From Zygnema circumcarinatum SAG 698-1b (taxonomy: Eukaryota; Plantae; Zygnematophyceae): a DNA stretch of 64,000 bases. A program made the translations under genes and the position numbers. The stretch is from NCBI GenBank assembly GCA_037447605.1, contig CM074804.1, forward strand, positions 6,239,909 to 6,303,908, written 5' to 3'. The notes under the pieces were generated by a model. That model was not told the DNA's origin. It made no database searches and saw only the letters and a list, made by a program, of their open reading frames with translations. This document shows, piece by piece, positions 1 through 64,000 of this stretch (the stretch's first letter is position 1; the number at the start of each line of letters is the position of its first letter).

Positions 1-91
1 TGAAGCTGGTGCCGACAAGTTTTCTGATGACGATGTCCACCCATACACACTGACTTGTAGGGCATGAATTGAACCGGTTCCTGATTGACAG

Positions 92-903
92 GAGATTCAC
101 GCGAGAACACATCTACAACTGCAGCAAGTGGTTGCCTCCACCATTCTCGCGGTTGATTCGAGAATCCAGTTGCCTCAGTGGCTCGTGGCAATGTTCAAGG
201 TATAGTATCTTCCTTTGAGTTCCTCCGTGCTAACCTGATTGCTGTGCACGTGAAGCAACAAAATGTAATAAGCGTGGTCATGGCTTGGCAGGATGGGCCG
301 ATTGGGGGCGACGTTGCCGCTCTTCTGCGCATTTTCCTCAATGCAAACTTGCTGGTGGAGGCGGCCACACTGGCCGTGCAGCATCTGCAATCATCCGCTA
401 GCCAGGTGCGCCTTCTCCACTGGTTCATCGTCGGAAACTGATACTAGCCTGACTTGTATAGTAACTCGGGAATGTTTCACATGCGATTCTGCCCGGGTTT
501 TGACTTCTATTGTAGTTGGCTTTGCCAGGGTGCCTCAATGGGGCTGACGGAAGTACAAAAGCGGAAGGCATTGGGCTGTGTCTGGATGCCATACAAGCAA
601 TTGGACCTGTTGCGCTCTCAGTTAACAGAGGCCATTCACACTCGATCTCATGAGTTCCCGGGCACTGATCTTCAGGCACTCCAAGATGAACTTGAAGAGG
701 CTCTAAACGAGCACTTGCAGCAGGTATTGGTCTATGCTAAGTCATTGCTTCTCTTGAACGTCGACTTCCATTCCACCATGTTGCCGCTGCATTCCACCGA
801 CTTCTGGCAATGTTTTCATTGCTTGCAGGTTAAGTTTCACTCTGATGATTTGAAGGCCTTAGGAGGAGACCTGGAGAACTTTGAAATTTCACCATCGCAG
901 TGA
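92..903 (+). CDS. NUP160: Nucleoporin NUP160, last four exons (5'-partial; gene enters from before the window)
   Basis: Exons 92-199, 292-405, 529-723 and 829-903 have GT-AG boundaries in phase. They give ...VASTILAVDSRIQLPQWLVAMFK / DVAALLRIFLNANLLVEAATLAVQHL / KRKALGCVWMPYKQLDLL...*, matching the plant NUP160 C-terminus as I recall it (IELPLWLVHMFK, SLLRLYLDYGR, RKRPSAVWFPY). Confidence 0.8.
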
Positions 904-2361
904 CACTAAGGCAGCATAACAAATACAGTATGCGGGGAAGAAGTTCATGTGGCAATCCATTCCTGTTGGTCGAGCATTGAGGCAGCATGTACATCGACAA
1001 TAAACGGCTGAACCTCAGAAATCAAAGCAGGTGCACTGCTCCAGGTTTTGTAGCTTTTGGATGTAGGAAGGGTCAATCAATTTTGCAGAATGTGCGGGGT
1101 TCTCAGCTCACGATATGCACATGAGAGTTTTCGCCAGTTTGTTGAACTAGTGTGCTTCGAGTAGTGGGCCTCGTTGCGGCGCAGGCTGCCCTTATCGCTC
1201 AGGCTCAGAAGCTGCTAAGCTTGGAAGGGCTCGGTTACCAATTTTCATTTTGTTCAACTGCAATAAATGTGAAAGGCAGGGCGACAGATTAGAGTGCGAT
1301 TTGAGAGTGGCTTAGTGGCTCCACGTGCAACTGCTGCCCCCCGCCTTGGCCCGCCGCATACAGCCGGCCCCCCTCTTTGCCAAAGGCCGACTCCTGCCCT
1401 TTGGAAGTTGACCGACTGCAGCCATGGACGAGCACCCATCGCTCTCTCTCCCAGGCAGGGCTGCCATCCTTTCTGCCGACAGTTCAGGAATCGCTGTTGT
1501 GTGTGGAACGTTTCAAATTTCCTACATGGACGGTCCTCGAGAAATATTCAATGCGTTTGTACATGGGGAGCTTGCCCGTGTTCGAAATTAGATCTATTTC
1601 ACACGTCTTCTCGAATTATACCACCAGGGGATTCACCATGAGCAGCAGTTTTGTGCAGTGCGAGTAGAGCCATACACATACCGCCGTGCCGTGCCGTGCA
1701 TGCCTCCATGGTGGTGATGGCAACTTAAGTCGATTAGGCTTGGGCCATTTCAGCGTGGTTAGGAAGAACGTTGACTTGGTTAGTAACTTACCAACTAGAA
1801 AATCACCAACCAGAGGTCCTGTCCACACAAATGCAAGCCGGACGAGTTACTCACTGCAATGTATGATGTGATGTGAAAAAAAAGAAAAAAAAAAACTCCC
1901 CGCATGAGCGTTAACTAATAACACTAACCAGACAGAATTGCAAACCAAAAAAAAAAAAAGGGAAAGACCATACATAAGTTCTATACTAGGTACAAACAGG
2001 CGAGCCAGACTCTGCCAAAATAAATATACAGACGATTGTTTGACTAAGATGTTCCTTACGCGTGCCAAGTGACTAACATTTACGACTAGAGAAAATGTAT
2101 ACCAAAACTTAACCAATATCCACTGTTTGATTGGTTTATGATTTGTCAATTCATGGCTAATAACTTCCACTTTGGCACCAGTCCAGAATACTACTTTTAT
2201 AGTCCCTAGTAAGCTCCTTTTAGTACTAGTCCGTAGCGAGTAGTTTTCTTGTCTGTAGTCTGTTGGTAGCACTGTAATCTCGCTCTTAGTCGCGGCTGCT
2301 TCGAGGGAAGGCTTTAAGTGTTGTTGCGCCGAGGCGTAGCTTTCCGCTCCATAGCTTTTCT

Positions 2362-2497
2362 TTTGTGCTTAGGTCCTTCGCGCCCAGTTAGTTCCTCGTG
2401 GTTCCCCATGATGACTTTGTCCCTGTACATTGGATGGCATCATCGCCATCATCATCATCATCATTGAGATCATTGGCCTTGCCATCGTGAGTTCAAT
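2362..2497. repeat. Dispersed non-coding repeat, copy 1 (copy 2 at 43563-43658)
   Basis: GGTCCTTCGCG.CCAG..GTTCCTCGTGGTT..CCATG...TTTGTCC.TGTACATT.GATGGCATCATCGCCAT...GTGAG.TCAAT is shared in the same orientation with 43563-43658. This copy has a (CAT)n expansion. Confidence 0.85.
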
Positions 2498-2567
2498 CAA
2501 ACATCTCCCCCCTTCTCCCTCTTCGTCATTAGTAATTGCTAGAAAAGAATCTGCCACCACCAGTGAC

Positions 2568-2798
2568 CCATGGCTCGATGCGGGCCATGCCCATGCCCAT
2601 GCGCATGCGTGCCCATGGCTCGATGCCGGTCATGCCCATGCCCATGCGCATGCGTGCCCATGGCTCGATGCGGGCCATGCCCATGCCCATGCGCATGCGT
2701 GCCCATGGCTCGATGCGGGCCATGCCCATGCCCATGCGCATGCGTGCCCATGGCTCGATGCGGGCCATGCCCATGCCCATGCGCATGCGTGCCCATGA
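2568..2798. repeat. 45-bp tandem repeat x5, CATG-rich minisatellite
   Basis: Unit CCATGGCTCGATGCGGGCCATGCCCATGCCCATGCGCATGCGTGC starts at 2568, 2613, 2658, 2703 and 2748. Copy 2 has two substitutions. Confidence 0.97.
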
Positions 2799-3204
2799 CC
2801 CCGCGTGGGCCCTCCCCAAAAGAGGCGTTTCCTGCGTGCCAAGGCGAGGCGGCCCTCCCAACTTCAATGTGCCACGTGGCACGCCCTCGTTCCCTCCCAA
2901 GGGTAACATTTGCACTGAGCAGGCAAATGTGTCCTCTCCTCAGCTGCTTGTGGAAATGCTCTTCCCCGTTGCGCTCGCTGGAGCTTGTCTGTGTTAGTGG
3001 CCGCCCGTAGCATCAAGCGGCATTGTGAAGGAATGTGCAGATTCGAAACAGTGCAGAGTTTCCTGAAATTCGTCCCCCGCTGTACTCAGTTTGTCATCAA
3101 ATAAGTAGTTTAATGAGTGAAGCAGTTAGGTCAAGGGAACCGCAAGGCAGGTGTTACAGCAGCTTCGCTCTTTTAGGAGGACTGCGGTTATATTGTGGGC
3201 TGCA

Positions 3205-6200
3205 ATGCATCACGTGGCAAGCACGGGGAACACCGCTGCAGCTTCGCGACCCCGAAAGGAGCGCCGAGTTACCTATGTTGTTCGCAGCTCAGACGAGGCT
3301 ACGGTGAGTCTTTCCTCATACTCAGCCCATAAACGGAACTTGGGAACGTTTTCCGGGTTTACGGTGCACCAGAGCAATTTAGATCGGACAGGAATTCTGC
3401 AGCAATTTAGGAAGGCTGGTACTGTCGCAGCAGAGCCCGCGTAAACATTTTCCAAACTGCGTTAGCAGGCTACTGCTGACTGCAGAGCTTGCAAGGTGAT
3501 AATTTTTCGGTGAAACGACAGTAGTCTGAAAGTCATTTACTCGTATTGTAGTTTAAACTAAAGCTACAGGTTCTGAGAGGAGGTTATGCTCACAAAATCT
3601 CTCCTGCGAGGGTTTGGGATGGGCTTCCAGCACTGTTCCGGAATCAATGCCCTCCAAGCAGCGTTCTCGGTTGACTCACTTAACGGTTGTGATGCGCCAC
3701 TAGAAGGAGATGTTCTCTTCAGTGGCAGTCGCGATGGAACCATAAAGCGCTGGGATCTGCAATCGGCGGAGCCATCTTGTGTGGCTACATTCGAATCGCA
3801 TGTTGACTGGGTGCGGGCCATTGCCTTCTTTAACAAATAGGACGTTCTGGCTAGTGAATTTGCTTAGGGCAAGAAACTAAAAAATAATTAACATCTTTTG
3901 AGAAGAGCGTAGCAATGAGATAGGCTAATCAGACTTGTAACCTGTGCAATAAACGAACTTCCAAGACTCAATGTCAGCCAACAGTGGTAGACTCTAGCGG
4001 CTCTCGGGATGTTCGGCTGAAGAGCAGGAGCTTTCGTCTGTTGACCTGCCAACAAAGGTGGTGGTAGTAAAATAGGCGTAAAGGCAGTCTTGAGATGCAT
4101 TTCACTGGCGACTTGCTTCCGTGCAGGTCAATGATATGGTTTTGGTCGGAAATGACGTTCTTGTTTCGGGATCTTCTGACACAAGCATCAAGGTGCTATT
4201 CTGCTCTCCTTTCCCAAGGATAGGAGAACAACGCCTGTCACAATAAAACCTATTGTGAACTTTAATTTTCTTCTTATTTGGGTTGTTGCTTTTTGTGGTA
4301 AAGGTCGGGCAGCAATTCATTAATATCTTGCATTTTGACATCTGTATTTGCATGTGCGTATTGCATTATTGAAGGCATGGCGAGCTTTTTCATCAGGGGA
4401 GTGCCTTCGCACATTCCGCCAGCATAGCGATTACGTCACTTCCTTGGCTGCTGCGCAAGACGTGAGTAACTCTCTTGATTTTTGGAAAGGGACAGCCGGT
4501 AACTTTTGCAACATTGCTGATTTGCAAGTCTGTGGATTATTGATAATTTTTAGTTTGTAATGGCGGCCGGCAATCTTGAAAGTGCCATGTCGGGGGTGGG
4601 GCAAGGACAGACGAATATTGTCGCTTCAGGTGGGTTGGGTTGTGAAGTATACGTGTGGGACTTGGAGGCAGCATTGGCACCCCTGGCAAGGCCTGCCGGA
4701 GATGGAAAATCCGAGAACAGCTTTGGTTCAGTTCAAGGAGAGGGCAGCTACACCAACCACGGAGGAATAAGCGGGGCCAAACCAGTAGGTAGTTTTATGT
4801 CAACCGGCAATGCAGCAGATCGGAACTATGCCGGTGGCAGCACACTAGCTGTTTCAGATGGCGGTATCTCAGAAGGGAGCTACACCCCTATAGCTGCTAA
4901 GGGCCACAAAGAATCTGTTTACGCCTTGGCAATGAACAGCACTGGAACTGTGCTGGTGTCCGGTGGCACAGAAAAGGTATGCTGGCTTGTACGTTATCAT
5001 GTTTCTGTTTTCTCCTTTTCGGCACCTCTTAGTTCCAAGCACAAACAATGTCTTGTTCACTGATTGCCTAGAGCAAGTAGTTGAAGGTAAGACACTACTG
5101 GTATGGCTGAGGCCATAGAATAAAGCATGCGGTTAGGAATGCGGGAGAGGGATGATGGTTTAATCCAGTGTGGGCAGCGAATGTGTCCAGGCATTGCGTG
5201 TGTGGGACCCCCGTACGGGAGCGAAGCAGTGGAAGCTCAAGGGTCATACTGACAATGTGCGGGCTGTCTTGCTAGACCCGTCAGGCCGGTGAGTTGTGCA
5301 TCTTTTGCGTTATGTGCATGGCAGGAAGATTTGTTTGGACTCATGCGAGGGTTTCCAGAGTTTTGCAAAAGGATCATTTCTGATGCTGATGATTATGGAT
5401 GACTAGCACTGCTGTTAAACAAGCTGACCATTTATTGTTTCGTTGCAGGCTGTGCCTATCGGGATCATCAGATTCGATAATCAGGTGAGCACTTTGCGGA
5501 ATTCTTTTGCCAGCCGGGATTTTGGCCAAGTTCAGGTGTAATTCCCGATGCAGTGTTGACGCAAGCTTTTGACTTGTGACTCTTTGGGAGACGTGGGCGA
5601 ATGGGAGAATTACAGGCTGTGGGATGTGGGACAGCAGCGTTGCATTCATTCTTACGCCGTTCACACAGATTCTGTTTGGAGTCTGGCTGGAAATCCTGCT
5701 TCCAACATAGTGTACAGTGGAGGCCGCGATGGCTGTGTGAGCATGCTTACCTTTTTCAGCCCTCGTATTCGTTTGAGAGGGATACCGGGCTCTTTTACTG
5801 AAGGATAGCTATGGGGTTTGTGTGGGGTATTGCTGAACATCAGATGTATGTAACAGATTTGGTATCGAGAGAGAGTATGCTACTGGCGGTGGAGGAGCAG
5901 CCAATTTTGCGCTTGGCTCAACAAGGCAAACATTGTATTTGGGCAGCCACAGCAAGTTCAACTCTTCGCAAATGGTCAACTGGAATAGTAGAGCAAGACC
6001 ATTCGCTGCGTACGAGTAGCTCCTTCAAGGCCGGGTCAGGACTTGCACGTGCGCGCTCTTCTATAGATGCCGCTGCATTAGAGGTATGTTGCTTATTTTG
6101 GATTACTTCCTTTAGTGTCTGCGGAAGAGATTCTGCAAGTATTTGAGTTGTGGAAACGATCTCGCTTGTATATTCTGAAGGAGCCGTTTGGCTCAAGGAT

Positions 6201-9200
6201 GTATCGTGAATATTGCTGCTGCATTAGAAATAAGTCGGGTTTTGGGAAGTTTTGAATACTGCTTTGGGTAGCACTCTTGAAGATCGGATATTAGTGATCT
6301 GTTGCTCTTTTGTCCTACAAGTGAAAAGTCCAGGGTTTTAAGTCTAGAGGGATAGATTTAGCAGGCATATTTTTGTTGGTGGGCAAGAAGCAGCGGAAGG
6401 TAAGGTTGAGGTTTTGAATTTGTTTGATATGAAGACTTGAAATGCTCGGGCGTTGTTGTGCAACTTTATTGCAAGTAAGCCACGGGACTCTTCTTGTCAG
6501 TTATTTGTGCAGGGAAGTGACTCCCATTCTTCCATCTGCAAGTGTAGTTTTCTGGAGCAGATGCTTACTGGATGGTTTTTTTTTGGCTGAGGGAGCGTCG
6601 TTGACATCCCTTAAGCAAATTAGACAGCCTTCGTGTGATGGGTTGTGACGAATGCTTTTGAAAGGCGGTCCCTTAAGTATTTTGTTGGGGCCTGGTGCAG
6701 GAGCCCCTTAATAAGACGCCCCAACAAGTAATTAATGGAAGCGCTGGCATTGTACGACACACTGTGCTAAATGATCGTCAAAGAGTCCTCACAAAGGTTT
6801 GTCCTTCAGCAATCCTTTATTGAGACCACAGGCACGGTGTAGTCATGATTGCCTTTCGTGACATGCTCGCGAATTCGGTACCTATTCTGCTCACGTGATA
6901 TCCTCCTCAGCTATTTTTAAATGCAGGATAAACTGGGCAGATGTGTTTACAGTGCTAGGGCAGATGTGTTTACAGTGCTAGGGACTGCAGTGATTCGACT
7001 GCATTTCTGGATATGGGGGGGAGGTACAGGATGCAGATGGAGTTGTGAAGTTATGGGAGATTACTCGAGGAGCAGTTCTTGAGGATTATGGCAAGGTAAC
7101 TGTCTGATCCCATCTAATGGGGTTGTTTTTCCAGGCTGGGAATGTTTTAGGTAATTACAACTATTAACTACGCATAACCTTTTGGAGAGCAATTGTGTGT
7201 TTTTGGGGTCGTTCCCAAGGCAAGGTCAATTGCCATGGCGGGCAAGCCGTGGCTGGCGAGTGCACTCCTGCCTGCTAGCGGGAATGCTATAGGATGGTAA
7301 CCAGCCTGGCTGACGATGATTCCTCCATATGGAAAAAAAAAACTTGAATGCCTTTGTAAGCATTTGTTGGCTTGGAAAATCGTGCTTAAGGGGAACTAGC
7401 TTCCTTTTGTGCAATCTTCTTTTTGATAGAAGGTGTGCTTGGGGAGATGGCAGGTGTCGTTTGAGGAGATGGAGAAAACGTTATTTGAGAAGGTGAGATG
7501 CTTGGCTCACTGTTTGACATGCTTAATAAGTGCAGCATTTCACAGGCATGCAGTTAAGAATTCTGTAGGGTGACACTTCCAGTAGATGAATTTTAGAAAT
7601 GTTCCTTTGGCTTATGTATAGAGAATCATCAGGATCTAATTAGAAGTGTAAAGCCTTTTTCATTATCCTAAAAATAGGAATGTCTTCCTTGTCGTGTTGG
7701 ACCACTACCCTTATAAGGGTTTCTTATTCACGTAGGAGTTTCTACCAATATCTGGAGGTGTCTGAATTAGGTGGTTGCTTTGGTATTGTTTCACGTACTG
7801 CACTTCGTATTCTTGGGTTGCCTGACAGTGATCGTGGCCTCCTTAAGCACAGCAAGAAACGCGTAGGACTAGATCATTCTCTCAGCAATTGACATCATTT
7901 TGGGTTGTGATGGCAGGTCACTGTCTCACCGTGGTTCACGATGGACACCCGCCTTGGCAGCATTGCTGTACACTTGGATACCCCACAGTGTTTTAGTGCG
8001 GAGATGTACGCAGCGGACAGTGTACCGGGTGCCCCAGAAGATCTTAAGGTGAGCAAAATACGAACCATAGCAGAACAGAGTAGCCATCATCCTTTTGTGA
8101 GGTCGGGGAAACGACCAATGGAGGAGATCAATTGACAGTTTTTTGTCCTGTGGTTTCAGATCAACCTGGGCCAGCATACCTTGCGTGGACTTTTTGAACA
8201 CTGGCTTGCACGGCGCCGGTCTCGAAGTAAGGCAATGCCAAATGGGGATGTGGCGAACGGCTTATTTGGTGAAACAACTGCGGATGGCGGAGCTGCAGGG
8301 ACCTCCAGTGGGGAGGATGCGCCAGGGGATGAACCATGGTTGGAGGGCATTCTGCCTGCCTTTCAGTTTTCGAGGATTTCCCCACCTTCCATCATTACAG
8401 AGGGCAGCCATGGCGGACCCTGGCGGCGTAAAGCGACAGAACTTGATGGCAGTGAAGGCACCAAAGTGCTACCCTTGTGGTGCATGGAGGCCGTTCTTCA
8501 TGACAAGCTGCCCCCCCGCGACCCTGCCAAGTAAGGTTATAAAACGTCTGTTTTCACGTCTGTAATATAACTGCCAGATCCAGTTCATGTGCTCCTCCCT
8601 GTGTGTAGAGGAGCGAGAACCTAGCATCTAAGGTCATGCTCATCGTCTTTTTTATGTACTTATTTCTAATCAGTGTTCGAATTTATTGCCTGACTTTACA
8701 GGTGTAGTTTCTTTTTGTTGCCTCAAGAAGGCTCGAATCTGCAGCCTCTGCCTCAGGGCAAGCTGACAGCTCCTCGAATTCTTCGAATCCAAAAGGTGCC
8801 CACTTTATGACGGTTGAACAGTTGCGTGCTAGCTGTAGCTGTAGCTGCAGCAGCAGCAGCGGCATCTTCAACAGTCAAGTTTGTCCACCTCGTGAGCCTA
8901 GCCACAATGTAATGCAAGTTCCTTGACCGACAAGCAATCATTTTTCTATTGCGTTGGCATGCTGCAGGTAATGAATTTTGTTGTTGAGAAACTGGAACTG
9001 GAACCTGCGGATGATGATGAAACAACTGCGACACCTGGAGCTCCAATATCTGCAAATGGCACGCATTCCTCTGGGCAGCCACGCCCTCGTAATACCAAAC
9101 TGGTTGAGATTTTGTGCAATGATGAGGTGTGTTTGCGTCATCTACATTAACAAGTTGGTCATGGTGGAAGGCAGCTAACATCACAAAGGGCATCCGTATT

Positions 9201-9474
9201 TTTCAGATTATTCAAGCAATAAGATCAGCACTGAGTAGAACAATGCAAAAAATTACCCTATCCACATCTTCCTGACCGTTCTGAAGCATTGCTTTTGTGG
9301 GGAAGGTGTTTTGCGTGTCCACTACTCTCATGCTTTGCATCAATCTGACCTTTCTGTCTATAACGTCTGATGCAGGTCCTATCTCCTGATGTCAGCCTGG
9401 TAACTGTTCGCGCTTATGTCTGGAAGAAGCCTGAAGATTTGTCCCTTTTTTACAGAACTGCGCAGCCACGGTGA
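3205..9474 (+). CDS. WDR48: WD repeat-containing protein 48 (UAF1 / Arabidopsis LRS1-like), multi-exon
   Basis: Spliced exons give MHHVASTGN...[101 protein letters not shown] and ...[12 protein letters not shown]. This is the WDR48 WD40 plus DUF3337 architecture. Confidence 0.95.
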
Positions 9475-10718
9475 TTTTGTGCTTTGGCCATATTGTTCAA
9501 AAACCTACTGTAGGCGTCGTACCACCAATGTTGTTTCGTCTGCTCTCACCCACAGGCCACCCCTTGGCCGCCTTAGGAAGCCGTACATGGCCGCAATTCT
9601 CTGGCACTTTGCAGATACGAGTAGTCCATCTGATGCTGACGGCTGCGTATTGGGTTGGCCATAGTCAAAGTGTGGTCCAAAAGTCTATGTTTCAGTTCAA
9701 TAATCAGGTCTCACCAGCTTAGTAAGGGCGCTGTAGATAGGGAGAGGGAATCCACTCTCCACCTGGGCCTGCACGCAGACCTGCTTGCCAGACAAGGAGA
9801 TTCAGTCCTGTCCTCCTGTCCTCGCATGCCACTTGTGTGGGAGGCCTTGCCAGCCTAGGGACCTGCCATGTTGGAGCTGTCGTTTTGTTTCACTAGAGAG
9901 CAGAGATAAGCTCCTCCCACACGCGATTTAGCTGGGCCCCTCTGCTGCTGGTGGGCTCTGGTTGATGCCATGGGGAGGAAGCTTGTGGATGGGCCCCGCA
10001 ATTTGTTGGCAGTGCCTGCCGCTCGCTATTGAGCCAGTCTTGCAGCCCTGTTCCTCTGCGTCAATGAGGGGTCGCGGGGCATTGTTCAAGATCCCGCGTG
10101 CGCCTTTGTAGGCATGGAGAGCGCTGGCTGCAGGACAAGGTCCAATGCTTGACAAGACTGGCGCAGATGCAGGCTGTGGTACAGGACATGCCAGACTCGC
10201 TCTTCGCCTCGCCAAGCACAATTTGCACGGTTTCCGGTCGCCGGCCTTTTCAGTTTGGTCTCTGTGCGCGCTTCTTTCGCTGCCGCATAATGGAGAGCAT
10301 CGGGTTTTTAGGGTTTTTAGCTAAAAAGCCAAAAAGCTTTTTTTTTTCTTCAATTGCACGACGTGGTTCTGTCACTCGGAGTCCCTTATCAGACATATAT
10401 AACATGTTTTGTTCGTGCTCCAACAGATGATATTTTTTCCTTTGGACTCCCCCCCCCCCTCCCAGCACACCCTCTTCAATGTGTTACCCATTGCATGTAC
10501 TTTTACAGAACTGCTTACATTTACAAAAACGCGCGTCCAATTTCTGGCTCCAATTTTTTTAGCCTGATCCAATTAAAGGATACAAACGGGTTCAGCTCGT
10601 TCTACAACACAACAAAACTGCGGCGATTAGTGGCAACACTTCCACTGGGCGCGGAATTGAGACGGAGGCGTGCGCAGGGCCCTCACTCCGTCCCTCCCTC
10701 CCCCCCCCATCCCTTTAT

Positions 10719-13700
10719 CTAGAGGCGGGCAGGGCGCGAGTGCTCCCTGGTCGTCCGCCTCTCGCGGTCACGAGGCAGGTCCAGCTCCGCTCCAGGTGGC
10801 AAGGGCGCCAAGTGGCGCTGCACCGCAGTGGGACTGACGGCCTCCAGGGTTGGGGGGCTCCACTGCAGCGCCACGTGGTCAAACCATCCATAACATTACG
10901 TGCTGGGAAATAAAGTGCCGTTGCCAAATTTGACATGCGCTGTGACATAGTTCAAATGCGAGAGCAAGCGAGAAAGAGAGAGGAGAGAGAGAGAGAGAGA
11001 GAGATTCATAAAAAAAAATGCGGATGACATCTCCGAAGTGGAGTTGGATGGTCCTAGCGTGTTACATGGTGAAGCCCCACGAGGGGCCATGCCCGGACTG
11101 CCCTTACCTGCGGGGAGTTGTCCTTGTCGACCAGCAGTGCCCGCACTCCCTGCACCACCAAAACCCCCGCATCCGCCACAATCACAAGCAGCACATGGCG
11201 CACATGTTGCAGCTTGGCCTGAAAGCCACACCGCGCTTGCTGAGGAGCACTTAGTGATAGGCGAGACACAGCTGTACTGCCAGTTTCATAAAACAACGGC
11301 AAGCACAAAAGCCGACCACCTGGGCAGGCATATCGAGCGCAGCGAAAGTGAGCACATTGACAAGCAGTAAAGGAAGACAGGCGCACCTCATAAAAGTCAG
11401 AGCTGAACTCCGCCTCTAGGCAACGCACTGTTATGCGGTATTCTCGCAGCAGGCAGTCTCTGATACTTTGATGCCGCCCCGCTCGGATGGATTGAAGCGT
11501 CACCTTCTGACTAGTTGGTGAGCCCTTCGCCAACATTTTCAGTGTTTCTTCACACCAGCCTTCCCCAGCTGCCGCTTTTCTTTTCTGCAAAAAAAATTTC
11601 CAAAACAGTGAATTCTGCTAAATGCCATCCATGCATCGCGAAAGCCAAAAGACAAAGCAGAAAGCGAACCATAACGTCTGAGCACATCTCCCACTCACCA
11701 GAGATGCTACTATGGTCTCGACACTGTCGAGTGAAAAGCAATCATCAATTACATCTCGCCTGCATGCCAACAGAGTGCCGCATGTTGGCATAGGTGATGT
11801 GTGTACTGGCAACAAAGCTCAGGTTTTATGGCAAGGCTAGGAGTTTGCCAAATTCCTTGTGGCATCAAGCACTCGTGCACAGCCCGAAATTGCTACAGGG
11901 CTCATAAGATACGATGAGGGCCGATGACCGTTTTCACAAGAAGGAAATGCCTCCTATGCCTTCCAGACATAGCACCTGCATCGAAAAAGTAGACATTGCG
12001 TGAAAGAAAGAGAGGCATTGTCTCAAAGCTAACATGTGTATTGGGCTTGTGGGAGATAGATCTGGTTTCTCGCTGTAATCCTTGATGGCCAGACGGACCG
12101 CCACCGGCTCAGCTGCCGGCAGCTCACCCAGACGCTCCTCCAGCGCATCCAGATGCTGCATAAAGCATACACAGGCCACATACGCTGCCCTGTCAGCCGC
12201 CCGACTGTGCAATCATGAAGCAACATCCTGCACTCTCCCAAGATCCTTCAAACCATCCAACAACAATCATGTATCAAATTGGTTCACGCCTTGAATCCGT
12301 TGCGGCCATATGCAGAGGGGAAAAGAACACCTCCGCGGGAACTGTGTGAGTGGCAAGGCCAGCATGCAGCATGTCAGCAGCATCCAGGCGGGCACCAGTG
12401 AGACCCAAATATTCGCCTGCATGTAGAAAAGAGAAGATTAGCACTTAGGACGACACTTTCCCGTCAACTAAGTCCCACTGAGTTACAAACATCTAGCCCA
12501 AAAACATGAAAGGGCCTCAGCTCCAAAAGTCTTCAGTGAGGATATTGTGCCCATGTGCCCATTATCTACTTGAGCATGTCTAGTCTAAAGTATTACTCCC
12601 TCAGAATGGACCCCAGCCCCAAAACACGGCTGATAGAGACCCTGGTTGCCCCATTGAATAAAATATTGAAAAATCTTTATGGCGCTGACCAAAACATCCA
12701 CTAAAGTATCAAGACTTGCACCCGAACTGCACAAGATTCAGTTAGAGCTATTTCTATCCCATAAGTTATAGCTTTGCCATGTTCGCACAAACACAATAAA
12801 GTTAACACTTTTGCCACTCCCAGACTTGGATAGACAGTTCATTGAGGAGTTTCTATGAACTGGCATCCAGTTCCTCCCATTCCTTTATCCGGTACGTTCC
12901 GAGAAGTTATGGGCTTTTTCAGCCTTTGTCTGTGGCTTCTAATTCAGTACAAGCACATTCGATCATTCAGCTGTTTCTGCAGTAGGTCTGCCAGTCAAAA
13001 CCGGCAGATAGTAAAAGATTCGCACTCACCAAGGTGGCCTGGCAGACGTGCAAGAAAGTACGAAGCCCCTACATCAGGATGCAATCCGATGGCAGTCTCC
13101 GGCATTGCGAATACCTTCCATCCATCGCACAATTACTACATCAGTTGATACAGAACTTATGGTGGAGATGAACAGGCATAACGAGGAAGCAAAGGAAATA
13201 GGGCCAAGATCAAATCACCGCATTTTCAGTGGCGACACGAAAACCGCCAAGCATTGAAACGCCGTTACCTCCTCCCATGACCACGCCGTTCAAAAGGGCC
13301 ACCTGCAACAGAAGACAGTCTATTGCTCATGCTCTAAACGGCAATGGAGAGACTACAACGGCTCTAAAGAACCCATCAATATCGATTTGAGAAGTGAATA
13401 AAGCTGCATTGGTGCCTGAGGATGGCCCGTGTACAGGCCGGTTTGTAAAATTCACGGACATGCGGCTTCTTCAATGTAGCCAAAACATAATTAAGCTTGT
13501 ACTCCTCCCGGAAAAATTCCTTGCAGGCTTCCAAGTCACCTGGAAACCACCTTCCCCTAACTTATTCCTAAAATTCTTCTTCAAAAGAACGTGGCTCAGA
13601 CTTCCAGGTTCCTACCACTAGCCATACTCTCAAATTCCAGAGGCACAAGAAGCACGAAGGACTGCAATAGTCTAGCTTGTGCAGCTTCAATTACCACATA

Positions 13701-14436
13701 GTGATCGAAATAGCAATACTGAAGAACGTACCTGCCACGCCTAGCCTGTGCACGGCGCGAACATCCCCTCCTGCGCAAAACGCCCTCCCACTTCCCTACA
13801 CCCCCTGAACCTTAGCTGTTGCTGCGGATCCTTACCTTCAGGTTGAAAAAGGCAAAGGTGCAGGAGTAACTGTAGGTATCCGACGAGAGTTGAAAACAAG
13901 CAGCACCTTGATCAGAACCACCTTTACACTAGGGTCAGTCTCCCACTCCTCATAAAGCTTTCGTAGCCGTACCACCTACATGCCATTAAAACCCCCCATG
14001 TGAACAAAAAGCTCCACAGACTGATCACTAAAGGAACACTTGAACCGGAGCACGCATTGAACAAGCAAATTAATAAATTTATACATTTATACGCGGCATG
14101 CTGTCCCTAATTTTCGAGTCGATTGTTTCCTGCGAAGGCCATCCATGCCCTACATCACACACCATGTTGGTGTTCAACGCATTCAGCGCCTTCGGGCGAT
14201 TAAGAACCGCCATGCACAGGCCTCCTTGTTGCTCGTGCAGCACCTGCACCTCCCAGAACGCGTCCCCCTCCCGCATCGTAAAAACCCTAAGAACCAGCAT
14301 CCTAAGCTCCCTCGCGTGCTGCAAACACGCTGCGCAGCGAAGAAAGCTGCAGTACCTCGTCCTCCTCCGCGGACATGGCTCCTGCAACTGCGGCGTGCTG
14401 CCGCAGACCCCCCTGCAGCTGGGAATGCGCGGCCAT
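10719..14436 (-). CDS. CHY1: 3-hydroxyisobutyryl-CoA hydrolase (CHY1-like), multi-exon, C-terminal PTS1-like ARL
   Basis: Exons encode [90 protein letters not shown] and a last exon [11 protein letters not shown]...PARL* (stop 10719-10721). The start is either 14436 (MAAHSQLQ) or 14376 (MSAEEDE). Confidence 0.92.
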
Positions 14437-14480
14437 GGCTGAAGTTGCAGGGGCCCGGGCCTGCAGCCTCTCCAAGGATG

Positions 14481-14706
14481 ACACGTGGCGCGCTGCGAAG
14501 GCAGAGAAGGCGCGAGCGAGTGCTGACCGGCCTCCCATCTGCCACGTGGCACCAGGTTGCCTCCTCCTGCCGCCACGTGGACGCCTCTCGTGGAACCTTT
14601 GGAGAGGGCCCCGCGTACGGCCGGGAGCGCCGACTCCATTGAGCGCACTTGTGCGAGGACAGGACCAATCGCAGCCTGCCACGTGTGAGAAAGTATGTCA
14701 CGTGGC
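14481..14706. promoter_or_regulatory. Bidirectional promoter with five G-box (CACGTG) elements and a CCAAT box
   Basis: CACGTG occurs at about 14482, 14543, 14574, 14680 and 14699, and CCAAT at about 14665, in the 361 bp between the divergent ATGs at 14436 and 14798. Confidence 0.7.
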
Positions 14707-14797
14707 ATACCATGATTGGCTCCCCGGTACCTGTACCTGTTTCAGAGCCAACACTCCGGTGGGTGGCATAGTTGATGTACCCGGCTGCAGGGGAGCC

Positions 14798-17019
14798 ATG
14801 GTGGTCTGGCGTTGTGCCCGCACGTGCCAGCGAGCGCGGAGAGCGTTGCAGCGCGGGCTGCAGGGAAGGGCAGGAGGAGGAGAGGAGGGAGTGGTGCCGT
14901 TCCCCTGCGCGCCGGAACTTGTGACGCCGCCATGGCTAACGGCGCAGCTGCAGCGCTGCGGGCAGCTGTTCTCTGGAGCTGCCGTGAAGGAGCTCGAGTG
15001 GACGCAGATGGGGGAGGGGGTGGGGCTGCTGAGCCTTCTGTACCGCTTGCGCATCCACTACAGCGGGAGTGTAGGAGAGCTGGCGCCTCACAGCCTCGTG
15101 GCTAAGTTTGGGCACGCGGAGCCTGAGGTGAGCTTTGTTTAGAGCTCCTGATGGCGAGGATGGAAGAGAGGAGGAAGGAGCGAACAGGGAGGATATGGAG
15201 GAGGAGTGTTGGAGCTGATGACAATGTGCACTGCGGGAGGAAGGTGCGCAGGCTGGCACAGGCTAATGGCAGCTATCAACGGGAGGTTGGCTTCTACGAC
15301 TGGATGGGGTCTCGGCCCAGAGGGGGTGGGACCTGCGCACCGCTGTCTCTGAAAACCCCAGCCATTTACTTTTGCGCTTTTGACCCGCCTTCAGGTGCGA
15401 CTGCTGTCACTCACTGGGCTCCTCCCTGCTTGTTGCCTCGCTGCCCCTTTCCCAATCCTGACGGGGTTCGTCACCCTGACATCTCCATTCTCTATTATCC
15501 TCAGATTGGGTTGACTTCCTTAGGAGTTTCCTTCGGCAAAAGATTTGATGCAGCATGCGTGTGAAGCTATGGGAACTCTTTCTGGTGCAGGGAAAATGGC
15601 AGTGGTGATGGAGGATTTGGCGGGGGTGCTTCACCTGGACCAGGTGAAAGGTGCATCGCTGTCGCAGGCTATTGCAGTAATGCGTGACATGGCGCGGAGC
15701 CACGTGAGTTCCCACTGCTAGCTTGAATTGCTGTAACTCAAGTGGCTCCATTTTGCAGCATGAGTGAAGAGCGCTATTGCTCACACACGAAAACGAGCTC
15801 AAACATCATCAATACTTAGTATTCTCACACTGCCATTCGCTGGACTGGACAAGCGCAATATATTTGTCTTCTCTGTTGGATGTACTACGTTGCATGAACT
15901 TGTTTGGCTGTTGTTGGCAAGACTTGAAGTTCCTCGAAGTTAGGTGACTCAGGTGCACCGTCCTTGTTGGCCTAAAGATTGGCTCTGGCCAACCCAAAAA
16001 GTATTTCTAACCGGCTCAAAGAATGAGCAACAGTACGAGCATCCGCGTATTTCCCACGTTCACATTTCGTCCCCACTATGTGTTTCCCGTCGGTCTCGTT
16101 AGATCCCTCTGAGGTGATACTTGAATTCCTTTTAATAAGAATTTTTGTTGAGAATGCAGGCACAGCACTGGGGGTCCCCAGAGCTGGATCGCCTTCCCTG
16201 GCTGCCCAAGATGAATGAGGAGCGCTTCAAAGCCTTTGACCCCGGGGAGTACCCACGGAGCTGGCCCCGCTTTCTGCGCCTTTTTGGGGACCTACTGCCA
16301 GACTCGGCTAAGGAGACATTAGAATCTTTTCATCGGCATTGTCCAACTCTTCTCGACCTCCTTGGTTCCCCACCTCGCACTCTGCTGCACGGAGACTTGC
16401 GTCTGGATAATGTCTACCAGGTGCACCTTCGAATCTGGGGACTGCCCCGCCTTTTGCTTGGGTCCATTTGGCTGCGGTGATTGTCTCACGTTGTGCGTCC
16501 GCGTATGTTGTCATCGCTCCTTGGCACTAGACCATGACAAGGACAAAGAGGGCATGTGGGTATTTACAGCTCCATGGAGACTTTCGTGGAGACGATGCCA
16601 TTCATAACGAGGACAGGAGTGAAGCAGCTGAGTGGGATTCAGCAATGGAGGCTGTGAACGGACTGCAGCTTGTATACATGGATTTTGGAGACTGTGGAGC
16701 AGGGCGAGGAGTTGCCGATGTGGGGTATTTCTTAAGTCAGAGTCTGGACCCACGATTGCGACGCAGGCATGAGAAGGCACTTCTTCGCACGTATTATGAA
16801 GTTCTGATGGGATCGGGGCAGGTTGCCGGCTACACCTGGGAGGAATGCTGGGAAGATTACCGTAGGGCTGTCCTTTACTATTGGGTCCTGGCAGTGAACA
16901 TGGCATCGCATGTGCCAGAGGGAGGGAAGGACACCCGCGTCTTCAGACTTTCAGAAGCGGTAATTCGCAGGTCAATAGCAGCAATGACCGATTTGCGTTG
17001 TCTGGATATGCTGAAGTGA
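14798..17019 (+). CDS. Ecdysteroid-kinase-like / aminoglycoside-phosphotransferase-like small-molecule kinase (five exons)
   Basis: Spliced exons give VTPPWLTAQL, QMGEGVGLLSLLYRL, SLVAKFG, YQREVGFY, VVMEDL, TLLHGDLRLDN (Brenner motif), YMDFGD...GVADVGYFL and LLRTYYEVL...YTWEECWEDYR. This is the APH/choline kinase/EcKL fold as in bacterial phosphotransferases. Confidence 0.85.
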
Positions 17020-17839
17020 CAATACTAATTAGAAAATAGGTCTGTTTGGGAATTTTAAGTTCGCCCATTTTTAGCTCTCGTCTTCTGGTTAGGAATACTT
17101 TTTAGTTAAGTCTCTTTTTTTAGGCAAGTCATCGTTTTTTGTCAATGAATCCAATGTGATAATTGACTTTCCGCTGAAGTTGCGAACACCAATGTGCATT
17201 GCATCTCCTCGCCCTTTGCTTTGCAATGTGACGCCGATCGGCACAGGATGTTCACTAGAGGTTGCAAAATTTTTATTAGACTATTGACTACTGCATGACA
17301 TTACTCTGACTAACTAACGACTAAAACTGACAAGTATTAGAACCCCGTGACTAAGTGGGCATTACTAAACCAAGACTTGCCATGTGACTCCGTTCTTCAC
17401 GTGGCTAATAGTCACAGGTATTGGCCACTTTATGCATATCATGGTAATGTGTCGATCTATGATATGAAGTAAGGAAAAAAAAAAAAAGTCTTTGAAGAAG
17501 AGGGAGAGATGCGGCATTGATCTCGCGATGGCCCATCAAATAAATATACACGAGGCCATTCGCTTTAGTCGAGTCGTCGCTATTAGTCAAGCGATGTGGC
17601 GAGTGACAATATGCGTAGCTATTTACACACCTTTTTTGGCTAGAAACAAATGAAATTGACAAATTGACAAATTTTTGCCTCCCCATGATGTGCATGGCCA
17701 TGGCCCATGGCGCAGCCCCCTCCCTCCTCCCTCCCTCCCTCCCTCAGTGTACGCCCAGCCTCTCTTGTCCGCCTTCGCCTGCGCGTGCTTCCTTCCCTCC
17801 CCGCTCCGCCTCTCCCTGGTCGCCATCGCGCCTGCAGCC

Positions 17840-19919
17840 ATGCACAGCGTGCTCTTCCGCGCGAACGCTTTGGTGACATTGGCAGCCTCTGCCCTGACCG
17901 TGCTCTGCGTGCTTGCCTCGCTCACGGAGGTGCTGCACAAGGCTTCGCCCGAGGCCAACATCAAGGTGCGTCGGCCTCTCAAGAACGAGCTACACCGCTC
18001 CTCTTGTCGCCGATTCTCTTATCTCCTTTCTTTGTGCGAATGCAGGTTGCAAAGGTGGAGCGGTTCGGCCGGTGGCCGGCAGGACCGTATGCTGGAAATG
18101 ATGAGGTACGGGTTGAGTCTGCTCATCGCCTGTGTGATTCGGAGCGAGGAGTTTATAGAGAAGCCGATGACTGAAGAGTGAACGAGTTTGAAACCATAAC
18201 TCATCAATTGCTCCTCGTGTAAACGAGAAGAGTGTTGAAATAATACGTTGTTCAGAAGCTTGTTATGAAGCCAAGGGCTCCAATTTTTTGGTCTGCCGCA
18301 TGCAAAAGTTGCATTCTGAGAAATTTTCATCAAGGCGCATAAAACTAGTGGGGTTCGTCAGATGAACGTGTGACGATGGCTTCCGCAGTTGCAGGGTGTG
18401 GCGGACAGGTAGGATTGGCACTCGACGTGACGGCTGATCTGTCCTCCCTCTTTACTTGGAATACAAAGCAGGTGTGCCCTTCATAGTTACTACCATAGCT
18501 GCTAAATCATGTCAATTATGTCAACACAGGTGTGCACTTTTGTTTAACCATTTTGAAACGGGGAAATGCTAAAAAATGATTGTCTGGATTACTTGTTGGT
18601 GCTGAACTGGCACCCAGCATCTTTTCTCGTACTGTTACTATTTTTGGACCGCGTCTAAAATTCCGAATTAAAATTTCAGGTTCAATCATTGCTCAGTGGA
18701 TATTTAACTTATACTAGGCTCTATTATGCGACATTGAAAACCTTTTTTCAATTGTGCGCCATTGGTTGTTCTACTTGCTTTTTGTTTTTCTGGTTCTTTG
18801 TTGTAAGTCGAATGATTGATCGGGCTTCCATGTAGCACCCTAACATACTGGTCATCAATGGTTGGCAGCTATTCGTTTTCATCTGTGCCGAATACGAGAC
18901 ACCAAAGAACTCCCTGAATCAGGTGCAGGCTTGACTCCCTTGCAATCGCCTGTTGTAAAACTAGTTTTTTGAAATTGTAGGAGAATTACTATGAAAGTGT
19001 CACAGACTTACTCACCTTTTCTTTAAGCTAATTTAAGTTTACACTTTCGTACCTTTACCTTTCATGTAGATGTATCCATGCCCAGTTTGATGTTGTAAAT
19101 GGCGTCATGCAACCATTAGGTAGGTTAAGCCTGATTTTTCTGCCTGGGGCATGGACGGAGAGAGACGCAGTGGTCTGACTGTCGTACGAATATTCAATAC
19201 CATCCTTGTTGCAACTGGATACGTAGGGCCCTCTGCGCACAGGGGTCGGTGTAATTCAGTGGTTCTTATGTTCAGTTAAATCAGGTCCGTCGACTATCTA
19301 GAACGTCTACCAAGTAGCTTCGGCTGATGGTATGACCACCTATTGCTTGTTTCTGCAAGGTTTCACTCTGGGACCGGGTGATTGAATACAAGGAGGATGC
19401 GAAGTTGAGATTGCCCTTCAATCGGAACAAGTACCATTTCATAGACCAGGTGTGCACCTTATCTGTGTTTGTTGATCTTCTCTCTTTCCATGTGGCCGTC
19501 ACAGTTATTCGATAGGAGGTCTGCCAGGTGCATGCAAGGCACCCCCTAAGAAACCACTAATTCTGAACTTGGTAGTTCGCGTAGTAAGGTTCCCCGTCAA
19601 TCACGTTTTTATTGGTAAAATTTTCTCATTGGTTTTTTCTAAGGCAAAGAGTTTTGACTGCATTCATCCCAGTTTAGCTGAGTTGTAGATAGGGACTAGC
19701 TTGGCTGTTGGAGTAGGACCTCCTTGTCGTGTTGCCACGGTGATGGTGCTCACTTTATTCTGGATTTCCCTTTCCTTTGGTCATGTGCAGGGAAACAATT
19801 TGAGGGGAAGGGCGATCAATCTTACCTTGTATTGGAATGTCATGCCAATAGTCGGCGGCCTTTACACGGGGAAACAAGTCTTCCCTGGTCTCTCTCTACC
19901 AGCTGACTACTTCCGCTAG
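17840..19919 (+). CDS. SPCS3: Signal peptidase complex subunit 3 (SPC22/23)
   Basis: Exons give MHSVLFRANAL + TM segment, [39 protein letters not shown]...NKYHFIDQ-GNNLRG...LTLYWNVMPIVG...*. Confidence 0.95.
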
Positions 19920-20297
19920 TCGTAACTGCAACTGCTCACATTGCCCTGTTTCTGTGCAATTCGAAATGTATCTACTGCCGCGTTCTGAATGGGCACTTGT
20001 TGGATTGGTGAGAGAGACAGCGCCGTGAAAGTGGGCTACTCCGCTCTCCAGCAGTCTGCCCCTTGAGCCCTCGCAGTCAGCTCAAAAAATCAGTTGCAGC
20101 GGTCACACATGTCGTCTACACAGTGCCCGTGCAGAAAATTTGATGTATGTTAACTGAAGTGCCATTTTGGATGTACGTTCGCAGTTCTGTTAGTGGCACA
20201 AGGATGAGTTAGTCAACCCCCTCTATGCTGCTATAGGTCATGTTGTCTGGCGTGTGTCACTAAATTTTTCCTTGGCACCTTCGGCTGTGCAAAGCTA

Positions 20298-20480
20298 AAG
20301 CTTTCACAGGTCGGACCATAAGACCAACCATTCGATTGGTTGCCAACATTGGCACTAGATCGAAACAACCATTCGAATGGATTGGAACCAGTAGATGCCA
20401 ATGGTTGGCAACCATTTGAATGGTTCGGAACCAATGGATGCCAATGCTTGCCGATCCACTGGTCCGACCTGTGAGAGCTT
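20298..20480. mobile_element. Small hairpin / MITE-like element with 21-bp terminal inverted repeats
   Basis: AAGCTTTCACAGGTCGGACCA (20298-20318) pairs with TGGTCCGACCTGTGAGAGCTT (20460-20480) with one mismatch. The interior is built from short AACCATTCGAATGG / GATGCCAATG repeats. Confidence 0.6.
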
Positions 20481-21159
20481 CCTTTGCTAGACAGGTTCGA
20501 GAGAGGTTGTAGTGCTGTGACGGAATGTACTTCCTGTGTTTCCTGGAGAGGTTGGTGATGCAGCTGCGATGTAAACATGTGCACGGTGGGGCCATCGGGC
20601 GCCGCCGGGCATTCTATTCGTGACCTGCGAGGACCGTGCTTGCACACTCCCTTTACGACTTTAAGTCTCTAGTTTGCGTAAACAAGCAGGCTTCACTCAA
20701 GCTCCCACGTGAAAGACGGCCAGTCCACGGAGTCCAACGCTTGAAATTCAAGCATATGGAACACAGGCCCTGGCTATCGGGCGGACCGCCTTAGCTGTAG
20801 AGTGCCACAGGCGCATCTCTCCTCATCGAGCCTTGCATGGATTCTCTCGCCAGAGACGCCATGCTATATAAGTTATTCGCTTTCATGATGACAGATTAAG
20901 AGTAGGAAAAGTGCGGATGTGTTTAGTCATGCTTAACATTGACAGAGGTGGGAAGCCCTAACAGGCGACAGAACGTTCGCCACACATAGCAATGGCCACG
21001 ATGCCGCTCTACCCATCCACCCTCTTCTCGAATTATTGCATACATAAAAAAACATGCAAGGGGATGAAGGTAAGCAAAACGGTCCTCAATAGGATACAGC
21101 AGCGCGTGGAGCTCTCACCTGCCCAAACAAGAGGGCTTCACCCACCCTAGTTCACCTGT

Positions 21160-24100
21160 CTATAACATACCGTCTTCAATGTCTGCCAACTCCTGCAAAG
21201 CTGCCGCCTTCAATTTCTCAAATTGTTCTCCATACTTAAAGGCATCATCTAGCCGATCCAAACGCTGCAGAACCTCTATAATGTCTCCCAAAGGTCCCAA
21301 AAGAGCCAAATTGTCTGTGCCATACTCAGCTTCTAGGTTCACAATAGCTCTCCGCAGCAGGCTCTCGGCTTCCTCCCATTCCTTTTGCTTGCATAGCACA
21401 CGGCCAAGTCGAGCAGTGGATATTCCTGCGAGTGTAATAAAAATATCTACGATGAGTACGAGAACTGCCAAAAACCATACAACCATAGAGTGCTCTGTCT
21501 TTAAAGGTGACTAGACAGCTGCATCCACAATAAGACTCGTCTCATGGAAAAACGTCCATTTCACTACTACTGAGCATGTTCAATCCAATATGGCTCCTCT
21601 GAATTGCATCTTGTCTCGTTTTGGATGACTTGCTCTGGGTTCAGACTCATTCAGTCGTTGCAAAGATATGAAGCAGCAAAAACACACATCAAAGCTTGAA
21701 TCTCTGTAGGAGCATAAAATAGGTCAGGCTGAAGAAACATACCAACTTCAACATGCTGTGCTGGGAAGTTCTTTTCGCAGACATGGAGGTGGGCTTCTGC
21801 TAGCTCCCTTGCCTCCTCGAACCGCCCTTCACGAAGTAGACACTCTGAAAGCAAGTCAAGAGGCTTGAGAACCTCAATGCTGTCAGGTGGGACTGCCTCG
21901 GAAACTATAGACAATACCTGCTGGCAAAGGCGCTCCACAACAGACCACAAGCCAGCATCGAGGTGGGTCTCGGCCAACTCGAGGTAGAAATTGCACATAT
22001 GCAGCTCTAACGGGGCTGCTGCTGTCTCCAACCGCGCTACAGCACGGTTCAACATCTCATGCGCTGCCTTCTTCCTGCAGGTTGAGACCATGGCATGCTG
22101 CCGTCATCATGAGTGGTGCTGCAGGCAAGTCTTCCAAGATGTCTGGGGATCTTACTATGATGTGGAAAAAGCAAAGGTCACGAAAAACGCTGAGTTCCAG
22201 ATAACTAGGAGAGAATTAATTTTGTTCTCGTGCATCCAATGAAGGCGACTATGCAGGCTTGGCTTTCCAGGTTAGCCAAAGCAAGCCTTTACCGGTCTGT
22301 ATGCTTGTAGAGCTGCAGTAAGTTGCGATACGTCTCGCCAAGCATGCTGTCCAGCAAGGCGTCTTCACCAGGTCGGGTCTTGGCTTCGATAATGCACACT
22401 GCCCGCTCCAAGGAGCTCAGAGCCGCCATTACTTTCCCTGCATTTTCCATCATTAAGGTCGTCAAAAAATGGGGCGTCATCAACATGCCAAGGTCTACGG
22501 AAACCCCATATGCATTTGCAACCTTCGCACAAGCCACGAAGACTGGCCAGCAAGCAGGAAACTCACCTTTGGCATGCAGAACGTCAGCCTTATCAATGAG
22601 CACGATTCCCACTTCTAACGAATCCTTTCCATTCGCCTTTTCCCACGAAGAAACAGCTCTGTACAGAATCCAGTGGTGCATCTCAACTTGAGAAAAGCAG
22701 TTTGTGAAGCCTATGAACTTGTAGCTGCGTAGAGTCTAGTGTTGTGATAATAACCTTCACTCGCCATGTTCTTAGCAACCTGACCAACAGGAAACGTTCT
22801 GCATCTTCTAAACAGTTTCGGGGACCTTAGCAGCTGTGTTGCATCTCGCAAGCTTACCTGGTCAATGCTAATTCTGCACCGTCGACGTCATCCAGCTCAA
22901 GCATGGCGCGTGCCATCAAGGTATCCAGGCGGGCAAACAGAGCTGGGGTCATTCCAGTCCTGGTTTGCAATTTCCTCAACGATGTCTGTTGAAGCGCAAC
23001 TGCTTCTTGAGGCCTTTCCAGCTCCATGTAGGTAAGGGCAAGCCTTTCGACCACATTCACGTATCCTTCAGGTGATTCTGCAGCTGTAAGCATAAACCTT
23101 CCCCCTCCAAATTTACTAGGTGCATTGATGAGATCCACTAATCGCCCTAATCATGCAAAAGATTAGAAGGTTACATAGGCACCCAAGTATACAAGAATAG
23201 TGCGGACCGAGCTTGCTCCAAAATTTCCATCTCAGCTTCCATCATGACATGTCCCAAGAACGCAGATCTCACCTCCAAATAAGTCTTGAACAGTCAGTGT
23301 GCGCTCTAGCAGCCGAACGGCAACTTCCTTTCGGTCCAACGCGTAGAACTGTTGTGCTGCACTGAAAAGCACATCAGGAAGTAACAGCAGTCCTTGCTCC
23401 ACGTCATCCACGACTTGTAAAAGCTGCATATACATCCATCCCTCTCAGAACCAGCATTAGTTATCCAGAGAAAAGAACTACCATGAAGTTGGATATAAAT
23501 ACCTGAAACTTGAACACCTGAACACCTGACATGATTTCCTTATTTCAGAAGAACTAACTTCCTTACTTCACCACATGATCTCCTTGTAATTTTTGAGTCC
23601 TGTTAGTACCCTCTCTGCCAGTCTGACAGTTTGAACTTCCCGACTTCTGCTGTTAGACTTTATGTACATCTAGTAAATATCTGAGGTCAACATTTCCATG
23701 GACCTCTTGACGAGGCCACGTTCTTGGCTGGGAAATGTTTGCAAACGAAAGTCCTTTTTTTTTTAAATCAATGACACAACGTGCCAATAGATAAGAGTCT
23801 GGGTGCAGGAATAACTGCTGCTGTTGCAACGTGAAAGAATGTAGGCGCACATTGTACCAACCTTGTCGAGCACAGCACTACCTTTGGCTGACTCCATCAA
23901 ATGATATGCCCATGCCAGGGTCGTAAGCATGGCGACCTGCTCAACGCCTACCACTCCATCACGGAGCTGCTCCTCCACAGCTGCCAGATTGGCATCTGCC
24001 AGCTCAGAAGCACCAAGAGCATCTCCATCCCTGTACATTGCCAAAATCTCCGAGCAAAGGTCTTCCAGCTCCGCCTTTAGCTCCTCCACTTCACGGTATG

Positions 24101-25806
24101 CCTCCTCCATTTCCCGGGAGCTTCTCCTGCAGAAATACCCAAAACACTTAATGCAATGCGTTGCACATGCTGCTAATAATCCTAGAAACCAAGTCTCACA
24201 AGTACTTCTTTCAGCCCGGCTGCTCCATCCCACTTTTTCTATTCGAGCGTGCTGGCTCACAGATTTCAATGATCGACGTACTAGATTTCAATTGTGCAGA
24301 GGCTAGATTATCGCTAACAGTTTCATCCTTCGAAGCATCTGGTGTCTTCCCTTGCTTAAGAAAAACTAGATTATCCAGTAGTCATGGGTAGTACAAGTTC
24401 CGAAAACGACACATGCGTGGTAAACTCTTACTCTCTTTGAGCATCCTGAGCTGCAACCCATGGAGATTCAAAGCCCCCTGCTGCACTTCTGCCAGCAAAT
24501 CCGCGTCTGTTCATCCAGGCCTCCAAAGTTCAACATAAAAGCAACACTATCTCAGGTTAGACTGCGAATGCGACGCACCACGGATTCAGAACGGGGGCAG
24601 GGCTTGGGATTAAATTCAAAGGTTCACCTGGAAAATGTATCCAAAATAAATTGTAGATGCAAAACATAGAAGGAAGGAATGTCATAATGAAGGAGAGGAA
24701 GTTTGAGTATTGAAGATATTAGGGAGGTTACCCAGATGACGCACGGCTACTGCTTCCAAGCTCCGTCTCACAATCTGCTATGGAGTCAACTGCCTGCTCC
24801 ATTCCTATGTCAGTTGTTTGCATTGCTCGATAAGCCCTTGTGGAATTGCTGCAAGCCATTGTTGACAAGTCTTTAATGAGTCTGCTGAGATGGCACGTGG
24901 CTACACTCGGATTGCAGTTCATCTTTGAGGAATAAATCTCTAGATTTATGACTAGCAACGCAGAGCTTGCAAATATCACTGTATTTTTCATGGTTAGCAA
25001 AAATAACATTGTTCAAAGTCCAGATTAAGGCGGATATTCTTCAAAGAAGTATGACTCAAGAATGTACTTCCATTAGCAACACTAGGTGATATGCTGCTTT
25101 ACCTCATGGCACCATTGGGCACCAGAATTCCCACTCCGTTACACCAGGTGTGAGGAAAAAACCCAAAGATGACGAAACTTCCTCAACAAGCTGGAAAAAC
25201 GGCCAAAGTGCAAGACGAGTACTTCTGCCCAAAGAACTGCAAATTACCTGCAAAAGTCCCTTCATAAGGGTGGAAAAGTATTAGGCAGGGTCCTCACTTT
25301 GCTGTTGTTCCAACAGCCTTCAAAGCTGCTATTCTCAATGGAGGATGACTTCCGTGGTGCCACATAGAAGACCCCGGCAGCTGCCTGTTGCGAGTCTCCT
25401 GGTTCACGGACTGTTGCACGAGAGGATGCACGGTCTGTGCAGTGCAGGAGTACAACCTTAATGCTTGTCGTTCAGGCACGTTTTGGACTCTGCAAGAGAA
25501 TGCCCATTGCAAGTCAAGATGCAAACCCAATTCAACATCTTCGAATTTCAAGAACTGTCTTCCTAGAGTTCATATAGATGATGGCAAATTTTCAATTCCC
25601 ATTGGCAATTCAATTTCTACTCGCCCTCAGGCGGAAGAGCTCAATGGTATAGCATAACTGAAAGTTCCCGAATTCCAATGATGAGAGGTCCCGCAACCAG
25701 GATTGAGCTATATTGCAAAATGCTCCTTCTAAATTCACCTTTTTGACCAAGCAGCTGTTGCCACCTGCTGTCCGGCTTCAAACAGCCGGCTTCCAACAGC
25801 CGCCAT
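21160..25806 (-). CDS. TPR-repeat protein (kinesin-light-chain / nephrocystin-3-like repeats), multi-exon; 5' exons uncertain
   Basis: Successive minus-strand exons carry helical TPR-like repeats (LGRVLCKQKEWEEAESLLRRAI, LDLLSECLLREGRFEEARELAE, LALTYMELERPQEAVALQQ, EQVAMLTTLAWAYHLM). The candidate start is MAAVGSRLF at 25806. Confidence 0.75.
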
Positions 25807-26078
25807 GTCTGCCACCCTCCCGCCTTCTATCCTAACCCTAACCCTAAAATCCTTAGATAAATGCTACTGCAATCCTGATCGGACGACAGCAAAAAAGTGT
25901 TGAATGAGGACGCGAGGAACGGGACAGGAGCCCTCTGAGAGCCCCTCCTCAGAGGCAAACGAGAGAGAGACACGTGTGCGGGGGCGAGGGGCGGGTTCAG
26001 CGAGAGGGAGGGTCGCAGCCAGGGAAGGGCGGGGCGGGACGCGCCAACTGCCACGTGGCGGTCAGCTACTACTTACAG

Positions 26079-26213
26079 AGCGTTAACTGTAAACTGAATA
26101 TTCGCACGGATCCGTGCGGCGACGTTCTACTGTAACATACAGTACTGTACCGTAAACGGGCTCGACGTCCGTACGGACGACGACGTCAGCCATTTCTGAC
26201 GTCAGCCCTTCGA
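26079..26213. repeat. Dispersed promoter-proximal module, copy A (copy B at 63596-63700)
   Basis: AACTGTAAACTGAA...CGCACGGA...GTGCGG...ACGGGCTCGACG...GTACGGACG.CGACGTCAGCC...CTGA.GTCAG...TTCGA is collinear with 63596-63700. Copy A has a ~30-bp insertion. Confidence 0.85.
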
Positions 26214-26380
26214 GCAGGGGCGGAAGGGCGTCGCTCTCCACGAAAAGCTGACGTCACTCGGAGTGGAACTCGCTGATGCTGAGGCGGCAGGGAGAGGTAC
26301 CGGAGTCGGCCCGCCCGCTCGCCGGAGGGTGAGGGTCACTCGTGAGCGTGCTGCACTGGACGCTGCAACTGTCCGGCGCC

Positions 26381-27984
26381 ATGGCGGCACTACGGCTGAC
26401 AATGGCGCGCCTCGCTGTGACTGCTGCTGCCACCCCGCGGTGCGCGGCTCCTGCGCAAAGGGGGGGGATGAGCAGGACGGATGTGAAGCAGGTGAGCGCG
26501 GGGAGGCGGCTGGAGGGGAGCTGCCATGCAGTGGCGTCGGCTGCAGTGGATACATACACGGAGGAGGTGGCCCGGGAGGAAGAGGAATATTACGACGTTC
26601 CAGTCCATACTGTGACTGTGCATAACCGGCAGCTAGGGGTCACTCACACATTTCAAGTGCCTGAGGTGAGAGCAAAAGGTTGGTTGCAACTAAGGTTTGG
26701 AAAGGTAGTCTGGCTTGTTGTCATGCTCAGATGGAGGAAATATTCATTTTAAACTACTTTTTTTCCTCCGAATGTCTCTTTGTAATTGACAGGATCAATA
26801 CATTCTGCATACTGGAGAAGATGAAGGCATTTCTTTGCCTTTTGCTTGTCGCCATGGTGAGCGATTTTTTTCGTCTCTTAGTTCGCTGGCTTTAAGGCTT
26901 TTTTATGTTTTAAATTGCTTCTGACTAGGACCCAGTTTAATTTTCACTACGATTATTTCGTAGTACTTTTTTTGTATTTTGTCCGCTTGCCTCTACATTA
27001 TTTGAAAACTTCTGAAAGTGTACTTTCCTGTCTATCAACTAATTCTTACTGAAAAGACATATGTGGGAGTTGCAGGCTGCTGTACAGCTTGTGCCGTCCG
27101 GGTAAAATCTGGCGAGCTGGTTCAGCCACGAGCATTAGGGATTTCGCCGGAGCTTAAGGAGCAGGTATGGGAGCGAGCATAGCGCTTGATAGTAAGCGCA
27201 AGTGGTTAATACAAGAAAATGGCAAGGGCAATACTTGATTCAGAATACGCTTTTTAAAATAGCATTGGATTGAATTACTCAATGTTTTGCAAGTTGGTTG
27301 AGCCGCTGGCGGCTGCTCACTGAAGATGTGGGAACATTTCGTTTCCCAGGGCTATGCACTGCTTTGTGTGGGAATTCCCTTGTCCGACTTGGAGGTGGAA
27401 ACGCAGGATGAAGACGAGGTGAGTTTCGGGAACTGCAAAGAGCCGAAAATCTGTTCGTTTCAGAAATGTTGACCTCAGTTCTGACGTTTTTGTGACCGTC
27501 CACTTTATTGGCAGGTTTATTGGCTGCAATTCGGACGATATTTTGCAAAGGGACCAGTGGTGAGTGTACACTTTACCGCAAACTATGTCAGGACAACTGA
27601 GTCCTCGCTAAGCTGGGGCTTCACTCTGCTGGCCAATATATTACCTAGGAAAAAGGACTGGGAACAGATGTTTTGTGAACACTTGCAAACTCAGTTTGCT
27701 GTACTTACATATCCTTTTAAAGGAAGCTCTTTATCATTCGTTGCAAGCTGGATATTCAATATGAATTTATTTCCTTGAACCTTGAGAATTCAGTGCATGA
27801 GACAAGACCAGTGACAAGCTTTGCGAAGGGATGTACGGATTGTCTTAGCCCACCATGGGAAGTGAACCAGTGGGGGTCATTTGACAGTGCCTCCGAGTTG
27901 TTGAAATTGCTACTTTATTGTTGGCTCGTTTCTTTGCAGGACCGGGATGATTACGCCCTAGAGCTGGCTTTGGCAGATGAGTGA
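26381..27984 (+). CDS. FDC2: Chloroplast ferredoxin C2 ([2Fe-2S] ferredoxin with C-terminal extension)
   Basis: Transit-like N-terminus followed by HTVTVHNRQLGVTHTFQVPE-DQYILH...LPFACRH-GCCTACAVRVKSG...GYALLCVG...EVETQDEDE-VYWLQFGRYFAKGPV-DRDDYALELALADE*, a near-exact FdC2 signature. Confidence 0.96.
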
Positions 27985-29210
27985 GCAGAGGAGGCAGCTC
28001 CTTCTTGCTTGCTTCTTGCCATGCACAGCCACATCTTTCGTTGCCCCCAGACTGCTGCTGCAGCCAGAGGTGGACATCCGCTCCAGTCTCACGAGAAGGC
28101 GCTTCAGCTGGAGGAAGTGGAGAAACAACCAGCTATGAGCATGTTTGAATGTCATTTTCAAAGTTTGATGAGGTCGACCTGCGTAGACGCCGCTGCTGCA
28201 ATGGGATCAAAGCACGACCATTTGCCGCTCTGTATCTCAAGAGGCATATGGTCGGTTGTGCGATTTGTGAATTAAGGTGATGCAGCTGATAAAATGCTTA
28301 GATGCCAGCTTCGATTTAACTTTGCGATCTCCGTTGTATTTGTTTGGTTTAAGTTTATTGCGAAATCGCGGTATGTTTTGCGATTGTTTCAGTGCATAAT
28401 GCATCCTTTTGATTAACACCTTTGGCTGTACAGCATCTGACACTTCCGTTGTGAATATGTTTTAGCTCCAAACTCATACACCTGAAACCCTTAATTGCAG
28501 CAGTACCTTCATGGTTTTGAAGTGCACTCCTGGCTGACAATTTGCCGGCGAAAGGCTGTAATCGTGGCACTGGAAAATTGCTAGTTAGCCACTAAAGTGC
28601 CAGTGTGTCCTCGACGTGGCTGATGTACAAAGTGAACACTTGAGGAGGCCAACAAGCGAAAAGTCAACAGATTATGAGATCCGACCAGACTGCAGACATA
28701 AGCAAATAGTGGTCATTATTCAACCTCGAGTAACCGTACTTGAGTGAGCATTTTGCTTAAGACTGAATATTCATAAGATTGCAAAAGATGTCATGAGGGG
28801 AAATGGTCTGCATATGCACTTGCAGAAACACGCAGTGGCGAGCATAGGCGAGAAACCCCACGTTGAGAGGATTCAGGTGGCGACATAGATGCCTGCCGCC
28901 TGCATTGGGTAGAATGCAGCAAAAGCCATGGCGGAAGCTGCTCACGGCGAGCGTTGAAGACACACGCCCAGTGATGTTCTGCTTACCTGTGCACTGCCCC
29001 CACATCGCCCCCAGACGGCCTGCAGCACCCGCCCCGCCTTTGCAGCGACAGATGGAGTGTCCGGCAGCGGCCCGCGACCGCGCGACAAATCGCTTGTTTT
29101 GACGCGGCGCCGTCATCCCGCGCTGCCATGGCAAGCGGCTAGCTTGGCCCGGTGGCGATTGAGAGGTAGGCGAGGAGGCGTAGCCACACAGCAGCTCACT
29201 GCGTTTCGCC

Positions 29211-30963
29211 ATGGCCGCCATGTTGGCCGCCATGGCAGAGGTGCCTGCAGTCCTCTTGCGGGGCCAGATGACCTCTGCGCCAACTCTCTTGCCCCCTCGG
29301 CTCCGCTTGAACCCTGTCCACTCGCGCGCCTCTGTGAGGTTCACCTTCAGAGCGCAGCGGGTGCAGGCGGCCTTGAGCCAAGCGGAGGACTATTACAGTG
29401 TGCTGGGCGTCGCTCGCACAGTAGAACATGCAGACCTCAAGAAGGCGTACAGGAAGCTCGCGTTGCAGGTGCCTTTTGCGTTTTGCTTGTACAAGTTGCT
29501 GTTGCTTGTGCACGATGATTGGATATTTTTCCCTTCCCATATTCTTATCAATTTCCTCTCTGTTTGTTACTTTGATTGGCTTCATTTTTGCTTGCAGTAC
29601 CATCCTGATGTGAGCTCTGAACCCGATGCGCACGAGAAGTTCGTTCAGCTGACTGCAGCCTATGAGGTTCGCAGTTCCTGTTCCCTCTGGTTCGTCGGCT
29701 TCTGTAATGGCATGTACTGGTGGTTTGGGCCTTCCATTCTGGCAATGCAGACATCTGCCTAGCTGGAATTCTGGCAACTTTCTGGATTTCTTACCTGCGC
29801 GCCTCCTTAAACGCCCTTGTACCGCTTCCTGCAAGTGCTGCAGGTACTTGCAGACGAAGAGTTGCGACAGTTATATGACAAAGGAGGCTTGGCAGGCCTG
29901 ACGAGGCAGCCCAAGCATAGTGCCGATGTTGTTTGGGAGACTTGGGACGAGTTCCAGCCGCACAAGCGTAGGTGAGACGATGGCATGGCTCATGGCGGGC
30001 AAGACCACCGCAGTACATGTCAGAGGCTACATGGAAGAGAAGTGAGGCTGGCATATGGGGCATCGAACTTGCAGGACACGGAGGGGGGATGCTCGAGAAG
30101 CAGCTGCTGCAGGGGGGGGAGGAAACGAACGAGAAGAGGCACAGATGGGGGACGTGGTCGAATATCCTCTTTCTTCTGCCACCCAGGCCAGCCACAGCGA
30201 TGGACGAACCAAGGGTAAGTGGTTCCGCCCCCTAAAAGTTAACACCAGAGCTCGTCTTCTGTGCATTCGGCAATCTGCTAAACAAGGCGCTGTTGCTGTG
30301 CAGGTGTAGGCCTGGTGGTTGGTCGCAATCAAGGTAAATAAATGGCACCAACCCTTAGCCACAAGCTGTTAACATTGAGGCATCCTTTATATGGTGGGCT
30401 TAAGAATTGCTCACCGATTCCGAACACTCGTCTCAATTCTATGGTAACTGATAAGCTGGGCTTTCCGGTTTTGCTGGTGCAGATAGAGGGGATCGGCATA
30501 GACTGCCACCAGAGGTGTGTTAGGAAACACTAGAACGCCCCCAAAGCGCCCCAACTGCAACTGCAATGTCATCAGAACCTGTTACAATGGCTTGACGACT
30601 GTGATTGCATGGCATGGCAGAACCTGGAGCTAGTGGAGATAGAGCCTCTCTATTGTGAGGAGGGGTCACAGGAATGGTGTACGGACACGTTGGAGAGTGC
30701 TGCCTTTGCGGCTATATCCCAGCTACGAGTCTTGCGGGCGGTATGTTGATTTTTTCAGACACACTGCTTTTTCTGCTGGTTAAGTGTTTTTCCCGCAAAA
30801 GCATCTCCTTTTTGCCCAGGACCTGTCAATTCAGAGCTCAGAAACTGTCTGAAACTCTCGCTCGTGGCAGAATTATGACCGGCGAACGGATACATGGCAA
30901 GTGTTGGACGACCTCTCTCCTGGATGCGGCAGTCCCATTTACGGGGATGAGCTCATCGTTTAA
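29211..30963 (+). CDS. J-domain (DnaJ-type) co-chaperone, probable plastid transit peptide, uncharacterised C-terminal region
   Basis: [32 protein letters not shown] (HPD motif)...FVQLTAAYE-VLADEELRQLYD. Later exons give MGDVVEYPL, NLELVEIEPLYCEE...EWC and NYDRRTDTWQVLDDLSPGCG...* (stop 30961-30963). The middle exons are less certain. Confidence 0.82.
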
Positions 30964-32778
30964 TGAGAAGCTGCAGATTGGTGCGGGTCTCAATCTGGTG
31001 CTCGGGAGGTGGTAGTGAATTATCAAAATGTTACCGCGGCTGGATAATGTAAGAGCAAGTAGGTGTGTGAGCGACTTAATCTGCTTAGCAGCCTGCTAGA
31101 TGTAACCATTTGAAGCATTTTTGTAGGTGCAGTGCAGATGCACAGGAATGTACAACTCGCCGTATTTCTGCGTAGTGTTCATCATTCGTTACACGGGTGC
31201 CTTCATGTGCAGCCAGCTCTTTTCGAGATAAGCATCCACAGTCCAGCGACGATAATTCCTTTTCCTGCTAGAGACGAGCCAGTCAAGATTTTGTATGTCT
31301 GCCACCAGGCGACGCTAGTTTAGGCAACCACTTACAATTTAAATCAAGCTCAGTACATGTTTTGAAACGTAGTATGGTAGAGAATGTATTGTTGACCACA
31401 CTACGACCAAAGAAGCAAAGAAAAACGCGAAGGAAGCGAGCAACGAGGTTAAAAGGATTCACTTGAATGTGGATTTCCCCAGAAGGGGGATACGTGAGGG
31501 GAATGACTACGCGTTGCCTGTAGTTTCGCAATTAGATGTTTCTCGTGGTTTCACCCTTTATTATGGACTTCTGTGAACTGAATTCCCCATCTATGGCTGC
31601 CACTGGGGGTACAGGTAACTCTTTTAATTGACTTATTTTCGTTTCTTTATATGGAGCTCCGTTTAGAGCATACAGTCAGTAACTGCAAACCGTGTCTACG
31701 GCGACTCTCGCAGCATTCCGAGTATTACAGGTGATGCAGCGGCCTCTGCTCAGTTTCACAGCTGGAAGCCCGGGCAGGATGTCGGTCTACCGTTGGCGTT
31801 CTTAGCAATAGTTCGTTGTAGCTGTTTCTCATTTTGCTCTGAAGGTGAGGCATCGTTCGGTCACAAATGAGCTTCAACAGTTGACACCAGACACATCCTA
31901 CGGGCATGCACACACGAAAGTGGATTACCAAAGAATTGAACTCAGTACAAAAATATTTTGCAGTCCGTAAAGCAGCACGAGCCTCCACCGCTGATGTAAC
32001 CATCGTCGCTGAGGTAAGATTTTGAGGTGGTTCGTAATGAGCAAAATATCGCGTGGACTTTCCTTGTGTACGAAATCTTTATTCATTTGTGTCCTCAATC
32101 ACCTCGTGTCTGGCGTACATTTTCTGACTGGCAGCCTGAGTGTGAGACGATTCGTTTTTCTTGACCTCCACTCGCTCGCCTGGACATCCACCGGAACTGT
32201 GATATTCACCTGCAGTCATTCACGTGCATCCAGCGGACCAACTGCGACATCAAATCGAAAACGAAAAGTTAAAATGTCACTTGCTGTCTCGAACGGTCCA
32301 AGCGGAATGACCAGATGCCATAGAAATATGCACTCAACCCCATTTCCTGCTCTCAGGGTCACACTCCCGAACTGTGATCACAAAAAGCAAACGAAGATAC
32401 GTACCATAAAGAATGTCTATGAACTTTTCGTCATGCTCGAATGCCATTTGCCATGAAGAAAATGCCCAACCCAAAATACGAGACTTTCCTTACAGTTGAT
32501 GGCGACTGATGAGTTTGAAAAAGCGCGCCGATCGTCACGAGATGCACCGCTCGATGACTGCCTGCGGGCCTTCGCGCTGCCCCTGACTGTTCACTTCCGG
32601 CTCTGCAGCTGGCGGCCGCGCCAGACGCTCGCTCGTTCTCGAGGGAGGCGTTCGCAATTCAGCGTCTCTTTCCAGGTGCACTGTGCGGCGAAGACAGCAG
32701 AAGGGAGGTGTAGCACAGTATCTGTGAGATATGGCGCCGGGCCAAGTGTTGGAGGCGCCACCAGAAGCAGCAGTGTCT

Positions 32779-35700
32779 ATGGAGGATGCCAAGGATAGGA
32801 GAGGCGCGGCCGCGCCGGGAGGGGATGAAGCCGAGGTTCAAGCAATTCCTAGTCTCTGCATGGCGTGCGGCGAGGAGGTCTGTGTGAACCTAGTCATTAT
32901 TGCTTAATTCCTTCCCCTTTTCCAGGAAGACCCCACGAGGACTTTTTGGTTTTTGGTTTTTGTCTTGTTTGGGCAGCTGCACTCTTTACGCTTCCAGTTG
33001 CGGTCTTCTACTTTTCAAATATTTGCATTTAAACATGTCACGTGGCGGGGGGAAACAGGGACTTACTCGGCTAATGTTTACCGTGGTGCCTCATTTTCGA
33101 GAGGTGTTTATTCCTCCCTCGTGATGTTTTTATAACCATCTTTTTTTGCATGCACCGAAAACGTGGTAAAGCGTTTGGAGGAAGCTGGGTAAGAATTGAA
33201 AAATGGCAGAGGCGGCTACCTGATTTAGCTAACATGTTTGGGAAAGGCCTTCGGGGCTATCACCACCTTCCTACTCGTAACAGCATTAACTCGTTTTATC
33301 CATGATTGTGTCTTCAGCTGGTGCTCATGGCCTTCGAGTGTCCCCATTGCAACGAGAGGTAACTCTTTGCATTCCTGTCGTTGTTCCTCCGAGCCTAGCG
33401 TTATTTCTCTACTGCCCAGAACTGCCAGATTGCGGGTTTGAGTCAATCTTCTGACGAACTTTGCCTCTTGCAGAAACAACGAGGTGCAGTTTGCAGGGCA
33501 ATTGCAGCCACGAGGTTGCCGACTTAGTCTTACTGTTCCGGAAGGTAACCCTGAGGCAAGTTTTTGGATCTCTTCTTCATGGCTGAGGACGTCTTTTCAT
33601 ATCAGATTTTTATGGACCTAATTTACCAGATTGTTTGGTTCAGTTATGAATATGCAGAGTGTTTCTTTTTTTATCCTGGTTTGTGATGTCGTGTGGGAGG
33701 GAAACGGACTGAAGCTTCGGAGAACCCTGGGCTGTTCTTTGGTTGGAGCAGGTGCTGAACAGGCAGGTGGTGAAGTCCGATAGTGCGACCCTCCTGGTAA
33801 GTGGTGGGATTTAAAGATTGGACAGGAAGAAGAACCCTGTTGGTTCTTTATAATGCCATAAATGTTTAAGCCCAAAGCTTTCAACATGGCTGTCGTCTTT
33901 GTAGAGTAAACATATCGCATTGATTCAAGCACGTTCTTGTGAACAAAATATTGTCCCCTCCCGCTCGCGTATCAGTTGGAGAGTTTCATTGATGTCAGAC
34001 GTCCATTTGTTTCACTTTTTGACTCGAAGGACTTGCAATTACGCAGTCGGGTAGCCGCTGAAACTTTGTCGTTGTAATAATCACACTTCAATGTACTTCA
34101 AGTTTAAGGTTCAAGCACAAGGACATGGGTGTATTAACTAATAGTTATCTATGACCAGGACACATCTACAACAGGAAGATAGTCGTTTTTGCACTTGTCC
34201 ATGGATGAGATGTCAGTGCCTGGTGCAACGAAGATGATGAAACAGCCAAATTTGCCTACATTTGAGAAAGTCAGGTTTTGAGCCAGAACTTGACGCACGT
34301 TCCAATTAACGTTCACCTGAGTTATAATTTGTTTTAACGCTGATAACCGTCAGACTCCAGTGCGCTTGTATGGTCTCCGCCGAAACATTATCAGTCATAG
34401 TTATTGCGTGTCTTTGGCCAAATATTTTGTGGAGTCCTCTGGGCTATGTATCTGGTTGAGTTATATATTTTTCCTAAACTGTGCATGACGCAGATCCCGG
34501 AATTGGAGTTCGAAGTACCGCCAGAGTCGCAAAGGGGCTCCCTGAGCACTGTGAGTCCTGATAGGTTGGGCGTTGCTACCATTGTACAGTCAGCACTATT
34601 CTCAGTTGGAGAGAAGTGCGAGTCTTGTGGCAGTAATAGTGGTGAATGGTGTGAGGTTATGACAGGTTGAAGGAATGCTGAGTCGCGCCGCAAGCGACTT
34701 ACGGCTGCTGCAGGACGAGCGTAAGGTATTCTTAACTGTTCATCGGTAGTATAACGAAAGCGCGTTGTGGAGCTTACATCATTTTGGCTTTCTTGTGGAC
34801 GAGCGTCGAGATGCGACCTGTGCACTGTTGCTCACAAGATGCTGGATGAGGGACGCTGCGTTGTTGCAGAGGGTGAACCCAGAGATGGCGGAAGCTCTAG
34901 ATGTTTTTTTGGAAAAGCTTGAAGCTTGTGCGCATGGTGCAAGCACTTTCACAGTTGTCCTGGACGACCCTGCTGGCAACAGCTTCATTCAAAACCCGTA
35001 AGAGCCACATAGTTATCCTATCTATATATATATGATAACTATATATATCCTGTTCATCCTGTGCACTTGCAATGTATGCCATTATATGTTGCCTGCTGGG
35101 TTGTGTATGCAGGCATGCTCCTGAAGCGGACCCCTTGTTGACCTCAATACATTATGAGCGTACACCAGGACAAAATGAAGCCATGGGCTATTTAGCTGGG
35201 CCGGAAGCAACAGGAGCACAGGCTGGCGGGCAGTCGGGCAATTCAACTAGTTTTCCTTCATCCCTGGAAGAGCTGCCCGGGCACACCTCGAATGTCCGAA
35301 TCGGTGCTCCAGCTTTGGTGGCTGCAAAACAATCCATTGCAGAGGCCAGTGGAGAACACGCGGACGCACTTCTCAAGTACACGGCACCGGAAGAGGTGCG
35401 ACATTTCTGCCATGTGAATTTATAGGAGCGGGAGTCGACAGTGAGAGGTAGGAATGATTGGATGACGATGTAAATTGGTGAGGAGAAAAGGCGATGAGAG
35501 GCATTGGCATTAATCGCGGGATTCGCTAATTACTTGCTCTAGTGTGTACTATACATAAATGGAGCTTGGAAATGCCATATTTGCAGGTGATGATATTTCC
35601 AGGGCACTGCGGGGCATGCGGAGTTGCCGTGGAGCAGCGAATGTTTGTTACAAGTATGTCATTCCCGCCAAGCACAGTTGGGCTCTCCTGGTGGCAGCAT

Positions 35701-37100
35701 ATACCTAGATCAGTGAAGCTAGAGCCTCAGCAGCGAAACTAGGGACCCACTTTAACTAATATCCCTGCGGCTTGGACAGATATTCCTTACTTCAAGGAAG
35801 TCATCCTTATGGCTTGCGCATGTGATGTGTGCGGCTGGAGAAGCTCGGAGGTGAGGCACTTGGAGACCAGGCAGCAGTGTTCAGGTTTATGGGTCAGCAG
35901 GGCCTACGTCTGACATGTTGAGTGAGGGGATGGGAAAGCAGCTTAAGGGAGGGGGGAGCGTGCCACTTAAAGGCCGGAGGATGACGTTGCGTGTGAAGAC
36001 AAAGCGAGACCTGAGTCGAGACGTTATCAAGGTGCGTGAAAGTGGTTTTTTGGGGCTTCCGTGTACGTTTCTTGATTTTGTGCACCCTTCAAGTCCTTGA
36101 GATGGAAGGCCATATTGTTTTCATGCTTTAAGAGGTGTAAACGAAATGATTAACCTCTATTACACATGTAGATAACCCGTGGTTGTTATCGGTAGATGCT
36201 TCTCAGTCGGACACCGCCAGTGTGGTGATTCCGGAGGTCGAACTTGAACTAACAGCTGGCACACTTGGAGGCCGCGTGACTACTGTGGAGGGTCTTGTCT
36301 GCGACATCCGTGATAGTGGGTTCCTCTGCCCTGCAAGCTTGCTACCCAGGGCAATTGAAGACTTCACTAAATGCACTGAACTTCATCTGATGGCAAGCAG
36401 CAAATAGCCACATCCAAGTTCAAAGCTCTCAAGAAAGCGAATACATATCAGCTGAGGAGAAACGGGCTGAAATTTGTGTCGCAGGTTTGCAACGAGTGCA
36501 GAGCTTCAATATTGGAGATAGTGCTACTGCATCTGACCGAGTCACATGGCACGCTTTCCAGAAGAGGCTCAGCGTGGTAAGTTTTGACACAGTACATCTT
36601 GGCGCGATCTGGCAGCTTTGATACTACCTTTCCTGACACATGGTTGAATGGGCGTCAAGCAGCTTCTGGAGCTTGAGGAGGAGTGGACGATCATCCTCGA
36701 TGATGCCATGGCCAACTCATTCATTGCACCGATGACTGAGTCACCGAAAGATGACCTTCAGCTTGTTTGTGAGTTCTGCATTGCCTCGACCTTCGGGGGG
36801 GTCCTGTGATGCGCGCGTGCCTTGTTTCTGGTGTTTGATGTTTCTAAAAGGGTATGATCATGCCAGCTGTGTGTCGTTTTAGAGGTGCGTGTAACGTCCA
36901 CTTTTAACGTTCTTATTCGTTTTGGGTATTCAGCCATATGTTTGCGTCTATTCCGCAGGTGGGCATGCTCACAACACTGTTCTATGTTTCTTTGGATGTT
37001 TGCAGCCGAAGAGTATGAAAGGACGTGGGAGCAGGATGAAGAGTTGGGCCTGCATGACATCAACACCGAGGCTCCATCGGAGACTGCTGGATTGCAATAG
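32779..37100 (+). CDS. ZPR1: Zinc finger protein ZPR1, multi-exon
   Basis: Two C4 finger / ZPR1 modules: SLCMACGEE...VPHFRE-LVLMAFECPHCNER-NNEVQFAG, IPELEFEVPPESQRGSLST-VEG, LDDPAGNSFIQNP, CGACG...IPYFKEVILMACACDVCG, DLSRDVIKS, LELTAGTLGGRVTTVEGL and ILDDAMANSFI, YERTWEQDEELGLHDINT*. Confidence 0.96.
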
Positions 37101-37659
37101 TGAACGAGGGAAGGAGCGACCCCCTTTTGTCTCTTGAGAGATCCAACTCATTGAGCAGGAGTTCCTTTTAAAAGAGTCTAGGATTGGACCTGAATGGGCG
37201 TTTTTTGAAGAACAAGAGTTGGACAGAAGCTACTAACGATTTATAGAATGCAGCGATAGCTGACGTTTCTGTCTTATAGTTTCCAGTGAAGAAGCATTCC
37301 ACACAGAAGTTAAAGAGTTCATTACTTTCGATCAGGATTCTCCATGTAACAGTCAATATTCAAGCTCAGTTTTGGACTTGCCTTTGTGTTGCCACAACGT
37401 ACCTCGTCGTATGTTCGTTTTAAGCAGCCTTTCGAACTACATGTTTTCGATAGTCTAATAATCGTTAATTAAAGGAGAATTACATCAAAATCTTCCGAGA
37501 GTCGAGACCCATATTTTCTAATCTGGCTACACAACATAGCCCTGCTGTCACGCGGTGCCTGGTGCACCACCTCTAAAGTAAGATAAGATCCCTAGAAGAT
37601 AAATTGTTTGAGGTTTTTAGATCTATAAGTCGAGGAGTTCACTCTCGCAACGGAGAGTC

Positions 37660-38125
37660 TAGAGTGGGGCAAAGAATGAAAAAGAGCGCGACATAGGAAA
37701 GAGAAGAGGTGAGGGCATAAAGCAGGGAAGAAAGATAAGGAGCGAGAGAGGGGGAGGGCTCCTAAGAAAACAGGGAAAGAGGGAGAGGGAGAAGGGGACA
37801 GAGAGAGAGGGAGAGAGAGAGAGAGAAAGAGAAAGAGAAGGGGGAGGCTGCCGAGAAAGACCGCATGAGCAAGGGGGGGCTAAGGGGAAGAGAAAAATGA
37901 GGAATGGGAAGAGGAGGGAGGGAGAGAGGAGAAGGGGACAGAAAAAGGGAAGGGGGAAGGGGCGAAGGGCAGAGGGAGAGGGAGGGCTAACAAGAATGAC
38001 AGAAAAAAAGTGGATGAAAGGCGGGGTAGAGAGGGGAATTGAGAAGAGAGGAAGAGTGGAAGCGAGAGAGGATTTTTTAGCATGTAACGTCATCATGGAT
38101 GGATGGATGGATGGATGGATGGATG
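37660..38125. repeat. Purine-rich low-complexity tract ending in (GGAT)n microsatellite
   Basis: GA/GGA-rich sequence 37660-38070 with (GA)n runs, then about 7 GGAT units at 38095-38125. Confidence 0.9.
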
Positions 38126-40479
38126 GAGGCGTACCTGCGGCAACGGTAGTGTGTGAGCGTCCGTCCTCCTCGGCTCCGCAAGGAGGGTCGCAGGCAGGCG
38201 GCGGCAGGCAGGCGGCGTCAGGCAGGCGCCCTCTCTCAGGCTCGGGCGGGCGGGCGGGCGGCAGGACGCGGTGCGAGTGGGCGCAGTAGGACACGGCTGT
38301 TAGTGGCGGCGGCGATGGGGGGGGGGGCGGGGCCCGCCCGGGCGGGCGGCCGGGCGTGACGCGGCGCTGACGCCATTTTTCGTCATTCAGCCGTTCGTAA
38401 CCCTTTGTCGGAACCTGTTTTGGTTGCAAAAAAAATCGTGCGAAAAAAGACGTTTTTAGCACGATCCGAAGGGCGTTTTTAGTACAGTAGCCCCCCCAAT
38501 ATTTTCGCCCCTATTAGGGGAGTCAGACCTTGACCATCGCTTACGAAATTCCCGAATTCCTAAAAGTAACTTCTTTCGTGTACGAATTCCGGGTCGGGGT
38601 CCGCGGCTCCGCCGAGCCCAGCCGTACCGAAATGCGTACCTAGCCAATGCAGTAGGACCCCATCATATTTTCCACCTCCAAAAGTGCGTCACCAATAAAT
38701 TCGCACCAATTTTGCTGAAACCACTTTTTTGTACGGTAACTTTGTGTTAGCCGTACTATTCGTACTAGCTGTACAGTCGGGGGTCCTCGTATTTACCGCC
38801 CTGAGGAGTGCGTCCCCAAGAATTTCGCCCCGATTTTGCCGAAACCACCTTTTGTACGGTAACTTCGTGTTACCGTACTGTCCGTACTATTCGTACTAGC
38901 CGTACTGTCCGTTACGGGCTTACGCAAAACTCACCTAATCTCCCCGCACGTGCCGCCGTAAGAGGCGCTCGCTCTTCTCCCAAACTTCTTCTTGACTTCG
39001 ATACGATACGATACGATACACTACGAAACTCCCCGATACGGTAATATCCGTACTAGCCGTACGAGCTGTAGTACAGTAGGACCCCGTCATATTTTCCACC
39101 TTCAAAAGTGCGTCCCCAAGAAATTCGCCACGATTTTGCCGAAACTACCTTTTTGTACGGTAACTTTATGTTAGCCGTATTATTCGTACGAGCCGTACGA
39201 GCCGTACTATTCGTACTAGCTGTACTAGCCGTCACGGGCTTACGCAAAACTGACCTATTCTCCCCGCACGAGCCGCCGTAAGAGGCGCTCGTTCTTCTCC
39301 ACTTTTTCTTGGTTTCGATACGATACGATACGCACCGATACGGTACTATCCGTACTATTCATACGAGCTGTCGTAGCCGATACACTACGATACGGTACGA
39401 TATGGTACGGTCCAACATGAACTCTAACATAATACCGCCCGTCTATTGGTAACACGGACCTTATAATTTGCCAAATACAATATTTTTGCCCGATATTTGC
39501 CAAATCTATGGCGAAAATATGACGGGGTCCTACTGTACTGTAGCCGTTACGGGCTCGAATTTAAACTCTCCGAATTTTCCCGCCCTTGCCGCCGCAAGAG
39601 GCCACCATAGTGTCAGTTGCCACGATACGATACGGTACGACGCGGTACGATGTGCCAGAAAAACGACACGATACGATACGTACGAACACAAATGAACTCT
39701 AACAGAATTCCGCTCGCCTATTGGTAACACAGACCTGATATTTGCCAAAAACAATATTTTTGCCGGATATTCGCTAAAACCAGGTGGAAAATATGATGGA
39801 GTCCTAGTGTGCTCAATTCGCCCGACAGGCTTACGAAATTGATTAGGGGGTCTCAGACTTAAAAAACGATTACCAATTACCAAGCTGTACGATTACCAAG
39901 TTTTCGAGTCAACTTCACCAGTCTCGCGCCCCCCGAACGTAACCGTGATCGTGATGCGACGTGACTTTATCACCACTCCGCATTTGCCGGTATGACCAAT
40001 TTCCAAAGGCGCGATGACCAACTTCGCCCGCGCGGGGGGGTCTCAAACTTAAAAAAAGGCTGCGAACGGCGCGGGTAGATCGCCGATACCTGACGTCAGA
40101 TGCCGCAATTTTGAATTGCAAACCCGGACCCCTCGTCTTCCCCTTTCCTCCCTTGCGGCTTCCAAGCGGCCCGACCCTCTTCCAGCGCCTCCTCATCTCG
40201 CTCGCTCGCCCGCCCGCGCGGGCTTTGCTTTGCGCTGCTCCTGCAGACGTTCGCTGTGTGGGCGCTCATTGACTGGGACCTCGGAGGGCTCGCCTTCTCC
40301 ACAACCACGGTCGGACTCTTCCGACCGTCTGCCGGACCCCTCCTGGTAAGACTCTCTACTCTCTAGAAAAACAACAAAGGGGAGGATGAAACCCTAAACA
40401 TAGAAGCCCAAAAGTCAGGAGCCGTAAAAAGATCACGTCCAGCTACAAAGATTAATGTCATACTCCTAGCCACGCCAGC

Positions 40480-40656
40480 CTCTCACTCTCCCTTTCCCAC
40501 TGCCGCTCCCTCTCCACCTAACACTCCCACAGCCTCTATCTCTTTCCTTCTCCCTCTCCCACTGCCTCTCCCTATCCCACTGCCTCTCCCTCTCCGTCTC
40601 CCACTGCATCTCCCTCTCTTTATCCCTCTCCATCCTCCCCTTTGCCCTTTTCCCTC
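40480..40656. repeat. CT-rich imperfect repeat (CCCACTGCCTCTCCCT-like)
   Basis: Visible directly. It is the reverse complement in type of the GA-rich repeat at 41215-41770. Confidence 0.85.
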
Positions 40657-40756
40657 NNNNNNNNNNNNNNNNNNNNNNNNNNNNNNNNNNNNNNNNNNNN
40701 NNNNNNNNNNNNNNNNNNNNNNNNNNNNNNNNNNNNNNNNNNNNNNNNNNNNNNNN
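40657..40756. other. Assembly gap (100 N)
   Basis: Run of N. A second 10-N gap lies at 42037-42046. Confidence 1.
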
Positions 40757-41149
40757 TTGTTCACACTTCATCTCCAATGTTGTCACACCAGAACTTGTAT
40801 CGTTTGGGGTCAGCCCAAACCCTGTTTGACAACTTGCATTGAAAGTTTTTTTCCATTTTCCAACATGATGTTTCCACTTCTGCCTCATTTGTTCACCAGT
40901 CAAAGGTAGGCCTCTACGATGTTTGCCTAAATATGCTGCCAAAACCTCATACATTTTTGCCTTTGTTTTGGCTTGGCCATCCACTTTAACTTTGCCTGCA
41001 CCATGCAGCCTGTCGTAGTTGTCTTTCATGTTCAACCAGGCTATAATGTGTTCTATGTCCTCTTTAGTCAATGCTTGGGCCCTTAGTGAATTGGCAGATA
41101 CTCTCCCATACGCATTGTCATTAGTGGCAGCATGCTTGCGTTTTTTCAA
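40757..41149 (-). CDS. Transposon Myb/SANT-like DNA-binding protein fragment (Harbinger-type second ORF), cut by an assembly gap
   Basis: IIAWLNMKDNYDRLHG...TKAKMYEVLAAYLGK...LTGEQMRQKWKHHVGKWKKT...QTGFGLT...GVTTLEMKCE has the W..NY, KW..Y/H and TGFGLT pattern I associate with Myb-like ORFs of fungal/oomycete Harbinger-type elements. The ORF-track continuation beyond the Ns is not reliable. Confidence 0.65.
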
Positions 41150-41214
41150 CCCATCATTGACCTGCTACATTTCGTAGGATAAAAAAAAATATCAGAAAAA
41201 AAAGGAAAAGGGAG

Positions 41215-41770
41215 AGTAGAGAAAATTAAGGCGGGAAACCGAGGAGGGCGAGTGAAGAGGGAGAAGGAGAGGGATAAAGAGAAGGACAGTCAGTGGGAGA
41301 GGGAGAGGGATAAAGAGAGGGAGAGGTAGTGAGAGATGGAGAGGGAGAGGCAATGGGAGAGGGAGTAGGATAGGGAGAGGGAGAGGCAATGGGAAATGAA
41401 GAGGAAGAGGTAGAGGGAAGAAGAGAGGGATAGGGAGAAGGTGAGGCAGTTAGAGATGGAGAGGAAGAGGCAAAGGGAAGTAGAGAGGGATAGGGAGAGG
41501 GTGAGGCAGTGGGAGATGGAGAGGGAGAGGCACTGGTAGTGGGAGACGGAGAGGGAGAGGGAGAGGCAGCGGGAGATGGAGAGAGAGAGGCAGTGGGAGA
41601 GGGAGTGGGATAGGGAGAGGGAGAGGCAGTGGGAAATGGAGAGGAAGAGGTAGAGGGAAGAAGAGAGGGATAAGGAGAGGGTGAGGCAGTGGGAAATGGA
41701 GAGGAAGAGGTAGTGGGAAGAAGAGAGGGATAGGGAGAGGGTGAGGCAGTGGGAAATGGAGAGGGAGAAG
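41215..41770. repeat. GA-rich imperfect tandem repeat (~60-bp higher-order units of GAGAGGGAGAGGCAGTGGGA..)
   Basis: Recurrent AGAGAGGGATAGGGAGAGGGTGAGGCAGTGGGAAATGGAGAGGAAGAGG units. Confidence 0.9.
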
Positions 41771-42273
41771 CAATGGCATGAGGTACAACAGGTTGCTGCA
41801 GAGGTGAGGTGAGGTGGCATCTCCTCATCTGGAGCAATAGTCAGGACACAATGTGACGGTGAGTAATTAACTGCTCTAAAAATGGCTCAAACAAGAGAAT
41901 GTCCCGCCTTTCGCAAACCAAGACAGACGAGAGCGATGCATTCTTCATGGCTAAGGGCAGCAGAGGCAACGAAGCACACCGAGAAGGAAAGGACACCAAG
42001 GTGAGGCAAGGCCACGCAACATCTCCATTCGTGTATNNNNNNNNNNAGGCTGTACGATTACCAAGTCCTGGGGCGCCCATGACCAATTTCGGACTTGTAC
42101 GATTACCAGCGTTGACTTGCATTTGGTTCGGCACAGGTTCGGCAAAGTAATCATTATTACCAATTTCTCTATCCCCGATTACCAATTACCAAGCTGTACG
42201 ATTACCAAGTTTTGTTTAAGTCTGAGACCCCCTATTTGGCGACGGTCGTGGTCTGACTCCCCCTATTAAAAAG

Positions 42274-43157
42274 GGGTAGTGTTACTTCCACCCCTTTTTT
42301 GAATCCAAACACCCCTTCCCGGCCGGGCAGATTTCAAAAGGGATTAAACACGGAAAATACTTTTTTCACCCCTTTTTGGAATCGATACCCACCTTCTTCC
42401 GTCGGCTGATTTTATTTTTGCTAACCAAGGAAAATGATACCCCGTCACCGCATTTTGAATACTGTTATCCCGCCTCCCTGAATTTATTTTTTGAGGAAAA
42501 GAAATATCTGCATGCCCAAATCCGCTCGGAGCGGAAGATCCGTCCGCCACGAGATCGTTCGTTGGTGGCCGTCCTTCACACGTGTGTGTCAATCGCTGCT
42601 GTCGATTCCCTCGCAGATCGCACCACTGCAGATCACCGTTCGATCTGCAGCCGGGCTCGATCTTAGCGAATGGAAAGCGCCCACGAGCCCGTCAAAGCCG
42701 GATCGCACGTGCGAGTGCGCGCGTCCCTCGGCCTGAGATCTCGTCATTGTTAGCTCCTAGCCAATCAACATCTGCCACGTGTTATATATTTTGACGTGGA
42801 AAATTTTGATTGGTCCAAGCTCTCAATGTACCAAATTTTGGGTTCCTCAAGTTGCAACCGTACGACATTTAGTACGGACAAACTTTTGAGACGACTTTGG
42901 CGGGATACGTGGGCATGTGCCATTCGCTGTGACCGAGCCCGGCTGCAGATCGAACGGCGAGATATAGGCGGGATATTCAAAATGGGGTGACGAGTTATCA
43001 TTTTCCTTGTTTAGCAAAAATAAAATCTGCCGATGGAGGGTGGGTATCGATTCCAAAAAGGTGTCAAAAATGCATTTTCCGTTTTCAATCCTTTTTGAAA
43101 TCTGCCCGGCCGGGAAGGGGTGTTTGGATCCAAAAAAGGGGTGGAAATAACACTACC
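42274..43157. mobile_element. Non-autonomous Mutator-like element (MULE/foldback MITE) with ~185-bp TIRs and 9-bp TSD
   Basis: 42275-42461 and 42974-43157 are long imperfect inverted repeats (GGTAGTGTTACTTCCACCCCTTTTTT... / ...AAAAAAGGGGTGGAAATAACACTACC). ATTAAAAAG is duplicated at 42265-42273 and 43158-43166. An extra perfect 24-bp internal IR lies at 42636-42659 / 42934-42957. Confidence 0.85.
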
Positions 43158-43562
43158 ATTAAAAAGCAGTTTTTCGTCACAGTTTGTTGAGTGACACCCC
43201 CCAATGGACATCCCTAGCCCTGACGGCCCCGGCTACGTACGGTACGGTACGGTCCGGCCGCCGCGGGCGGGCGGGGGGCCAATGAACGCATTGAATGCGC
43301 CGTGACGCCCCGCCCTGCTTGCCCGCCCACCGCCTGCCACCGCGAGTGACGCGTCACGTGGGACCGGCCAGGCTGGCGGGCGGGCGGCCGGCCGGCCAGC
43401 GGCAGTTACTGCTGAGCCGAGCCTTCGCGGCAGCTTCGTGCGGGCGAGCTGGTTGGTTAGTGTCCTTTTGCGGTTGGGCCTGCACATGACATGACATGGC
43501 ATGACATGACATGACATGCGGAGTGGTGGAAGCGGCAACGCAAGCGAGGTCCATGCCATCCA

Positions 43563-43658
43563 CTTGTCCTTGGGTCCTTCGCGACCAGTTCCTCGTGGTT
43601 CTCCATGCCGATTTTGTCCATGTACATTTGATGGCATCATCGCCATGGTGAGATCAAT
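43563..43658. repeat. Dispersed non-coding repeat, copy 2 (copy 1 at 2362-2497)
   Basis: Collinear similarity to 2362-2497. Confidence 0.85.
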
Positions 43659-43895
43659 GCCACTTCATTCCTCCCCGAAAGGTGAAAAGTAAATGGATGC
43701 GCATCACGATTGCCAAGCAAAAGGAAGTAACAAGAGGAATGGCACCTCGCCAGGGGCGAGACCGCGCACGCCGCACCACTGCACTGGACAAACCGCCGCG
43801 GGAGTTGGACGCAAAACGTCGCACGGCCTCCGAGCACATGCCGCGGTGCCCCGCTAGCTTGCAGGGCCGCATGACGCCATGGCGAAGTGCACCCA

Positions 43896-44057
43896 GCCAA
43901 CGCCAACGCCAACGCCAACGCCAACGCCAACGCCAACGCCAACGCCAACGCCAACGCCAACGCCAACGCCAACGCCAACGCCAACGCCAACGCCAACGCC
44001 AACGCCAACGCCAACGCCAACGCCAACGCCAACGCCAACGCCAACGCCAACGCCAAC
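43896..44057. repeat. (GCCAAC)27 hexanucleotide microsatellite
   Basis: 162 bp of perfect GCCAAC units, about 300 bp upstream of the ATG at 44360. Confidence 0.98.
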
Positions 44058-44359
44058 CGTGGCCTTCCCTCGAGCACGAAGCCAAGTGGCCGGCCGGCGG
44101 ACGCCATTATTAGCCATTATGACCGTACGGCTGATCGGGCGTATCTCTGGCCGTTGGTGAAGCGCGGCGCCAGCCATGTGGGCGGACGGGCGGGCCACGT
44201 GCCGCCCCGCCGCCATCAATGCCGTGCGCGAGTGAAGGCTCGCCCGCCCCCGCGCGCTATTCCTCGCCCGCCTCCGCTCTCGCTCTCGCTCTCGCGCTCA
44301 CAGCACCTGCCGGCCGAAGCAGACGCGGTGGCCGCTGGAGCTCTGGGCGTGAGGGCACC

Positions 44360-47300
44360 ATGGCGGAGCAGGCGGACGCCGTCTTGTTTCTGCGCTGCCA
44401 CAGCGGAGAGGAAAAGGGGGAGGAGTGCACGTGGGAGGAGGTGGCGCCCGACGGGTAAGTCGCAACAGTTTCGAAGGAAACTGATCTTGAGTCAGTCACA
44501 AACAACTCAGGCCCACACATTTGGTGAAAATCTAGTCTCCTTGGCCTGCCGGAATTTGCAGCTGAAGCCAATTCTGAACCCTCGGCTGCGTGCTGCGAGC
44601 TCGAGCTCTGCGCGGGGCTGTGCAAGCAGCATTTCTGCCTTGCGTCCTTCTGCAGGCCTTGTGCAGTTTTCTACTGCTCTGCATCATGGCTCGTCCAGGG
44701 ATTGGCCCTTCATCTCTGCCCCCTGCCCGGTTTCCTCTCACTCCTGACACTGGTTTCTATTGCTGCGTCCGGGCATGTCTCGGCTCACAACCCTGCATTG
44801 AAAGGTGGCGTCCGAAGTAGTTCTAAAAGTGAGCGCAAATGAATATGTTATCTATTAGCGATTGCTATTGAGAGCTTTCATACCCTCAACTGTGAAGAGT
44901 CCCTCTGCATTACTTGGCAATCTCCTTTCTTAGAGTTGGGTCAATCTGACAGCATTACAGCTTCCCGACGCTGATTCGCCTGAAGCCTGTTTCTTTCAGC
45001 AAGCATAGTCTAGGTTGGCGTTTGTGCTCCGGGAAGCGGACTCAACGCACCGGAAAACTCTCATTTTGAATTTGTTTTTCCACTTGATTAGTTAGAGAAG
45101 AGCATGTTTGCATGGGAGGCATATACAGCATTTTGTAAGCTGCTTTTAGAGTGGCGCTGCGTTCATTTACTGCCGGGAAGCTTCCCTTGTTAGGATGAGC
45201 CGTCATCACCTTTGCTCCTCCACTAATCTGCAGAATCGCACAGAAAGTTCAGAAAGAAGATTTGACGAGGCATAGATGGCCGAGACCTCGCTTTTTGCAG
45301 GTTGCTATCCATGATTTATATCTCACAATGTCTGAGGTCGTCTGGATCAGATGCGACGTTGTCACCTGAGACTGAAGCTTTAGCATGCCATTGGTTCCTT
45401 CCGATTTATCTTCCTCTGGCAACATGCGAATGGCCTCAAAGATCCCTTTTAACTCCATTTTGTCCATATGCACAGTGAAGCGTAGACCTTCATTCTTATT
45501 ACTGAATAACACAGCAGCTACCAAGCTTCTGTGGTCCCATCAGCTAAGTCTGTCATGTCCTTTCATAGGTATGCTGCTAGTTGTAGCCTCCGAAGGCAGC
45601 AGCTGACGAGTAGGTAATCCGCGGGACTCAGATCAGCACGGTCAGAGTTGCCCAATCTGGGGTTCGTACCTCGGCTAGCTGAAACTATTTCACTGCAACC
45701 TGAACTCACAATTATAAGGACACTCTTGTCACCTGAACAACTTTATTCACACTAACATTGCGACATAAATCCTTCGCTCCAAACATGGTCCAAGTTCGTT
45801 CTGAGAGAACGACACATAGCAAGTAGAGAAGGAGAAGAGATACAACAGATGTTATTGGAAGCAGTTATGGAAGGGATTAGCAAGTCGCCATCTGGACCTC
45901 GAGCTGCAGTCAGTTCACAACACACGCGTGAACACGTATGTGCATGTTGCCTTGCGTCACGCACTGCTGCTGAATTGAATTGACGGCCTAGGAGTCGCAT
46001 AGTAAAATGGGCGCGAGGTTGGGCGTGGCTGCCAATTGCTGCAGTCTTGTCCCTCGACGGCCAACTCTGGAAGAACTTGCCGTCTCCTCCATTTCGGAGC
46101 TCATCTGCCCACTTTGCAAGCAGGTGGGCAGGGGATATTCTCTGCTTGGGAGGGGCTGTTCAAATTGCTGCCCTCAAGTGCTCTATTGGCGGTGAATTTC
46201 ATTGATGCCCAATGGCATATGAATGTCTGTCTGCCTACGCATACCAGGCATAAAGATGCTTCACAGCTCATCCCTGTCTCGCTGTGCAGGTCTTCAGCAT
46301 TGCAGTTACTGCTGCTTGCGGCGATGTCTTCTGCAGGTGCATCTCTCACACCCTAAATTTCAACCTGCTAAACGAACCGTCTTCTGTGTAGACTTCCGGG
46401 CTCACAATCTGACGGCAGCATGGGTACAGAGACTGTCTACGTGAGGAGACTCAGGCAAACGATGCCGCCTGTCCGATCTGTGAGCAGCCCTTAGAGGTAC
46501 TCCCTCTGCCCACGTTTCCTACATTACAAGAACAGCAAACCTTCTTGCAGCAGCAGTGATGGCTGTGCTCTGGGAGAGGTGCAGGCCGGCACCCCCGCGC
46601 CCTCTCGAGCAGCGCAGAAGAGGCTGGCCACCCTCCAGATGCGCTGCGAGAATGGCCTCTCGTACGACCTCCGCAAGAGGCGCTTTACGGCTGAGGGATT
46701 CCTCGCGGAAGGCTGCCCAGTAGTGGTCGCCTATTCCGACTACCATGCGCATTTGCAGGCACGGCATTACGCTTCGATTCTCCCCATGTCTTGCCATCCT
46801 TTTCTCTGCTTTAGCTTCAGATACCATTCTGTTTAACCGCGAGAAGGTTTCCCTTGTGTCGAGGATACGAATGCCCATTCGTGCTGGACTCAAAGGGCAG
46901 ACATGTGGACGGGGATTGCAGAAATGCAGTTACACCATAGTGGCGTGCGCGTATCAGGACATGGGCTGCAGCATGGCGGTGGAACGCGCTGCCTGGAAAG
47001 CGCACTGTGCAGCCTGCAATTACCGCATGGAGCTCTGCGAGTATGAGATGTTCCCCCGACCACACAGCAAATGTATGCGGCAAGAGCAGAAGAAAAGTTG
47101 TTTCCAAGCCATGGCCTGACGCGGGGCAGAGAGCGGCGTGCAGGTGCGGGCAGGACGTGGTGCAGCTCGCGAAGGAGGAGCACCGGAAGGTGTGCAGGGC
47201 TCGTTCCATGCCCTGTCCGCACTCTCAGTTTGGCTGCGTCTTTGTGGGCACACTCGCTGCCGCAGAGGAGCATCTCAAGATATGTCCGTACGAGATGGTG

Positions 47301-50300
47301 AAGATGGCTCTCTACAAGCCGGTGAGTTGTGCCCTCAATGTGCCCGGAACACGCCCTTGACCAAATTTCTGGCTGGTACGACATGTGGGTGCTTCTAACT
47401 GAAAACGGCGCGATGTGCTTTTGGAATCTCTGAGATGTGCGTAGAGCTTTACGCGTTGGTGAATGCCCGGCCGAGTGACACATGGCACGTGTGGTGAGGT
47501 CAATGGCAGGTCGTTCAGAAGGTGTACGAGGAGTGCTTGGCGGCAGCAAAATGCGAAGCTGAGAATGTGCAGTGGAACCACAGGGGTGAATCCGACGAGC
47601 TCAGGAGACAGTTGATGGATGTGAAGGAGGGGATCGTTCTCAAATTCGACGACCAGACGAAGAATGTCCCAGAAGAGTTGAGGTAACTCCTATGTGCACA
47701 CACCATGATGCTTGTACACCGTTGTAATGGTCGACGAAAATGAGGGGCGACGTCCCAAAAGAGGGACAGGAACTTGGTGCAATCCATTGTTTCACAAGGC
47801 AATAAGAAGAACAAGAAATGCGATGTAAAGAGTGACTCTTCCTGAAATTTCTTGGAAGTGATGGAGTCTGCCAAGCATTGAATCCACTGGAAGTTATAGA
47901 AATGGAAGAGAAACATCCGGGACTGGGAAAGCAATGATCGATGGCTCTGTGTGCGCCATGCAGGGTCGACATGAAGGATAAGCTGCAGAATGCTCTCGAC
48001 GTGCTCGACCTGTCCCTATCCTCACCCACGAGTTCCTCGCCCCTACCTAGGAGTGTTCCCACGTGAGTTTTCAGTTTCTTTGGCTATTGCTCTGCCTCTC
48101 CTACATGTGATGAAAGCAAAAGCAATGATTCAATTGCATTTTGTTTCGTGCAGAACCAACAGCTCGCCTTCTAGAGGAAGTCCAGGGAGGAGTCTCCCAG
48201 AGGAGAGTATATATTCCTTTGAGGAGGTGGTGGTGTTCACCGACAACTTCTCTAAAGCGAACCTTCTGGGCAAGGGCGGCTTTGGAGCAGTGTACAAAGG
48301 GATGCTCTACGGCACGCCTGTGGCGGTAAAGCGGCTGCATGAGGGGGGCAATGTGAGCGAATTTGAGTTTGAAGTGAGCGTCCTGCGAAGGATCCGTCAT
48401 CCGCACATTGTGATGCTCATCGGGTGCAACCCCGAGTCCATGTGCATTGTCAGCGAGTTCTTGGCGGGCGGCAGTCTCGACGATCGGCTCAAGGGGGCGG
48501 CCTGCTTCCCGCCGCTCGGCTGGGTGGACCGCCTCCGGATATGTGCGGAAATGGCTTCCGCACTGCTCTACCTGCACAGGAACGGCATCCTGCACCGCGA
48601 CTTGAAGCCGGCCAACGTGCTGCTCGACCAGAACAACAGCTGCAAGCTCGTGGACATGGGCCTTGCGAAGCTATTTCAGGATACCACCACTATCATGTCT
48701 CAGCCAAAGGGCACATTCGGGTAAGCCACCACAGAGCACGCTCATGGTCCTCCAAGCCCGCCTAACGGCCCCATCCCCTGACTAACGTTCCCATACTCTA
48801 ATCTGCAGATACATCGACCCCTTCCAGCTGCAAACCGGCCAGCTCTCCCGCTCCTCCGACGTATACGCTTTGGGTCTGATCATCCTGCAGCTCCTGACCG
48901 GCCATCGGCGCATCCAGGCCGTCCATCAGGTCCTGGAGGCGTGCGGGCCGGCCGCCCCGCGCCGTGACCTGGAGGTCGCGAGCGAGGTGTTCCTGCAGCG
49001 GCTGGACCCCTCCGCGGGGCGGTGGGGTCATGACCAGGCGCGGGCGGTCCTGCGGGTCGCGCTGCAGTGCGTGGAGCGGAGCAAGGGGGCGCGCCCGGAC
49101 CTGCAGGCGGAGGTGCAGCCCGCGCTCTTCCACGCGGCGGAGGGGGCCAAGGCGGCCGCCGCGCTGCTGCAGGGGAGGGCCAAGGCGGCCATGCCGAGAG
49201 GGGACGGATTTTCGGGCAGAGGGCAGGCTGATGAGGTGCAGCCCTTGCAAGGACTCGCGCACAGGGCGGGAGGGAGGAAGTTGGCGAAGACTCAGAGTGA
49301 TGGTGCAGCTGCGGCAGTAGAGAGGAATGAGGTCCCGAACAGTACTAGATGGGCCTCGCCTATGAAGGTTCGGAAACTTTTGCCTGACACGCAGCACGTT
49401 TGTCTTGCGGGTGGTGTTTCTTTGTACCGCATACGTTGCCTTTTTTTGAGGTGTGAAGGTGACACTTCACCTCACCGTCTTTTGTGTGTGACTTGGTGGC
49501 GGTGACAGACTGAGCATACAGCGCAAAAGCATAGCCGTAGCGGCCCTCAGCAGTTGTATTCATCCTCGGACTCGCGGCCCATTCCCTGCTACGATGCGTC
49601 CTTGTCGCTGTCGTCATCGACAGCGTCAGGCAGCTTCAGCTCGGACCTGGCGCAGGCCCCACCTCCTGTGAGCCTGCACTCCCAGTAGACTGCAGGAAGA
49701 TGTCGCTGCTTGTAGCTCTACTGCTCAGCTCCCATATGGAATGACTGTAAACAATAGAATGTGGTGGGAAAACGGGGAAGGAAGGACAAATATGTTTCGC
49801 TGATGCATTGTTTGAATCCCAGGTTTTCTTCACCCCTTTGTTGGCTGCTCGGCAGTGATCCTCCATGTCAAAAGGGACCGGTGGCCTAACCTCTTGGCGG
49901 AGACTGTGTGACAGAATGAAGCTTGGATCTCAAATCGCGAAAGGACTGCGAAGGCGGGAAGTTCTGAACTAGACGACGAAGGAGAGCAACAGTCACCGGA
50001 TGCAGTGGTGGGTTCTCCTGCTAGCTCACTCGACTGATATGCTGGAGATGGACTAGACAGGGATGAGGGAGAAGCCAAGGGCATGCTTTAGGGAAGCAAG
50101 GTCAGCATGTGAACAGGGGGTGCAGATTGGGCGAGAGAGCGCTCTTTGTTGGTCGCGGGACTAACTGGACTGTGTTCAACAAGCTAGTAAAAATAGCTTC
50201 TGCATTGCTAAGGACGAGCTGACATGGTGACGAGGGGGGTAAAAAGGGCAAATCAACAGCATGATCGTCGGTTACTTGATAAGTGCACTTCAATGTATTT

Positions 50301-52374
50301 GTATAACAGTAGGATTTGTAGGGAGAAAACACTTGGCCTGTGACTTCGTCACCCAAACGATCGCCAGCCTACCGCCCCATCACGCAACGCCACGGCACCG
50401 AATTGAGCACGAAACGAATTTATTCGTTGGTCAGTTTAGTTGATGTCAAATTCCAAAGGTTCCCCTATCCTTGCAAACATTTGTTAGGAAAATTTGTTCA
50501 TTCTGCCTTCCGATTCTGTCCTGCATGTGCAGGCAGTTCTTGAGGAAGTGCAGGTGCTGCGGAAGCATGCACGGAAGCAGCACGCACGCAGAGAGCACCT
50601 CAAAGCGCTCGACACGTTCGCCCTCGCCTTGGACCGTCTGCCCGCAGGACACCCCATGCGGGCGGACCTGCACAGGTGAACCCCACCCACATCTCAATGT
50701 GCATCATGAGCCTTGTACGCAAGGTTAGTTAGAGGCTCATTCATATATTGATTGATAATAGCATTCACAACCCTTGAACGAGTCTGACAAGTGCGGCGCG
50801 GGCGGGTGTGCGCAGCTGCCGGGCGGAGTGCGTGTTGGACGTGGCCCCCCTGCAGTACAGCGGCGCGGCGGTGGAGGTCGTCAAGGAGTGCACGCAGGCC
50901 CTCGCGGCGGCCCCGCCCCACGCGTGGGCGCTCATCTGCCGCGCGCACGCGTACGAGGCCCTCGGGAACTGGCGACTCGCGGAGATGGACCTGGACACCC
51001 TGCTAAGGGTAAGAGGGGGGGAATGGAAAGGGGAGGGAGGGAGGGAGGAGGGGGAGGGAGGAGGGGGAGGGAGGGAGGCGCGGGCTTCTGACAAAAAACT
51101 GGTCTTTGAAATGGGTGCAGATTGATCCCAACAATAGCAGGGCCTTGGAGCTTCGACGCACTTTGCAGGCGGAGCGGTTGCGGGCAACAAACTCTGCACA
51201 GTTGCCCTCCTCAATGCTGGACGATGCAGACTCCCTTGCTGTTAGTGTGAGGCTCCATGCCCTACGTCCTCAACTCAACTTTCCTTCATATCTGTACATG
51301 GTTCAGAGAGCTTATCGAGGAAAGGTTTGGGGGGTATCAGGACATTGGAGGCGTTCACTTTGGTGATACTTGCCAGGGCTGTGGGGTGACACCTATCTGC
51401 GGTCTTCTCTTCAGATCATTCCGGTGAGCTCCAAACCGCATTGTTTGTGCAGCAGTGTACCTACCAGCTAGTGGGGGAAAAGGGTCACTTCATCGGTAGT
51501 AGTAAGGTTGTTGATGGAAGCGAGAGGTGACAGCGACAGCATGAAATGCCCCGCCGCCGCTGATGTGCCTTCATACTGAATGTACAAACGTGTTTGGGTA
51601 CTCCTGAGGGTGCAGGCGCCGGGATTTTCAGCTTTGCAGATCCTGCAGGCTCAAGTGGAGCTCTAAATCAGAGGAGTTTGAGGAGGTGGCACCACCAGTA
51701 AGTGGTTGAGCAAGTGTTGCTTCCTGTCTTTTCTCCACAGTGATGCAGCTTTCAAGGCAATCCCTGGACTAGCAGATTCAGGTCTGCAATCTCAAATGGT
51801 TGGCTCCTGCGGAGGGGGCTTTAGTCCTTATCAACCTAACCAAAGAAATTTCTTGCTATTCTCCCTTGAATCGCTGGACATGCAGGAGAACTCCAATGCT
51901 CTCTTCCTGTACTCCCTTGGCTACGGCCATGGTGCATGCATTATCCGCAACAAGCGGGACACCATTCGTCTCCTGCAGAAAGCCTCTCAGCGTGGTCACC
52001 CCTTGGCGAAGACAGCGCTTGGCCATGCCTATCGCCAGGGAGATGGCGTGGATCAGGACGATAATGCTGCTGCAAAGTGGCTGAGCTTGGGAGCCACCAT
52101 GCCAGACGAGCAGTATGAGCTCGGGCGGCTGTACAAGGAGGGCAAGACCGTGAGCAAGGACCTGCAAGAGGCGGTGCGCCTCCTCTCCCTGGCGGCTGTG
52201 CAGGGCCACGCGGGGGCCCGCATGGAGCTCGCGCAGTGCTACGCAGAGGGCCGCGGAGTGGCGCCCGACAGTGAGGAGGCCGCGCGGCTCTTCCGCCTGG
52301 CGGCAGTTGCAGCAGAGGCCGACCATATGAAAGCGCAGCTCAAGCTGGGGACATCTGTGGCGGGAAAAAAGTGA
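44360..52374 (+). CDS. Multidomain RING finger - TRAF-type zinc fingers - coiled coil - RLK/Pelle (RLCK-IX-like) Ser/Thr kinase - TPR - Sel1-like repeat protein. The RING-to-kinase part is well supported; the TPR/Sel1 joins are less certain, and the gene may extend to ~52835.
   Basis: Phase-consistent exons: 44360-44454, 46045-46123 (CPLCKQ), 46290-46336 (CGDVFC), 46430-46496 (RDC...CPIC), TRAF fingers 46585-47320 (GCPVVVAYSDYHAHLQ-KCSY; CAYQDMGC...KAHCAAC; CECG...EEHRKVC; CPHSQFGC...EEHLKIC), coiled coil 47510-47682, kinase 48154-49130 (LGKGGFGAVYKG, VAVK, HRDLKPANVLLD, DMG, GTFGYIDP, SDVYALG, RPDL), TPR 50531-51200 and Sel1 51740-52374. Confidence 0.75.
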
Positions 52375-54085
52375 GTTCATATAAATGGCGGCTGGCACTT
52401 CAATCCAGTGAGGCTGTGGCTCCTGCTGTCCCGCGAGTCAGAGAATTCTGAATTTATCTTATGAGGCTGCTTCTATGTGGATAAGCAGCCTCCTCCCAGG
52501 TTTTCAATGAAGCACTCTAGCAGCACGATGCAGGAGGGCAGTGTCTTCTTGACGACCTGTATGCTTTGGAAAAGTCCAGCCAGCATAGGTGAGCGTACTG
52601 TCGGGACTGCCGAGAGGCTCCGCACGTTCGGGACCTGCTGAATGAGGATGTTCAACATGGCTATTCTTTTGCAGCCCTGATTTGGGCAGTAGATGTACAC
52701 TATTGTAGGCGGGCAAATGGCCGGCAGGAAATGCTTAGCGATTTCAGCATGTTGGATAGAGACCATCCTCATTCGGTTAGGGACTTAATTCAAAGGATTA
52801 AAGGTGTACAACTGGCGTCGCATTCTTTTTGTATGATGCAATAAAAAATTGTTTCACTTTATTTGCAATGTTTCAGTAGGAGCTTGTTGTTTCAATTCGG
52901 GTTCGGGTTTGTAAAATGGAAGGTGAGCCGATATCGCTGCCGGTGAGCCTATACTTCAGTAAGTAGTTTTTGGCTCTGCCAGCGTTTGCTTGCTGTCTGA
53001 GCGTGCCAGCGACCAGAATTCTTTCCAGGCGAGTGAACGCCCTCATAGCATGTTTTCTATACCAGCTTTGATTTCTCAGAGCTCTTGAATGGTGGCTCAG
53101 TAGTTCAGTCTCTCTCGCTTTCAGTTGACAAAACTTAACAACGAATGGACAGCAGGACCGAAAGAGAAGCGATCGGCTGAAAACCCATCAATGATGAGAC
53201 AATGGTCACGAAGTTAAAGATGAGTGAAATGAATGACAGATACGCTCGAGTTGCCGTCACCTCTTAATCAGCGATGATCAGTCTCCACACCTCCCGTATA
53301 CTCCACATGTAACACAAAATTCCGCGCGGGCTGCGAGTAAGCAAATCCGAGGACAATGCGCAGGACTGCGTCATTCCAATGCAAGCGCATCGGCAACCGT
53401 TGGCCGCTACCGTTAATGGCAATTGTCATCAGACAAAGAGTGCTTTAACCTTTACAAAAGTGTGTCGGGCCAACTGGTTCAGGACTGGTCGGTGTTCACA
53501 CGCTGCCAGTTGCGCACGCAGTCGTTGGAAGTACGGGGGATTCTCACACACAGGAAAGCCCGCTCACGGAACCAGGAAAGGCCGCTCACGGAACCACGAA
53601 AACAGGGAGGCACTCGAAGGCATTCGCCACATCGGAGACATGAAGCCCATCCTCTGCGAGTCACTGACATGACCATGCCAACTCTCCATGTGGAAACTGC
53701 AGACTAACATAAGAATTACACATCGTTTACATGATTTTTGGATTTTTTTTCTGTAACTTCAATTTTGGTTCACGCAGACTCGAGGACCTGGTCCTGCTTG
53801 CGAGCTGCACAGTCTTCAGGCGACGTGAATGACACGCCCGCTGGAGCAGCGGATTTCTTCACAGGTTGCATACGGGGAAAACGGCACTTCTGAAAGCCCC
53901 GCAGGCCGTTGGCCGAACCCAGGCGGCCCACCAAAACCTTACCTCACCACCTCTCCAAAAGCTCAGCTTCAATATGGAGGATGCCCCGCACGACTCACGG
54001 TGAACTGTGGCGGACGGGTATCCACCGAATCTCCACATTCTCAAAACTGGATCCAAACTCCTTAATTCACAGCAGGTCCAATACT

Positions 54086-57000
54086 TTACTTTGAAGGTGC
54101 AGGCTGCACCAAGGGGTCAGCACCCTCTGCGCCTCCATCTGTGGTGGACAATGGAGCACCTCCTGCTCCATTGGTGGAAGCGGGGAGAGTAGTAGGAGCG
54201 ACAGAAGCAGGGAGGAGGACTTGGCCATCTGCCACCGGCATGTAGCGCCCCTCAATGAAACCCTGCTCGTTCAGGACACTCACAAAGCGATAGGCGACCT
54301 GCACAGCAAGATGTCACTAGTCAGCAACTAATCGTCTCTCCAGTGAACTTCAGCCATTTGACTGCAGGACTTTTCTCCAACTCAGCAAGTCCTTTTGTCA
54401 AAACCTAGAAGCTGCGTAGGCCTAAGACAATACAAACAAGTAAAGCATGATCTGTCTGCCTCACTAGTCGTCAGACTTGCGTACCATGTCTACTTCCTTG
54501 CCCCACTTCTGGTACTAAAAGCTTTTAATATTATCTGAAGCGGAAGTTACCCTATGTCATCAAGCTAGGTAAGTGACTATTACTGAATTCGCCACGCCAC
54601 AATGCATTCCAGTTGAACTCTACTCAGTAGCTTCCAGCCTCAAGCAGAGTTTTCCTCAATACAAGAATAGTCGATGCAGTGCTCTTTCTATATGCGGACG
54701 CTGAATGCCTCTGCATTAACTTCCTGAATTGACAGCATTCCCTTCTCAGTTGATGTTTATACGACCGGAGCACATGACACTGCAGGCAGTTGGCGCCACA
54801 CAAAGCAGAGGATACAGAGGATATGCATCCTCGGTTGTATACCGGCGTCTAAAATCAGCTGAAAACGATACGTGTATCGGCTCACGCCGTACAGCAAATA
54901 TGGACCCATGAGGGAAAGAGCTGACGAGGAGATGGATCCGCGAGTAGGCAGCAAGTGGTGAGAGAGGGAGAGGTGGCGCCTCACCTCCTTCTGGGACTTC
55001 GTCTGACCCGCCAGCGCAGAGGAGACGGCAGACAGCTTTCCCTTGTCCAGCTTATCCTTGAAGTCCTCCTCCGCCATGGGGGCGAACTGGCTGTTCAGAG
55101 AGCGGGCAGCACCCAACCAAGCGATGACGATAAAAAGCAGAATAATTCCAAGGTAGGGAGTGGACGAAGCCAGGGAACCAAATCCGAAAATGAGGAACTG
55201 TTGAATTAGGGCACCCCCGGATTTGCCGAGAGGATTGCAGACAACGTCAATGGCTGCCTTGCCTTTCACCTGCACATGGACTCTTCAACGCCCTTGTTAG
55301 ACCACGGTAAATGAACATCACTGTAAAAATAACTTGTTTGTTTTTGTCACTCTCTTACCAACTGTTAACCACTTCTCTTTCAATAAGCACAAATGTCAAG
55401 CACCGCACGACCTTTATTGAAAGTTCTTGTCAGCATAATGCCCTGATGCATGCTTCACTCCTGCATCTGGTTTCATGGCAATGCTTTGAGAATGTACGTT
55501 GCTTCCTACCGTATTAATCAAGAAGCAGTCTCTTAAACCCAGTTTAAAATTGTGAGCGAATAAAACTTTAAAGATCTTCGTTTTGTACTGCAAACAACAG
55601 ATCTTTCCACGCACTGAAGCCCTAATCCGACCGAAGTCCTACCCTTACATTCTTACGACTGTGCACATGCATAGTTCTGTTGATTTCAGCATAGCATTAG
55701 CGCAAAAAAACCCAAAAAGCTGAAAAAAAAAACTGCAATCTCATCTCGTTAAACTTACCACGTTCCTAAAAAAAGAAAAAGTCAATGCCAATTTCCGCAG
55801 TGACATGATCTGCATCACGAGGTTTCAAGCATACGTATACGCTGCTCAGAGGTACTAACCTTGGTTTCTTCATCCAGAGGGATGTACGCCATCTCCTTGC
55901 AAGGATCAAACAAACTGTACTTTGCACTCTTGCTGAAAATATTTTGAGCGGCACCGACATAGACGGCTGCCAACAGTGGCGTCAAGCCAAGACCAGCGAG
56001 TAAAGGCGTGAGGGGTGTGCTGAACAGCACAAGTGCGAAAAAAGCAACTCCCGTCAACAGCAAAACAGTGGGAGTGATCTGTGCAGCAACTCCCCATCCA
56101 AAGCGACGGAAGATAACGCGGCTGAGCAACATCATGCCAAATGTGACCACTCCTGTATACGTGGAGAAATCTCCCATGAATGCTGAGTAATCGTTAGGGT
56201 TCGGGAACTGCACCCAAAAGGCCATCAAAAATTTAGGAAACTAAAAGATGTTCAGCTATCCAGAGAGCTGAAGAATGAAGAGACGGTAGCTAGAAGCCGA
56301 GGAATAACTCCAAGCAACAAACAAATCACCAGACTGGAGGGAGCTGTTTGGCGAAAAGACATACCTGGGCTTTGATTTTGCTTTTCCAGGTCACCTCCAC
56401 AAGATTAATGCTGATTCCGTACGCAACCACAATGGTGGCCAAATCACGAATATAGCGCGACTTCAAGAGGAAGCCAAAGCTCTCATTCATTCCCATTTTT
56501 GGTTTGTCCTTCTGCCAGCCAAGTGCCCCAGCTGTCACACGAACACCTTACCAAAAACTGCCCAGCAGGGAGACTATCAATGCTTTAGTTGGAGAGCTAA
56601 ATCTGAAAGATGTTTTGGAAGGCAACGCACAATTTCATGTTCGAGCCTGCAAACTTTGAAAGTTTATAAAAATTGTAAGAGAAGTTCAGGCAGCTTAACG
56701 GGGGAGTACCAAAACGGGTTGGTTACACAATATTAAAGATTTTCGATTTCACGGAATGTTAAAAACTCGTCAAAAGAAATTGTAGTGCAGTGCAAGAAAC
56801 GCCCACTTTCAAACCAAACAAATGTCAGATCATGCCTGATTCAGTGTAATAAATGAAGCAATCCAGCAATTATTCCAACCAGGTTCATCAATACCTTCTT
56901 CTTCTTTTCAGCCTTAGGAAGGCTTGGATCGTTCACAACGAACTTGTCGACCCACCAATAGATCGCGCAAATGACAAATCCGAGTCCCACGACCAGGGAC

Positions 57001-58093
57001 ATCATGCCCCGCAGAGAGAAACCCCAGCCATCCACGCCGGGAGGCAGCTGACCGCGCAGCTGAGAGAAATACTTAACAGTGCGACCGGAAAAGATAAGGG
57101 CTACATTTGCACCAAGTCCGAACAGCGGATAAAACTGCTTCGCCTCATCGACTGTTGTGATCTGCACGATCGAACGCACGCACGTCAACACCATTCTGCA
57201 GAGTTTGACATAACTTCATTAAAACTGCTTCACTCAAAAAGGTCCAAAAGAAGCCTTGGCAGCACACCTGACTGCAAAGAACTGACCTGGTTCGCGAAGC
57301 CCCAAAAGAGGACTGAGACGACAACGCTGCCCCAAAGCTCCGCCATCACGTAGAAGAGACAGAAGGTCCAGTTTCGCAAGATAGAGATAGGGCCCATAAA
57401 CCGTGGCCCCAGCACGTTCAGCAGCTTATCAGCGTACACTGTTGGGTGGAGCACGTCCCTCAGAGGGTAAAATACAAACGCGAAAGACCCAAAAAAGGCA
57501 ATGAAGGGAAGTATGCACGAATAGAATAAAGCAGGCTTAGAAAGGACGTTTGCTAGCTTGGCGTATATTATCATGAAGCCCACGGCCATGGGAAGGTTCA
57601 CCCATGTCTTCAAAAAGGGAATGATTTCCGCTCCACTCCCTGGCGCAGTCACCACCAGTACGTCCTTTGTGTCTCTCAAAATGGTGTAGTTGAAGAGAAT
57701 GCAGAAGAACATTAAACCAAGGGGAATTACTTTCTTAATAGTGGCCACTTCCACGCCCAAAAACATCTTAGGCGGTGCGGGAATGATCTGCTCTCCGGGA
57801 AGATCGCTGCCCGCTGCTGATGCAACGGCTCGCACTGCCAGAGGTGCGTGCCTGCGCCTTGCAGGGCCATTCCGACTGCTCGCCTCAAACTGATCGACCT
57901 TGGAAATGAAAGCGCTCTCAGCGCTCCGGACCGCATTGCTTCCTTTCCCCTTCTGCTCCACCCTTGCCCCTCGCCCAGCGAGGCTGCTCTGCACAGACAC
58001 TCTCCTTCCAGCCCGCGCATTTTTCGCCTGGCCCTGCGCAGCCGGCAACCACACCGCTGCGGGCGACACAAGAGTGCCCACGAGAGCTTCCAT
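54086..58093 (-). CDS. NTT1: Plastidic ATP/ADP transporter (NTT / AATP, TLC family)
   Basis: Transit peptide followed by [109 protein letters not shown] and KGKAAIDVVCNPLGKSGGALIQQ. The last exon (54086-54298) is less certain. Confidence 0.96.
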
Positions 58094-58195
58094 GGCGGCC
58101 TACGCGATGGCGGTAACAGCAGCAGCAGCGGCAGCAGCCAGACGGGGCCACGCGCTGAGGGACTCGAGGGCTGAGCTAGAGAGAGGGGGATTGGT

Positions 58196-58249
58196 CTGCA
58201 CGAGCAACTTTGCCTGCACGAGCAACTTTGCCTGCACGAGCACCTTTGC
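58196..58249. repeat. 18-bp tandem repeat x3 (CTGCACGAGCAACTTTGC)
   Basis: Three copies, the third with one substitution, about 100-150 bp upstream of the NTT ATG. Confidence 0.9.
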
Positions 58250-58351
58250 CTTCCCTCGGCCTCGGCCCCGGCCCGGGCCGCATCCGGAGGGGCGCAGTGC
58301 GGTACCGCTTCCGGCCGGAATCTCCTCCGCGTGGCAGCTGACGCAGGGGCG

Positions 58352-58803
58352 GCCACGTGGCGGCGCGAGGGGCAGTCCGGCCCGCGCGGGCCCATCCGCG
58401 GGCGCGTCCCGCCGTCCGATCATCGGCTGCCGCCGCCGATATTTGCGGAGAGGGGCTTGGGGCGCAGGGCCGCACGCGCAGCCGAGAGCCGCGATTGGCT
58501 AAAGGCGACGGCGCCGCATTTTGGGAAAGTGGCGACGGCCGTTGGGAGCGCGCCAACTGTTGGCTGGTTGGCCCCTCTTTTGAGCGCGGCTTGATGCAGA
58601 AAAAGGTTGCCGTACCCACACTATGACGCCTTGATGGCGTCATTAGGAATCCCATACTAGTTTGCGGTTTGCAGCCGCCAACTAGCTAACCGCTGTGCGC
58701 GCAAACTGTATGGCATGCAAGCCACGTGTCGCCCTCTGAAAGATCCGTCCGCAGCAGAAGTGGACAACAGGCCACGTGTCTGTATGTTAAAAAGCCACGT
58801 GGC
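58352..58803. promoter_or_regulatory. G-box cluster upstream of NTT
   Basis: GCCACGTGGC at 58352 and 58794, GCCACGTGTC at 58721 and 58771. Confidence 0.55.
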
Positions 58804-59515
58804 AAGCTCGCGGGGGCCTCGCAGAAACGCCCAATCACCTGTCGCCTGGCGAGCACGGCGGAACATGCTTCGTTCTGTTCTACATCGAAACGTTACGGTA
58901 AGTTCTGCAGCATAGAACCCGACCGGTTTGGCTCACGACCTTTGCCTCCCCTCTCGTCTGGTTGCACTCTCGCTGTGCCTTCTGCACGCATGTGACGATA
59001 GCTCTATTCGGCCAGGCCGGCCGCCGGCTGGCTGTTGGGGCCTCTTTACTTTGTTCGCGGATCTGACAAAAAGTAATAACTGGCTGCCTTCCCTTCAACC
59101 TTCTCCTGGAATCTTGAGACAAAGCGCCAGAAGAGCATGTGCTAAACAAACTTTCGAGTCTGGGTATGAGAGACGGAGTAACCGCGAGGTACGTCGGAGT
59201 AGAACTCACCACATGGCCACACGCGGGTCGGGAACCCACGGAACAGACAGTGAATGAACTGCACCTGACTTCGAACACGGCGGCCATCCCTGGAGCAGCT
59301 GTGCACAGAGGCTGAGCTGCACTATGCTTCCGGCAGTCAACTCAGAATGCGAGGAGTCTAACTGAGCTGACGCCGAGCATCACCTATCGTCCCTAGAGCC
59401 ACAGCATGATAAGAATGGGAATATATAGAACGAACGAACGAGGCGTCTTCTACAATGCGAAGAGAATCGCTTCCAAAACGGCTACTGGAAGTAGAAACAT
59501 AGTAAACAGATATAC

Positions 59516-62500
59516 CTACGTCCCTGAGGGCGCATCTCCGCCTAATAACGGATTTCTTGGCAGGTCTTTCTTCGGGATGCCATCAACTGATCTTCTGCCA
59601 ATCCCCGGCAGGGTGAGGTAGCTGGAGGCAGGTGACGAGATAATGTGGTAGCTGCCTGCTGCCTGCGACGTCAGGGATTCAGTATCGGCGCAATCTGCGA
59701 CCTCCATACGCTCCAAGGCCTTGGCTGCTTCACCATGCCAATTGGTGAAGAAGAGGACGATAGTGGCCAGCACCACCACCTGAGTCCCTTGCCTGTATGC
59801 ACGCAGGGCATGACGAGGATCTCAGCCTCTGCTTTCTGGCGTCCAAGAATGAAACGCGTGATTGGCTGAAAGCATTGAGGCTGGTCAGAGTGCCTGAGAG
59901 TTCGAGTCAAGATACATAGGAATCGACAATCATCAACATTCCGATGGCAACCATACAAGTCAATTCGTGTAACCGAGGGTGTTGACGCCACTGACCCGCA
60001 CATAAGGCCCCACCAGAGCCCGAACGAGCCAAACCCAGCTTTGAAAGCCAAGAGAAAGGCACCCGGTAGACCAATGATATAGTACGCAGCAAGATTCACT
60101 ATAGCCCCCAATCGCTGATGGCCAATGCCACGGATTGATCCTGCACTCGCCAAAAGCAACCATGTCGTTAGAGCTGCTGAAACTACCCTCTCTCCACCAA
60201 ATGAACGAGAGGTGCAGGGAAAATTGCAGCTGCCGTCTGACGGGTTCGCAGAGAAGGACGACGCTGCACCTGCGTTGATGCCCGTGAAGCCGTCGGCGAG
60301 GCATATCCAGGCGATGAAGGGCATCATGGAGCTGACGAGGTCCAGCACCTCCACATCGCCGATGAACACGGAGGCCCACTGCCGGCGGAAGGCGATCAGC
60401 AGCACGAAGGTGGTGCCGGAGGTCAACACAATGAGGGAGTACGAGACTCGGGTGGCGAATCTTGCGGCACTGGCATTGCCTGCTCCGAGCTCATTGGAAA
60501 CACGTGTACTTACAGCAGCACTGCACGCCAAGCCCAAAATACTCCCTTAAATAGTTCAGTGTCCTCAAGCCCCCGCTACAGCCACATCCGCTGCCCAACT
60601 TCCACACTTGTTTTCCTTCTGTTCCCCTTGCATCGAAACTTGGAAAAGAAGAAGTCGCAACCTAAAGTGCACACTGAAAAATAAAATATTTTTACGCACG
60701 TCTTACTTGCGCCTATTCCAGCGGAATCTTCCCTGAAATAGAGGCAGTGGCTCCTACCTTATGCCATAGGGCACCATCCATGACAGAGTGACTGTGTTAA
60801 AACCGATTGAAAAAGCGGAGACCTGAAGCTCGGGATCTGGCAGCATGCCTGAAAATAACACATTCACCTGCGCCGACAGTCCCACCATCAGCATCGCCTG
60901 CCAGAAATAAGCTTTTAGCCAATGGCAACATCTCTCCTGTGGTTGCAGAGAGCCGGGGTCCGCCCCACCTCAAAGCACCAGTACTCGAGGCAGATCATGA
61001 TCGCCGAGGGAATGGCCAGCTTGAAGAAGGCCCACAGAAACTCTGGCTGGAAGGCTGCCCAGCTCCATCCTGTCCAAGTCTCGTTGAACCTGGGAAGGCC
61101 GGAGAAACGCAAATATGCGGCTAGCAGCAGCGCGTTCAGACACCTGCAGACCCCCCAATCTGCCGCTGGTCAGCACTCTTGCTGATTGGCGCTCTCACAG
61201 CAGCGGGGGGTCCAAAGCGGAGCATACCATGAAATAGACGAGCCTATGGCGGCCCCGAGAAAGCCCAGACCAAGAGGCCAGATAAGCAGGTACGTGAGCG
61301 GCACGTGCACGCCGAGAGCGATGAGCTGGCACCATGCCAAGGGAGCTGTTTCGTTCTGACTCTGAACAGCATCCGCCCCCCCCCTGTCTATCGTGCATGA
61401 GCAAGCGGAACTCCATGCCACTGTAGCCCCCAGCATGCTGAGACTTCTCGGTACAGACCTGGTAGAATTTGATAAGAGGCTGAATGACGGCAGAGGCGAA
61501 CAGGCTCGGAAGCAAGCAGCGCGCATACAGGCCTGCTCCCCCCGCCTCCCCGCCCCCAACCAATATATCACAGCTTGAACCCCCGCCCATCTCCTCCCCC
61601 ACCTCTGAAAGCAGCAGGGCGCCCACCTGCCATGTGAGCAATGGCTCCGTCCTGGCCCAGAACCACGAGCACGGGCTCCAAGCGCCACCAGAAGCAGGCG
61701 ACCGACACGGAGAAGCCCACCAGCACGAGCATGGCGCTCTGTGTAAATTGTCCGATCTGTGAAAAAACCTCCAAGGTGGGTTATCTAATGATGAGTGGCA
61801 AAGGCCACATGGATGGGCATAAGTGAGTAATGGGGACAATAATGGAACCTGCTCAATTCCAATGCTATGCGTACAGTAATCGCGTTTGTTACCTGGCAAC
61901 TGGACCTTATTTTGGGAAAGACCAAACATCTCAGGTGCAAATGTTTGCAGAATGCATTACATGATGGAAACTGGGGAAGGATTGACCAAACTTCAGCAGA
62001 TGTATGGTTCTATACTTTCTTCTTCACCTAAGTGTAGCTCCGCTCGTCCTCATATATTGAATAATCGAGTAACACATAATCCAAGTAATCTAGCACTTAG
62101 AAACAAAGATTTAGCAGTTGACCTTACCAAATAGTACTGTTTGGCGCCATATGCCTGGCCACAGAAGGTTTCAAGAGCACTCGCTAAGGCAAGCTGCTCG
62201 CCCTCCATCCCCACCCCTCCCCAACTGCTCCTTCAGCGGCTTCTCGAATGCATCAGCATTTGCATTGTTTCGGCTTTACTTAAATCCAGTCCCAAAGCAT
62301 GCTTCTTGGCTTTACACCTCACCAGCATGATATGGCCCGTCAAGTTGACCATACTGGCACGATGTCACAACCGGCGAAGACGGGCCCGTGCACAACAACC
62401 ACAAGCCAAAGTCAGGCCTACTTTCAGGTCAAGTCAAGTGAAGCGAAATCAAAATGGATTCGAGTCATTCGAATGAAGGGAGAAACGAAGGGCAAACGAT

Positions 62501-63249
62501 GACACGCAATCATCATATGGCAATGAAAATACAAAGGAGGTGGAGAATCACACGTTGTGGCTAGAGAGGAAGCCGCCAACTCCAGCTTCCCAAGGTGCCC
62601 AACGTAGATGAGGGAGACAAGGTTCAGCATGTACTGCAGAATATTCATGCCCACCATTGGGCCTGCATGCACACGTATCTAAACTATCTTTAGGAACCCA
62701 ACCTCACAGTACATGCAGCGTGAATAACAAAGTTCGGGAAATCGTGTAAAATGCATACCTGCAAAAATGATTTGCTTTTTAGCCTCCTCCCAGGCAGCTG
62801 TCCGCCATGAGTCCTGACGATCCAAACAGAACTTTTAGAATGCCGTAGCTCAAGCGGCCTCATTTATACCAATTCCTCAGCCCCCAGACCCCTCCCCCTC
62901 TGCTTCACTCTAGCAATCAGTCTCTCGTCTCTCTCACAGTCGCAATTCAGCACAATCAAACAACTCTCTCCTTCCACTTGATTCCCCACCCTGCCATGAA
63001 ATGAAAATCAAGCTCCTTTTCCATGCAAGCGGAGCAGGCGGGACACCAAACAAGCTCCATGGAGCCCGTCAGCCGGACAAACCGTCGATCCGCCAAATGA
63101 GGTTGCAGATGCTTCAAACTCACTTCTGCCGCCGGGGAATGGCCCGCCTCCGCTGAGGCTGAAGTCGCCGCGGCCTCTTCCTCCCGCACCACCTCCACAT
63201 GCGCCGCTAGAAGAGGCGTAGCCGCGTCCGGCTCTGGTCCTCCCGCCAT
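59516..63249 (-). CDS. MATE (DTX-family) efflux transporter, multi-exon
   Basis: GPMVGMNILQYMLNLVSLIYVGHLGKLELAASSLAT, ASALETFCGQAYGAKQY, KLAIPSAIMICLEYWCFE, STRVSNELGAGNASAARFA, GSIRGIGHQRLGAIVNLAAYYIIGLP and TNWHGEAAKA. Confidence 0.93.
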
Positions 63250-63595
63250 GGCGCCCTCAGTCCCTCCCTGCCCGGGCGAGGCGCCGCGCACTCTCCCCAG
63301 CCCACAGCGGCCTTTTGGGCGCCCGTACGCCTGCCTGCCTCCGCCTGCCGACAGCCCCGACACTGCTGCCGTACGGTACTGCTGCGAGTGGTGACGTCAG
63401 CGCCGACCGGCCGCAAATTTCTGTTACCGTACGGTACTGAGGGCCGCCCGGCCGCCCGCCCGGCCGGGCCCGGGCCCCCCAGAAAGTCGCCGTGGACTCG
63501 CGCACGGGGCCAATCGCGGTGCGCCGTCGCGCGAGCGAACGAGAACGCCGCGACCACTCCGCGGCCGCCACGCCACAGTCGCAGGCTACGAGAAA

Positions 63596-63700
63596 AGCGT
63601 AAAACTGTAAACTGAAACGAACGCACGGAGTGCGGAGGCGCTACGGGCTCGACGACAGTACGGACGTCGACGTCAGCCTTTCCTGAGGTCAGATCTTCGA
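63596..63700. repeat. Dispersed promoter-proximal module, copy B (copy A at 26079-26213)
   Basis: Collinear similarity to 26079-26213. It lies about 350 bp upstream of the MATE ATG. Confidence 0.85.
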
Positions 63701-64000
63701 CATCCGCCGACCCCACCTTCGGGGTCCACGTGGCCTTTAGTCAATGCGCGTCGCGCGGGGTCAAGATGCCGCCCCGGGATCCTGCCCGCGGCGGCGCGGC
63801 ATAGACCCGCCCCCGAGCGTGCTGGGCGACGGCCCTTTCGTTCCGACGCTCAACTGGAACTGAGACGACACCTGCTGGAAAATTCCACAAAGCGCGGTGG
63901 AACTTCCGCGACAGTGCCGCCCGCCGAGAGCTGGGCCGTGCCGGGCCACTAAAAGGCTCGCTCGGGCGCGGGATCTAGGAAGGGAGAGGCTGTTGGTGAG

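What the first reader, a model, noticed from the sequence alone, without database searches (positions are those of the whole stretch)
44360..49367. TRAF-like RING/zinc-finger E3 fused to an IRAK/Pelle-type kinase: a candidate one-protein ubiquitin-kinase signalling module in a green alga
Seen in sequence: canonical splice sites join, in phase, a C3HC4-like RING (C-P-L-C...C-G-D-V-F-C-R-D-C...C-P-I-C), about four TRAF-type fingers (C-x11-H-x3-C pattern), a coiled coil and a kinase. The kinase's C-lobe (RLDPSAGRW...ALQCVE...RPDL..EVQPAL) looks like RLCK-IX kinases. Established: RING + TRAF zinc fingers + coiled coil is the N-terminal architecture of animal TRAF6 (and of SINA/Dictyostelium TRAF-like proteins); TRAF6 acts directly downstream of IRAK/Pelle kinases in Toll/IL-1R signalling; plant RLKs/RLCKs are the Pelle/IRAK sister family; land-plant RLCK-IXb kinases are fused to U-box E3 domains. 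Inference: this could be a Rosetta-stone fusion or an independent E3-kinase fusion acting in algal immunity or stress signalling. I do not recall this architecture being described.
Basis: partly seen in the sequence, partly recalled or inferred. Interest (0 to 1): 0.85.

Follow-up and report, generated by a model that had tools for sequence, protein, structure and literature searches.

The report
TRAF-type RING ligase fused to kinase
One expressed algal gene really does encode a TRAF6-like RING/zinc-finger ubiquitin-ligase module joined to a plant U-box-kinase-type (IRAK/Pelle family) kinase. It runs on into TPR and Sel1 repeats. This is a rare, apparently undescribed variant of the known plant "kinase plus E3 ligase in one protein" theme, and its function is untested.

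Summary
**Observation: confirmed.** Spliced transcript contigs from four studies join the RING, four TRAF-type zinc fingers, a helical region and the kinase into one open frame starting at ATG 44360.

- One intron is GC-AG, not GT-AG.
- The RING has Asp where the His ligand normally sits.
- The gene does not end at 49367. It continues through two confirmed exons and probably seven more, to a stop at 52374. That gives about 1,160-1,190 aa, ending in TPR-like sequence and four Sel1 repeats.

**Family assignments**
- In a tree, the kinase falls with full support inside the RLCK-IX clade (plant and Closterium U-box kinases).
- The best solved-structure matches are plant receptor kinases, then IRAK4 and IRAK1.
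- The RING and zinc-finger part matches TRAF6 best, by both sequence and fold. It has no MATH domain, so it is not a TRAF family member.

**Distribution:** only three other proteins, all from unannotated transcriptomes, share the architecture. Their C-terminal modules differ.

**Literature:** I found no description of this architecture.

**Verdict:** a new variant of a known kind (compare PUB-VI/RLCK-IXb and KEG). It most likely acts as a self-contained kinase-E3 scaffold. The immune or Rosetta-stone reading is untested. Earlier notes of this scan report other domain-swapped RLCK-IX kinases in the same genome.

The parts
44281..44454 (+). Exon 1. The 5' end of the longest transcript contig is at about 44281, and the ATG is at 44360. 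It encodes a conserved N-terminal motif ([FY]LR.H.G).
   Evidence: joint 44454/46045 in X1 and X7, and the X1 contig reaches about 44281; this N-terminus is conserved in P0153, P0031 and P0151.
46045..46496 (+). Exons 2-4 (46045-46123, 46290-46336, 46430-46496). They encode the PRRPT..ELA motif and the RING. The RING is residues 53-91, coded between 46106 and 46481, of C3-D-C4 type.
   Evidence: Joints. Pattern. Homologue P0031's RING matches TRAF6 at 1.9e-9. Pfam zf-C3HC4 scores 23.6 bits on P0153 against a 21-bit cutoff.
46585..47321 (+). Exons 5-7 (46585-46758, 46922-47040, 47144-47321). They encode a TRAF-like RING-to-finger linker and four TRAF-type zinc fingers (residues 117-241). Intron 46759-46921 is GC-AG.
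   Evidence: Joints. Pfam zf-TRAF, zf-TRAF_2 and Sina_ZnF. Finger pattern. Alignment to homologues. Foldseek best hit is the TRAF6 N-terminal domain.
47510..48062 (+). Exons 8-9 (47510-47682, 47964-48062). They encode an alpha-helical region, possibly a coiled coil, followed by an S/P-rich linker.
   Evidence: Joints. The AlphaFold2 model of homologue P0153 shows helices at 242-276, 283-304 and 310-332, with pLDDT 74-93. Coiled-coil pairing itself was not tested.
48154..49367 (+). Exons 10-11 (48154-48720, 48809-49367). They encode the protein kinase domain (about 48220-49140) with GKGGFG, VAVK, HRDLKPAN, DMG, GTFGYIDPF and RPDL. An Ala/Gly-rich tail follows.
   Evidence: Pfam Pkinase 1e-31. 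Best PDB matches are plant receptor kinases, then IRAK4 and IRAK1. Tree. Motifs.
49509..50007 (+). Exons 12-13 (49509-49667, and 49915 to a predicted end at 50007). They encode a Ser-rich linker, and the frame stays open.
   Evidence: Joints 49367/49509 and 49667/49915 appear in all four runs. Frame. The donor at 50007 is predicted, not seen.
50533..51697 (+). Predicted exons 50533-50675, 50816-51008, 51121-~51246, ~51311-51423 and 51616-51697. They encode TPR-like helices and a Cys-rich stretch that resembles a decayed ZZ finger.
   Evidence: The sites are canonical and keep the frame. The intron near 51246/51311 is ambiguous. ESM Atlas features for 50817-51008 are TPR-like at 0.97. There was no Pfam hit on the single exons and no read evidence was examined here.
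51886..52374 (+). Predicted last exon, with four Sel1 repeats and the stop codon at 52372-52374.
   Evidence: Pfam Sel1 2.3e-24 in 4 stretches. Homologues P0153 and P0151 carry Sel1 arrays after the same kinase. The lengths of the X1 and X7 contigs are compatible with a 3' end near 52790-52900.

Best explanation
**What it is.** A single expressed gene of 19 exons. The boundaries through the start of exon 13 (49915) are confirmed by transcript contigs; those after 49915 are predicted. It encodes a cytosolic protein of about 1,180 residues.

**Domain order**
1. A conserved N-terminal motif.
2. A TRAF6-type RING with Asp in the His-ligand position.
3. Four TRAF-type zinc fingers.
4. A helical region.
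5. An RD-type kinase of the RLCK-IX clade (IRAK/Pelle group).
6. A Ser-rich linker.
7. TPR-like helices.
8. Four Sel1 repeats.

**Shown.** The gene structure, the domain identities, the clade of the kinase, and the conservation of the RING-finger-helix-kinase core in three other transcripts.

**Inferred mechanism.** The protein works as a self-contained kinase and ubiquitin-ligase scaffold:
- The TPR and Sel1 repeats bind a partner or client.
- The helical region and the RING-finger module pair two chains, as in TRAF6 and PUB33.
- The kinase phosphorylates itself or the partner and tunes the RING's E2-dependent ubiquitin transfer.

In evolutionary terms this is an RLCK-IX kinase in which the usual USP head and U-box tail are replaced. 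A TRAF-type RING/finger E3 takes the head, and swappable repeat or other modules take the tail.
For: **One gene**
- Twelve introns are removed in contigs from four studies, and the frame stays open.
- The same collinear core is found in P0153, P0031 (46-47% identity over about 650 residues) and P0151.

**RING and fingers**
- Best PDB sequence match is TRAF6 at 1.9e-9, covering the RING, the linker and the fingers.
- Best Foldseek match is the TRAF6 N-terminal domain, 1.9e-5.
- All seven Cys ligands are kept. Ligand 4 is Asp in three members and Cys in P0151, and both residues can bind zinc.
- The Pro and the hydrophobic residue of the C-P-[LIY]-C E2-contact loop are kept.

**Kinase**
- All catalytic motifs are present.
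- It forms a clade with land-plant PUB/USP kinases and Closterium kinase-U-box proteins, supported 100/99 against 14 other RLK subfamilies.
- It shares the D[VM]G, YIDP and LDP.AG.W..RPDL signatures.

**Precedent.** PUB33, of the same clade, has both kinase and E3 activity, regulated by autophosphorylation. It self-associates, and AlphaFold2 predicts pairing through its helical domain (10.64898/2026.02.10.704836).

**Sel1.** Pfam 2.3e-24.
Against: - No activity, binding or oligomer state was measured.
- His-to-Asp in the RING could weaken zinc binding.
- The AlphaFold2 model has low confidence over the RING (pLDDT below 50).
- The kinase has DMG in place of DFG, and Phe in place of the APE glutamate, which could lower its activity.
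- The splice joints after 49915 were not seen in reads, because the laid stretch ended at 50000. The link to the TPR/Sel1 part therefore rests on frame-keeping splice sites, contig lengths and homologues.
- One intron near 51246/51311 is unresolved.
Confidence: 0.6

Rival explanations
1. It is a kinase with a structural zinc module. The RING (His replaced by Asp) and the fingers have lost ligase activity. They serve only for pairing or for binding partners, so the protein is a scaffolded RLCK rather than a dual enzyme.
For: - Asp replaces the His ligand in three of the four members.
- Pfam RING scores sit near or below the cutoffs: P0031 20.8 bits against 21; P0153 23.6 against 21.
- The RING has low confidence in the AlphaFold2 model.
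- The TRAF6 residues after the first Cys pair (L74, M75) are not kept (alignment).
Against: - All seven Cys ligands and their spacing are conserved over 33-47% overall identity.
- Ligand 4 is always a residue that can bind zinc, Asp or Cys.
- The Pro and the hydrophobic residue of the E2-contact loop are kept.
- TRAF6 is the best match over both the RING and the linker.
Confidence: 0.2
2. It is an E3 ligase with a weak or regulatory kinase-like domain. The kinase acts mainly as a docking or switch domain, as some RLCK-IXb members and the ZRK pseudokinases do.
For: - DMG replaces DFG.
- The APE glutamate is Phe here and His in P0151 and P0131.
- Two Arabidopsis RLCK-IXb members are predicted pseudokinases (10.64898/2026.02.10.704836).
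Against: - The Gly loop, the VAVK lysine, HRD with the catalytic Asp, the Asn, and the metal-binding Asp are all present.
- D[VM]G is the normal form in the whole RLCK-IX clade, and PUB33 of that clade is reported to be an active kinase.
Confidence: 0.1
3. The fusion is an artefact: two or three neighbouring genes (RING/finger, kinase, TPR/Sel1) are joined only by read-through or by contig assembly.
For: - Logan contigs can bridge neighbouring genes.
- The joints beyond 49915 were not inspected (one search covered the window only up to 50000).
Against: - For the RING-to-kinase part, every intron is removed in frame in four independent studies.
- Three transcripts from other sources encode the same collinear protein.
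- For the tail, P0153 and P0151 also carry Sel1 repeats after this kinase in one open frame.
Confidence: 0.05

Closest known systems
PUB-VI / RLCK-IXb proteins of land plants (e.g. Arabidopsis PUB33, PUB35)
   Same: - Same kinase clade (tree 100/99) and the same signature motifs.
- A helical region lies before the kinase.
- A ubiquitin-ligase domain of the RING/U-box fold sits in the same chain.
- PUB33 is reported to have both activities.
   Different: - The ligase module is N-terminal here, and is a zinc-binding TRAF-type RING with four TRAF fingers. In PUB-VI it is a C-terminal U-box.
- There is no USP domain.
- The tail is TPR/Sel1 repeats.
Animal TRAF6 (RING, TRAF zinc fingers, coiled coil, MATH)
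   Same: - It is the best sequence match (1.9e-9) and the best fold match (1.9e-5) of the RING-linker-finger module.
- The order of RING, fingers and helices is the same.
- TRAF6 works with IRAK kinases, which are the animal sisters of this kinase family.
   Different: - There is no MATH/TRAF-C domain. A kinase and repeats follow the helices instead.
- The RING His ligand is Asp.
- It has four fingers, and the first carries a long insert.
- Identity is only about 24%.
KEG (KEEP ON GOING) of land plants: RING-HCa, kinase, ankyrin, HERC2-like repeats
   Same: An N-terminal RING, then a kinase, then a repeat array, all in one chain (cited in 10.64898/2026.02.10.704836).
   Different: [quoted passage not shown]
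- It has no TRAF fingers.
- Its repeats are of a different kind.
- It was not compared by sequence here.
Other domain-swapped RLCK-IX-like kinases of this genome and its relatives (kinase-Sel1, kinase-PH-WD40, kinase-4HB-U-box-Sel1)
   Same: - Same kinase subclade (99/99).
- The same habit of exchanging flanking modules (P0046, P0131; scan notes s1-321709, s1-321685, s1-406442).
   Different: Those proteins lack the RING/TRAF-finger head. Some of the database entries may simply be 5'-truncated, as P0064 is relative to P0151.

Membership tests
TRAF family (TRAF1-7 type) | C-terminal MATH/TRAF-C domain | tested here: not met
   Pfam scans found no MATH hit on the full-length homologues P0153, P0031 and P0151, or on the window's exons. 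In the window protein, the kinase follows the helical region.
TRAF family (TRAF1-7 type) | TRAF-type zinc fingers (C-x(n)-C-x11-H-x3-C; PF02176) | tested here: met
   There are four fingers. PF02176 scores 39.3 bits on P0153 and 37 bits on P0031, against a 27-bit cutoff. On the window's single exons it scores 25.6 bits, and zf-TRAF_2 scores 27.5 bits.
TRAF family (TRAF1-7 type) | N-terminal C3HC4 RING like that of TRAF6 | tested here: inconclusive
   The spacing fits the RING consensus, but Asp stands at the His ligand. TRAF6 is the best PDB match. Pfam zf-C3HC4 scores 23.6 bits on P0153 and 20.8 bits on P0031, against a 21-bit cutoff. Zinc binding and E2 binding were not measured.
TRAF family (TRAF1-7 type) | Coiled coil (TRAF-N) after the fingers | tested here: inconclusive
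   The AlphaFold2 model of P0153 shows three helices (242-332) at pLDDT 74-93. No oligomer prediction or coiled-coil scoring was run.
RLK/Pelle-IRAK kinases, RLCK-IX clade | Kinase domain groups with RLCK-IX (PUB/USP kinases) rather than with other RLK subfamilies | tested here: met
   In a maximum-likelihood tree of 46 kinase domains, the clade with land-plant PUB/USP kinases and Closterium kinase-U-box proteins is supported 100/99. Fourteen other RLK subfamilies lie outside it. The best named relatives are PUB33/35/51/52-like, at 40-49% identity. The outgroup sampling was limited.
RLK/Pelle-IRAK kinases, RLCK-IX clade | Clade signature motifs (D[VM]G, GT..YIDP, LQ..TG, LDP.AG.W...RPDL) | tested here: met
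   Seen in the alignment, and absent from the four outgroup kinases shown there.
PUB-VI / RLCK-IXb | C-terminal U-box | tested here: not met
   Pfam found no U-box after the kinase in the window's exons or in P0153 and P0031. Sel1, TPR-like or LURP-one modules stand there instead.
PUB-VI / RLCK-IXb | N-terminal USP domain | tested here: not met
   There is no PF00582 hit. The RING and TRAF fingers occupy the N-terminus.
Sel1-like repeat proteins | Tandem Sel1 repeats (PF08238) | tested here: met
   Pfam Sel1 2.3e-24, 85.4 bits against a 30.7-bit cutoff, in 4 stretches on 51886-52371. The join of this exon to the kinase is predicted, not seen.
KEG-type RING-kinase | Ankyrin and HERC2-like repeats after the kinase; a kinase outside RLCK-IX | tested here: not met
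   There are no ankyrin or HERC2 hits, and the kinase lies inside RLCK-IX. KEG itself was not in the tree.

The most novel reading that the evidence does not exclude
The RING-TRAF-finger-helix-kinase core is an old streptophyte signalling unit in which a TRAF6-type ligase and an IRAK-family kinase act in cis. The Sel1 (or LURP-one) tail senses a ligand and drives oligomerisation. This would be a one-chain counterpart of the animal IRAK-TRAF6 relay, and evidence that this kinase-ligase partnership is older than, or arose in parallel to, animal innate immunity.
Probability: 0.1. Interest if true: 0.85.

Novelty: new variant of a known kind. Interest (0 to 1): 0.55.

Why it matters
- **Module exchange in RLCK-IX.** The RLCK-IX kinases are the one plant kinase clade that habitually carries its own ubiquitin ligase. 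This gene shows that the ligase module can be exchanged for a TRAF-type RING and finger array at the other end of the chain.
- **A test case for kinase-ligase coupling.** It offers a natural way to ask whether coupling between kinase and ligase depends on the ligase type and its position.
- **Link to IRAK-TRAF6.** It places a TRAF6-like module and an IRAK-family kinase in one polypeptide. That makes a functional link between these two families testable outside animals.

Tried and rejected
1. **Start at ATG 46007 (MGARLG..CC, a lipidation-like start).** Rejected as the main start. The joint 44454/46045 in X1 and X7 puts it inside intron 1, and the exon-1 peptide is conserved in the homologues. 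It remains possible as a minor alternative first exon (X2 contig 45870-46125).
2. **Donor at 47049/47050.** This was my first model. The contigs show 47040/47041 instead.
3. **Stop at 49500 after reading through 49367.** Rejected, because intron 49368-49508 is removed in all four runs.
4. **The search for homologous proteins with the RING-finger region of P0031.** It found only P0031 itself. The word filter missed even P0153, so a blank from that tool is weak evidence.
5. **The exhaustive search with the kinase exon.** Its ranking was led by many-kinase gene models. Only five clusters exceeded 55% identity.
6. **Pfam on the single exons between 49509 and 51697.** No hits.
7. **Paper searches.** Searches for RLCK-IX plus TRAF, zf-TRAF plus RLK, TRAF-type zinc finger plus RLCK/Sel1, and the run accession SRR8128904 found nothing relevant. 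The Zygnema genome paper and the NRE survey do not mention this architecture.
8. **The search of earlier findings by sequence with P0151.** Blank, which means nothing for this tool.
9. **Other copies in the window.** A tblastn of six relatives found no hit outside 44000-52500.
10. **The organism.** It was not identified.

Full report
**Observation.** I read 43800-50000 and built a first exon model from the reading frames and splice sites. I then looked for runs that hold the stretch. Seven runs from four studies hold 56-64% of its sampled words, roughly the share that my exon model makes up of 46000-49500.

Laying the contigs of four runs from four studies on 44100-50000 gave pieces with no mismatches. 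These pieces skip twelve introns, so the runs are cDNA-derived. The confirmed exons are:

| Exon | Coordinates | Note |
|---|---|---|
| 1 | ~44281-44454 | ATG at 44360 |
| 2 | 46045-46123 | |
| 3 | 46290-46336 | |
| 4 | 46430-46496 | |
| 5 | 46585-46758 | followed by a GC-AG intron |
| 6 | 46922-47040 | |
| 7 | 47144-47321 | |
| 8 | 47510-47682 | |
| 9 | 47964-48062 | |
| 10 | 48154-48720 | |
| 11 | 48809-49367 | |
| 12 | 49509-49667 | |
| 13 | starts at 49915 | 3' end not seen |

Joined, these exons give an open frame of 772 codons with no stop. Two of my own guesses were wrong and were corrected by the reads: a start at 46007 and a donor at 47049.

**Domains in the window protein.**
- The RING is residues 53-91: C-x2-C-x11-C-x-D-x2-C-x2-C-x11-C-x2-C. 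This is the RING spacing with Asp at the His ligand.
- Four fingers end in C-x11-H-x3-C, at residues 156, 186, 211 and 241.
- On single exons, Pfam gives Pkinase 1e-31, zf-TRAF 2e-05 and zf-TRAF_2 5e-06.
- The kinase has GKGGFG, VAVK, HRDLKPAN, DMG, GTFGYIDPF and RPDL. The catalytic residues are all present, but the DFG Phe is Met and the APE Glu is Phe.

**The gene goes on.**
- Introns 49368-49508 and 49668-49914 are removed in all four runs, and the frame stays open.
- Beyond 50000 I had no reads.
- Canonical sites that keep the frame give exons 49915-50007, 50533-50675, 50816-51008, 51121-~51246, ~51311-51423, 51616-51697 and 51886-52374, which ends in the stop. The total is about 1,184 residues.
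- One intron, near 51246/51311, has several possible site pairs.
- The last exon holds four Sel1 repeats (Pfam 2.3e-24).
- Exon 50817-51008 has TPR-like features in the ESM Atlas (0.97; a lead only).
- The X1 contig (4,046 nt) and the X7 contig (3,586 nt) extend 1.7-1.8 kb past exons 11-12. Under this model they end near 52790-52840, beside an AATAAA at 52840. That is compatible with the model but does not prove it.
- A first-stage note on the same window (s1-409453) had also seen TPR and Sel1 sequence in frame.

**Relatives.**
- An exhaustive HMMER search with the kinase exon found only five clusters above 55% identity.
- P0031 (1,256 aa, from a EukProt transcriptome) has the RING, TRAF fingers and kinase and a LURP-one-related tail. 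It is collinear with the window protein over 633 residues at 46% identity.
- P0153 (1,174 aa, EukProt) has the RING, TRAF fingers, kinase and a Sel1 array with eight Pfam-scored stretches. It is 47% identical over about 650 residues.
- P0151 (1,137 aa) is encoded on intron-free 4.5-kb transcript contigs of SRR8128902 and SRR8128908. It has the same order of RING, TRAF fingers, kinase and eight Sel1 repeats, at 33-37% identity. P0064, from SRR8128904, is its 5'-truncated form.
- A profile of the full-length pair P0153 and P0031, searched in the 5.8-billion-protein collection, returned no further protein with TRAF or RING domains among 304 hits.
- A profile of the four N-termini found no other member among the 380 kinase relatives fetched.
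- The window holds no second copy.
- The four N-termini share the [FY]LR.H.G and PRR.T..ELA motifs, all the RING Cys and all four fingers. RING ligand 4 is Asp in three members and Cys in one.
- The splice joints seen in reads, including the GC-AG one, fall exactly where the homologues are continuous.

**What the parts are.**
- *RING and fingers, by sequence.* The best solved-structure match of this part (P0031 residues 30-300) is TRAF6, at 1.9e-9. The alignment runs through the RING, the RING-to-finger linker and the fingers. TRAF5, BRCA1 and TRIM21 follow.
- *RING and fingers, by fold.* An AlphaFold2 model of P0153 residues 1-360 is confident over the fingers and three helices (pLDDT 74-93) and poor over the RING, with mean pLDDT 64. 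Its best Foldseek matches are the TRAF6 N-terminal domain (1.9e-5) and the TRAF6-Ubc13 and TRAF5/6 structures. ESM Atlas neighbours are RING plus zf-TRAF clusters.
- *No MATH domain.* None is present in any member.
- *Kinase, by sequence.* Its best solved matches are plant receptor kinases (a lectin-type kinase, LysM-type receptor kinases including CERK1, then BAK1, a kinase labelled only 'Protein kinase', and FERONIA), apart from one EGFR entry at rank 6. IRAK4 and IRAK1 follow. Its best named relatives are U-box kinases PUB33/35/51/52 of land plants and kinase-U-box proteins of Closterium, at 40-49% identity.
- *Kinase, by tree.* A maximum-likelihood tree of 46 kinase domains puts it in a clade (100/99) with those proteins, apart from 14 other RLK subfamilies. 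Within that clade, an algal group (100/96) splits in two. One branch holds the RING-TRAF kinases together with the kinase-Sel1 and kinase-PH-WD40 proteins (99/99). The other holds Closterium and P0168 kinase-U-box proteins.
- *Kinase, by motifs.* The clade's motifs are shared: D[VM]G, YIDP, LQ..TG and LDP.AG.W..RPDL.

**How it most likely works (inference).** Land-plant RLCK-IXb/PUB-VI proteins are USP, helical domain, kinase and U-box. PUB33 is reported to have both kinase and ligase activity, regulated by autophosphorylation, and to self-associate. KEG is another plant RING-plus-kinase protein (preprint 10.64898/2026.02.10.704836).

By analogy, this protein is a kinase-ligase scaffold:
- The TPR/Sel1 tail binds a partner.
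- The helices and the RING-finger module pair chains.
- Kinase and RING regulate each other and modify the bound client.

The His-to-Asp RING, DMG and the lost APE Glu are reasons for caution. The rival readings are a structural RING or a weak kinase. A fusion artefact is excluded for the RING-to-kinase part.

**Comparison and novelty.**
- It is not a TRAF family member, because it has no MATH domain.
- It is not a PUB-VI member, because it has neither U-box nor USP.
- Its kinase is a member of the RLCK-IX clade.
- It resembles PUB-VI and KEG in principle, and TRAF6 in its head.
- Six paper searches and two targeted readings found no description of the architecture.
- Scan notes report other module-swapped RLCK-IX kinases in this genome (s1-321709, s1-321685, s1-339064, s1-406442, s1-409411). 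This gene is thus one more product of a lineage-specific shuffling family, and the scan has met the family before on other DNA.
- I rate it a new variant of a known kind, with moderate interest.

**Limits.**
- The organism was not identified. One scan note calls it a streptophyte, and the kinase tree is compatible with that.
- The species behind P0153, P0031 and P0151 are unknown.
- The word-based protein searches are insensitive.
- The tree's outgroups were taken from my hit lists.

Noticed in passing
window 43896-44057: A perfect (GCCAAC)n microsatellite of about 27 units lies roughly 225 nt upstream of the transcript's 5' end.
   Followed up: no
window 44455-46044 (intron 1): Unspliced low-depth contigs from three runs lie inside the 1.6-kb first intron (for example 44707-45015 and 45036-45738 in X3). 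The region holds no convincing ORF. This could be pre-mRNA, a separate non-coding transcript, or a repeat.
   Followed up: partly
window 45870-46125: An X2 contig runs unspliced through the acceptor at 46044/46045. It contains an in-frame ATG at 46007, giving MGARLGVAANCCS.., a myristoylation/palmitoylation-like start. This could be an alternative first exon producing a membrane-anchored isoform.
   Followed up: partly
window 47322-47583 and 48063-48153: Run X3 shows an alternative acceptor at 47584, which shifts the frame. It also retains the 91-nt intron 48063-48153, which carries a stop. Both are minor, probably unproductive isoforms.
   Followed up: no
window 46759-46921: A GC-AG intron is supported by all four runs. 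It splits the H-x3-C of the first TRAF finger.
   Followed up: yes
window 51311-51423 and 51616-51697: The predicted exons carry CQGC...DFQLCRSC, which looks like a ZZ-type finger that has lost its middle Cys pair. There was no Pfam hit on the separate exons.
   Followed up: partly
window 51020-51080: A GGAGGG-rich low-complexity run lies inside the predicted intron 51009-51120.
   Followed up: no
P0031 (EukProt transcript), C-terminus: The same RING-TRAF-kinase core carries a LURP-one-related (PF04525) domain in place of Sel1 repeats, so the tail module is exchangeable.
   Followed up: partly
window 48815-48824 (kinase P+1/APE region): The APE glutamate is Phe here and His in P0151 and P0131. 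P0153, P0031 and the PUB kinases keep Glu.
   Followed up: partly
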